Positions 1-64,000 of a stretch of 64,000 nucleotides of DNA are shown piece by piece. The translations under genes and the position numbers were made by a program. The stretch's first letter is position 1. Every line of letters starts with the position of its first letter. Source of the stretch: Macrostomum hystrix (taxonomy: Eukaryota > Animalia > Platyhelminthes); the NCBI GenBank assembly GCA_950097015.1, contig CATNEN010000008.1, positions 4,587,650 to 4,651,649 on the forward strand, given 5' to 3'. Under the pieces are notes generated by a model that had not been told where the DNA came from, searched no databases, and was given only the letters and a program-made list of their open reading frames with translations.

Positions 1-227
1 GACACATTCGCGATATGGGCCGGCTTAATTAGGACGTCACGTGTACTCCCTCCGGGGGTGGGGGGGGGTAACAGAAACTCGGGGACACGTCAAGGAGGGT
101 CAATAGGCGATACGAATGCTGCTGCATGCACTATTAGCGACTGGGAAAACTAAATTGGGGACTATAAGGAACATTGACGAAGGCAGGGATAAAATCCCAG
201 GGTGGGGCAAGCGCGAAAGTGAGGAAG

Positions 228-632
228 AAGAGAAAGAGAGGGGCAGGTAGTGGGTGAGAAGGAGAGGGGCAGGTAGTGGGTGAGAAGGAAAGGGGCAGGT
301 AGTGGGTGAGAAGGAGAGGGGCAGGTAGTGGGTGAGAAGCAGAGGGGCAGGTAGTGGGTGAGAAGGAGAGGGGCAGGTAGTGGGTGAGAAAGAGAGGGGC
401 AGATAGTGGGTGAGAAAGAGTGGGGGAGATAGTGGGTGAGAAAGAGTAGGGGAGATAGTGGGTGAGAAAGAGAGGGGCAGTTAGTGGGTGAGAAAGAGAG
501 GGGAAGATAGTGGGTGAGAAAGAGAGGGGCAGGTAGTGGGTGAGAAAGAGAGGGGCAGATAGTGGGTGAGAAAGAGAGGGGCAGATAGTGGGTGAGAAAT
601 AGAGGGGAAGATAGTGGGTGAGAAAGAGAGGG
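228..632. repeat. 26-bp purine-rich minisatellite (GGGCAGGTAGTGGGTGAGAAGGAGAG)n, ~15 copies
   Basis: Direct tandem periodicity of 26 bp; explains ORFs 134..754 and 162..659, whose 26-aa repeat equals 3 monomers. Confidence 0.95.
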
Positions 633-1044
633 GAGTTGAGAGTTGAGAGTTGCCGGCACAGATCTAATCTGATCTGATCAAATGAGGCTGTGTTGTCATC
701 ATCAGCGGCTGAGGCAGCACAATTTGATGGAATCCAAATCAAATTAGTTGGCATTTTGTGAACTTTTCAATGTCGTCAAGACGAAATCTAATTTTTTTAT
801 CAAAGAAAAATTTCTTCTGAACTTAATTTGGGTCCCTAAAAATCAAGGACATCATGAAATATATACTAAGGCTTGACTGAGTAAAAGCTACTGTAACTGA
901 AGCCACATTTTCAAGAATGCGTATTGAGACAAAATGGAGAATTTATTTACTTTTGCCAGCAAAAATATTCCAACAGAAAGGGAGATAGAGGAAAATGAAG
1001 GGGGTAGAAGACGATTGGAAGTACGATATGGGAAACGAAGGAGG

Positions 1045-1203
1045 GGAGATGAACGAGGGAGAGAAAGTAGGGGAAATGACGTAGGGGAGATGACGGAGGG
1101 GAAATGACGTAGGGGAGATGACGGAGGGGAGATGACGGAGGGGAAATGACGTAGGGGAGATGACGGAGGGGAAATTACGGAGGAGAGATCACGGAGGGGG
1201 AGA
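1045..1203. repeat. ~14/28-bp purine-rich tandem repeat (GGGGAGATGACGGAGGGGAAATGACGTA)n
   Basis: Visible tandem copies. Confidence 0.85.
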
Positions 1204-1266
1204 TCAGATTAAAAAAAACTTAAAATAGATCGACAGCTTGATCAGAAGGAAGACAGCAAGCAACAT

Positions 1267-1447
<181 letters not shown>

Positions 1448-1586
1448 GGGACAAAAGTGCACCGTTCACGCCGGGTCCCTGAACACCTGGAGCAAGCTCC
1501 AGGGGACAAATTGCTCTACCACCCAGACAAGCTTCCGCAACAACCACCGGACACTTCCATTACAATCACCTGCCGAGGGGGACGAA

Positions 1587-2445
1587 CTACACCTCGTGCT
1601 GCGCCTCCGCGGTGGCGAGGCGCCCCAAGCCAGCCGCAACGGCATCAAAGCCTGCTCCACGGAGTTGGCCGCGTGGCTCCACCGTCACAAACCAGCAGCG
1701 GGTCTCCTGCAGGAAACCAAGCTCAAGCCGGGGCAAACCTACCACCCACCGGAAGGGTACTGCGTCGCCGCACGTTGCGATGGACTACCCAAGCCGGACC
1801 TGCCCCAGCCACCTACTACACCGGACCAATCACTACCGTCAGACCAGCCAAGCAGCATTGCCCCAGAAGCCGTGCACAGGCGCCAGCAAACCCGCCCACG
1901 GTGCCGCCTTCCGTGGCCGGACGGCAGGGCAACTGAGTGGTGTGCAGGCTGCCGCTCAGGCCGCTCGGCCTGCAACCGCCGCAACAAGCCGTGGCCGACC
2001 ACGCGGCCCACACCGGTGTCACAGCAGCAGCCCGAACGCCAAACCGCCACCCGCCGCAACACACAACCAGGCGCAAGTGCGGGGAGGTGGGCACCCTCGT
2101 TCTGATCCGCTGCGACATCCCGTGCCAAGAGACACCAAAACCGGACGATAGCTCCCGCGGCCACCTCGACATTGCTACGACCATAATCTCGCCTAGAAAG
2201 GACCACGACATCATGCTCTCGTCGGTCTACGCACCACCAACCAGTGCCCAACGCCAGGACAACTGGCAACCGCCACTCCACCTAATCCCGCAACACCACC
2301 GTTCGGTAATCAGAGGGGACTTTAACGGGCACGGAACCTGGAACGCAGACGGATCCTGGAGGCCTGGGCAGGTCCCACCAGCTCACCATCGCCAACGACG
2401 GCAAGCACACCAGGACCAATCCGGCCACCGGGGGAGATCAGTGCA
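1587..2445 (+). pseudogene. LINE N-terminal region: ubiquitin-type LHLVLRLRGG motif followed by an APE endonuclease domain (frameshifted)
   Basis: LHLVLRLRGG at 1587-1616 is in frame with ELAAWLHRHKPAAGLLQETKL. The domain continues in the 1937 frame (GTLVLIRCDIP, SSVYAPP, IRGDFNGH) and in another frame as LTIANDGKHTRTNP. Confidence 0.85.
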
Positions 2446-2469
2446 TCACGCGGGCAGCCCCACTTTGCG

Positions 2470-4274
2470 CATTGAGTCTTTTCGCCGACGACTCGGCTCT
2501 GCTGGCCACCACCGCAGCCTCGACGACTCCGCTCGCCTCCTCCAGCCAGCCCTGGACGCCGCGGCAGACTGGTGCCACACCTGGAAGGTCGTGCTGAGCA
2601 CCAGCAAATGCGTCTATGGCACTTTCAGCCTGGATGCACGCGAGACCAGGGGGATAAAAGCGAGTAAACCTCAGTATTAACGACGCACCCCTCGCCTTCG
2701 AAGACGCCCCCACCTTCCTGGGCGTCAAGCTCGACGACCAGCTCACCTTCGGCCGACACGCAGCCGCCGTCAAGAGCCGAATGGCCAGCCGGCGCCGAGC
2801 CCTGGTCGCGCTTAGCCACCGCACAACCGGGGCAGACATGCGAAATTTACGCACCGCGTACGTCAGCACAATCCGCCCAGTCGCTGAGTACGGATGTGCA
2901 GTCTGGGCTGCAGGCGCTGCGCCGTCCACATGCCTCGCCATCGAGCGCCAGCAGCTGGCCTGCGCCCGGGCCATCACGGGCTGCATTCTCCCATCGGACT
3001 CTAGAACAGTCCTCAAACTGGCTGACCTTACGCCGTTCAGCCACCTGGTCACCGAAAGGGCCGCCTGCCTGCGCGAGCGGGTCCGACGCCTCCCAGCCGA
3101 CACGCCAGCCCGCGCCAGCCTTTGCCGCGCCACCCAGCCCCGACTCAAAAGCCGCTGCCATGAGGCCTACCTCCGCAACCAAGCTGAGCGCGGCGCGGAC
3201 ATCACCGCCTCTACGTCGGGGGCCCTCGTCGATTCGCGCGACCTCACGCGCCCATTCCGAGGCTGCTGGCGCCGCGCAGTCACCGAGCCCGACGTCTGCC
3301 AGGTCCTGCACGGCCTCCCTCGCATCGATACGCAGCTGGGGTGCGCACCCTGGGATGCCCGGATTGACCACGTTACCTTCGAACTGGACATCGCCAGAGC
3401 AGCCACCAGGTCCGACGGACCGGAGGCCCGGGCGAAGGCAGCGCGATGGGCCCTTGCAGGCCGCCCACCGAGCGACATCGAGGCCTGGACCGACGGATCG
3501 GTGCGGGACGGCACCGGCCCGGGCGGAGGCGCCGCCGTTGTTATCAGCCGGCTCCAGAGCCTCATACGCCGCACTGCCGCGGGGCAACTATGCAGCAGCT
3601 TTCAGGCCGAGCTCTGCGCCCTCCGTGAGGCCCTCACCACCATAGCCGACCTGCCGCCAGAGCTAGGGGCAACTGCACGAGTGCACTCGGACAGCCTCAG
3701 CGCTCTGCAGGCCCTCCAAGCTGGCCCCTGCTGCAGCGGACAGATCTCGGCCGCTCCTGCTGGCACCACCTCCTCCGCACCTCGAAAAAGGTCGAGCTGT
3801 GCTGGGTGCCAGCCCACTGCGGCCTCGAGCTCAACGAGGTCGTGGACGGGCTGGCAAACGAGGCGGTGCTCCTCGAGCAGTCCGACGTCGGTATGCCGCT
3901 GGACACGGCCAAAACCGCCATTCGACGTGAGCGGCAGAGGCTCGACGCGCGCAGCCTCCCAAGCGCCACCTTGGCCGACCTTCGGGGATGCCCGAAATCG
4001 TGCCGAAATCGTGGTCGCAAACCAACTGCGTGCCAATGCGACAACCCTCTGTCGCGAGACCCTGCACCGCTTCGGCCTCGCGGAAGACGAACTCTGCGCA
4101 GAGTGCGGAGCCGTGGACACGCCGCACCACGCCATACTCTACTGCCCTACGAAACCCCTCGCCCTGGTTGGCACGGACCACCAGGAGCTCCTGCGCCAGC
4201 CCGGCAAGGCCATTTCCCTTCTGCGGAGCATGGGGCGCTGGCCGCCCCCGCCCCTATCAGAACCGCTGTTCTGA
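2470..4274 (+). pseudogene. LINE RT C-terminal half, RNase H and CCHC zinc knuckle (several frameshifts)
   Basis: SLFADDSALLA, DWCHTWKVVLSTSKC, FLGVKLD, RNase H acidic motifs split between ORFs 2781..4274 and 3806..4294, and a C-x2-C-x7-H-x4-C knuckle. Confidence 0.9.
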
Positions 4275-4304
4275 CCTGGGCGAGGTCTGAATAAAGAAGA
4301 AGAA

Positions 4305-4319
4305 GCAGCAGCAGCAGCA
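4305..4319. repeat. (GCA)5 directly 3' of the LINE tail; likely remainder of the target microsatellite
   Basis: Direct sequence gaagaagaa-gcagcagcagcagca. Confidence 0.8.
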
Positions 4320-4618
4320 TTTTGTTTTCGTACCAAATGCAGCGGAATTGTTCAAACAAAACATTCAATCGAATATTACGTGGTTTTCACGACCGCGAAC
4401 ATAAAAAACTTTTTTAAGCAAAACATTACATAGCTGGCGTGTAATTTTGCAAAAAACACGCTCACAAACATTTTAACCTGTAGATTATAATTTATTGTAG
4501 TCATAGTAGTTTTTTTAAACTTCGCTTCTCTTGACTGGCAACAAAAACTCTGCGCAATTTCATTTATTTTTTTTAAATGAAGCTGAATTGAAAAAAAAAG
4601 GTACGCAGAGCGATTTAC

Positions 4619-7600
4619 CGGACATGCTGGACGGATAGCTGACTTCGTAGGCGTACAGCTGGCTGCGGTTGATTGTGGTGCCAGTTGTCGAGGTGAAATA
4701 TTCGATTAGTTGGACACTGAACAGGTCCTCGGATGCGAAGCCTGAGATCAGCAGCTCCATCACCTTGGAGGCCCGTTCCACCTGGACTCGAGGGATCAAG
4801 TGGGGGGCGGGGTCAAGTTACCTTGATGGCAATGTCTGGGGTCGTGTGACTACCGAGATTATAACTAGCGGCTAGGGGGTCATGTGACCTTGGAGATCAT
4901 AGCTAGGGGGTCATGTGACCTTGGAGATCATAGCTAGGGAGTCATGTGACCTTGGAGATTATAGCTACGGGTCATGTGACCTTGGAGATTATAGCTACGG
5001 GATCATGTGACCTTGGAGATCATAGCTAGGGGGTCATGTGACCTTGGAAATCATAGCTAGGGGGTCATGCGACCTTGGAGATCATAGCTACGGGTCATGT
5101 GACCTTGGAGATTATAGCTACGGGTCATGTGACCTTGGAGATTATAGCTACGGGATCATGTGACCTTGGAGATCATAGCTAGGGGGTCATGTGACCTTAA
5201 AGATCAAAGCTACGGTGTCATTTGACGTTGGAGATTATAACTAGGGGCTAGGGTTAGGGGCTAGGGGACTAGGGGCTAGGGGCTAGGGTCATGTGACCTT
5301 GGAGATCATTGCTAGAAAGTCATGTGACTTTGGAGATCATAGCTAGGGGCTCGTGTGACCTTGGAGATCATAGCTAGGGGGTCATGTGACTTTGGAGATC
5401 ATAGCTAGGGGCTCGTGTGACCTTGGAGATCATAGCTAGGGGTCATGTGACCTTGGAGATCATAGCTAGGGGTCATGTTACCTTGGAGATCATAGCTAGA
5501 AAGTCGTGTGACTTTGGAGATTATAGCTACGGGTCGTGTGATCTTGGAGATTATAGCTAGGGGCTAGGGGGTCATGTGACAGCAGAATCTAATGGGATGG
5601 ATCACGTCACCTTGGGGATTATAGCTGTTGTAAGCCGAGTCTAAGCTATTCTCAACATGACTCAGGCTCAGGCCAGCTCAGCGGTGTTCTCACCTTTCTC
5701 GGATCGTCCGTGCACGAATGAAACATTGAGCCGGCCACACTCTTGGCGACAGCTTCAACCGACATTGAGTTGACGTCGGTGTGGTAGATCATGCGGAACC
5801 AGATGCCGAATAGGAGGGCCAGCAGCTGCTGAACAGCCAGCGCCTGACTGACGATCACTCTGCAGTGTGAGAATCGATTCCGTGTTGAGATATGACCCTA
5901 GTATGACTTAAAATTTGTTTGTATGACCTAGCTCACAAGAACGCGAATGAGCTGTTTAAAACTCTGATAAACGACCTGCTATGACTTCTATGATTATGAT
6001 TGAGAATGACCACGAATTAGAAAGAATGATTGCTAATCTGAACTGAAATCACCGTTAATCCTATAATGACATCGTATGACTAAAATGACCTATAATGAAC
6101 AAAATGACTTCGAATGACTAAGGATGACCTTAAATGACCAAGAATGACTAAGCATAGAAAAATCAAGATAAACTCATTGCATGATCAAATAATTTAGAAC
6201 ATATACAATGACTTATTGGCAACTTCCCAGTGCAAAGTGTAAACACTCTAATCTAGACATAACAAGCAATCATAAACACAAACTGTTCTATCTAGTAATC
6301 TGTAGGAATTTTCCTCACGCGATCGCTCAGGATGCGCTGGCAAAGCCTGGATGACGCAATATGCAATCGATTACGTAACTAAGCGCGGGTCCATAGAAAG
6401 AATTCAGCCTCGTTATTTTGCCACGCCAACCTAAGTGAATCTAGCCAGCCTTCTTAATATCTGTATTATTCTTCCTTATTTGCCAATGCGAGCCCGAATG
6501 TCTATTGTTGGGTGAACATTTCGGCATGCAAAATAGTGTCGGATTTCCTGGCGAGCCGCTTTATGATCTAACATGGCACATTGCTCTGAAAATCGGCTTC
6601 GGCTCATGACTCATCGATGGCTGTTCGCTTCAACTCTGGGTGAGGCAAGCAGCTCTTTAGTTCTAACAAATTCTATAGTACTATATATTCTACGAGAAAA
6701 ATTAACTTCCCTTTGCAACGCAGGAAAAGAACCTTGCGTTACTTGGGAAAGTAACTTTCGTTACTTGGGAAAAAAAACTTACGTTACTCGGAAAATCAAA
6801 TAACGTTACTTAGAAAAGCAACTTGCGTTACTTAAAAAGCAACTTGTGTTAATCAGAAAAGCAACTTGCGTTACTTGGAAAAGCTACTTGCGTTACTTGA
6901 AAAAGCTACTTGCGTTACTTAGAAAAGCTACTTGCGTTACTTGAAAAAGCGAATTGCGTTACTTGAAAAAGCGAATTGCGTTACTTAGAAAAGCTACTTG
7001 CGTTACTTGAAAAAGCGAATTGCGTTACTTGAAAAAGCGAATTGCGTTACTTAGAAAAGCTACTTGCGTTACTTGAAAAAGCGAATTGCGTTACTTGAAA
7101 AAGCGAATTGCGTTACTTGAAAAAGCGAATTGCGTTACTTAAAAAAGCTACTTGCGTTACTTGGAAAAGCAACTTATTTAAGTAACTTTGCGTTGTTATT
7201 CTCGTATCAAAATCGGCTTAGAATTACTTAGAACAAGGGTTCTCATAAATTTCTATGTTTACTCTGTAATTTGAGCTTAGAATTCAAATTTAAATCCATT
7301 CAAAAATGGACAGAGAAATCATGAAAGCATTGCGAATTGCGAATGTCTCCAAACTGGCTACTGGCCTATATAGCCAGTGAAACTTGCTAAGATTAAAAAC
7401 ATTGCAGCTAGAAAAACTCAGACTTCCTTGATAAGCCTGTTGTGGCCCGATTATCCACTAACTGTACAGACACTAAAATTGAATGAGCAAAAGTGCATGT
7501 CACTGAAGTACTTTTTTCAATGACATAAGCACGCGAAAAATTCCATAAACAGTCTCAGAAACACACTCGATAAACAGTCTCAGAAACACACTCGATAAAC

Positions 7601-10600
7601 AGTCTCAGAAACACACTCGATAAACAGTCTCAGAAACACACTCGATAAACAGTCTCAGAAACACACTCGATAAACAGTCTCAGAAACACACTCGATAAAC
7701 AGTCTCAGAAACACTCTTGATAAACAGTCTCAGAAACACACTCGATAAACAGGATAAACAGTCTCAGAAACACACTCGATAAACAGGATAAACAGTCTCA
7801 GAAACACACTCGATAGACCCGACAAACATTGTCAGAAAGACACTAGATAAACAGGATAAACAGTCTCAGAAACACACTCGATAGACCCGACAAACATTGT
7901 CAGAAAGACACTAGATAAACAGGATAAACAGTCTCAGAAACACACTCGATAGACCCGACAAACATTGTCAGAAAGACACTCGATAGACCCGACAAACATT
8001 GTCAGAAAGACACTCGATAGACCCGACAAACATTGTCAGAAAGACACTCGATAGACCCGACAAACATTGTCAGAAACACACTCGATAAACAGGATAAACA
8101 GTCTCAGAAAGACACTCGATAGACCCGACAAACATTGTCAGAAAGACACTCGATAGACCCGACAAACATTGTCAGAAAGACACTCGATAGACCCGACAAA
8201 CATTGTCAGAAAGACACTCGATAGACCCGACAAACATTGTCAGAAAGACACTCGATAGACCCGACAAACATTGTCAGAAAGACACTCGATAGACCCGACA
8301 AACATTGTCAGAAAGACACTAGATAAACAGGATAAACAGTCTCAGAAACACACTCGATAAACAGGATAAACAGTCTCAGAAACACATTCGATAAACAGGA
8401 TAAACAGTCTCAGAAACACACTCGATAAACAGGATAAACAGTCTCAGAAACACACTCGATAGACCCGACAAACATTGTCAGAAACACACTCGATAAACAG
8501 GATAAACAGTCTCAGAAACACACTCGATAAACAGTCTCAGAAACACACTCGATAAACAGGATAAACAGTCTCAGAAACACACTCGATAAACAGGATAAAC
8601 AGTCTCAGAAACACATTCGATAAACAGGATAAACAGTCTCAGAAACACACTCGATAAACAGGATAAACAGTCTCAGAAACACACTCGATAAACAGGATAA
8701 ACAGTCTCAGAAACACACTCGATAAACAGTCTCAGAAACACACTCGATAGACCCGACAAACATTGTCAGAAAGACACTCGATAAACAGGATAAACAGTCT
8801 CAGAAACACACTCGATAGACCCGACAAACATTGTCAGAAAGACACTCGATAGACCCGACAAACATTGTCAGAAAGACACTCGATAGACCCGACAAACATT
8901 GTCAGAAAGACACTCGATAGACCCGACAAACATTGTCAGAAAGACACTCGATAGACCCGACAAACATTGTCAGAAAGACACTCGATAGACCCGACAAACA
9001 TTGTCAGAAAGACACTCGATAGACCCGACAAACATTGTCAGAAAGACACTCGATAGACCCGACAAACATTGTCAGAAAGACACTCGATAGACCCGACAAA
9101 CATTGTCAGAAAGACACTCGATAGACCCGACAAACATTGTCAGAAAGACACTCGATAGACCCGACAAACATTGTCAGAAAGACACTCGATAGACCCGACA
9201 AACATTGTCAGAAACACACTCGATAAACAGGATAAACAGTCTCAGAAACACACTCGATAGACCCGACAAACATTGTCAGAAAGACACTCGATAGACCCGA
9301 CAAACATTGTCAGAAAGACACTCGATAGACCCGACAAACATTGTCAGAAAGACACTCGATAGACCCGACAAACATTGTCAGAAAGACACTCGATAGACCC
9401 GACAAACATTGTCAGAAAGACACTCGATAGACCCGACAAACATTGTCAGAAAGACACTCGATAGACCCGACAAACATTGTCAGAAACACACTCGATAAAC
9501 AGGATAAACAGTCTCAGAAACACACTCGATAGACCCGACAAACATTGTCAGAAAGACACTCGATAGACCCGACAAACATTGTCAGAAACACACTCGATAA
9601 ACAGGATAAACAGTCTCAGAAACACACTCGATAGACCCGACAAACATTGTCAGAAAGACACTCGATAGACCCGACAAACATTGTCAGAAAGACACTCGAT
9701 AGACCCGACAAACATTGTCAGAAACACACTCGATAAACAGGATAAACAGTCTCAGAAACACACTCGATAGACCCGACAAACATTGTCAGAAACACACTCG
9801 ATAAACAGGATAAACAGTCTCAGAAACACACTCGATAGACCCGACAAACATTGTCAGAAAGACACTCGATAGACCCGACAAACATTGTCAGAAAGACACT
9901 CGATAAACAGGGCCAGCCATAAACGATGTCTAAGCCCGAGTGGTTGGCAGTGAAGTGACAGGTGTGGATGTCTAAGCCCTAGTGGTTGGCAGTGAAGTGA
10001 CAGGTGTGGATGTCTAAGCCCTAGTGGTTGGCAGTGAAGTGACAGGTGTGGATGTCTAAGCCCTAGTGGTTGGCAGTGAAGTGACAGGTGTGGACAAATG
10101 CATAAACAGTTGTGACGCCGACACTGCGGTAGTTGTTAGCTAGGATAGGATAGGCAGGTGGGCAGACAGAATGTAAATTAGCTAACACAACCCGCAACTA
10201 TCAGAGGCTTCAAACTGTTCTGAAACTATTTCCGACACCAGAAACAGTTTTAGGCTTGGCGACTGCCAATTCTGGGCCAGTTGCGTGTGTTTTTATGATT
10301 TGACTATCTAAATATAGACAAACTGACTAGCTAGTTCGTTAACGTCAGCTAAATTCTAGTTTGAGTGAAACTCCGCAGGCGCGCAAAGACGAAAACAATT
10401 TATTAGTTTAGGCTGTTCATCTTTGTGAACAAACGAGTCAGTTATGCAAAGATGTCAACGTGCCTAATGATGCCTGGATGCTACAGAGCGAACAGAAATT
10501 CTTGCCAATACCACTGCCGCGACTGATTAGTAGGTTTATTGAATTAAACAATAATTAACTTTTCACAAAAGTATGATGCTAAGCAATGGATAATGAAATT

Positions 10601-13600
10601 TAGGACTGAAAGACACTGAATCTTCAGGTTGATAGAAACTGAATCTTGAGGTTGTCAGAAACTGAATCTTGAGGTTGATAGAAACTGAATCTTGAGGTTG
10701 TCAGAAACTGAATCTTGAGGTTGACAGAAACTGAATCTTTAGGTTGACAGAAACTGAATCTTCAGGTTGACAGAAACTGAATCTTGAGGTTGATAGAAAC
10801 TGAATCTTCAGGTTGATAGAAACTGAATCTTGAGGTTGTCAGAAACTGAATCTTTAGGTTGATAGAAACTGAATCTTGAGGTTGTCAGAAACTGAATCTT
10901 CAGGTTGATAGAAACTGAATCTTGAGGTTGACAGAAACTGAATCTTCAGGTTGATAGAAACTGAATCTTGAGGTTGTCAGAAACTGAATCTTCAGGTTGA
11001 TAGAAACTGAATCTTGAGGTTGACAGAAACTGAATCTTTAGGTTGATAGAAACTGAATCTTCAGGTTGACAGAAACTGAATCTTTAGGTTGATAGAAACT
11101 GAATCTTCAGGTTGATAGAAACTGAATCTTCAGGTTGACAGAAACTGAATCTTTAGGTTGATAGAAACTGAATCTTCAGGTTGATAGAAACTGAATCTTC
11201 AGGTTGACAGAAACTGAATCTTGAGGTTGTCAGAAACTGAATCTTCAGGTTGATAGAAACTGAATCTTGAGGTTATCAGAAACTGAATCTTCAGGTTGAT
11301 AGAAACTGAATCTTGAGGTTGTCAGAAACTGAATCTTCAGGTTGATAGAAACTGAATCTTGAGGTTGTCAGAAACTGAATCTTCAGGTTGATAGAAAGTG
11401 AATCTTGAGGTTGTCAGAAACTGAATCTTCAGGTTGATAGAAACTGAATCTTGAGGTTGACAGAAACTGAATCTTCAGGTTGATAGAAACTGAATCTTGA
11501 GGTTGATAGAAACTGAATCTTCAGGTTGATAGAAACTGAATCTTGAGGTTGATAGAAACTGAATCTTGAGGTTGTCAGAAACTGAATCTTCAGGTTGATA
11601 GAAACTGAATCTTGAGGTTGATAGAAACTGAATCTTGAGGTTGATAGAAACTGAATCTTGAGGTTGTCAGAAACTGAATCTTGAGGTTGACAGAAACTGA
11701 ATCTTTAGGTTGACAGAAACTGAATCTTCAGGTTGACAGAAAATGAATCTTGAGGTTGATAGAAACTGAATCTTGAGGTTGATACAAACTGAATCTTGAG
11801 GTTGATAGAAACTGAATCTTGAGGTTGATAGAAACTGAATCTTGAGGTTGATAGAAACTGAATCTTGAGGTTGTCAGAAACTGAATCTTCAGGTTGATAG
11901 AAACTGAATCTTGAGGTTGACAGAAACTGAATCTTCAGGTTGATAGAAAGTGAATCTTGAGGTTGATAGAAACTGAATCTTCAGGTTGATAGAAACTGAA
12001 TCTTGAGGTTGTCAGAAACTGAATCTTCAGGTTGATAGAAAGTGAATCTTGAGGTTGTCAGAAACTGAATCTTCAGGTTGATAGAAACTGAATCTTGAGG
12101 TTGACAGAAACTGAATCTTCAGGTTGATAGAAACTGAATCTTGAGGTTGATAGAAACTGAATCTTCAGGTTGATAGAAACTGAATCTTGAGGTTGATAGA
12201 AACTGAATCTTGAGGTTGTCAGAAACTGAATCTTGAGGTTGATAGAAACTGAATCTTGAGGTTGATAGAAACTGAATCTTGAGGTTGTCAGAAACTGAAT
12301 CTTGAGGTTGACAGAAACTGAATCTTTAGGTTGACAGAAACTGAATCTTCAGGTTGACAGAAACTGAATCTTGAGGTTGATAGAAACTGAATCTTGAGGT
12401 TGATAGAAACTGAATCTTGAGGTTGTCAGAAACTGAATCTTCAGGTTGATAGAAACTGAATCTTGAGGTTGACAGAAACTGAATCTTCAGGTTGATAGAA
12501 ACTGAATCTTGAGGTTGATAGAAACTGAATCTTCAGGTTGATAGAAACTGAATCTTCAGGTTGACAGAAACTGAATCTTCAGGTTGATAGAAACTGAATC
12601 TTCAGGTTGATAGAAACTGAATCTTCAGGTTGATAGAAACTGAATCTTCAGGTTGATAGAAACTGAATCTTCAGGTTGATAGAAACTGAATCTTCAGGTT
12701 GATAGAAACTGAATCTTCAGGTTGACAGAAACTGAATCTTCAGGTTGATAGAAACTGAATCTTGAGGTTGTCAGAAACTGAATCTTGAGGTTGACAGAAA
12801 CTGAATCTTCAGGTTGATAGAAACTGAATCTTCAGATTGACAGAAACTGAATCTTCAGGTTGACAGAAACTGAATCTTCAGGTTGATAGAAACTGAATCT
12901 TGAGGTTGTCAGAAACTGAATCTTCAGGTTGATAGAAACTGAATCTTGAGGTTGACAGAAACTGAATCTTGAGGTTGTCAGAAACTGAATCTTCAGGTTG
13001 ATAGAAACTGAATCTTGAGGTTGTCAGAAACTGAATCTTCAGGTTGACAGAAACTGAATCTTCAAGTTGACAGAAACTGAATCTTCAGGTTGATAGAAAC
13101 TGAATCTTCAGATTGACAGAAACTGAATCTTCAGGTTGACAGAAACTGAATCTTCAGGTTGACAGAAACTGAATCTTCAGGTTGATAGAAACTGAATCTT
13201 CAGGTTGACAGAAACTGAATCTTCAGGTTGATAGAAACTGAATCTTGAGGTTGTCAGAAACTGAATCTTCAGGTTGATAGAAACTGAATCTTGAGGTTGA
13301 CAGAAACTGAATCTTGAGGTTGTCAGAAACTGAATCTTTAGGTTGATAGAAACTGAATCTTGAGGTTGTCAGAAACTGAATCTTCAGGTTGACAGAAACT
13401 GAATCTTTAAGTTGACAGAAACTGAATCTTCAGGTTGACAGAAACTGAACTTGAAGCCCAACACCCGAGGCACTCACTCGTGCATAATCTTGACTCGTCT
13501 GTCGTGCAGATCTGCCCCGGAGCCTATGTCCAATGCGCCCAGCAGGGTAGCTTCGCCAGCTTTGCCGAAGATTCCATCAGGCACAGCAAGGAGGAACCGT

Positions 13601-13866
13601 TTTGCCACATTTGCCACTGTCCAGAAATTGTAGTCGGCCCATTCCACTGGACGACCCTCGGCTAAGCATTTGATAATTTTGCGCATCTGCAGTGGATTGC
13701 CAGGGCGTCGAAACAGGTCGCAAACTGCCACGCCATCGCGAGCAATGTGGACCAACAGGTCGCGAAGCGGAGCGGGCAGTGGGCCAGAGCCAAATGCCTG
13801 GCAAAGCGGTCGGCCGAATTTGATTCTAGGCGTTGCAGCTCGCATGGAACTGCCCCCCACTCTCGC
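4619..13866 (-). CDS. RhoGAP-domain protein, partial; exons 13866-13478, 5859-5694, 4781-4619; further exons not identified
   Basis: KFGRPL...LFRRPGN (arginine finger)...VANVAKRFLLAVPDGIF, spliced in phase 2 to VIVSQALAVQQLLALLFG...NSMSVEAVAKSV, then in phase 0 to VERASKVMELLI. All junctions are GT-AG and phase-consistent. The 5' acceptor at 13867-13868 is less certain, and the last exon ends at an open phase-1 donor. Confidence 0.85.
4872..5580. repeat. 30-31-bp minisatellite (GGTCATGTGACCTTGGAGATCATAGCTAGG)n in a RhoGAP intron
   Basis: Tandem periodicity, ~21 copies, with a short CTAGGGG-type run at 5240-5287. Confidence 0.95.
6730..7185. repeat. 22-23-bp minisatellite (AAAAGCGAATTGCGTTACTTGA / AAAAGCTACTTGCGTTACTTAG)n
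   Basis: Tandem periodicity with degenerate ends. Confidence 0.93.
7545..9910. repeat. Composite minisatellite of interspersed 25-bp and two 34-bp monomer types
   Basis: GATAAACAGTCTCAGAAACACACTC, GATAAACAGGATAAACAGTCTCAGAAACACACTC and GATAGACCCGACAAACATTGTCAGAAAGACACTC units. Confidence 0.95.
9925..10093. repeat. 42-bp tandem repeat, ~4 copies
   Basis: GATGTCTAAGCCCTAGTGGTTGGCAGTGAAGTGACAGGTGTG repeated. Confidence 0.92.
10612..13450. repeat. 23-bp minisatellite (AGAAACTGAATCTTSAGGTTGAT)n, ~120 copies
   Basis: Tandem periodicity; ends ~27 bp from the RhoGAP donor site. Confidence 0.97.
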
Positions 13867-16374
13867 CTGGCGCTCGCCAACACAGGAGAAAAGCGAGCGA
13901 ATTAGCGACATCCTTCTATTTGAGAGGCTGCCAAAACTGTTGGACTTGCAAATTTTTTGTCACAGTTCTTAAATAAAAATGTGTGGACGCCAAATTAGAA
14001 TAGTTGTCAAGACATAGGAAAGCTGAGAGTGAAAAATGTAATAGAAGTTCAACAGAACACATTAGATAAAAATTTATATGCTAAGTGTGTGACAATATAT
14101 ATATTTGAATGCCAAACAAATCATTTATAGCTTACCTAAAAAATCTACAATCTAGTTTCAAAGTCATAACTTTTAATCATCTATTGAAGTGCATAATCAC
14201 ACATAATAACTTGTTTCTGGTCCTCCTTCAGACTCACATTAGTTTTGCTAAGGGAATTTTTTTAATTTTCTTTTAATACAATACATAACAATGCATTTCA
14301 TAAACACAAAAAACCTGTCAATTAGCTTTATTTTCAATGAATAGATACCTTTGTATTTGTATAACACTAAGAAATCTGAATACAGATTATATAACTAAGA
14401 GTAATGACAAAGCAAGATTTGAAAAATTCGATAACTTAAGTAAAATGTGATACTAATAAAAAATTGGTCAAATTACTTATGAAATACATATATTCAGTTA
14501 AAAACTACAGTCCTACGTAGACTCTATCAATCCTGTTTAATAATAGAGTTCAATATTTAATTAAAAAACCACTGTTTCAATCTAGAATATAATAAAACTC
14601 AGAAACAAAATTAAGCAAAAAATTAAAGTATTAATGTTAAACATTTCTAGCATGCTTAATAGACAAAAGTATGATAGCCTATTCTAATAGCATATAAAAA
14701 CAAAAAAGTAACAAAAATATTCTATTGCAGGTGTTGGACTTTTTGAACAGTAAATGTGAAAATAGTCAAAAGTGTAGCCAGGTAGATAAAATAAAACGAA
14801 AATATGTTTAAATATTCTAAATAAAAAAATTTAAATACTATACTGCAGACTTGAATAAAATCTAAATGTAAATGAATTTATAGTAGTCTAAAGATTTAAG
14901 AAGTTGACAGGATGAATCACTTTTATTTTAAGCTTGTGGTTTAAATCATTCAGATAGTGTATATAAAAATCGTGATACAATTATGACACTAGTAATTTCA
15001 TTTCATTCAGACACTTCCATATAGCACGGTAAATCAAAATAAGGGAATGACAGTCATCTTAGAAACAAGGAAATTGTATTAGTCAAAAGAGTTGAGTTAA
15101 AAATTTAGGTTTTTATTTAATTAATTTACATGCTATAGTTTTAATGTTATCCACACTCACAGAAAAATATTTTGTCGTAGAAAGAAGGTAAAATTTTACT
15201 GCCTTTGTTTTATTACACTAAAGCCGGATATAAGGATCTCTTCTGTGCAACTTAACCTTTCAAAGAAGACATCGTAACCAATTTTGATGTTTACGTTGTT
15301 GCTATGTATTTAATTCTAATTCCCCGAAAAAAGCTTGTATTTATTAAATAAATGCTTACCAGTTACATTTTCTCATATTGCTTTTTTAAAGTGTGGCGAA
15401 GAGAATCGCGTTTTTGTGACGTTGAGAATGTGCATGCTGCCGAATCTAAAGAGTTGTTATATAATATGTGAATCAACTGCATCTTGAGCGTATGTTTATT
15501 GCTTATCCGTGTACGAAAATGGTTGTTTTTTGGGACGTAAGCGGACTGGATGGCAAGCTTGTATACAATTTTTGATAAAATTATCAACAGAAAGAAAAAC
15601 CTTGCACCTGAACATGTATTATAGCATGCAGCATCAATTAAAAATTATCTGATCAGCGTTTGACGTTCTATGTAAGTGTGGAACTTAAAATTAATGATAA
15701 AAATTGTTAAAATCACGCTATATAACTGCGTGAGTAGCCATAGCGCCCCCTTGAATTGCATTTTTTAGATGTCTATATGTATTAAGTGCAAATCGATTTT
15801 CGATTTCCAGCCCAGTTGCTAAGTTTATTTTACTTCTTTAATTGCTTCTATAGTGTCAGTCAGGACAACATTTTAATGCTAATATATAAAATTGCATGTC
15901 TATACTACTACATGTTTCCAACTTGCACCGAAAACAATTGCATCCTGTGGTTCGGATCGCTTCCCAACCGATTGTTTCCTGCCTTAGATGGATTTGTTTC
16001 CATTTGCATATTCAGATTAATTGCTAATTAGTTCGTCTAATTTCAGTCGTTGATCAGAGAGCCGCCCTGTAGAGTAATACTAGCCTCAGCTAATCAAATA
16101 CTCGTACATCAAACTGTAACAGGGTGTGAACTGTAAATAAGTGCCAATGTATAATGAACACGGTTGCCATGCAACGTGTGGTTGGTCGCCATGCAGGTGA
16201 AAGGTCTCCAGAGCCAAGTAATAACGACACCCTATAAGTTCACGTTTTAAAGGTAACACCATTATTGTATGCAGTTCGATCAGAGAGTTTACTGCCATAG
16301 GAAAAGTCTGACAATTATTGACTCGGTCAGAATAAAAAAAATAATAAAAAACCAAAAATATATTACCAAAAGTC

Positions 16375-19300
16375 ATGCCGCATTATACTGAAAAAATCTC
16401 AAATAGATCTAAAAGGCAATCGTTTGATTTGACTCAACAACTTGTGGTAATAATTTTGCTGCAACTATTCATCGTATTTACAGGTGAGTTCCAACTATTT
16501 CAGCCTGCAACATTCGTTGCTAACTAAATTTTTTGACGTTGTTGCCGTGAATTGGATAAAAAATATATTCATGTACAGATAAGATCCGCGGAAGGTTAAA
16601 ACTCCAAGAAGGCGAGATTCTAAGAAAAATAGACGCAAAGAAGGATAGACTCGAAGAAGGATAGACTCCAAGAAGGATAGACTCGAAGAAGGATAGACTC
16701 GAAGAAGGATAGACTCGAAGAAGGATAGACTCGAAGAAGGATAGACTCGAAGAAGGATAGACTCGAAGAAGGATAGACTCGAAGAAGGATAGACTCCAAG
16801 AAGGATAGAACTCAAAAAAGGATAGAACTCGAAGAAGGAAATAGACTCAAAGAAGGAAATAGACTCAAAGAAGGAAATAGACTCAAAGAAGGATAGAACT
16901 CAAAGAAGGATAGACTCAAAGAAGGATTGACTCAAAGAAGAATAGACTCCAAGAAGGATAGACTCAAAGAAGGATAGACTCAAAGAATAATAGACTCGAA
17001 GAAGGATAGACTCGAAGAAGGATAGACTCCAAGAAGGACACCCTCCAAGAAGGATAGAACTCAAAAAAGGATAGAACTCGAAGAAGGAAATAGACTCAAA
17101 GATGGAAATAGACTCAAAGAAGTGTAGAACTCAAAGAAGGATAGACTCAAAGAAGGATAGACTCAAAGAAGGATAGACTCAAAGAAGGATAGACTCAAAG
17201 AAGAATAGACTCCAAGAAGGATAGATTCAAAGAAGGATAGAACTCAAAGAAGGATAGACTCAAAGAAGGATAGAACTCAAAGAAGGATAGACTCAAAGAA
17301 GGATAGACTCAAAGAAGGATAGACTCAAAGAAGAATAGACTCCAAGAAGGATAGAACTCAAAGAAGGATAGACTCAAAGAAGGATAGACTCAAAGAAGGA
17401 TAGTCTCAAAGAAGAATAGACTCCAAGAAGGATAGACTCAAAGAAGGATAGACTCAAAGAAGGATAGACTCAAAGAAGGATAGACTCAAAGAAGGATTGA
17501 CTCAAAGAAGAATAGACTCCAAGAAGGATAGAACTCAAAGAAGGATAGACTCAAAGAAGGATAGACTCCAAGAAGGATAGACTCCAAGAAGGATAGATTC
17601 AAAGAAGGATAGATTCAAAGAAGGATAGACTCCAAGAAGGATAGAACTCCAAGAAGGATAGATTCAAAGAAGGATAGAACTCAAAGAAGGATAGACTCAA
17701 AGAAGGATAGACTCCAAGAAGGATAGACTCAAAGAAGGATAGACTCAAAGAAGGATAGACTCAAAGAAGGATAGAACTCAAAGAAGGATAGAACTCAAAG
17801 AAGGATAGAACTCAAAGAAGGATAGAACTCAAAGAAGGATAGACTCAAAGAAGGATAGACTCAAAGAAGGATAGACTCAAAGAAGGATAGAACTCAAAGA
17901 AGGATAGACTCAAAGAAGGATAGAACTCAAAGAAGGATAGACTCAAAGAAGGATTGACTCAAAGAAGAATAGACTCCAAGAAGGATAGACTCAAAGAAGG
18001 ATAGACTCAAAGAAGGATAGACTCCAAGAAGGATAGACTCGAAGAAGGATTGACTCAAAGAAGGATTGACTCAAAGAAGAATAGACTCAAAGAAGGATAG
18101 ACTCAAAGAAGGATAGACTCAAAGAAGGATAGATTCAAAGAAGGATAGAACTCAAAGAAGGATAGAACTCAAAGAAGGATAGAACTCAAAGAAGGATAGA
18201 TTCCAATGATAATGGGCTTCAATGAGGATGGACTACACGAGGCATAGACTCAAAGGAGGAACGCTTGAACTCTTTGAAGAAATAAATTCCGAAATGCGGC
18301 ATTCCAGGCGCTCACGGAGCCGAGTCCTCCGTGCTCATAACGGGTGCGTTCTACAATCGGCACTCGGCCACAATACCCAGTACCATTGAGATGCCTTTGA
18401 GCACGCGCAGCTGGCAGTTCGCCTGCCGTTGGACGCGACGAAACGCGAAAGAGAACACCCTGCTGGCCATACAGGCCCCGGTGAGTGGCCCCGGTTACTG
18501 CCCCGATGGCAGTAAAATCTATAGGTCCGAGAAGGTCACTGTGCTGTCTAAAATCCTACCGTTGTCTAACTTCGCCTATGCGGCCGTATTCGATTTTAAA
18601 ATATTTAAGTACCACAATTAGTCTAACAGGTAGCACTAGAGTCTAACAGGTAGCACTAGAGTCTAACAGGTAGCACTAGAGTCTAACAGGTAGCACTAGA
18701 GTCTAACAGGTAGCACTAGAGTCTAACAGGTAGCACTAGAGTCTAACAGGTAGCACTAGAGTCTAACAGGTAGCATCCAAGTCTAACAGGTAGCATCCAA
18801 GTCTAACAGGTAGCATCCAAGTCTAACAGGTAGCATCAAAGTCTAACAGGCAGCATCCAAGTCTAACAGGTAGCATCCAAGTCTAACAGGTAGCATCCAA
18901 GTCTAACAGGTAGCATCCAAGTCTAACAGGCAGCATCCAAGTCTAACAGGTAGCATCCAAGTCTAACAGGTAGCATCGAAGTCTAACAGGCAGCATCCAA
19001 GTCTAACAGGTTGCACTCAAGTCTAACAGGTAGCATCGAAGTCTAACAGGCAGCTAGGCTGCAGACTCGACGGGTGCAATAGGTGGCGCTCCTGCCTGAT
19101 CTAAAAGTAGATCTAATATTTTATCGGATTTATTCACAAATCGTTCAGCAAAGCCACCGCTCCATCCGTTTGGCAGACCCAGAGAACCCTGAACAACTGC
19201 CAGTTCAGCTCATCGAGCGGGCCGGCAGTTTGCACACCGTCCAACATTCAGTTTGCCACCGACACAGCTGGCCAGAACCAGGTCTACAATGTCAGCTGCC

Positions 19301-22300
19301 AGGAGGCTGGCAACACCCTCACCTGCTCCATCGACATCCGGGTTGAGTTCAATACGCGACACATCGGAAAATGGTCCTGCAATAGCCTCATGGATGAAAC
19401 TAACGATAGCATACTACTGCAGTACTACAGTGAGTAGGGTGCAATGCAGGGAACGCTTTGCTTTGCTTTCTAAAAACTTCAGGTTGAAAAACTTCAGGTT
19501 GAAAAACTTCAGGTTGAAAAACTTCAGGTTGAAAAACTACAGGTTGAAAAACTTCAGGTTGAAAAACTTCAGGTTGAAAAACTTCAGGTTGAAAAACTTC
19601 AGGTTGAAAAACTTCAGGTTGAAAAACTACAGGTTGAAAAATCTTTATTTGAAAATTTCTCTAAACATTTGAACAGTTAATATCGATTGCTATATTTAGA
19701 CTACCAATTTCCACAGAGGTACTTCCACAAAACAGTCTCGTCTTAGCTAGCTGGGATCCGATGATGTTTGAGAACAGCTCAAGCCAAAATGGCTCCCAAA
19801 CGAATCGATTCGAGTGCTTCACCAAGGAGCGAGTCATCCCGCCGGCAAGGCTGAGCTTCTACCTTGGCAGAATCGAACTCGGGACCAACCAGACGGTGTA
19901 TCCTGTTGACTTTTTGTCCGAAAATCAGCACTCCACACAGCTAAGCATGTTTGTGCTCAACCAGACAGGAGCTACGGCAACTCCACCGAGAAAGGATATG
20001 ACTTGTGAGTCTGAAATTTCATTTATCTAACATGATCCTAGCTATCTAACATGGCCCTAAATATCTAACATTGTCTTAAGTATCTAACATGATCCTAAGT
20101 ATCTAACGTGATCCTGAGTATCTAACATGATCCCAAGTATCTAACGTGATCCTGAGTATCTAACGTGATCCTAAGTATCTAACATGATCCTGAGTATCTA
20201 ACGTGATCCTGAGTATCTAACGTGATCCTAAGTATCTAACATGATCCTAAGTATCTAACGTGATCCTAAGTATCTAACATGATCCTAAGTATCTAACATG
20301 ATCCTAAGTATCTAACGTGATCCTGAGTATCTAACGTGATCCTGAGTATCTAACGTGATCCTAAGTATCTAACGTGATCCTAAGTATCTAACATGATCCT
20401 AAGTATCTAACGTGATCCTGAGTATCTAACATGATCCTAAATATCTAACATGATCCTAAGTATCTAACATTATGATCCTAAGTATCCAACGTGATCCTGA
20501 GTATCTAACATGATCCTAAGTATCTAACGTGATCCTAAGTATCTAACGTGATCCTGAGTATCTAACATGATCCTGAGTATCTAACGTGATCCTAAGTATC
20601 TAACGTGATCCTGAGTATCTAACATGATCCTAAATATCTAACATGATCCTAAATATCCAACACAATATTGACACTGAAACACGGTCCCACACATCAGTGA
20701 ATCAGCAGCTCCTGGCAACTAATCGAGTGCTCAATCTGAGACTTCGGCAAAACTATAGCGGCCTGACTCTGAGCTGCTCAGCTACCCAGGACCTGTCGGA
20801 CAGTTACGAGAAGGCCAGCAGTGCGATTGAAATTCTGTTTCCCAAAATCCCAACGGATGATGGTGAGAATTAAGCGTCTGCTCTGAATTTTTCTGTCTCA
20901 TATTTTGACTAAATTATAGCAAGCAATTACATTGAGTATCCAATGTCAACTTTTGGTAACTAACGTCAGCTTTTCCGAAAGAAAACCTGTAGATTGAAGA
21001 AATTGATGGACAATTGCATTTACTGTTTTCAACCAGATAAAAAAATATAATGACCCTTAAATTAATGTAGTTGCAGTCCGATTACACCTGAAGTATATAA
21101 ATACATACATACATAAATGCTAATAAGCAGGCACAGGTGTATCGTTTCCTTTCAAGTCTTATTCGCCTGGGCTGTATGCAGACATGAGAAAACATGCCAT
21201 GCATTTTTCGTTGCTAATGTAAACAAACACTTGGTTGCGTCGCAACGGCAGTGTGAAGAGGTAAGGAAAGATTTTCGATGGTCTAAAAGGAATGCTCCGG
21301 CTGAAGTTTATTGAGAGTTGGCCGTCCCGATCAAGTTGTGTCTTAACTTTCCTGTGAGTCTTGTTTCGTTAGAAGAAGCACCATGCGTTACACACTGATG
21401 TCACTGATGTGGCTTATGGCATTCTTATTAATTAGCCAACTGGGTAAGTAATGCTCAACAATTTCCAGTTCAACCTGTGAAATTAGACGCTGTAAAGTCT
21501 CCTATCTCAGCAGTGTGATTAGACGTTGTGAAGTCTCTAATCTCAGCAGTGTGATTAGACGCTGTAAAGTCTCCTATCTCAGCAGTGTGATTAGACGTTG
21601 TGAAGTCTCTAATCTCAGCAGTGTGATTCGACGTTGTGAAGTCTCTAATCTCAGCAGTGTGATTAGACGTTGTGAAGTCTCTAATCTCAGCAGTGTGATT
21701 AGACGTTGTGAAGTCTCTAATCTCAGCAGTGTGATTCGACGTTGTGAAGTCTCTAATCTCAGCAGTGTGATTCGACGCTGTGAATTCTCTAATCTCAGCA
21801 TTGTGATTAGACGTTGTGAAGTCTCTAATCTCAGCAGTGTGATTCGACGTTGTGAAGTCTCTAATCTCAGCAGTGTGATTAGACGTTGTGAAGTCTCTAA
21901 TCTCAGCAGTGTGATTCGACGTTGTGAAGTCTCTAATCTCAGCAGTGTGATTAGACGTTGTGAAGTCTCTAATCTCAGCAGTGTGATTCGACGTGAAATT
22001 TCGAGCTTATGAAGGAGAGTGTTGTTTAACGATATGAAATTTCGGGTTTGTGAAGCGGCCCCAATCGTTGCTCAGTATTGTATTGTAAATGGTCTCCAAC
22101 TGCAGATGAGATCATGGCGGAGCCGGTTCTAAGCATCGAAGGCATGTACGTCAGGAACTACCGAACCGCGCCAAACACCATCGAGATGCGTCACGACAGC
22201 CGGTGGAAGTTCGCGTGCTATTGGAACAGACGGAATGCTAGCCAGAATCCCCTATTGGCTATCAGTGTTCCGGTGAGCCAGTAGGGAGCAATTAGGACTC

Positions 22301-25300
22301 TAATGCTCAAACTGATGTTGACTTTGTAGTCTCACTGAAAATTGCCGCTCGCACTTCAGTCCCAGATTGGCGGTCAGATCAACTGTCAGTTCAGCATGGC
22401 TGGCCGGCCGCCCCAGTGCATCCCGTCCAGCGTGCAATTCCCCGCGAGCAACGGCAACCAGAACCCGCTGAGCTCTAACATCACCTGCGTAGAGACTGGC
22501 AACAGTCTCAGCTGCTCCATTAACTTGGAGGGCTTCAACTCACATCATATTGGTCTGTGGTCTTGTCGGAGCATTTCGGATGCAAGAAACGACAGCATCC
22601 TGCTGCAGTACTACGGTTGGTGCCTTTAACTGATTGGTTACTTATGCTGAACAGGACATTGTAGGACAGTATTTGGAGCTTAGGACTTTTGACCGAGAGG
22701 TCAGGAGTTCGAATTTCAGCGCATGGGGAGCTATTTGAATCCTTAGCTCACTGAATAAGGGACAACTAAAATAGTACGACGCGATACTTAAAATCTTAAG
22801 ATAATTTAGTAACAGTAGAAAGCCCACATTTTTTTCATTATTCTTTATCTCGCAAAATATTCTGCCGATCGCCATAGAACCACAAAACATGGGCATCCTC
22901 GAGATATTCAAAGATTCTCGTCGAAGTGTCTGCAGTGGCTAAAACCACTGACGTCGGACGGCTTTGAAAATTAGTTCATCGTAAATGGCGGAAAATTTGA
23001 ATCCGTATTTTGACTTTTTATTTGAAATTTCCCTAGGGGAAAATTAGCGTGGTCGTTCTACTGTTAAAGGCCGCCTTTCGAAATGGTTTTACTTATTAAC
23101 GTATGTACGTATAGAAAGACACTTTTCTCGCTGGGACCTTCAGAGTTGATAGACTAGACAGACTTAATGCAACATGCGTACCGAGTTAGACTAACGATTT
23201 GAAAATATCCGAGCGATGTTACCATTGTTGGAATACACACAGACCGCGGAGACAAGGCAAAACAATACGAGTAACAATAGTTGCAGGAGGGCTGCAGGCA
23301 ATGGCACATCATTTGGTGACACTAGACCCGCAGCCAGCGAGGAGGCAATTCTGCCCATTTCGCTGACTCCTGAGCACACACGCACACAGATGCCGTATGC
23401 AGACACACGCTGACACAGGTGTGTACATCTGCCCTGCCTTTCCCATTGTAATGGGCGTAAATGGCACGACATGCTCCCAAGCCTTCTCTCCGCGGCTGCG
23501 ACCCAACAATGGGACCTCGATGCAGAATCTAGCTCAGGGACATTGGCGCGTGAGGCAATACCAAGCGATAAGCGCTCTGTCACTCGCCCCCTGAGAAAGA
23601 AGGCTTGGAAGCTTGTCGAGAAATTTACACCCTCAAAGACCGAGAGTGTACACTGTCTGAGGATGAGAAAGTCAGGGCAGATGTTCACACCTGTGAGTGT
23701 GTTGGCTGCTGTACATATCTGGCTTAACTCGGTCAGGTGAAATTTCTATGTACTTCTATGAAGCCGGAATGCCCGAATTGCAGACTTGCTGACCGAGGCG
23801 CATCTCGAGCTGGCCAGCTGGGACCCGATCGAGCCCACGAATGAGACAGGCTCAACTGACAACTCAACACTCGGCAACCGATTCGAATGCTTCACGACTA
23901 GGCCGGTCATTCCACCTGCTCGATTGGCTTTCTACCTGGGCGGAGTGGAGCTGACGCCTGAGCAGACCAGATACCCTGTGGAGTGGCTGGGAGACACTGA
24001 CTACTCGCAGGAGCCGAGAATGTACACGCTGAACGCTACCATGACTGCACTGATTTCACCAACAGGATATCTGAGCCGTGAGCAGCCATTTCTCTGCAAT
24101 TTTTGCTTAAGGGTAGAATTGCGGCAATTTAATTTATTCCTCTTAAAGGAAATCTGTCGCTGAGCCTGAGTTTGATTCCGCGGCGAGGCCACATTCATTT
24201 GTCGTGCAATTTGCGCTCTTGAGGGCCAACCTCCAAAGCACAGTGAGAGTGTACACTGCCTGATGACGAGAAAGTCAGTGCAGATGTACACACCTGTGTC
24301 AGCGTGTGTCTGCATACGGTATCTGTGTGCGTGTGTGCTCAGGAGTCAGCGAAATGGGCAGAATTGCCTCCTCGCTGGCTGCGGGTCTCGTGTCACTAAA
24401 TGATGTGCCATTGCCCGCAGCCCTCCTGCAGTTATTCTTTTTGTTAGTTTGAGCTTTTAGGATGTTTTTAATTTTCTTTTAAGTAAATAAGTAATCTAAG
24501 TAAATTAAGTAATCTAAGTAAATTAAGTAATTAAGTAAATTAAGTAAATTAATTTCTACATTTTTGTCCGAATCCTCCGGCAGTGAACCAGCAGAAGCTG
24601 TTCAGCAATCGAGTCCTGCGCATGCGACTCAGGCGCAGCTACAACAGCCTGCTGCTGGAGTGCCGGGCTACTCAGGAACTCATCGTGTCCTCCGTGGCTT
24701 CGGTCAGGAGTATCATGCTTCACCTGGGTATGCACTTGCGAAGGCCTACAGTAGAAAGTCCACGAGGCTGTTTCAAATAATGAAAATGAAAATCCTGAAC
24801 ACAGACTAAAGTTTTCCGCTCTATCCGATGAAACATCGTCATCGTCGGGATATTCAACGATTCTCGTCGGGGTGTCTGGTGGCAAAAACCACTAATGAAG
24901 TCATAATTTTTCTGCTCGCAAAATTTCATCATGTAACCATGTCGGCTATCAAAGTTTCAAGTCAGGAGTGAAACGCGAATAACCACCTAATTTACATGAA
25001 ACTGTAGCTTTTTTGATGTTTTCGATGTTTTCAATTAAAAGTTGTTTTATTAGGATAGAGCAGAAAATTTCAGCTACTGCTCAGCATTTTCATGTCGATT
25101 GGTTGGAAAAATGTAAATGTCCCTCGTGGTCTCTCTCTCTCTCTCGGTTAACTTATGTCAACCGATGAAACTTTTCGGTTTTCCCTGAAAAAATCCACCG
25201 CCATTCCAGACCCGAAGGGAAGCAACTCAAATTCGAGTCCTCGCGGCAACAAAGGATGCAGTCTTCCATGGCTCCTGGGTCTTTTCGCGACAATTTTGGC

Positions 25301-25322
25301 TGCAAAAGTGCGCTTAATTTAG
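16375..25322 (+). CDS. Secreted, putatively GPI-anchored immunoglobulin-superfamily protein, ~653 aa, 10 exons: 16375-16483, 18308-18480, 19177-19429, 19717-20004, 20698-20862, 22106-22272, 22360-22615, 23784-24077, 24584-24727, 25210-25322
   Basis: All nine introns are GT-AG and phase-consistent; total 1962 nt = 654 codons. Signal-peptide-like LVVIILLQLFIVFTGAHG. Paired paralogous exons (WQFAC/WKFAC; HIGKWSC/HIGLWSC; FECF..VIPPARL.FYLG; L.C.ATQ). C-terminal polar linker then hydrophobic LPWLLGLFATILAA before the stop. Ig fold and GPI anchor are inferred from motif patterns. Confidence 0.8.
16635..18205. repeat. 16-17-bp minisatellite (GACTCAAAGAAGGATA)n in Ig-gene intron 1
   Basis: Tandem periodicity. 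Confidence 0.96.
18620..19054. repeat. 20-bp minisatellite (GTCTAACAGGTAGCACTAGA grading to GTCTAACAGGTAGCATCCAA)
   Basis: Tandem periodicity with a polar change of variant. Confidence 0.96.
19470..19640. repeat. 15-bp tandem repeat (AAAAACTTCAGGTTG)n
   Basis: About 11 copies; explains the NFRLK repeat in ORF 19253..19672. Confidence 0.95.
20024..20660. repeat. 19-bp minisatellite (TATCTAACRTGATCCTRAG)n
   Basis: Tandem periodicity. Confidence 0.95.
21476..21995. repeat. 36-bp minisatellite (GTGATTAGACGTTGTGAAGTCTCTAATCTCAGCAGT)n, ~14 copies
   Basis: Tandem periodicity; explains ORF 21515..22012. Confidence 0.95.
23282..24430. repeat. ~150-bp inverted repeat pair (23282-23431 and 24280-24430) flanking Ig-gene exon 8, plus an internal ~30-bp inverted repeat (about 23411-23441 / 23669-23698)
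   Basis: 24280-24430 is the near-exact reverse complement of 23282-23431; 23630-23700 is a diverged direct copy of 24230-24300. Confidence 0.88.
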
Positions 25323-25584
25323 GCTCGTAGCAGTTTGCTCACGAAACAATTTCATATAATATTCACTTTCTTACGAGTTTAGAAGTGCTTATGTAATATC
25401 TTACGCTACTTAGCATGCATGTACTAACGTGGAGGGACTCTTTTGTCGCTAGCCTAACAGAACGTCGAGATATTCAACGATTCTTAATGAAGGTCCCACT
25501 TTTTCCTTAAGCGCTATTAATAGCAACAGCAATAAGTAGAACTAACAACTAGCCCAGTTGGGTCAGATGGCAAAGCCGAAGCTG

Positions 25585-25692
25585 TGTACAGCGGTTCAGT
25601 CCGTGGACTTGGGAGTTAAGGCTGGGTAAACTGAGATTCGAACTCCCGACCTGTGGTTCAGAAGTCCGAAGTTCTATCCACTAGGCTACAAG
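25585..25692 (-). mobile_element. tRNA-derived SINE-like head (A-box TAGCCTAGTGG, B-box GAGTTCGAATC)
   Basis: Reverse complement reads gtagcctagtggatagaacttcggacttctgaaccacaggtcgggagttcgaatctcag. Related B-box segments occur at ~22683-22720 (+), ~51565-51587 (+) and ~63295-63390 (-). Confidence 0.55.
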
Positions 25693-26349
25693 CAAGATCC
25701 CCGGGACTTTGGAAAGATATTTCGGTAGTGTTAGTATAGGCTTGATGAGCGATTGGATTTAACAGTGCTGTCATTAACTGTAAACAATTAGGTGTAAAAG
25801 CTGGTTTAGTTAAGTAAGATTTTTGGATTTGAACTTTTATTTGAATATCCCGAACTCCTTTGTTTGACGCAGGCGCCGACAATAGGAGCAACAATGTTAA
25901 TAACTCGTATTAGCAGTTACACATAGTAGAAATTCTATGTGAAGTTTTCTTTATATTCTTATTTACTCGAGCTGCTTAGCTGATTCCTCTGTTCATGTTT
26001 ATAACATTACAGTAACTAATTCGTATGTTCCGGTACAATGAACAAGTTTCCTTCAATTATCTGTTATTTCTTATTCAAACTCACTATATTTATTCCCAAA
26101 GAGTAATACAAGCAACCCGAACTAAAGTCATAAAAAACAGCTTACGTCCTACAACAAATAAAATGCTCCACTCGTTTTGAATGTCCTTTTCATTGAATAA
26201 AATAATTGCACCTTTTGTCATCGAAGCAACGAAAGTATATTGTTTCAACACAGTAGCTGTGAACTCCGCTTGTGAATTGGTAGCAAGTTCATGTGTTTAT
26301 TTAGGCCCCAATTTTGGGGGTATTTTAAGTGCACAATCTCAAAATGTTC

Positions 26350-29300
26350 TTTGGGAGGTGGTCAACACATACATTACAACATGGTAGATCGGCAATATTG
26401 AAGCCAATGAGCCACAAACAAATATAAAAGAACCAAATGTCACAGAATGGCCATAAGGAGGTGGTGGACAAACTCATAAAAACAACAAAGCCAGATTGTC
26501 ACAGAATGGCCATAAGGAGGTGGTGGACAAACTCATAAAAACAACAAAGCCAGATTGTCACAGAATGGCCATAAGGAGGTGGTGGACAAACTCATAAAAA
26601 CAACAAAGCCAGATTGTCACAGAATGGCCATAAGGAGGTGGTGGACAAACTCATAAAAACACCAAAGCCAGATTGTCACAGAATGGCCATAAGGAGGTCG
26701 TCCACAAACTCATAAAAACACCAAAGCCAGATTGTCACAGAATGGCCATAAGGAGGTCGTCGACAAACTCATAAAAACACCAAAGCCAGATTGTCACAGA
26801 ATGGCCATAAGGAGGTCGTCCACAAACTCATAAAAACACCAAATCCAGATTGTCACAGAATGGCCATAAGGACGTCGTCGACAAACTCATAAAAACAACA
26901 AAGCCAGATTGTCACAGAATGGCCATAAGGACGTCGTCCACAAACTCATAAAAACACCAAAGCCAGATTGTCACAGAATGGCCATAAGGACGTCGTCCAC
27001 AAACTCATAAAAACACTAAAGCCAACATGATTAAAAGGCAATATTGAAGCCATTGACCTACAAACAAATATAAAAGTACATAATGTCCCAAAATGGCCAT
27101 AAGGACGTCGTCGACACAACCATCAAGACACGAAGCATTATATACTGACGTCAGGTCGATCAGCAAAGCAAGAGCTGACGTAAATCTTCAAAGAAATACT
27201 GGAAAGCCTTTGTTGCAGAATTGACAAAAGACTATTTTGAACAGAAATATCTATATTAAAAAATTGCAACGAAAATATTTTAGGACGAATGATTACGTTT
27301 CGAGCGGATGTTAAACTTCCATCATGCAACAGAGAGGTGGGGAATATTTCATTTTGCGATGTTACACATGGCTGCCACAATTATAAAACATCTATCAATA
27401 TTATTTACGAATGAATCATTTTTCCAAAACCGATCATAGTGAAACTGGTCAAAACTGATATGGAGACAGAGTTATCAATGACACGAATTAGTTCCAGGCA
27501 TCAAAACACTATGATTGTTATGGTGGCCATATCAAACATGATAGTCCGGTAACAAGGAACTCTTTGACGCAATAACATATGTAAGAGAACCTGAATGATA
27601 CAAAATGGCCATAAGGAGGTGGTCGAGAAACTCTTATAATAAATCCAAAGCCAGATTGTCACAGAATGTCCATAAGGACGTCGTCGACAAACTCACAAAA
27701 ACAACAAAGCCAGATTGTCACAGAATGGCCATAAGGACGTCGACAAACTCATAAAAACACCAAAGCCAGAGTGTCACAGAATGGCCATAAGGACGTCGTC
27801 GACAAACTCACAAAAACACCAAAGCCAGAGTGTCACAGAATGGCCATAAGGACGTCGTCGACAAACTCACAAAAACACCAAAGCCAGATTGTCACAGAAT
27901 GGCCATAAGGACGTCGTCGACAAACTCATAAAAACACCAAAGCCAGATTGTCACAGAATGGCCATAAGGACGTCGTCGACAAACTCATAAAAACACCAAA
28001 GCCAGATTGTCACAGAATGGCTATAAGGACGTCGTCGACAAACTCATAAAAACACCAAAGCCAGATTGTCACAGAATGGCCATAAGGACGTCGTCGACAA
28101 ACTCATAAAAACACCAAAGCCAGATTGTCACAGAATGGCCATAAGGAGGTCGTCCACAAACTCATAAAAACACCAAATCCAGATTGTCACAGAATGGCTA
28201 TAAGGACGTCGTCGACAAACTCATAAAAACACCAAAGCCAGATTGTCACAGAATGGGCATAAGGACGTCGTCGACAAACTCATAAAAACACCAAAGCCAG
28301 ATTGTCACAGAATGGCCATAAGGACGTCGTCCACAAACTCATAAAAACACCAAAGCCAACATGATTAAAAGGCAATATTGAAGCCATTGACCTACAAACA
28401 AATATAAAAGTACATAATGTCCCAAAATGGCCATAAGGAGGTCGTCGACACAACCATCAGGACACGAAGCATTATATACTGACGTCAGGTCGATCAGCAA
28501 AGCAAGAGCTGACGTAAATCTTCAAAGAAATACTGGAAAGCCTTTGTTGCAGAATTGACAAAAGACTATTTTGAACAGAAATATCTATATTAAAAAATTG
28601 CAACGAAAATATTTTAGGACGAATGATTACGTTTCGAGCGGATGTTAAACTTCCATCATGCAACAGAGAGGTGGGGAATATTTCATTTTGCGATGTTACA
28701 CATGGCTGCCACAATTATAAAACATCTATCAATATTATTTACGAATGAATCATTTTTCCAAAACCGATCATAGTGAAACTGGTCAAAACTGATATGGAGA
28801 CAGAGTTATCAATGACACGAATTAGTTCCAGGCATCAAAACACTATGATTGTTATGGTGGCCATATCAAACATGATAGTCCGGTAACAAGGAACTCTTTG
28901 ACGCAATAACATATGTAAGAGAACCTGAATGATACAAAATGGCCATAAGGAGGTGGTCGAGAAACTCTTATAATAAATCCAAAGCCAGATTGTCACAGAA
29001 TGTCCATAAGGACGTCGTCGACAAACTCACAAAAACACCAAAGCCAGAGTGTCACAGAATGGCCATAAGGACGTCGTCGACAAACTCATAAAAACACCAA
29101 AGCCAGAATGTCACAGAATGGCCATAAGGGGGTGGTCGACAAACTCATAAAAACACCAAAGCCAGAGTGTCACAGAATGGCCATAAGGGGGTGGTCGACA
29201 AACTCATAAAAACACCAAAGCCAGAATGTCACAGAATGGCCATAAGGGGGTGGTCGACAAACTCATAAAAACACCAAAGCCAGATTGTCACAGAATGGCC

Positions 29301-32300
29301 ATAAGGACGTCGTCGACAAACTCATAAAAACTCCAAAGCCAGATTGTCACAGAATGGCCATAAGGACGTCGTCGACAAACTCATAAAAACACCAAAGCCA
29401 GATTGTCACAGAATGGCCATAAGGAGGTCGTCCACAAACTCATAAAAACACCAAAGCAAGATTGTCACAGAATGGCCATAAGGACGTCGTCGACAAACTC
29501 ATTAAAACACCAAAGCCAACATGATTAAAAGGCAATATTGAAGCCATTGACCTACAAACAAATATAAAAGTACATAATGTCCCAAAATGGCCATAAGGAG
29601 GTCGTCGACACAACCATCAGGACACGAAGCATTATATACTGACGTCAGGTCGATCAGCAAAGCAAGAGCTGACGTAAATCTTCAAAGAAATACTGGAAAG
29701 CCTTTGTTGCAGAATTGACAAAAGACTATTTTGAACAGAAATATCTATATTAAAAAATTGCAACGAAAATATTTTAGGACGAATGATTACGTTTCGAGCG
29801 GATGTTAAACTTCCATCATGCAACAGAGAGGTGGGGAATATTTCATTTTGCGATGTTACACATGGCTGCCACAATTATAAAACATCTATCAATATTATTT
29901 ACGAATGAATCATTTTTCCAAAACCGATCATAGTGAAACTGGTCAAAACTGATATGGAGACAGAGTTATCAATGACACGAATTAGTTCCAGGCATCAAAA
30001 CACTATGATTGTTATGGTGGCCATATCAAACATGATAGTCCGGTAACAAGGAACTCTTTGACGCAATAACATATGTAAGAGAACCTGAATGATACAAAAT
30101 GGCCATAAGGAGGTGGTCGAGAAACTCTTATAATAAATCCAAAGCCAGATTGTCACAGAATGTCCATAAGGACGTCGTCGACAAACTCACAAAAACACCA
30201 AAGCCAGAGTGTCACAGAATGGCCATAAGGACGTCGACAAACTCATAAAAACACCAAAGCCAGAGTGTCACAGAATGGCCATAAGGGCGTCGTCGACAAA
30301 CTCATAAAAACACCAAAGCCAGAATGTCACAGAATGGCCATAAGGGGGTGGTCGACAAACTCATAAAAACACCAAAGCCAGAGTGTCACAGAATGGCCAT
30401 AAGGGGGTGGTCGACAAACTCATAAAAACACCAAAGCCAGATTGTCACAGAATGGCCATAAGGACGTCGTCGACAAACTCATAAAAACACCAAAGCCAGA
30501 TTGTCACAGAATGGCCATAAGGACGTCGTCGACAAACTCATAAAAACTCCAAAGCCAGATTGTCACAGAATGGCCATAAGGACGTCGTCGACAAACTCAT
30601 AAAAACACCAAAGCCAGATTGTCACAGAATGGCCATAAGGACGTCGTCGACAAACTCATAAAAACACCAAAGCCAGATTGTCACAGAATGGGCATAAGGA
30701 CGTCGTCGACAAACTAATAAAAACACCAAAGCAAGATTGTCACAGAATGGCCATAAGGAGGTCGTCCACAAACTCATAAAAACACCAAAGCAAGATTGTC
30801 ACAGAATGGCCATAAGGAGGTCGTCCACAAACTCATAAAAACACCAAAGCAAGATTGTCACAGAATGGCCATAAGGAGTGTCGTCGACAAACTCATAAAA
30901 ACACCAAAGCCAGATTGTCACAAAATGGCCATAAGGACGTCGTCGACAAACTCATTAAAACACCAAAGCCAACATGATTAAAAGGCAATATTGAAGCCAT
31001 TGACCTACAAACAAATATAAAAGTACATAATGTCCCAAAATGGCCATAAGGAGGTCGTCGACACAACCATCAGGACACGAAGCATTATATACTGACGTCA
31101 GGTCGATCAGCAAAGCAAGAGCTGACGTAAATCTTCAAAGAAATACTGGAAAGCCTTTGTTGCAGAATTGACAAAAGACTATTTTGAACAGAAATATCTA
31201 TATTAAAAAATTGCAACGAAAATATTTTAGGACGAATGATTACGTTTCGAGCGGATGTTAAACTTCCATCATGCAACAGAGAGGTGGGGAATATTTCATT
31301 TTGCGATGTTACACATGGCTGCCACAATTATAAAACATCTATCAATATTATTTACGAATGAATCATTTTTCCAAAACCGATCATAGTGAAACTGGTCAAA
31401 ACTGATATGGAGACAGAGTTATCAATGACACGAATTAGTTCCAGGCATCAAAACACTATGATTGTTATGGTGGCCATATCAAACATGATAGTCCGGTAAC
31501 AAGGAACTCTTTGACGCAATAACATATGTAAGAGAACCTGAATGATACAAAATGGCCATAAGGAGGTGGTCGAGAAACTCTTATAATAAATCCAAAGCCA
31601 GATTGTCACAGAATGTCCATAAGGACGTCGTCGACAAACTCACAAAAACACCAAAGCCAGAGTGTCACAGAATGGCCATAAGGACGTCGTCGACAAACTC
31701 ATAAAAACACCAAAGCCAGAATGTCACAGAATGGCCATAAGGGGGTGGTCGACAAACTCATAAAAACACCAAAGCCAGAGTGTCACAGAATGGCCATAAG
31801 GGGGTGGTCGACAAACTCATAAAAACACCAAAGCCAGAATGTCACAGAATGGCCATAAGGGGGTGGTCGACAAACTCATAAAAACACCAAAGCCAGATTG
31901 TCACAGAATGGCCATAAGGACGTCGTCGACAAACTCATAAAAACTCCAAAGCCAGATTGTCACAGAATGGCCATAAGGACGTCGTCGACAAACTCATAAA
32001 AACACCAAAGCCAGATTGTCACAGAATGGCCATAAGGAGGTCGTCCACAAACTCATAAAAACACCAAAGCAAGATTGTCACAGAATGGCCATAAGGACGT
32101 CGTCGACAAACTCATTAAAACACCAAAGCCAACATGATTAAAAGGCAATATTGAAGCCATTGACCTACAAACAAATATAAAAGTACATAATGTCCCAAAA
32201 TGGCCATAAGGAGGTCGTCGACACAACCATCAGGACACGAAGCATTATATACTGACGTCAGGTCGATCAGCAAAGCAAGAGCTGACGTAAATCTTCAAAG

Positions 32301-34160
32301 AAATACTGGAAAGCCTTTGTTGCAGAATTGACAAAAGACTATTTTGAACAGAAATATCTATATTAAAAATTGCAACGAAAATATTTTAGGACGAATGATT
32401 ACGTTTCGAGCGGATGTTAAACTTCCATCATGCAACAGAGAGGTGGGGAATATTTCATTTTGCGATGTTACACATGGCTGCCACAATTATAAAACATCTA
32501 TCAATATTATTTACGAATGAATCATTTTTCCAAAACCGATCATAGTGAAACTGGTCAAAACTGATATGGAGACAGAGTTATCAATGACACGAATTAGTTC
32601 CAGGCATCAAAACACTATGATTGTTATGGTGGCCATATCAAACATGATAGTCCGGTAACAAGGAACTCTTTGACGCAATAACATATGTAAGAGAACCTGA
32701 ATGATACAAAATGGCCATAAGGAGGTGGTCGAGAAACTCTTATAATAAATCCAAAGCCAGATTGTCACAGAATGTCCATAAGGACGTCGTCGACAAACTC
32801 ACAAAAACACCAAAGCCAGAGTGTCACAGAATGGCCATAAGGACGTCGACAAACTCATAAAAACACCAAAGCCAGAGTGTCACAGAATGGCCATAAGGGC
32901 GTCGTCGACAAACTCATAAAAACACCAAAGCCAGAATGTCACAGAATGGCCATAAGGGGGTGGTCGACAAACTCATAAAAACACCAAAGCCAGAGTGTCA
33001 CAGAATGGCCATAAGGGGGTGGTCGACAAACTCATAAAAACACCAAAGCCAGATTGTCACAGAATGGCCATAAGGACGTCGTCGACAAACTCATAAAAAC
33101 ACCAAAGCCAGATTGTCACAGAATGGCCATAAGGACGTCGTCGACAAACTCATAAAAACTCCAAAGCCAGATTGTCACAGAATGGCCATAAGGACGTCGT
33201 CGACAAACTCATAAAAACACCAAAGCCAGATTGTCACAGAATGGCCATAAGGACGTCGTCGACAAACTCATAAAAACACCAAAGCCAGATTGTCACAGAA
33301 TGGGCATAAGGACGTCGTCGACAAACTAATAAAAACACCAAAGCAAGATTGTCACAGAATGGCCATAAGGAGGTCGTCCACAAACTCATAAAAACACCAA
33401 AGCAAGATTGTCACAGAATGGCCATAAGGAGGTCGTCCACAAACTCATAAAAACACCAAAGCAAGATTGTCACAGAATGGCCATAAGGAGTGTCGTCGAC
33501 AAACTCATAAAAACACCAAAGCCAGATTGTCACAAAATGGCCATAAGGACGTCGTCGACAAACTCATTAAAACACCAAAGCCAACATGATTAAAAGGCAA
33601 TATTGAAGCCATTGACCTACAAACAAATATAAAAGTACATAATGTCCCAAAATGGCCATAAGGAGGTCGTCGACACAACCATCAGGACACGAAGCATTAT
33701 ATACTGACGTCAGGTCGATCAGCAAAGCAAGAGCTGACGTAAATCTTCAAAGAAATACTGGAAAGCCTTTGTTGCAGAATTGACAAAAAACTTTTCTTAA
33801 CAGAAACATTAATATAAAAATTTCTGCAAAAATGGGACGAATGATTACGTCTCGAGCCGATGTTAAACTTCCACGGCAACAGGGAGGTGGTGAATATTTC
33901 ACTTTGCGATTTTACACATCAGGTCAATTAGAAAAGCAAGAGCAGACGTAAATCTTTAAAAAATACTGGCAAGTTTCCAAAAAACTATAACAATTGTGAG
34001 CCTATGTTGCACACATGACAAAAATGAACTGATTTGAACAGAAACATCCCAATAAAATGGGAACAAAGTCTTGTGATAAATTGATTACGCCTCTAGCCGA
34101 TGTGAAATTTCTTTGGCAACAGACAGGTGGGGAATATCTTCGATTTTACACACGCCCGCT
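26350..34160. repeat. Composite satellite: six arrays of a 59-bp monomer separated by a ~570-bp repeated spacer; the last four units form a ~2.61-kb higher-order duplication
   Basis: Monomer GTCACAGAATGGCCATAAGGACGTCGTCGACAAACTCATAAAAACACCAAAGCCAGATT. Spacer copies at offsets 1334, 1160, 1453, 1160 and 1452 bp; diagnostic variants recur 2612-2613 bp apart. Confidence 0.95.
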
Positions 34161-35707
34161 ACAATCAAAAAAGTTATTGTTTATGAAATAAAAGTAATAG
34201 AAAGTATAAAATAAAACTAACTGGAAAAAAGTTTCATTAACTAAAATTGTTTTGTTTATTATATTGATGCACTCGTTTAAGTCGTTTATTCAGTAATTAG
34301 ATTTTAACGGCAGGCTTTGGTGTGTGCTCACGCCGGTCTGGTTGTTTGTGGGGCGGTGGCGTGTGTGCGTGCTTTGTGGTGGCTGTGTGCCTGCTTACTC
34401 ATTTTTTTTGTCTGTGTTGTTTGTTCGCTGTCCTCTTATCATTATTCTTCGCTCAATAATGTCGCCGTTTTTCGTATATTGCAAGCGATATTAATTGAAT
34501 TCGATGCTAATGCTGTATGGAAGATTGACGTCTAGTCCGAGGTTTTTGTGTTCCGCCTCATCCTTTCCGCCAAGAAGTTTTGCACAACAGAGGTTTAGCT
34601 TAATCGTTGGAGCACAGGCGAATGCACAAGTGGCAAGCTTGTGAAGCGGATGACAGTTACACAATCCACAAACAAATCTTGGCTTAGATCGGTGTCCTGC
34701 AATGGTAAGAATTGTGTACGTGACACTGATGGTTTCAAATTTCTTTATACAAATTGCAGCAAAGGTTTAAGCTGAGAAAAAATGTACAAGGCTAGCTGTT
34801 AATTAGTTCAAAAACTGTTATATTTTGCTACTTTTATTGCAACAAAGACAGGCATAGTTTAAAACACTAGCGAAGGCAAGACAAAATAAGATGAGCTGAG
34901 TATTTCGTAATCATATGCTTTACTAAAAGATTATTGACGGATTTTCTGAGAGATAAAGATCCTACACACACTGTCCGGGATTGCAGGAGTCAACAGTTAA
35001 ACAGAGAGAGAGTAAAAGCTGAGCCGTTTGCATTGCGCAAATAGTCTTTGAATGCTGTATAGCAACTTTGGCAGCAAAGTTTTTAATTTTGATTGTTTAA
35101 TTAGTTATATTTAATCATTACTAAAGCGTAAGGGCGCAGTGCAGTTTGCATGTGCCATCCAAAGCGAGTCGCACGCCCTGATAAACAGCGAATTTGTATA
35201 ATCATTTATCTGAAAGATTCACACGAGCGCATGGCTGTGATGCTAGAAAATTTGCCTGTCCAACACAGGTGCTTTTTCATGTGATGATATCATATTAAAT
35301 AGCATACGGGGCGTTAAAGGAAATGCAGATAATAATGCTTTCAATATACACACGTACGCGCACTTCACCAAAGAATTGAAAAAAATCTATCAGGTCTAAG
35401 TTGCAAACAAGGAAACCGGAATACACGGACTGGGGGCAGGGAAATTTTCAAGACAAAACAGCGCTGCGTTTTTCTAAATGACCACAGAGCTTTTTTAACG
35501 TTTTAATTAGCGAATTGATAATAGCTGAGCAGAAGCAAACTTTTTTTCTGGTGGGAAAAAAAACTGTTTTACTTGTGGCGCAACATCAAACAAAAGATTC
35601 TAGGACAGTTTTTTTAAGTTACAAATCATCTTAAAAGAAATTTATAAGAAAGTAAAGACTGAAACGGAAAGATGAGAAGAGGGAAATGACAATAACTAGA
35701 CTAAAAA

Positions 35708-37581
35708 TCAGAGTTCATCTTTGCGCTTCTTGGCAGCCTCCGGCTCATACTTGGGCAGCAGTTCTTTCACTAGGCGAATAAATTCGGCTTTCTCTGTGCA
35801 ACCGCGGCAGACTTCGCCCCAGTTCTCCAGGATTTTCTTCAGCTCCTTCACTTTCAGCTTCTCGAAGTTGATGGTGGTGAAGTCGACAGATTTCTCTGCA
35901 ATGGAGTAGATCGATTAGATTAGATTGAAATTAGCAGAAGTAAGAGACAGATGCAACTTACCATATTTCAGATCGCAAATCTGAGAATCCTTAGCTTTGA
36001 GTTTCTCGCAGACTTTCTCAGCCGGCATGCCCCAGCTGAGCGGCTTGGACAGCTCGTTGACAATGTAAGTGGCTGAGGTCTTCAGGCCGCCGACATAGTA
36101 GCACTGTGCAAGTACAGAGAAATCATTTGAAATATTATGAAGTTAATATTTAGAATACAAAAGAAAAGCTTTTAAAATCTTATGATACACTTACGAATCG
36201 CTCATCCTTGCCCTTAGCAGTGAGGCAGAACTTTTTGAAAGCTTCACTTATCTTGTCCATGTCGCCCTTGGTTGCATCATTTAAGCTGGATTCAAATCTA
36301 CGAATAAACTTGACACAGACTGTTCAATGGGGGAATGAATGTGGATAGGAGCTCTTATTAATTTAACAAACAATTATCACATTACTCATTTTTCAAAATG
36401 TGAGGTTAAACATCATATACTGGATTTTTTAAAAGTTCTAGACAGAAAATTAAGCCAATGAGCAACAATCACAGGGGTAATCTTAAATTACAAACATCTA
36501 ACATTATTCTTTATTTTTATCGACTCATCTCAGATTACATGCTTACAAGCATTGTACACCTTTTTTACTTTATGTCCTACAACTTAGCAAATAGACAAGA
36601 ATTTCAAAACTTATTAATATAGACTTCTTTGAAACAAAGAAATATTATATAACAATAAAAAAAGAAAGAATATATAGAACAAAAAATAACATCAACAATT
36701 AGAAATTACCCAATACCTTAAGTGATAATATAGAAGCTGATGGTTTAAGGAGTAAAATTTCTAACCTAAATAAGCTATTCAAAATATTTACTAAATCATA
36801 CATTTAAATAAGCTTGACTTTTAGTCCATCAATAGTTTTATAAAAAAACATATTAAGATAGACAACTTAGATAAATAGATAATTGATGTTTTTCATGCTA
36901 GAAAGTAAAAATATTCTGACAAAAGTGAATACATTGAAAAAAATAATTTTCCCTTTAAAATCTTCAAAATGATGGTAACAACATTTTGAAAGGCTACTAA
37001 GTAATGGGGCCTATGCTTTTATAATTTAAGATAGATAGAAAGGAAATATATAATAACTACTCAGATTTTTTCATAAAGATAGTTATACTTAATTTGTCAA
37101 ATACCAGCAATGAAAGATAGCTAGAAGTCTTAAATTCATAGCAATTGCAAGCTCAGATTTTTGTTTTAGGGAGGTACTAGCTTGTTTGTCTAATAAAAAA
37201 CCCTTTCAGATATAAAAAAAGCAATATAATAGACGGACAGAAGAATAAGCTAAGACTTTCCTGTTTTTTTAGATGGCAGAAAATTAATTAGAGTTTTATT
37301 TCTATACTTCAATAATTTAATGATTTAGTGTGGCTCCAATGCAATATCCAAGCAAAGAAGCCTTCATGATGTTCTTATTCCAAGCCACCTGCTGCATTAA
37401 ATTTCAATATGTTTTATTATTAATATGCTAACATAAATAAATAATCTCAAATTAAAATAAGCAATTCATAACTATTAGCCCGCTAGTATAGCAACTCACC
37501 TTCGCATGTCTCATCATTTACTTTGGCAGCAGAAGCAAAAGCCACACAAAAAAGGAACGCTGACACAAAATAAACACGCAT
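35708..37581 (-). CDS. MANF: MANF/ARMET (mesencephalic astrocyte-derived neurotrophic factor-like ER protein), 178 aa; exons 37581-37500, 36319-36195, 36103-35962, 35895-35708
   Basis: Signal peptide, CEVCVKFI...FC...[51 protein letters not shown]...[25 protein letters not shown]-terminal KDEL. All introns GT-AG and phase-consistent. Confidence 0.96.
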
Positions 37582-37729
37582 AATATGAAAAATAATATAA
37601 ATGTTTGATGTTAGAGAACTTTGAAAGAGATTTACTAACTGGAATACACTTGCTATTTCGCTCAATTTACGTTAATCAACCAGGAAGTAAAGTTCGAGTC
37701 TGACGTCGAAGTATTTCGAATAGCGTTAG

Positions 37730-37737
37730 TGACGTGG
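37730..37737. promoter_or_regulatory. UPRE-like element TGACGTGG ~150 bp upstream of the MANF ATG; CRE-like TGACGTCG at 37701-37708
   Basis: Exact match to the XBP1/ATF6-type UPRE consensus TGACGTG(G/A); MANF is a known UPR-induced gene. Function not shown. Confidence 0.45.
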
Positions 37738-38484
37738 GAAACGTGTTGCGACAATAACAAAGTTTGCTATTGCATTTTAGTTTTTTTATTTTGATGTTAA
37801 AATATGTCTCAAGTACTGCTGGCTATTTTTAATTAAACAGGAGAAGATTTGGCTTATTACTAAATTTGTGATACTATCGTAAATACAATTCCTGTTAGTT
37901 ATTAATCATCACGACGGAGGAAGAGTTTAGTTTGACCAGCGGTCCTATGAATGATATGAGGTTATCATAATTTTCTCATACTACGCTTTCCGATTCAAGG
38001 CTTATGTTATGGAATTAGATTAGTTCTAGTTATTTTTTCTGAAATTTAACAGTCACTTTAAGCTCCATAACTTAAAAGGGTTTCAATTGTTGACTCCTAT
38101 GTATGTGATCCGTAGGTGGGTTATTAGCCGCAGTTAGCGTAATATGTGAACGAAACTGAAAAAAGGGATTAAAAATCTATAATAGCGATTTTAAAGTTTT
38201 AATAGAAAAGTTTACAATTTTTCTTTCGTTACTTTCCTAAGTTGATAAATTATATTATTTAAACGTACACTAGATTTATTGTGGACCTTTTTTATTAAGG
38301 TAGCGCATCAAAAATAGCACCAAAAGAGCTGCACCAATAGTTCGTGTTGAAGGATTCTATTATTTAATTTGTTGATTCTGAGCAATAAAATAGAGTGCAT
38401 AGTTACCAGCAGCAGTCGAAAATTCCACGTCCGACAGGCAATGCGATCAGTAATTAAGGGGCGGGCAAAGCAGAGCTCAGGTGA

Positions 38485-39663
38485 TCAGCGGACACAGGTG
38501 ATCAAGCCGCTGCCCGGGTCATGTAGGCTTTGTGCCTGCGCCGCGCAGCAATGGCTTTCGGTCCACGGCTGCTCCCAGAAGCCGCAGCTGCCTCTTCCAT
38601 CGGGGACACAGCCGCTGAGCCAAGCACCAGGGCGCAGCTGTCCACGGGCTCGAGCTCGATGCCGCTGACGACCATGGGGCGCCGCTGATGCCAGGGCGGA
38701 CTGCATGCGCCGCCGCCTCCGATGCCAATGCCATGGACGGCACCGATGTGGACTCTGCAGTTCGGGCGGCCGTCGGCCTTGGTGACGATGCACAGCCTTG
38801 CACTTGCTCCACTGGCCTGCCTGGTCATGTCGCTGCTGTACATTGCTGCCACAAATGTTCCGAGGGGGCGAGCTGCCCTTTTCATTGTAGTTCAGGCTGT
38901 CGAAGATGGCGCTCGGCTTGATTGTGGCGGTGGCCGGCACGGACTCGGCCGTGGTCGGCATGGACTGCTTGACGGTGGCCAGCGATGTCTTCACGTTGGC
39001 CTGCATGGGCTTAGCAGGGGCGCGCACGGGCTCAGCAGTGGGCGGCGCGGGCTCAGGAGTGGGCGCTGACTCAACGTTGATCTGCGTGGACTTGACAACG
39101 ACCGGCGCAGACTCGTCCGTGGCCAGCGGTGTCTTTGCGTTGGCCGGGGTGAGCTCAGCATGGGCCGGCGCAGGCTCAACAGTGATCGACGCTGACTCGA
39201 CGTTGGCCGGCGCTGACTCAAAGGTGCTCACGTCGGCCGCCTCAGAGCTGACCGTGACAGCCTCGGTCTGGATGCTGGCTGCGTTGGTCTCCTTGCGGGC
39301 AACAGCAGCGCGGAGGCATGGGCGCAAGCTGGTCCTTTGCAGGTCCGGCATGGCGCACTGGCGCATGCGGCAGGCCGACTGACCAGTGTAGTGGCTGCAC
39401 TTGTGCCTGCCCAGGCAGATGTCGCACCGGCCACAATCCAATTTCCTCTTGCACGGGACACAGCTGCCGCACTGCCGTCCAGAGGCTCCGTCGTCCAGGT
39501 CGTCGGCAGCAGCGACCCCGTTTGTAATTTCGTCGACATCGTCGTCCGACTCCCAGTTGTCGCCGCTCGAGTCAGAGTCCGACTGATCCGAGCTTTCGTC
39601 GTCCCAGTCGGAGTCGTCGTCTGCCAACACTGGTCCCGAGGCTCGTCCTGGCGTGGTCGCCAT
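38485..39663 (-). CDS. Intronless CXXC zinc-finger protein (acidic N-terminus, CXXC at 39471-39355, Ala/Thr/Pro-rich linker), ~392 aa from ATG 39663
   Basis: CGSCVPCKRKLDCGRCDICLGRHKCSHYTGQSACRMRQC fits C-G-x-C-x2-C-x5-C-G-x-C-x2-C...C-x2-R-x-C. ATG lies in a CAAATGGCG context, with two CCAAT boxes at 39735-39739 and 39770-39774. The C-terminal frame is uncertain. Confidence 0.72.
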   Translation of the reverse strand: MATTPGRASGPVLADDDSDWDDESSDQSDSDSSGDNWESDDDVDEITNGVAAADDLDDGASGRQCGSCVPCKRKLDCGRCDICLGRHKCSHYTGQSACRMRQCAMPDLQRTSLRPCLRAAVARKETNAASIQTEAVTVSSEAADVSTFESAPANVESASITVEPAPAHAELTPANAKTPLATDESAPVVVKSTQINVESAPTPEPAPPTAEPVRAPAKPMQANVKTSLATVKQSMPTTAESVPATATIKPSAIFDSLNYNEKGSSPPRNICGSNVQQRHDQAGQWSKCKAVHRHQGRRPPELQSPHRCRPWHWHRRRRRMQSALASAAPHGRQRHRARARGQLRPGAWLSGCVPDGRGSCGFWEQPWTESHCCAAQAQSLHDPGSGLITCVR

Positions 39664-41725
39664 TTGTAACACAAATGGGTGTTGCCCAGGCCGAGTTTGA
39701 GCAATTAACCCACCTAGCGCCACCGGTCTGGCCGCCAATCACCATAATTGTGTATTCATACAAGCTGGTCCAATCAGCGTACAGTACAACAGTTCGCGAG
39801 GAGTACGGTACGAATACAGTACATAATAATATAATAACATCGTGAACAAAAAAATATGAAATGTAAAATACAAATAATATACAATTTAAAAATAGCAGGA
39901 GCATCATACCACACAGGGATCAATATTTGAATATTTAATATTTTCATGTACATGAAAAAGTATGATATGGGCCTACAAGTACGAAAAAAAGTTTGAACCG
40001 CTATTTGCAAGGTTCGGCAAAAAAAGTAACAGTTTTTTTACAGTTCCCACGAAATATCGACTGCTGGGTGCAGTATAATCGAGAGCTTCTGCAGAAATTC
40101 AATATTTTCGCAGTCTCTCAGCTGCATGCCTGCATGGGTGATGTGTAACCTAGCCCCTCATGTGTTTGCGAAAAAATCGGGATAATATGAAATAGGTAGG
40201 TCTTATTTTTCATAAAAACGATACACCGGATAGACTGCATGGTTGCCGGTTTTGCTGGTAAGATAAGCTGCCAGTATGGTGTGTGTGTGTGTGTATGTGT
40301 GTCAGCCACAAGTGAAGCGTGTCTTATCACTTCGACACTATAACAAATATTTGTAGATCAGTTTTGACTACCTTAGGACTGATACATTTCGTATTACTTC
40401 TGTGGTATTATAGCCCCGACCCGATTCACACGAGGCTAAGTGCCGATTAATAAAAATCTAAATTATACAATGACGCTTTTGAAATATTTTAGTACAATTT
40501 TCTAGTTTTGCTGCCTACAACGTCATTGAAAGTATGCATAGCGTAGCGTATCTAGACTATAAATTAAAGTATGCCAATTCACAAGGGAAAGGGTGTACAA
40601 TCTAGATCCACATGTACTTTTTGTTCGATCATTTACTTAATTAGCAAAGGACTGCAACGGCCGCGGCGTGGCATTTCAACTCACTGACTGTTGGTTGGGG
40701 CTAGATTGTTGGGAGCAGAAGAAGGGAGCGAGGTGAAGTCTGAACTGGATTGCACGAGTCGACCTTCTGCCTGGCAACGTATGTACATTATTCCTATACG
40801 GACGGAATTTTTGTTGAGAGTGGGAGGAACCTTTCCAGATTTTCCTCTTCTTCTGGCCTGCCTATTTGCCTGTCGATCGCGTGCCAGTGAAGAGCCAGAC
40901 ATTGGGAAGAAAGAGAGTGAGGAGAGGAAGGGGAGAACCGCGACTGCTGATCGAAGATTTCAAATATCTGGTCCGCTCCGGATTTTTCAGTTGGGGAAGA
41001 ACTTTGGATCCTCTGGAATATTTGGAGGAGGTGGGAGTGGTGGGATGAGAGAGAGGAGCGATGATGTACACACCCTCGCGAACATTTCTATCTGGGCGCG
41101 TACATTTTTCATGCGCGCACTACTGTGTTTTAAGGCTTTCCGTCACTATTGGGCCCAACTGCTCTCAATCTTTCTCTCTCTCTCTCTGTGTGTCTGTCTG
41201 TCTGTGTGCCGCTGGTCAAACGATAAAAGCTGGCCCAGTGAAGGCCTAGGTCTGGGACACACTTCGCACCGCGGCAAGTAGGTACTGCTAAGTTAACACA
41301 CCAGGTCAGTAGTCTATTGTTTGCTCTAAGTATTCAATAGAGTCATTTCCCAGCTTTGAATTGAATTAGCAAGCAAAAGCAGAAGACTTTGATAAGCCTT
41401 TCTTTGTCTCTGCGTATAATATAGGGCAGAGCGCAGAGCACGAATATTCGAATTTTGCTAATTCTGATTCTAAGAACTCAGCCAGAGTTGTACTCAAGAC
41501 TGCTGAATATCACTAGTCGTAAGCAGCCAATTCAGGCCATTGTTAATATCTCTTTTTCCAAAAGGTAAGACAATATTTTTAGGGCCAGTTGAGGTTGGCC
41601 TCTTAAACTTAAAACTCTGCGCTGCGGGGCTTAAAATATAGACTCAACTGAAAAATTATTGTAAAATTAATTTCACAGCTTCATTTCTTCCTGTGACCCA
41701 CAGATTTGTCAGTTGTCTGTTTCGA

Positions 41726-43291
41726 ATGGCGAGCGCTGGTAAGTGCCGAAGCAATTACAGTTATTTGGGCACGTGTGACAAAGTTAGAGAGTACGTACCG
41801 GGAGACATGCGACCAATGCGTAACAACCTACTGCTCAACCGTTTCAGAGGAGTACACAGTGGTGATGGATCCTCGCCTGCTCGGCGAAGAGTTCCCAAAG
41901 ATCTCGGCCAACAACAAGAGCATCATGGGTCAGTGCCTCACTGAGAAGATCTGGAACGACATGAAAGATCACAAGACCAAGACTGGAGACTGGACGCTGA
42001 GAAAGGTTTAATCTCTATTATCCATGCTCACTAACAATGCAACCTAGCTAAAATTTGAAGCTTTATATCTACGCACAAGCTAGCTTGAAATTCATCAAAC
42101 GATCAAACGACTCACTGTTAAATGAACGGCGCATGTTAAATATAAAATTCTGCCAGTTATTTGTACGGGCAAGAACTTCCAGACCTGGCCGAATTTGCAG
42201 AAATACCTGATTTGTTATGATGTAAAATAGTAAAATTTCTGTTCTGTAGGCCATTAACACCGGCTTCGTGAACGAGGACTCCCTGGTAGGTTGTCACGCG
42301 GGCGATCTGGAGAGCTACACCGACTTTGCCGCCCTGTTCGACCCCGTGATCGAGAAGTACCACGGCGGCTACGGGCCCGAGCGGAAGCACGTCACCGACA
42401 TGGACGCGGGGAAGCTGCGCGGCGACTTCGCCGAAAAGTCGAACATCAAGTCCACCCGCATCAGAGTGGCCAGGAACCTGTTTGGCTTCCCGCTCAACAC
42501 GGCCGGCACTCGCGAGTCGCGCCTGGCCATCGAGGACCTGATGAAGCGCGTCTTCGAGACCCTGACTGGCGACTTGGCCGGCACCTACTACTCGCTGGCC
42601 AGCCTCACCAAGGAGCAGCGGCAGCAGCTGGTTGACGACCACTTCCTGTTCAAGCCCGGAGACCGCTTCCAGGTCGCGTCAGGCTACCACGCGTAAGTAG
42701 CCGGCGCGGATCATTTATGATTGTAAGAAAGCGTAAAATATTCACATTCTGAACACACTGCTTGAAGTAGAACAGTGCGCTATTTTTAGCTTCTGGCCGG
42801 CCGGTCGTGGCATCTTCCACAACAAGGACAAGACCTTCCTGCTGTGGCTGAACGAGGGCGACCACATCCGCATCATCAGCATGCAGCAGGGCGGCGATGT
42901 CAAAGCCGTCTTCGAGCGCCTCTGCCGCGGAGTCCGCGCCATCGAGGATGGCATCAAGCAGATAACTGGCAACGCCCAGGCCTTCCTGGCCACCGACCAC
43001 CTGGGCATGATCACCTGCTGCCCGTCAAACCTGGGCACCGGCCTGCGCGGCAGCGTGCACATCGTGCTGCCCCACCTGTTCAAGACCATGGGGCTCAAGA
43101 AGCTGGATGAGCTGGCTCGCAGTCTGGGCTGCCAGGTGCGCGGCACTCACGGAGAGCACACCGAGATAGTTGACACCTGCGACATCTCCAACTTTCACCG
43201 CATCGGTCGGGCCGAGTACGAACTGGTGCAGAACATGATTGACACCGTCAACAAGCTCAACGAGCTGGAGGCCGAGGCTGCTAAGCAGTGA
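41726..43291 (+). CDS. Phosphagen (arginine-kinase-like) kinase, 371 aa; exons 41726-41738, 41848-42005, 42250-42692, 42790-43291
   Basis: FDPVIEKYH, STRIRVARN, LVDDHFLFKPGDRF, WPAGRGIFHN, WLNEGDHIRIISMQ, TCCPSNLGTGLRGSVH, VRGTHGEHTE, DISN..RIG. Junction phases 1, 0 and 2 are consistent. Confidence 0.95.
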
Positions 43292-44021
43292 TTGCGCAGG
43301 GACGGCAGGGACAAAATTGACTTTTGCGCCGAATCGGAATCACTAATAATTTATTTTCTTAGCAACTTTTGTCTCTTCACCAATTATTAGATTAGCTTGT
43401 GAGCCTCTCAATGCACAACTATTGGTTTGCCATTGTCTTAGAAATTAGGCATATGAAGTCGGTTTTATTTAAACGAAAGCATTTCGGCATCAGTTTAAAT
43501 ATTCGGTTAAAGTTAGGTTCGACCTGTCGTAGGTTAGAGTCGAAAGAAAAATGTGACAAGCGAAAGAAATCGTTCGACAAAGAACAAAATTACGGTAGAC
43601 GCAGTTTTGAATCTATTTTCTGTTCTTGTTCTTTAAACTTTTCTCATAGAAAGAGCAATATAAATGAAAACAATATACATTTTTATATTATAGCCTTTTA
43701 GCGTCTAGCGCCGATTTGAAACTGTTGTATAAAGTCAGTTTTTAATCGATCTTTTCTGTTTTCAAGCTTTTTAATCTAAAATTTTCTTTCCTACTTTAAA
43801 AAAATTAGATTTACTTGTACTTAGGACCCAACCACACAGTAGTCAATCTTTCTGGCAATGGCTTCTTAATCGAATTTCATCGTAAATTTGAATAAAATTC
43901 CTGAAATCTACTTTCAGAAAAAGCAAATATTTTCACTTTATGGGCGACAAGTAAGAATAAAAACAACTTTATCAAAGTTTGAGTTCTCATTGTGTTTAGA
44001 TTTCTGCAGAGCATCTGAATC

Positions 44022-46171
44022 ACACTGCATCACACTATGCATCACACTCTGCATCACACTATGCATCACACTATGCATCACACTATGCATCACACTATGC
44101 ATCACACTATGCATCACACTCTGCATCACACTCTGCATCACAGTATGCATCACACTATGCATCACACTATGCATCACACTATGCATCACACTCTGCATCA
44201 CACTCTGCATCACAGTATGCATCACACTATGCATCACACTATGCATCACACTCTGCATCACACTCTGCATCACACTCTGCATCACACTCTGCATCACACT
44301 ATGCATCACACTATGCATCACACTCTGCATCACACTCTGCATCACACTCTGCATCACACTCTGCATCACACTATGCATCACACTCTGCATCACACTCTGC
44401 ATCACACTCTGCATCATACTCTGCATCATACTTTGCATCACACTCTGCATCACACTCTGCATCACACTCTGCATCATACTCTGCATCACACTCTGCATCA
44501 CACTATGCATCACACTCTGCATCACACTCTGCATCACACTCTGCATCACACTCTGCATCACACTCTGCATCACACTCTGCATCACACTATGCATCACACT
44601 CTGCATCACACTCTGCATCACACTCTGCATCACACTCTGCATCACACTCTGCATCACACTCTGCATCACACTCTGCATCACACTCTGCATCACACTCTGC
44701 ATCACACTCTACATCACACTCTGCATCACACTCTGCATCATACTCTGCATCACACTCTGCATCACACTCTGCATCACACTCTGCATCACACTCTGCATCA
44801 CACTCTGCATCACACTCTGCATCACACTCTGCATCACACTATGCATCACACTCTGCATCACACTCTGCATCACACTCTGCATCACACTCTGCATCAAACT
44901 CTGCATCACACTCTGCATCACACTCTGCATCACACTCTGCATCACACTCTGCATCACACTCTGCATCACACTCTGCATCATACTCTGCATCACACTCTGC
45001 ATCACACTCTGCATCACACTCTGCATCACACTCTGCATCACACTCTGCATCACACTCTGCATCACACTCTGCATCACACTATGCATCACACTCTGCATCA
45101 CACTCTGCATCACACTCTGCATCACACTCTGCATCACACTCTGCATCACACTATGCATCACACTCTGCATCACACTCTGCATCACACTCTGCATCACACT
45201 CTGCATCATACTCTGCATCACACTATGCATCACACTATGCATCACACTCTGCATCACTCTATGCATCATACTCTGCATCACACTCTGCATCACACTCTGC
45301 ATCACACTATGCATCACACTCTGCATCACACTCTGCATCACACTATGCATCACACTCTGCATCACACTCTGCATCACACTATGCATCACACTCTGCATCA
45401 CACTCTGCATCACACTATGCATCACACTATGCATCACACTATGCATCACACTATGCATCACACTCTGCATCACACTCTGAATCTCATTCTGCATCACACT
45501 CTGCATCACACTCTGCATCACACTCTGCATCACACTCTGAATCTCATTCTGCATCACACTCTGCATCACACTCTGCATCACACTCTGAATCTCATTCTGC
45601 ATCACACTCTGCATCACACTCTGCATCACAGTATGCATCACACTATGCATCACACTCTGCATCACACTCTGAATCTCATTCTGCATCACACTCTGCATCA
45701 CACTCTGCATCACACTCTGCATCACACTCTGAATCTCATTCTGCATCACACTCTGCATCACACTCTGCATCACACTCTGCATCACACTCTGAATCTCATT
45801 CTGCATCACACTCTGCATCACACTCTGCATCACACTCTGCATCACACTCTGCATCACACTCTGCATCACACTCTGCATCACACTCTGCATCACAGTATGC
45901 ATCACACTCTGCATCACACTCTGAATCTCATTCTGCATCACACTCTGCATCACACTCTGCATCACACTCTGCATCACACTCTGAATCTCATTCTGCATCA
46001 CACTCTGCATCACACTCTGCATCACACTCTGCATCACAGTATGCATCACACTCTGAATCTCATTCTGCATCACACTCTGCATCACACTCTGCATCACACT
46101 CTGCATCACACTCTGCATCACACTCTGCATCACACTCTGCATCACACTCTGCATCACACTCTGCATCACAC
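44022..46171. repeat. 12-bp satellite (GCATCACACTCT)n, ~180 copies
   Basis: Tandem periodicity; source of ORFs 43888, 43938, 44037 and 44709. Confidence 0.98.
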
Positions 46172-46177
46172 CTGTCC

Positions 46178-49100
46178 TCAGACAGCCCAACTCGGGTCAA
46201 GTAAAACCTTCTTCGACAGTTGCGATCGCATCTCTGGCACCGAATGATAAAACAGCTGATTGTTGCCAGGTCGGCCAGCTCGAACTGGATTCTCCTTCAC
46301 TCGCCGATTCACCTGGGTCATGATGTCTAGCAGGTGTTCTCGGCGATATTCTCTCTCTAGCACCGCGCACAGCGTCTGGATGAAGACGGAGCCGCGGCCG
46401 GGGTCCCTGTAGGCTGGCCCGGTCTCCGTGTTGGCATAGCAGAACAGGAAGTCACTCTCCGTAGGACAGAAAAGCGGATCTTTTACCGGGGCTCTGACGG
46501 GCACTGAGTCCGTGCTCACAGACGCCTGGCGAAGCTCAGCGGCCTCCGATCGACCGCCGCGGCAGGCTTGGACAAAAAATATCTTCGGCTTGTGCTCCAA
46601 GCCACTGCAAATGTTGGCCTGCAGTCTGGCGGCCAGGTACCTGCCGATTGATTAACCAATCAATCTGTTCAATCAGTTGATCAATCGATCAATAAGAAAT
46701 TAAGAAGTCAATCAATTCAAGGAATATAACTTTTTAATAAAAAAATCTATCAATGCTCAACTTCTCAATGAATTATTGACCTTTAAATGAAATCCAATTA
46801 ATAATTATTCAAATTGCGAGTATGCATCTACTCGTATCTAACAATTGATAAGTTAGGCAATCTATTTATCAATTGATGTATGGGGATGACTGTCGGAGCT
46901 AAAACGCTCGCTCGAAGGGTCCCTGAACTCGAGTCCGCTACGAGGCAACATTTATTTGTGGCGCAGCCGCGTTGTGGGCTAGAGTTCTTGGAATGCAATT
47001 CGCGCCCATGAGAGCCAATTCCCGATGAGATGAGCCAATGATATCAGCCAGCCAATGAGATTAGCCAGCCAATTGGAGCAGCCAGCCAATCAGATTAGCC
47101 AGCCAATGAGATTAGCCAGCCAATTGGAGCAGCCAGCCAATCAGATTAGCCATGCAGTCAATGAGATCAGGCAGCTAATTAAAAGAGCCGCTGACCTAAT
47201 CTCTAGCGGTCTGCCATCGCAGCCGTAGATTGAGTCGGCGGTGCCATGAGCCATGAGGAAGCAGACAAAGCAGCCGTGTCGATTAAGCTCGGCTTCGTTG
47301 TTGGCCAGCTCGTGAATGCAGTTGAGCATGCCATTCACGCTAAGATCTTGCTTCACAACCACCCGAAAGCGCAGCTTCTCAAACAATAGCTGAATTCGTT
47401 CGACATCAAATTCGGAGCCGTCGCGACACTCGAACTTGGAGCTGGCGGTGTACTTGTTGATGTTGATTATCAGGCAGAAGCCTTGCGGGTCTGTAATGCG
47501 GTAAAAATCTTCTGGGCGGTACCTGGAGGGGAGTTTAAAAGTAAATAAGCTTTTGTTGGGTTTGCGGTTGCACTTTTATGATTTAGACCTCGTTTACATT
47601 CTATGTTATCTTACTTCCTTTCTCTCGTGCGCTGTCTCACTCTAGCAGTGTTTACTCACCGCATATGCACCTGCGTGTCAGTGCATGTTTTAGCCCTCAA
47701 CCTATCAAATCGTTTCAATAATCAATGTACATTCATCGAACAGTCTGTGCATAATAAATAGATCGCAAGTTTTGGCTCTGGCCCTCAACAGTTCGTTTGT
47801 CAGCTAACATGACCTGGCTAGTGTCATTCAGCTTGCAGATTTTATTAATCAAGCATTACTGCCACTCTCTCCCTAACTCTACCAAACTCTACCAAACTCT
47901 ACCAAACTCTACCAAACTCTACCAAACTCTACCAAAATCTACCAAACTCTACCAAACTCTACCAAACTCTACCAAACTCTACCAAACTCTACCAAACTCT
48001 ACCAAACTCTACCAAACTCTACCAAACTCTACCAAACTCTACCAAACTCTACCAAACTCTACCAAACTCTACCAAAATCTACCAAACTCTACCAAACTCT
48101 ACCAAACTCTACCAAACTCTACCAAACTCTACCAAACTCTACCAAACTCTACCAAACTCTACCAAACTCTACCAAACTCTACCAAACTCTACCAAACTCT
48201 ACCAAACTCTACCAAAATCTACCAAACTCTACCAAACTCTACCAAACTCTACCAAACTCTACCAAACTCTACCAAACTCTACCAAAATCTACCAAACTCT
48301 ACCAAACCACGCCAGACTCTACCAAACCCCGCCAAACTCTACAAAACCACACCAAACTCTACCAAACCCCGCCAAACTCTACAAAACCACACCAAACTCT
48401 ACCAAACCCCGCCAAACTTTACAAAAACCACATCAAACTCTACCAAACCCCGCAAAACTCTACCAAACTCTACCAAACTCTACCAAACTCTACCAAACTC
48501 TACCAAACCCCGCCAAACTCTACCAAACCACGCCAGACTCTACCAAACCCCGCCAAACTCTAAAAAACCACTAAACTCTACCAAACCTCGCCAAACTCTA
48601 CAAAACCACACCAAACTCTACCAAACCCCGCCAAACTTTGCAAAAACCACACCAAACTCTACCAAACCCCGCCAAACTCTACCAAACTCTACCAAACTCT
48701 ACCAAACTCTACCAAACTCTACCAAACTCTACCAAACTCTACCAAACTCTACCAAACTCTACCAAACTCTACCAAACTCTACCAAACTCTACCAAACTCT
48801 ACCAAACTCTACCAAACTCTACCAAACTCTACCAAACTCTACCAAACTCTACCAAACTCTACCAAACTCTACCAAACTCTACCAAACTCTACCAAACTCT
48901 ACCAAACTCTACCAAACTCTACCAAACTCTACCAAACTCTACCAAAATCTACCAAACTCTACCAAACTCTACAAAACCACACCAAACTCTACCAAACCCC
49001 GCAAAACTCTACCAAACCCCGCCAAACTCTACAAAACCCCGCAAAACTCTACCAAACCCCGCCAAACTCTACAAAACCACACCAAACTCTACCAAACCCC

Positions 49101-49382
49101 GCCAAACTTTACAAAAGCCACGCCAAACTCTACCAAACCACGCCAGACTCTACCAAACCCCGCAAAACTCTACCAAACCCCGCCAAACTCTACAAAACCA
49201 CACCAAACTCTACCAAACCCCGCAAAACTCTACCAAACCCCGCCAAACTCTACCAAACCCCGCCAAACTCTACCAAACTCCGTCAAACTCTACCAAACTC
49301 TCCGAAACTCTTATGTCACACAGGCCTCAATCTCTCATCTCCCTCACCGGATTCTTGACCCTGTATCGTCCTCGTCAGCCAT
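46178..49382 (-). CDS. Caspase, ~274 aa from ATG 49382; exons 49382-49348 (open upstream to an acceptor, exon start 49418), 47522-47196, 46640-46178
   Basis: GFCLIININ, CRDGSEFD, CFVCFLMAHG (catalytic His), KPKIFFVQACRG (catalytic Cys), SDFLFCYA, YRDPGRGSVFIQTLC. Phase-2 introns are consistent. Confidence 0.93.
47012..47152. repeat. Short tandem repeat with ~8 CCAAT boxes (AGCCAGCCAATSAGATT) in caspase intron
   Basis: Direct sequence. Confidence 0.8.
47875..49305. repeat. 10-bp satellite (ACCAAACTCT)n with degenerate blocks, in caspase intron
   Basis: Tandem periodicity; source of ORFs 47797 and 48638. Confidence 0.97.
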
Positions 49383-49990
49383 GCCGGTAGTTGAATTCAG
49401 TACATAGTTAACTGGCTCCTGTTCAAATCTATGAATGAGGATTTAAGAATTGAGGATTAAAACCTAGGTTAATGAGCTAGGCAACTCACACAAACGCTCA
49501 CTCGTTTTGTTCGTCAGATGTGACGTCGTCGGCAATGGGCAAGATTTTTTGGCTAAAAAAAATTTTTTACGATTAAATTCCACGTTGAGTAAATCTTTGA
49601 GCTTTATTAGTTTCAAAACAAGAGAAAAGTTTTTTTTGGATAATTCTCTTACTCATTGCCAACATCGAGGCTGAAGAAGTCCTTGCCTTTGTATCTGGAA
49701 TTTTTTTGCGGAAATAGAGGCTAAAGCGTTAAAATTTGTAACTTCGAGAAGCATTCGTAGAAAAAATCTATCAATCTGTTTTAAAGCGTTAAAACAGTTC
49801 TCAGTTTTTGAAAATTTTTGAAAGTTTCAACAGTTCTTGAAAAGGTCTGCATTTTTTCAAACAGTACTTTAGTTTTTCTTAAACTTTTCTCAAATTTTTA
49901 TCCATCTGTTCTCAAACAGTTCTCAATATGTTATCAACAGCTGTCCTCAAATTTCTCTGAACCTGTTCTCAAACTGTTCTCAAACTGTTC

Positions 49991-52987
49991 TTAAACTTCT
50001 CGGCACCTCTGCAGCAGGGCCAGCGTGTCGGAGCTGCCACTTTTAGCTGCGGCACTCTCGGCTGTCTGGCCCTTGGCGTCGCGCAGCGTCCAATTGGCCC
50101 CCCAGCTCCAGCAGAGCCCTGGCTGTCTCGTCTTTGCCAGCCGACGCGGCTTCCATAAGCGGCGTCCCCACCGTCCTGATCGCTAGCGTTGACGAACGCC
50201 CCAACGTTAATCAGCAGCCGGACAGCCTCGGTGGCGCCGGCCGAAGCTGCCGCGTGCAGAGCACCGTCCACGCCACTGCGCTGCCCGACGTCGCGTCGGC
50301 GCCCAGTTCGTCGATTAGTCGAGGCAGGCTGTCGAGGCAGGCCGGCGACTCGGCGCTGCGCCGAACCAAGCAGCTCAGGCAGGTGTGAAACCACTGGGCG
50401 TGCGGCCAGTCGCAGTTTAACCGGGTGGCGACTCGCAGGAATTCGGCAGGTGGCGCGTAATTTGCCAGCCGCATCAGGTCTTTGGCCTCCTGCTTCTCCT
50501 AAAAGAGGCAACAGCCAAGAAATGAAACTGAAAGAAGCTTTTCCTACTGGAAGAAGATTTCACCCATAAAATCTATATTTTACCTGTCAAATAAAGATTT
50601 GCACGACGGTTCTCAAAATGTTCTCAAACTTCTCTTAACCAGTTTTCCATCTGTTCTCAACCAATTTTCAATATGTTCTCAAACTGCTCTCAAACTCTTC
50701 TCAAACTGTTCTCAAAGTTCTCAACCAGTTTTTAATCTGTCATATTAGGACTTCATATGTTTAAAAGACTGTTGAACGCTTTTTAAAAGAAGATTTCGCC
50801 TTCTGTTACTCTGCAGACTCACCTTGAATGTCAAGCCGCGAATTTCTCTGAAAGAAGAAAGTTCAGAGATTTGAAGAAGGATGTAAAACGAAAGTAGTTC
50901 AACACGTGAATTCAAGAAGCCCCGTGAAGCGCTCACATTCGAATGACCTCAGCCAGCTCGGCGTGTCCCGCCGACTCGGCCAAGTCCGCCGCCGAGCAGC
51001 CACTTCGATCTTTTGCTCCTAGCAGCGCCTTCCTCTTCTCCCGCCTGCGCCGGTGCCTGAGCAGGTGCAGCAGGTGGCGCGCGCAGGCCCACTGGCCGGC
51101 CATCGCCGCCTCCATCAGCGGCGTTCGACCGGCGAGATTGGCGGCAAACTTCACAGGGCCGCTGGCGGCATCATCAAAGGGCAGCGCAGCCAATAGGCGC
51201 AGGTTGCCGGCACGGGCGGCCAAATGAGCGGCGTTGTCGCCGGTGGCTTTGTCGGCGGACCTCGGGCTGGTGCCGCGTTCCAGAAGCAGTTCGACGCATT
51301 TGAAATAGCGCCAGCTGGTGCTGACGGCCGAGGCTGCCAGCATCAGCGGACTGCGGCCTTCGGCTCGAGTGCGGCATCGGCAGTTGGCAGGTAGGGCCAG
51401 GCGTCTCAGCTGAGCATAGTTCTCATCGACTGTGAGCTGGCCGAGGCGTTTTGCCATCTTCGTGAATGATTTCAAAGGGTCGAAGGCGAAATTGCTGTTA
51501 ATGTCATTATGCCAGATTTGATTCCAATAGCTACAGTTCGCCCAGCTGTAAAATGAGGTTGCAGCGGTCCTGAGTTCGAATCCATTATGAAGTCGTTACA
51601 TCTGGAGGGTCACAATCTACGGCTCAGAGACTGACTTTCAATAAGAAGTAAAGTACGTGTCAGTTTTTTACAAAGAAACATTTGTACTTTATCAACGACC
51701 ATTACATACAGACCACTGGCCTGTTAAGCTGAGCAATGTCCAATTCGACGGACCACTGACCTGTTAGACAGACCACTGACCTGTTAGACAGACCACTGAC
51801 CTGTTAGACAGACCACTGACCTGTTAGACAGACCACTGACCTGTTAAGACAGACTTCTGATCTGTTAGACAGACCACTGATCTGTTAGACAAACCACAGA
51901 TCTGTTAGACAGACCACTGACCTGTTAGACAGACCCCTAATCTATTAGACAGACTACTGATCTGTTAGACAGACCTCTGATCTGTTAGACAAACCACTGA
52001 TCTGATAGACAAACCACTGATCTGTTAGACAAACCACTGACCTGTTAGACAAACCACTGATCTGTTAGACAAACCACTGATCTGTTAGACAGACCACGGA
52101 TCTGTTAGACAGACCACTGACCTGTTAGACAGACCACTGACCTGTTAGACAGACCACTGACCTGTTAGACAGACCCCTAATCTATTAGACAGACTACTGA
52201 TCTGTTAGACAGACCTCTGATCTGTTAGACAAACCACTGATCTGATAGAAAAAACCACTGATCTGTTAGACAAACCACTGATCTGTTAGACAAACCACTG
52301 ACCTGTTAGACAAACCACTGATCTGTTAGACAAACCACTGATCTGTTAGACAGACCACGGATCTGTTAGACAGACCACTGACCTGTTAGACAGACCACTG
52401 ACCTGTTAGACAGACCACTGACCTGTTAGACAGACCCCTAATCTATTAGACAGACTACTGATCTGTTAGACAGACCACTGATCTGTTAGACAAACCACAG
52501 ATCTGTTAGAGAGACCACTGATCTGTTAGACAAACCACAGATCTGTTAGACAGAGCGATGACCTGTTAGAGAGAGTACCAGTTTTTTCAGTTTTTCAGTA
52601 ACAAAAACACTGACTGCACTACTTAAACCATTTAGTAGCAGCTTTCTTATTTTAAGCAAGTAGCATTTGATTCCCAAAGCAGTGTGGCTTTGCCCTCTTG
52701 CACTTTCTGGTCGCAGACACTTCTCTATATTGCTAATCTATTTTTTTATTTTACTTCTTTATTGGCAGCAAAGGGCTGAGCAATCAGGGCCTCAGTATGT
52801 CTAAGTTCGCTCACTGTTTAAGCCTGCGTGAGCCAATTTCCTGCAGCCCAAAGACTGAGGCAGCTGAGATGTACATGTCGGACAGTGTATCGATATGGTA
52901 AAATGATTTTCTCCCTCACTTAGAAGAGCAGGAGCAGAACAACTCCTGATTGCCTTCAAGGCCTCTACTAATGTCCCCATCTGCCAT
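49991..52987 (-). CDS. Ankyrin-repeat protein; exons 52987-52920 (tentative first exon), 51530-50937, microexon 50847-50823, 50498-49991 (three apparent frameshifts in the last exon)
   Basis: GRSPLMLAAS, GDNAAHLAARAGN, GRTPLMEAAMAGQ, GCSAADLAESAGH, ALHAAASAGATEAVRLL, TPLMEAASAG ankyrin motifs; junction phases consistent. The last exon needs indel corrections near 50290, 50167 and 50100, so it is either a pseudogene or contains read errors. Confidence 0.78.
51712..52575. repeat. 20-bp minisatellite (GACCACTGAYCTGTTAGACA)n with an internal ~300-bp block duplication
   Basis: Tandem periodicity. Confidence 0.95.
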
Positions 52988-53339
52988 GTCCTTTGTACGC
53001 GCCTGAAATGCAATTCTCCCTAATTCAGTGTTCGATCCCAATTTTTTTGTCGGTCGTCGCAATCTGGTTTTGGGTGGCCAGCGAGTTGGGGACTTTTCTC
53101 CCATTCTGCTCCTCTTTTTTGACAGGCGAATGCGCAAATGTTGATGCACTTTTGTATGTGTTAGAAATGGTCGATAAGTAATTTAATAGTATCGATCACG
53201 AGTCGAAAGTACGCGAATTTTTTTTAAACAGATTTGGCGGAAGTTTTAAAACCTTACTAAACTCAAGATCGATATTAATAGACTCAAGAAAATTATTCAG
53301 TTCTGCATGTTGGAAATTTGACACATGCCGCTGCGATCA

Positions 53340-54052
53340 CATCTGTTAGATAGATTCGTTACCTGTTAGACAGATTCGTTACCTGTTAGACAGATTCATT
53401 ACCTGTTAGACAGATTCGTTACCTGTTAGACAGATTCGTTACCTGTTAGACAGATTCGTTACCTGTTAGACAGATTCGTTACCTGTTAGACAGATTCGTT
53501 ACCTGTTAGACAGACCACTGACTTGTTAGACATGGGAACTGATAGACAGGGAACTGAGTGTTAAACAAGGAACTGACCTTTTAGACAGGGAATTGACCTG
53601 TTAGACATGGGAACTGACCTTTTAGACAGGAAAACGGACCTGTTAGACATGTCTAACTGACCTGTTAGACATGGGAACTGTCCTGTTTAGACATGGGAAC
53701 TGTCCTGTTAGACATGGGAACTGTCCTGTTAGACATAGGAACCAACCCGTTAGTTCCGGGAAACTGACCTGTTAGACATGGGAACTGACCTGTTAGACAT
53801 GGGAACTGACCTGTTTAGACATGGGAACTGACGTGTTTAGACATGGGAACTGACGTGTTAGACATGGGAACTGACCTGTTAGACATGGGAACTGACCTGT
53901 TAGACATGGGAACTGACCTGTTAGACATGGGAAATGACCTGTTAGACATGGGAACTGACGTGTTAGACATGGGAACTGACCTGTTAGACATGGGAACTGA
54001 CCTGTTAGACATGGGAACTGACCTGTTAGACATGGGAACTGACCTGTTAGAC
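53340..54052. repeat. 20-bp (GATTCGTTACCTGTTAGACA)n grading into 21-bp (TGGGAACTGACCTGTTAGACA)n minisatellite
   Basis: Tandem periodicity; source of ORFs 53793, 53815 and 53843. Confidence 0.95.
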
Positions 54053-54589
54053 TTGGTATCAGCAAGCAGCAGAAAAGTAATGAAGCCTACAAAAGTAGTT
54101 ATAAAATCTACCAAAATGTCACATAAAACACACCTTTGTGCCAGAATCTTTCCCAGGCTTGCTGTTCGACTTGCAAATATTCTGCATTGAAGGACGCCAT
54201 GTTTAGTTTTTAAGCCAGAAAAAAATTTCAGATGCCTTTTGTGTCAAATGAGTTCTCTGCGAGAATTGTCTGTGTAACACCCACCTTTATGCTCTAGCTG
54301 GAAGTACCTAGACTGCCCTGCTCAAACTGCTAGTCTACCGCGCAGAGTAGAATATGCACGGAGTTACAAGTACAATGAAAAGGCTGGCCAGCCTATGATG
54401 AGGCTGAAATGCTGAATAAAATGTACTATTGTGCAAGCAGCAATCTAAAGGCCCAGCATATTTTAATGTACACAGCTTTTTCTACCACTCTAATCTCACA
54501 CTAAACTCTTATCTTTTGAAATCCCTCACTCAATTCTCACCTTAAGTTCTTATCTTCTAGAATCTCATCGTATAATCTCACCCCAAACT

Positions 54590-55080
54590 CTGCTAACTTA
54601 AAAGCTCATCGACTAATCATACCCCAAACTCTCATAATCTAAATCTCATAGTCAAGTCTCACCCTAGACTTTCATCATCTAAAATCTCATAGTCTAGTCT
54701 CACCCTAGACTTTCATAATCTAAAATCTCATAGTCTAATCTCACCCTAGACTTTCAAAATCTAAATCTCATAGTCTAATCTCACCCTAGACTTTCAAAAT
54801 CTAAAATCTCATAGTCTAATCTCACCCTAGACTTTCAAAATCTAAAATCTCATAGTCTAATCTCACCCTAGACTTTCAAAATCTAAAATCTCATAGTCTA
54901 ATCACACCCTAGACTTTCAAAATCTAAAATCTCATAGTCTAGTCTCACCCTAGACTTTCATAATCTAAAATCTCATAGTCTAATCTCACCCTAGACTTTC
55001 ATTATCTCAAATCTCATAGTCTAATCTCACCCAAAACTTTCATTACTACCTAAAATTGCATAGTCTAGTCTCAGCCAAAA
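54590..55080. repeat. 41-bp minisatellite (TCTAAAATCTCATAGTCTAATCTCACCCTAGACTTTCAAAA)n
   Basis: Tandem periodicity, ~11 copies. Confidence 0.92.
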
Positions 55081-55519
55081 CTCTCTTCTGTGACAATGTC
55101 AGGGGCTGCTGCTGCTGTCTCCCAAACGATCAATCATGCCAGACGCGCACAAAAATGTGAGCCGAATCTCCCTTCTCCCTTCGAATTCTCCGCTGAAGCA
55201 GCAACGGAAGACGATAAATGCCAGCCGCCAACGTTTTGCTTTTGTTTAGTAACCAAGCGCCGATTTAAGTGACGCGTTGCGGCATTCTCGTTTTAACGAA
55301 TCCGCGGCATTTTTTGCCACAAATGACTGTCATTTATCGGAGACCAAAGTTATTTACCCCATAATATAATCGCATACTAATATGTATAAACCTATAGTGC
55401 AACACGCCGTCAAGTGACGACCTCAAGAATAGGAAATTGTCAAACTATTTATTTGTTTTGGCTAGATAGGCTCCACTGGTGCCGTTATCTTCATGAAATA
55501 TGAATAGTGCGAGGCTACT

Positions 55520-57920
55520 GTCTGTCTACTGTTTCTCCCAGCTGTTTATCTCTCTCCTGCTTATCTATCTCCTGTTTATCTCTCTCCTGTTTATCTCTCC
55601 TCTCCATTTTATCTCTCTCTCCTGTTTATCTCTCTTAACTGTTTATCTCTCTCCTGTTTATCTCTCTCCTGTTTATCTCTCTACTGTTTATCTCTCTCCT
55701 GTTTATCTCTCTCTCCTGTTTATCTCTCTACTGTTTATCTCTCTCCTGTTTATCTCTCTCTCCTGTTTATCTCTCTACTGTTTATCTCTCTCCTGTTTAT
55801 CTCTCTCTTGTTTATTCTCCCTCTCCTGTTTATCTCTCTCTTGTTTATCTCCCTCTCCTGTTTATATCTCTACTGTTTATATTCTCTACTGTTTATCTTT
55901 CTCTCCTGTTTATCTCTCTCCAGTTTATCACTCTCTCCTGTTTATCTCTCTCTACTGTTTATATTCTCTCTACTGTTTATCTCTCTCCTGTTTATCTTTT
56001 TCTCCTGTGTATCTCTCTCTACTGTTTATCTCTCTCTCCTGTTTATCTATCTCCTGTTTATCCCTCTCCCTTTTTATTTCTCTCTACTGTTTATCTCTCT
56101 CTACTGTTTATCTTTCTCTACTGTATATCTCTCTCTACTGTTTATTTCTCTCTACTGTTTATCTCTCTCTACTGTTTATCTTTCTCTACTGTATATCTCT
56201 CTCTACTGTTTATTTCTCTCGTCCTGTTTATCTCTCTCTACTGTTTATCTTTCTCTACTGTATATCTCTCTCTACTGTTTATTTCTCTCTACTGTTTATC
56301 TCTCTCTACTGTTTATCTCTCTCCTGTTTATCTCTCTCCTGTTTATCTCTCTCTACTGTTTATCTCTCTCTACTGTTTATCTCTCTCCTGTTTATCTCTC
56401 TTCTGTTTATCTCTCTCTTCTGTTTATCTCTCTCTACTGTTTATCTCTCTCCTGTTTATCTCTCTCCTGTTTATCTCTCTCTTCTGTTTATCTCTCTCTA
56501 CTGTTTATCTCTCTCCTGTTTCTCTCTCTCCTGTTTATCTCTCTCTTCTGTTTATCTCTCTCTACTGTTTATCTCTCTCTACTGTTTATCTCTCTCCTGT
56601 TTATCTCTCTCTCCTGTTTATCTCTCTCTACTGTTTATCTCTCTCCTGTTTATCTCTCTCCTGTTTATCTCTCTCTACTGTTTATCTCTCTCCTGTTTAT
56701 CTCTCTCCTGTTTATCTCTCTCTACAGTTTATCTCTCTCTACTGTTTATCTCTCTCTACAGTTTATCTCTCTCCTGTTTATCTCTCTCTACAGTTTATCT
56801 CTCTCTACTGTTTATCTCTCTCTACAGTTTATCTCTCTCCTGTTTATCTCTCTCTACTGTTTATCTCTCTCCTGTTTATCTCTTTCCTGTTTATCTCTCT
56901 CTACTGTTTATCTCTCTCCTGTTTATCTCTCTCTTGTTTATCTCCCTCTCCTGTTTATCTCTCTCTTGTTTATCTCCCTCTCCTGTTTATATCTCTACTG
57001 TTTATATTCTCTACTGTTTATCTTTCTCTCCTGTTTATCTCTCTCCAGTTTATCACTCTCTCCTGTTTATCTCTCTCTACTGTTTATATTCTCTCTACTG
57101 TTTATCTCTCTCCTGTTTATCTTTTTCTCCTGTGTATCTCTCTCTACTGTTTATCTCTCTCTCCTGTTTATCCTCTCCTTTTTATTTCTCTCTACTGTTT
57201 ATCTCTCTCTACTGTTTATCTTTCTCTACTGTATATCTCTCTCTACTGTTTATTTCTCTCTACTGTTTATCTCTCTCTACTGTTTATCTCTCTCCTGTTT
57301 ATCTTTTTCTCCTGTGTATCTCTCTCTACTGTTTATCTCTCTCTCCTGTTTATCTATCTCCTGTTTATCCCTCTCCCTTTTTATTTCTCTCTACTGTTTA
57401 TCTTTCTCTACTGTATATCCTCTCTCTACTGTTTATTTCTCTCTACTGTTTATCTCTCTCTACTGTTTATCTTTCTCTACTGTATATCTCTCTCTACTGT
57501 TTATTTCTCTCTACTGTTTATCTCTCTCTACTGTTTATCTTTCTCTACTGTATATCTCTCTCTACTGTTTATTCTCTCTACTGTTTATCTCTCTCTACTG
57601 TTTATCTTTCTCTACTGTATATCTCTCTCTACTGTTTATTTCTCTCTACTGTTTATCTCTCTCTACTGTTTATCTCTCTCCTGTTTATCTCTCTCCTGTT
57701 TATCTCTCTCTACTGTTTATCTCTCTCCTGTTTATCTCTCTCTACTGTTTATCTCTCTCCTGTTTATCTCTCTCCTGTTATCTCTCTCTACTGTTTATCT
57801 CTCTCCTGTTTATCTCTCTCTACTGTTTATCTCTCTACTGTTTATCTCTCTCTACTGTTTATCTTTCTCTACTGTATATATCTCTTAACTGTTTATCTCT
57901 CTCTCCTATTCATCTCTCTA
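55520..57920. repeat. Pyrimidine-rich 14-17-bp satellite (CTGTTTATCTCTCTC[TA])n with internal block duplications
   Basis: Tandem periodicity; source of ORFs 55500 and 55808. Confidence 0.96.
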
Positions 57921-58994
57921 CTCTTTAACTCTCTTCTTTTTGTCACCCATGCCCTATCTTTTCTCTCATTGTCAAACTGTTTGTTTTATATAAAAAAATC
58001 AAGAATGAAATCGCTTCACATGCTTTCAATTGCCACAGAAGAGATTGACCAGACTAGGCCCATTGATGAAGTGGCCAGAGAAGCTAATTTGAGCACAGAA
58101 TTAGCATAATGATGGTGTTCTGATTGGCAGGCTTCCCCTTAATCTCTCTTAGGGATTTATTGGGATTCTTCTGAGATGAAGAAGAGACCAAAGCGGAAGA
58201 AAATTCGCAAACAGAAATTGCTGTTGAAGGTTTTGTCCTCTGCACAGACTGCTACCTCAGTTTTCCTGGTATTCTTGAAGCAGACAATGACATTCAGACT
58301 CGTTGAAACTGAATTTAACAGTTCTGCCGTTGAAAAACAACGAAATAATGCTAAACTGATGGGTCACTAGGGTCAGAGGAGGGACTTCCATGGCCCAATT
58401 CTGCGATTAGAGAATTATAAGCAGAGAGAGAGAGAGTGAAAGAGGCGGCGGTGCGAGAGAAGACGGGGGAGGCGGTAAGAGGAGCGCGAAAAGGATGAAT
58501 CAATGCGTCCCAGTTTGGGATAAATTCTGCCAGAAGTAAAGACAGCAGGAGATGAAGGTGGAGTTGCTCTGCCTGAAATCTGCCGAGTGGAAAGCTGAGG
58601 AGATTAAATCGATGCCGATCAGCGTCTGGGACAGCTGGCAATGGACGGTTGCCCACCCGTCTGCTCACTTCCGTTGGCCTTTTAAGGAATTTAAGCAGTT
58701 TCTGAGCACAGGATAGATAGATAGAGGCTGCCTGAGATTCTTGGAGGCTGCGAAGTGGAACTCAAATTAGCTTGGGATGAAGATTTTCTGTCCCAAGATT
58801 TGCTGTTTGCTGTCGATCGCTCAACAGGAGTCGGCGGCCGCCAGGGGTCGAAGTCCCTCATGGCGGGGTCATTTTGAGTTCATTTCTATAGTGTCAATTT
58901 TGTTTTACTATACTTGGAGACTTTTTAATGACAGTAGAAAACTAAAAATCTTAGATGTGTTATCGTCAGACTAAATCGCTTCTATCAATTTCAG

Positions 58995-59938
58995 ATGGAC
59001 TGTAATGTTAGTGGATGGCTGTAATGTTAGTGGATGGCTGTAATGTTAGTGGATGGACTGTAATGTTAGTGGATGGCTGTAATGTTAGTGGATGGCTGTA
59101 ATGTTAGTGGATGGCTTGTAATGTTAGTGGATGGCTGTAATGTTAGTGGATGGCTGTAATGTTAGTGGATGGGTTGTAATGTTAGTGGATGGCTGTAATG
59201 TTAGTGGATGGCTGTAATGTTAGTGGATGGGTTGTAATGTTAGTGGATGGCTGTAATGTTAGTGGATGGGCTGTAATGTTAGTGGATGGCTGTAATGTTA
59301 GTGGATGGCTGTAATGCTAGTGGATGGCTGTAATGTTAGTGGATGGCTGTAATGTTAGTGGATGGCTGTAATGTTAGTGGATGGCTGTAGTGTTAGTGGA
59401 TGGCTGTAATGTTAGTGGATGGCTGTAATGTTAGTGGATGAGTTGTAATGTTAGTGGATGGGTTGTAATGTTAGTGGATTTCTGTAATGTTAGTGGATGG
59501 GTTGTAATGTTAGTGGATTTCTGTAATGTTAGTGGATGGGTTGTAATGTTAGTGGATGGGTTGTAATGTTAGTGGATGGGCTGTAATGTTAGTGGATGGC
59601 CTGTAATGTTAGTGGATGGGTTGTAATGTTAGTGGATGGGTTGTAATGTTAGTGGATGGGTTGTAATGTTAGTGGATGGGTTGTAATGTTAGTGGATGGC
59701 TGTAATGTTAGTGGATAGGCTGTAATGTTAGTGGATGGGTTGTAATGTTAGTGGATGGCTGCAATGTTAGTGGATGGGTTTGTAATGTTAGTGGATTTCT
59801 GTAATGTTAGTGGATGGGCTGTAATGTTAGTGGATAGGCTGTAATGTTAGTGGATAGGCTGTAATGTTAGTGGAATGGGCTGTAATGTTAGTGGATGGGT
59901 TGTAATGTTAGTGGATTTCTGTAATGTTAGTTGATGGT
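58995..59938. repeat. 19-20-bp minisatellite (TGTAATGTTAGTGGATGGC)n
   Basis: Tandem periodicity. Confidence 0.96.
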
Positions 59939-60912
59939 TCTAATGCTATAGCAGGTGTGGCTGATGAAATTCAGTCAGTAGTCCTGCATAAAGGTTAAGC
60001 ATGTCCACTTGCAGTTAAAAATGCATTTGTTTATTGCTAAAAAACACTATACGCTAACAACTGGTCCTCTCGCTATAGAGCTATGGAGAATGCAAGTACA
60101 ATGACCACTGGCCAATAGAATACGATGCCATTCAGGATGTGCTTGTCCACAAATTTCTCTCTCTCTTGCCAATTTCATCTTTGAAAGCCTTCATCCAGCG
60201 TGAGGGTTCGGGGAGTTTTCTCCGTTCAGTTCTTCCTCAATCAGCCAGTTGGGCCCCAGATCTGTCGAGAATTCTTATAAGCTGAGGCAGAGCGATGTGA
60301 GCCCTGATAACCCAGGACGTGACCCAGCATCGGGAATCAGTTGCCTGCGTCTCTCTGAGCCAACAGAAGGGTCGCTGTCTTGAAATCTGGAGCAGGTCAG
60401 GGCAGACAGCACATCCACCTGGACGCCCTAGACCTACTTCGGAGAACGATGGATGACGAGGGAGCGGCCCTGATGTGACACCGGTTCACTGACGTCGCAA
60501 GTTCCTGTCCCCAAAGCAGCACTCTATTATACTCGGTCTCAATCTTGCCGGTCAGCTCAGCCATCAGTTCCGGGACATCAGTGCCAGCGATGTCAGTTCA
60601 TTGGACTTCCGCATCTGCAGCGGACGCCACCGTCTCCATTGGGCGACCGAGTCAACCTGTGCCTCAGAAAGTCCTGCAATAGCGGTGAGACCACTTTTTA
60701 CTGGGAAATTGAAACTGACGACGTTTTAATCGGCGTCAGCAAACCAAATTGCATCCATGCAGACGTCACATCACCATTTGCTGCTTTGAAACCATTTGCT
60801 GGTTGTGACGCCATTTGTTGATGCGACCATCGTTTGTTTGATATGCATGCTTTTAAACGTAGAAAGATGTTTTTTCTGGGCACTTGACTTAGCTGCAGGA
60901 GCTGCTAAGTCA

Positions 60913-62410
60913 ATCCGATGGTTAATCCGAGGTTAATCCGAGAGGTTAATCCGAGAGGTTAATCCGAGAGGTTAATCCGAGAGGTTAATCCGAGAGGTTC
61001 CTCCGAGAGGTTAATCCGAGAGGTTAATCCGAGAGGTTAATCCGAGAGGTTCATCCGAGAGGTTAATCCGAGAGGTTAATCCCAGAGGTTCATCCGAGAG
61101 GTTAATCCGAGAGGTTAATCCGAGATGTTAATCCGAGAGGTTAATCCCAGAGGTTAATCCCAGAGGTTAATCCGAGAGGTTAATCCGAGAGGTTAATCCG
61201 AGAGGTTAATCCGAGAGGTTAATCCCAGAGGTTAATCCGAGAGGTTAATCCGAGAGGTTAATCCGAGAGGTTAATCCGAGAGGTTAATCCGAGAGGTTAA
61301 TCCGAGAGGTTAATCCGAGAGGTTAATCCGAGAGGTTAATCCGAGAGGTTAATCCAGAGGTTAATCCGAGAGGTTAATCCGAGAGGTTAATCCGAGAGGT
61401 TAATCCGAGAGGTTAATCCGAGAGGTTAATCCGAGAGGTTAATCCGAGAGGTTAATCCGAGAGGTTAATCCGAGAGGTTAATCCGAGAGGTTAATCCGAG
61501 AGGTTAATCCGAGAGGTTAATCCGAGAGGTTAATCCGAGAGGTTAATCCGAGAGGTTAATCCAGAGGTTAATCCGAAGAGGTTAATCCCAGAGGTTAATC
61601 CGAGAGGTTAATCGAGAGGTTAATCCGAGAGGTTAATCCGAGAGGTTAATCCGAGAGGTTAATCCCAGAGGTTAATCCCAGAGGTTAATTCCGAGAGGTT
61701 AATCCGAGAGGTTAATCCGAGAGGTTAATCCGAGAGGTTAATCGAGAGGTTAATCCGAGAGGTTAATCCCAGAGGTTAATCCGAGAGGTTTAATCCGAGA
61801 GGTTAATCCGAGAGGTTAATCCGAGAGGTTCATCCGAGAGGTTAAATCCGAGAGGTTAATCGAGAGGTTAATCCCAGAGGTTAATCCGAGAGGTTCATCC
61901 GAGAGGTTATAATCCGAGAGGTAATCCCAGAGGTTAATCCGAGAGGTTAATCCCAGAGGTAATCCGAGAGGTTAATCCGAGAGGTTCATCCGAGGAGGTT
62001 AATCCGAGAGGTTAATCCGAGAGGTTAATCCGAGAGGTTCATCCGAGAGGTTAATCCGAGAGGGTTAATCCGAGAGGTTAATCCGAGAGGTTCATCCGAT
62101 GAGGTTAATCCGAGAGGTTAATCCCAGAGGTTCATCCGAGAGGTTAATCCGAGAGGTTTAATCCGAGAGGTTAATCCGAGAGGTTAATCCAGAGGTTAAT
62201 CCAGAGGTTAATCCGAGAGGTTTAATCCGAGAGGTTAATCCGAGAGGTTAATCCGAGAGGTTAATCCCAGAGGTTAATCCGAGAGGTTAATCCGAGAGGT
62301 GTAATCCGAGAGGTTAATCCCAGAGGTTAATCCGAGAGGTTAATCCGAGAGGTTAATCCGAGAGGTTAATCCGAGAGGTTAATCCGAGAGGTTAATCCGA
62401 GAGGTTAATC
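60913..62410. repeat. 13-bp satellite (GAGGTTAATCCGA)n, ~115 copies, with many single-base indels
   Basis: Tandem periodicity. Confidence 0.97.
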
Positions 62411-62769
62411 TTTGAATGTCTCGACGATGCTGACGTCGGACGGCTTTGTAGTTTAGTTAATCATAATTGTGTCGCGCCAATTTTGATCTATAAGGTTGAC
62501 TTTCACGAAAATCAGTCCATCGGTTTGGGAGCTGTCGCGAAGTAGGCATGTGGGTGGGCAGTTAAAGGACAAAGATTTCCTTTTCAGAGTGAATTTGATA
62601 GCTAGGTAATTTGAATAATAGGCTAGTTAATTTGAGACGAGAATATCATTCGGCAGCAAAAAAGTGCACTTGAGAAAAGGACGTGACGGATTCAAATTGG
62701 CCGCAGTCGAATAAACTTTCTTCTTTAGAACGCGCTCGTTTCAGTCCAATTTTTATTGATTGATTTGCT

Positions 62770-63046
62770 CCCGGGACTGGGGAATCCCGGGACTGGGGAA
62801 TCCCGGGACTGGGGAATCCCGGGACTGGGGAATCCCGGGACTGGGGAATCCCGGGACTGGGGAATCCCGGGACTGGGGAATCCCGGGACTGGGGAATCCC
62901 GGGACTGGGGAATCCCGGGACTGGGGAATCCCGGACTGGGGAATCCCGGGACTGGGGAATCCCGGGACTGGGGAATCCCGGGACTGGGGAATCCCGGGAC
63001 TGGGGAATCCCGGGACTGGGGAATCCCGGGACTGGGGAATCCCGGG
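62770..63046. repeat. 16-bp tandem repeat (CCCGGGACTGGGGAAT)n, ~17 copies
   Basis: Tandem periodicity; source of ORFs 62753, 62756 and 62760. Confidence 0.96.
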
Positions 63047-64000
63047 CGGAGCGGGTTGCGATTCTGCCGATTGGATTAGCAGCAATGAGTGTGCGTCACC
63101 TCCTGGCACTTAATGCGAAGGAGAAAAACGATAAGTGAGCGCCAACTAAGGCTGGGGCGTTTCAGCTCGAAGCACCGATACTAGTATCTGGCCAGTCAGG
63201 TCAGGGCAGGAGTGTGACCCTAGTCCTCGCGAATCATTTAACATAAAACTCTATCTTCACCAATGTCCGATTCTAAAGTCTTGTACTAGGACTTGCTGTT
63301 CAGTCCATGGACTGTGGGTGCAGCAAATTCACAAAAATCTATTCCCTTGGGCTCAGATTCGAACTTCAGACCTCTTAATTAACCCGCATGAGTGCAAGGA
63401 TTCAATTGAAAATATTATTTACATCTATTTCGCTAGAAGGTCGAAGCGAAAAAAAGGTCCAATCAAGAAGTTAGTAAAAGTTACCCACTCTACTATAAGT
63501 AGGCTAGTTGCAACATCAAGCGCGAAAGTCAAAGCGAAAACGCGAGATAAAATCAGAAAGAAAATTAACAAAAAGGGGAGCGGATAGAACGTACTAGAAT
63601 CGATTTGCTGGTCTCCGACCTCGCAGATTAATTAGTGGCAGCAAGGAAAGAGAAAGTAGGAAGAGAGAGAGCCGTTCCCACACCAGCCAATGAGATCCGA
63701 AATCACATTGGCAAAGGCGGCCACTCCCAAAGCCAGATTCTACGAAGGTTCTGTAATGCGAGAAGTGGAGCTCGGAACAGACCGAGTTTGATCTCCGGAG
63801 TTTAGGCAGACAGCCAGACAGCAGGTTACGCTACAAGCTGTTAGCATAGCCTGAATTAATTCATTGCAGACTACAGCATCGCGAACTGTCAGTCTGGCTT
63901 TGCCGAGCCAGTCAATCTGAGCCTTCAGTCGAGGCCATCCGGTCGGCTTTCTCGTTCCCGCACGCTGGATAGCTACGGATTTGAGCTGCAACAGCAGACG

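What the first reader, a model, noticed from the sequence alone, without database searches (positions are those of the whole stretch)
1548..1700. LINE with a ubiquitin C-terminal cleavage motif (LHLVLRLRGG) fused directly in front of its APE endonuclease
Seen: nt 1587-1616 encode LHLVLRLRGG, an exact match to ubiquitin residues 67-76, in frame with the APE start (GG|EAPQASRNGIKACSTELAAWL...LLQETKL). RTL at 1548-1556 sits at exactly the spacing of ubiquitin R54-T55-L56 (39 nt before L67). Established: deubiquitinases cleave natural ubiquitin fusions after LRGG; cytopathic pestiviruses use captured ubiquitin as a processing signal; some APE-type LINEs (L1Tc/Ingi and others) place a 2A stop-go peptide just before the APE domain. 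Inference: this family may use host DUB cleavage in place of 2A to release APE-RT-RNase H. That would expose an N-terminal Glu, an N-degron via arginylation, which could also limit the protein's half-life. I cannot check whether this has been described before.
Basis: partly seen in the sequence, partly recalled or inferred. Interest (0 to 1): 0.88.

Follow-up and report, generated by a model that had tools for sequence, protein, structure and literature searches.

The report
Ubiquitin-tail cleavage signal in flatworm LINEs
A group of jumping genes (LINEs) in Macrostomum flatworms keeps the last seven residues of ubiquitin (V-L/M-R-L/I-R-G-G) just ahead of its endonuclease, at the place where its nearest relatives carry a 2A "skip" peptide. 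This suggests that host ubiquitin-trimming enzymes cut off a junk leader that is encoded by a self-cleaving ribozyme.

Summary
In detail: window 1587-1616 encodes LHLVLRLRGG in frame with the APE domain. This copy is dead. A 93-nt deletion creates the apparent "direct fusion"; intact copies have a 35-50 aa arginine-rich linker between GG and the APE.

The motif is not a one-off. At least eight diverged families in this genome, plus M. lignano proteins, keep V-[LM]-R-[LI]-R-G-G while the codons differ freely; Arg74 uses six different codons in six families.

There is no ubiquitin fold, only the tail. The tail-bearing families form one clade whose sister and outgroups carry an N-terminal 2A peptide.

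New here: the first ~70 nt of the element fold as an HDV/CPEB3-like self-cleaving ribozyme that starts at element nucleotide 1, supported by compensatory changes. The ORF runs through it and often has no AUG. The elements also prefer (CAG)n targets. L1Tc has the same layout, ribozyme plus 2A.

Best reading: a host deubiquitinase-type protease removes the ribozyme-encoded leader. Cleavage is untested, and tail-only peptides are poor DUB substrates in vitro.

I found no published description. First readers of this scan flagged the same motif on three other pieces of this genome; none had been followed up.

The parts
1269..1446 (+). (CAG/CAA)n microsatellite, the insertion target. Its last 13 nt (1434-1446, CAGCAGCAGCAGC) are the 5' copy of the target-site duplication.
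   Evidence: the same 13-mer follows the 3' tail at 4306-4318
1447..4305 (+). Degraded copy of a family-A single-ORF LINE (leader - APE - RT - RNase H - CCHC - (GAA)n tail). It holds 2.86 kb of a ~4.5 kb element.
   Evidence: blastn against the intact copy in L015; Pfam domains on intact copies; copies elsewhere in the genome
1447..1517 (+). HDV/CPEB3-like self-cleaving ribozyme candidate, with the predicted cut immediately 5' of 1447. Helices: P1 1447-1452/1475-1480; P2 1456-1461/1512-1517 (one U-U mismatch in this decayed copy); P3 1462-1464/1472-1474; L3 1465-1471; P1.1 1481-1482 with 1466-1467; P4 1487-1502.
   Evidence: Rfam CPEB3_ribozyme hit on element nt 1-34; threading; covariation; pattern and covariance-model searches hit the 5' ends of these LINEs
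1449..1586 (+). Leader part of the ORF. The frame is open from the element's first bases, overlaps the ribozyme, and has no ATG in this subfamily.
1548..1556 (+). RTL at the spacing of ubiquitin R54-L56. Present only in family A, so it is either chance or a relic.
1587..1616 (+). LHLVLRLRGG, the ubiquitin C-terminal tail motif. The clade-wide core V-[LM]-R-[LI]-R-G-G lies at 1596-1616. The proposed scissile bond is between 1616 and 1617.
1617..1637 (+). EAPQASR, the start of the post-GG linker. It is followed by the junction of a 93-nt in-frame deletion that removed the Arg-rich linker and the first APE strand.
1638..2434 (+). APE endonuclease remnant, with stops. It includes LLQETKL at 1704-1724, the Cys-rich insert motif WCAGCRSGRSAC at 1938-1973 and GDFNGHG at 2315-2335. 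It ends at a 1.47-kb deletion junction.
2442..4274 (+). C-terminal part of the RT (FADD at 2481-2504), RNase H (from ~3480, frameshifted), the CCHC knuckle (4095-4145) and the stop codon (4272-4274).
4284..4305 (+). End of the 3' UTR and the (GAA)n-type tail.
4306..4318 (+). 3' copy of the target-site duplication (CAGCAGCAGCAGC).

Best explanation
The window holds a dead copy of a single-ORF APE-RT-RNase H LINE from a clade found in Macrostomum flatworms.

These elements land preferentially in (CAG)n repeats. I infer that they depend on read-through transcription. The first ~55-70 nt of the RNA fold as an HDV/CPEB3-like ribozyme that would cut the co-transcript exactly at element nucleotide 1. 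The ORF is open from that first nucleotide, overlaps the ribozyme, and in several families has no AUG before the endonuclease. Translation would then start unconventionally, as has been proposed for R2 and L1Tc, and give a junk N-terminal leader of variable length.

After the leader comes an acidic patch, then L-x-x-V-[LM]-R-[LI]-R-G-G, which is the part of ubiquitin that lies in the active-site cleft of deubiquitinases. Next comes a short polar stretch and an Arg-rich, NLS-like linker, then the APE. I propose that a host deubiquitinase-type cysteine protease cuts after GG. That would release APE-RT-RNase H with a defined N-terminus (E, D, N, H or C in most families, all destabilising under the Arg/N-degron pathway). 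It would do by proteolysis what the 2A peptide does co-translationally in the sister lineage and in L1Tc.

Shown: the motif, its conservation and protein-level selection; its positional equivalence with 2A; the absence of a ubiquitin fold; the ribozyme fold with covariation; the AUG-less open leaders; and the CAG target preference.

Inferred: self-cleavage, the mode of translation initiation, cleavage at GG, the identity of the protease, and any N-degron effect.
For: (1) Conservation. Families A, B, D, E, F, G, H in this genome, together with P0001 and the M. lignano proteins P0024/P0175, all have V-[LM]-R-[LI]-R-G-G 35-50 aa before the APE, while the flanking leader is barely alignable.

(2) Protein-level selection. 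Codons differ freely among families: R74 is CGC, AGG, AGA, CGG, CGT or CGA; G75 is GGT, GGC or GGA; V70 is GTG or GTC. Within family A, 9 amino-acid changes fall in the first 40 leader residues, and only synonymous changes fall in the last 16.

(3) Equivalence with 2A. In an APE-region tree the tail-bearing families form a clade (support 100/99). It is sister (96/91) to P0003, which has MDRG..LLLRAGDIEVNPGP + PHD + the same Cys-insert APE. More 2A LINEs lie outside. Of the best 150 library representatives, 26 carry NPGP. Published work places 2A at this N-terminal position in single-ORF LINEs (PMC3708506, PMC3894237).

(4) Accessibility. AlphaFold2 gives pLDDT below 50 for residues 1-66 (leader, motif and linker), and the APE fold starts at ~68. 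P1' is never Pro.

(5) Ribozyme. Element nt 1-34 of family A match Rfam CPEB3_ribozyme over P1 and P3 (22 bits, E 4e-4 in the focused scan). P1, P3, P1.1 and a 6-bp P2 all form in A, E, F and G. On the alignment 100% of cells pair, 4 of 11 pairs show compensatory changes, and slid controls give 22-64% pairing with no compensatory changes. The core pattern hits 13 sites, all of them 5' ends of these LINEs, against 0 in the control.

(6) AUG-less leaders. The ORF frame has no stop from element nt 1 to GG in 7 of 7 leaders, while the other frames do. Family F and old family A have no ATG at all; in B and E the only ATG is inside the motif.

(7) Precedent. L1Tc combines a 5' HDV-like ribozyme with 2A, and such ribozymes are reported to act IRES-like (PMC4035085, PMC6765202).
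Against: No experiment or read data here shows cleavage, expression or the RNA 5' ends; the one available run was uninformative.

Cellular DUBs need the ubiquitin body as an exosite, and LRGG peptides are 'very poorly hydrolyzed' (PMC7477763). The leaders have no ubiquitin fold, so an ordinary DUB may cut inefficiently or not at all.

The ribozyme match is below Rfam's gathering score (22 against 35 bits). In families B and D, P1 pairs at only 4 of 6 positions with the annotated 5' end.

The P1' pattern (E/D/N/H/C) can be reached by single-base steps from GAC, so it is not independent evidence for an N-degron.
Confidence: 0.55

Rival explanations
1. The tail motif is not a cleavage site. Instead it is a docking mimic: it binds a host protein that recognises the ubiquitin C-terminus (a DUB, E1 or another tail reader). 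That could recruit or inhibit the host protein, or stabilise or regulate the LINE protein, which would keep its leader.
For: Conservation reaches P7 (V70) and P10 (L67), which suggests an extended recognition surface. Without the ubiquitin body, binding may be easier than catalysis (PMC7477763). The region is predicted to be flexible.
Against: It does not explain why the motif occupies exactly the slot of a 2A separation signal in relatives. It does not explain why a junk, ribozyme-encoded leader lies upstream. It does not explain why G-G is invariant and P1' is never Pro.
Confidence: 0.2
2. Cleavage happens at GG but is done by a protease other than a classical host DUB. It could be an unrecognised papain-like activity in the element's own ORF (as coronavirus PLpro cuts LXGG) or another host protease.
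For: Viral papain-like proteases cut LXGG sites without needing a ubiquitin fold (papers listed). About 300 aa between the APE and the RT, and the ~100 aa Cys-rich APE insert, have no assigned function.
Against: Pfam finds only APE, RT and RNase H. The Cys-rich insert and the linker are shared with 2A-bearing relatives that lack the motif, so they do not co-vary with it.
Confidence: 0.1
3. Translation actually starts at codon 71 of the motif (ATG in families B, E and P0001; CTG in others; always with G at -3 from the Val codon). The protein would then begin M-R-L-R-G-G, and the motif would be an N-terminal signal rather than a cleavage site.
For: In B and E the only in-frame ATG before the APE is this codon. 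The Val codon supplies a purine at -3.
Against: Family G uses CTC at this position, which is not a near-cognate start. L67 and the acidic patch upstream are conserved in character across families. The frame is open with no stops from element nt 1 in all families. All of this indicates that the upstream part is translated.
Confidence: 0.08
4. The conservation is at the RNA or DNA level (part of a promoter or RNA structure), or the match is a chance or one-off capture of a ubiquitin mRNA fragment.
For: The neighbouring ribozyme block is conserved at the nucleotide level.
Against: The motif codons vary synonymously in nearly every position while the peptide is fixed. It differs from the host ubiquitin tail at 5-6 synonymous sites. 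It is present in at least 8 deeply diverged families and in a second species.
Confidence: 0.03

Closest known systems
L1Tc / Ingi non-LTR retrotransposons of trypanosomes
   Same: Single ORF without ORF1; APE-RT-RNase H-zinc knuckle; an HDV-like ribozyme in the first ~77 nt that frees the RNA from co-transcripts; a short separation signal in the N-terminal leader just before the APE (PMC4035085, PMC6765202, PMC3708506).
   Different: L1Tc uses a 2A StopGo peptide (co-translational, with no protease). These flatworm elements have the ubiquitin tail VLRLRGG, which would need a protease. They also target (CAG)n. Membership of the Ingi clade was not tested.
2A-bearing single-ORF APE LINEs of metazoans (CR1, Crack, Rex1, L2 clades; Odon et al. 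2013)
   Same: An N-terminal signal upstream of the APE that correlates with the absence of ORF1. The sister lineage found here (P0003) has 2A + PHD + the same Cys-insert APE, and a ribozyme-like motif upstream.
   Different: The D(V/I)ExNPGP motif is absent from all the tail-bearing families. No PHD finger follows the signal; an Arg-rich linker does.
Natural ubiquitin fusions (polyubiquitin, UBA52, RPS27A) and ubiquitin insertions in cytopathic pestiviruses
   Same: LRLRGG followed by a non-Pro residue; the downstream protein is released by host DUBs (established knowledge).
   Different: Those carry the complete 76-residue beta-grasp fold. Here only the last ~7-10 residues are present.
LXGG sites of coronavirus/arterivirus papain-like proteases
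   Same: A short ubiquitin-tail-like peptide used as a polyprotein cleavage site without a ubiquitin fold (papers listed).
   Different: Those viruses encode their own DUB-like protease. No protease domain is detectable in these LINEs.
R2 elements
   Same: Co-transcription with host sequence; a 5' HDV-like ribozyme that cuts at the element junction; an ORF often without a clear AUG and proposed IRES-like initiation (PMC3774820, PMC6765202).
   Different: R2 has a restriction-like endonuclease, targets 28S rDNA, and has no known leader-removal signal.

Membership tests
Ubiquitin / ubiquitin-like domain (PF00240) | ~72-76 residue beta-grasp domain detectable by profile | tested here: not met
   No PF00240 hit on full ORFs or on 7 leaders at E<=10. 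In-register identity to host ubiquitin upstream of the last 10 residues is 1-7 of 31-66 positions. The leaders are only 41-83 codons long.
Ubiquitin / ubiquitin-like domain (PF00240) | C-terminal tail L-R-L-R-G-G followed by a non-Pro residue | tested here: met
2A (StopGo) leader of single-ORF LINEs | D(V/I)ExNPGP motif | tested here: not met
   Absent in families A-H and P0001/P0024. Present in the relatives P0003, P0006, P0007, P0009-12, P0016, P0017, P0022 and P0023.
2A (StopGo) leader of single-ORF LINEs | [quoted passage not shown] | tested here: met
   Motif 35-50 aa before the APE. A single ORF of ~1465-1545 aa, with no ORF1 between the 5' end and the motif.
HDV-like self-cleaving ribozyme (HDV/CPEB3 type) | Nested double pseudoknot: P1 starting at the cleavage site, P3 with a ~7-nt L3, P1.1, and P2 closing the fold | tested here: met
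   All pairs form in A, E, F and G. 100% pairing and 4 of 11 compensatory pairs, against slid controls. In B and D, P1 pairs at only 4 of 6 positions.
HDV-like self-cleaving ribozyme (HDV/CPEB3 type) | Score at or above Rfam's gathering threshold for a curated HDV-like family | tested here: not met
   CPEB3_ribozyme 22 bits against a gathering score of 35 (E 4e-4 on 107 nt). Family F scores 10.7 bits.
HDV-like self-cleaving ribozyme (HDV/CPEB3 type) | Catalytic C in J4/2 and actual self-cleavage | not testable with these tools
   A conserved CUAA precedes the P2 3' strand in A, E and F. Activity needs an in vitro cleavage assay.
APE-type non-LTR retrotransposon | APE + RT (+ RNase H) in one ORF, a 3' simple-repeat tail, and target-site duplications | tested here: met
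   Pfam Exo_endo_phos, RVT_1 and RNase_H. (GAA)n/(GAAA)n tails and 10-13 bp TSDs.
Microsatellite-preferring LINEs | Most insertions lie in or next to one kind of simple repeat | tested here: met
   At least 14 of 19 distinct 5' junctions from families A, B, D, E, F and G abut CAG/CAA-rich repeats.

The most novel reading that the evidence does not exclude
This LINE clade owns neither promoter, cap nor start codon. It inserts into CAG repeats in the glutamine phase, rides on host transcripts, frees its RNA with an HDV-like ribozyme, and frees its protein by presenting a bare ubiquitin tail to host deubiquitinases. In at least one M. lignano gene model the host transcript is the polyQ-coding exon of a zinc-finger gene, fused in frame. 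It would be the first transposon known to use the deubiquitination machinery for polyprotein processing. It would also show that ~10 residues of ubiquitin tail can be enough for cleavage in vivo, leaving an N-degron that limits the enzyme's lifetime.
Probability: 0.3. Interest if true: 0.9.

Novelty: new variant of a known kind. Interest (0 to 1): 0.8.

Why it matters
Single-ORF LINEs were known to solve the "leader problem" with 2A peptides. A whole clade that swapped 2A for a ubiquitin-tail mimic would be a second, convergent solution, and one that depends on a host enzyme.

It would make three questions directly testable:
- Can a deubiquitinase cut a tail-only substrate in cells? If so, this is a very small natural cleavable tag, an alternative to 2A.
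- How are cap-less, AUG-less, ribozyme-processed LINE RNAs translated?
- Do transposons tune the half-life of their own endonuclease/RT through the N-degron pathway?

It would also expose a host dependency (DUB activity) of an apparently young transposon family in a transgenic model flatworm genus.

Tried and rejected
- **RNA evidence.** The look-up of sequencing runs found one run, held only as contigs, with 5% of the words. Read laying placed a single 261-nt contig inside the RT region. This gives no information on expression, 5' ends or splicing.
- **Spliced-leader idea.** The genome holds exact copies of the 35-nt Macrostomum SL, which ends in ATG (sequence from PMC8629364). A CAG acceptor in the flank would put that ATG in frame. 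However, insertions with non-CAG TSDs begin exactly at GGGG with no SL, and the ribozyme explains the 5' end better. I kept this only as a minor possibility; it is untested.
- **Host-ORF hitch-hiking.** M. lignano gene models P0024 and P0175 fuse a polyQ zinc-finger protein in frame to the LINE. But in this genome only 1 of 19 upstream in-frame stretches contains a Met, and the orthologous gene is uninterrupted. This may be an annotation consequence of one insertion.
- **Captured ubiquitin.** Rejected.
- **RTL spacing.** Real, but confined to family A.
- **Complex prediction with a host DUB** was not run, because no admissible host DUB sequence was at hand.
- **LINE clade.** Assignment of the element to a named clade (Ingi, I, Nimb and so on) was not attempted, for lack of reference sequences.
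- **Literature.** Searches for LRLRGG, RLRGG or ubiquitin fusion together with retrotransposons found nothing. Subscription journals and Repbase reports were not covered.

Full report
**1. The observation.**
Window 1587-1616 (+) encodes LHLVLRLRGG, in frame with an APE endonuclease remnant. The ten residues equal the C-terminus of the host's own polyubiquitin and of PDB ubiquitin chains. RTL at 1548-1556 has the stated spacing.

The copy in the window is dead. It runs from 1447 to 4305 and is flanked by a 13-bp target-site duplication (CAGCAGCAGCAGC at 1434-1446 and 4306-4318). Compared with an intact relative (L015) it lacks 93 nt right after 1637 and 1.47 kb near 2434/2442, and it has stops and frameshifts. 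The 93-nt loss removes an Arg-rich linker and the first APE strand (LRVLQFNC). So 'fused directly in front of the APE' holds only for this broken copy.

**2. The genome and the element.**
The assembly is 220 Mb in 42 contigs. Three results point to a Macrostomum species other than M. lignano:
- It holds tandem genes with the exact 35-nt Macrostomum spliced leader (sequence from PMC8629364).
- The closest named proteins are from M. lignano.
- A host gene is 75% identical to its M. lignano counterpart.

Earlier scan notes also call it Macrostomum-like.

Intact copies encode one ORF of about 1,465-1,545 aa with Exo_endo_phos, RVT_1 and RNase_H domains and a C-terminal CCHC knuckle. There is no ORF1. 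The 3' ends carry (GAA)n/(GAAA)n tails, and TSDs are 10-13 bp.

**3. The motif is a clade-wide, protein-level feature.**
A profile of leader plus APE N-terminus found many copies in the genome. Translating them gives at least eight diverged families, shown as motif | following residue:

| Family | Motif and next residue |
|---|---|
| A | DELHLVLRLRGG \| E |
| B | EELNLVMRLRGG \| D |
| D | DNIHEVLRLRGG \| A |
| E | GDLYTVMRIRGG \| D |
| F | SELLQVLRLRGG \| N |
| G | DNLHQVLRLRGG \| H |
| H | PIHEVLRLRGG \| C |

Outside this genome, P0001 has NLLSVMRLRGG|N, and the M. lignano proteins P0024/P0175 have NLHRVLRLRGG|D.

In the alignment, V70, R72, R74, G75 and G76 are invariant, positions 71 and 73 are L/M and L/I, and L67 is nearly invariant. 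The rest of the leader hardly aligns.

The codons vary synonymously almost everywhere: six different Arg codons at position 74 in six families, three Gly codons, and two Val codons. Family A differs from the host ubiquitin tail at 5-6 synonymous sites. This is purifying selection on the peptide. It is not an RNA signal and not a recent capture.

**4. It is a tail, not a ubiquitin.**
No leader matches Pfam ubiquitin even at E<=10. In-register identity to ubiquitin upstream of the last ten residues is 1-7 of 31-66 positions. From the element's first base to GG the leaders are only 41-83 codons long. The RTL coincidence is confined to family A.

**5. Position equals that of 2A in relatives.**
The nearest non-Macrostomum relative is P0003. 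It begins M..LLLRAGDIEVNPGP, followed by a PHD-like finger and the same APE with the unusual Cys-rich insert. Many further relatives start with a 2A peptide.

A maximum-likelihood tree of the APE region puts families A, B, E, F, G and P0001 in one clade (support 100/99). That clade is sister (96/91) to P0003+P0004, with other 2A LINEs outside. Among the best 150 representatives of a 1.8-billion-protein library, 26 carry NPGP, and only the M. lignano protein carries RLRGG ahead of an APE.

Odon et al. and Luke et al. describe 2A at exactly this N-terminal place in single-ORF LINEs. Neither paper mentions ubiquitin.

**6. What the leader is: an HDV-like ribozyme.**
All families start with GGG-GGGGG directly after the target. 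A block near the 5' end is conserved at the nucleotide level.

Rfam's CPEB3 (HDV-like) ribozyme model aligns to element nt 1-34 of family A over helices P1 and P3. The score is 22 bits, with E 0.08 in a 20-kb scan and 4e-4 on the 107-nt stretch. This is below the gathering score of 35.

Threading shows complete P1 (6 bp, starting at nt 1 with a G-U pair), P3 (3 bp, 7-nt loop UYCACGM), P1.1 (2 bp) and a 6-bp P2 at equivalent places in A, E, F and G. The helix sequences differ between families.

On the gap-free alignment, 100% of cells pair and 4 of 11 pairs show compensatory changes. Slid controls give 22-64% pairing and no compensatory changes. The core pattern occurs 13 times in the genome, always at these 5' ends, and 0 times in the control. 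A covariance model finds the same sites, five weaker hits that could not be inspected, and four lower-scoring hits at E above 1 that lie at other family F and G copies.

Families B and D keep P3 and P1.1, but their annotated 5' ends pair with the P1 3' strand at only 4 of 6 positions. This is unresolved. The 2A-bearing sister locus has a similar motif about 150 nt upstream of its ATG.

**7. AUG-less leaders.**
The ORF frame is free of stops from the first bases of the element to GG in all seven leaders examined, while the other frames contain stops. Family F and the older family-A subfamily (including the window copy) have no ATG in the leader. B and E have one only inside the motif. Out-of-frame ATGs are scarce.

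The acidic patch just upstream of the motif is conserved in character across families. This argues that translation starts upstream of it. Family G uses CTC at codon 71, which argues against initiation at that codon.

**8. Targets.**
At least 14 of 19 distinct 5' junctions abut CAG/CAA-rich repeats, and in every such case CAG is in phase with the ORF. Because the junction is nearly always C|GGG, this phase may simply be inherited.

In M. lignano, two gene models fuse a polyQ zinc-finger protein in frame to the LINE, and a paralogue is uninterrupted. In this genome only one flank offers an in-frame Met.

**9. Mechanism proposed.**
The proposed sequence of events is:
- read-through transcription;
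- ribozyme cut at nucleotide 1;
- cap-independent, possibly non-AUG initiation, as proposed for R2 and L1Tc (PMC6765202);
- a heterogeneous leader;
- removal of the leader after GG by a host deubiquitinase-type protease.

AlphaFold2 places leader, motif and linker (residues 1-66) at pLDDT below 50, with the APE fold starting at ~68. The site should therefore be exposed.

The residue after GG is never Pro and is E/D/N/H/C in 8 of 9 families. That is compatible with an Arg/N-degron, but these residues are one-step neighbours of GAC, so the pattern is weak evidence.

The main difficulty is that DUBs use the ubiquitin body as an exosite and hydrolyse LRGG peptides very poorly (PMC7477763).

**10. 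Comparison and novelty.**
The layout is that of L1Tc (5' HDV-like ribozyme, N-terminal separation signal, APE-RT-RNase H; PMC4035085), with the ubiquitin tail in place of 2A. Host-DUB release of a downstream protein is known for natural ubiquitin fusions and for pestiviruses with inserted ubiquitin, but always with the full fold.

Full-text searches found no paper that links LRLRGG or ubiquitin fusions with non-LTR retrotransposons. That library omits most subscription journals.

First readers of this scan flagged the same motif on three other pieces of this genome. No follow-up was on record.

**11. Limits.**
- No expression or cleavage data could be obtained.
Copies were only compared.

Noticed in passing
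M. lignano proteins P0024, P0175 and P0174 (NCBI PAA56246.1, PAA91395.1, PAA93933.1): Two gene models are in-frame fusions of a polyQ-rich C2H2 zinc-finger protein with a ubiquitin-tail LINE inserted at the polyQ tract. A paralogue or allele is uninterrupted. The orthologue in this genome (C39:4087273-4088217) is also uninterrupted.
   Followed up: partly
Whole genome, e.g. C39:12667884-12685526; C1:10196334; C8:3485170: Besides tandem SL RNA genes with the exact 35-nt spliced leader, dozens of dispersed SL-like sequences with 2-3 mismatches exist. They include a ~927-bp tandem array and a multi-copy variant ending ...TTGCATA. These may be retroposed trans-spliced RNAs or SL-derived repeats.
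   Followed up: no
L020 (C38:16.09 Mb) and L033 (C1:27.08 Mb): Head-to-tail arrangements. A family-A 5' end sits directly after the (GAA)n tail of another LINE, and a family-F 5' end sits directly after a family-B tail. This is as expected if co-transcription plus ribozyme cleavage releases the downstream element.
   Followed up: partly
APE domain of all families, e.g. window 1938-1973; L015 ORF aa ~200-330: A ~100-130 aa insertion inside the APE fold carries a conserved C-x12-C-x2-C-x6-C motif (RPRCRLRWP...WCAGCRSGRSAC). It is shared with the 2A-bearing relatives P0003 and P0004. AlphaFold2 confidence is low there. In M. lignano P0175 the insert also holds a PHD-like finger.
   Followed up: partly
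window 230-640 and 1010-1200: Two G-rich minisatellites lie upstream of the element. One has a ~29-nt unit GAGAGGGGCAGGTAGTGGGTGAGAAG..., the other a ~25-nt unit GGGGAGATGACGGAGGGGAAATGACGTA. The window as a whole is rich in strand-skewed tandem repeats.
   Followed up: no
P0137 (Helobdella robusta XP_009024514.1): A leech LINE-like protein starts MALEQWLLRGGNDRS about 60 aa before its APE. It may be an independent or very diverged LRGG leader, or chance.
   Followed up: no
C8:2325482, C8:2326413, C1:16677620, C33:1826802, C3:11876215: Five further matches to the ribozyme covariance model (34-40 bits), outside the known copies. They may mark more LINE families that use the same 5' ribozyme.
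   Followed up: no
L055:1183-1260 (ENA metagenome contig carrying P0003): The 2A-bearing sister element has a GGGGGCC...GUCCACCA...GUCCCCUG motif upstream of its ATG, resembling the same HDV-like core. This suggests that the ribozyme predates the 2A/ubiquitin-tail split.
   Followed up: partly
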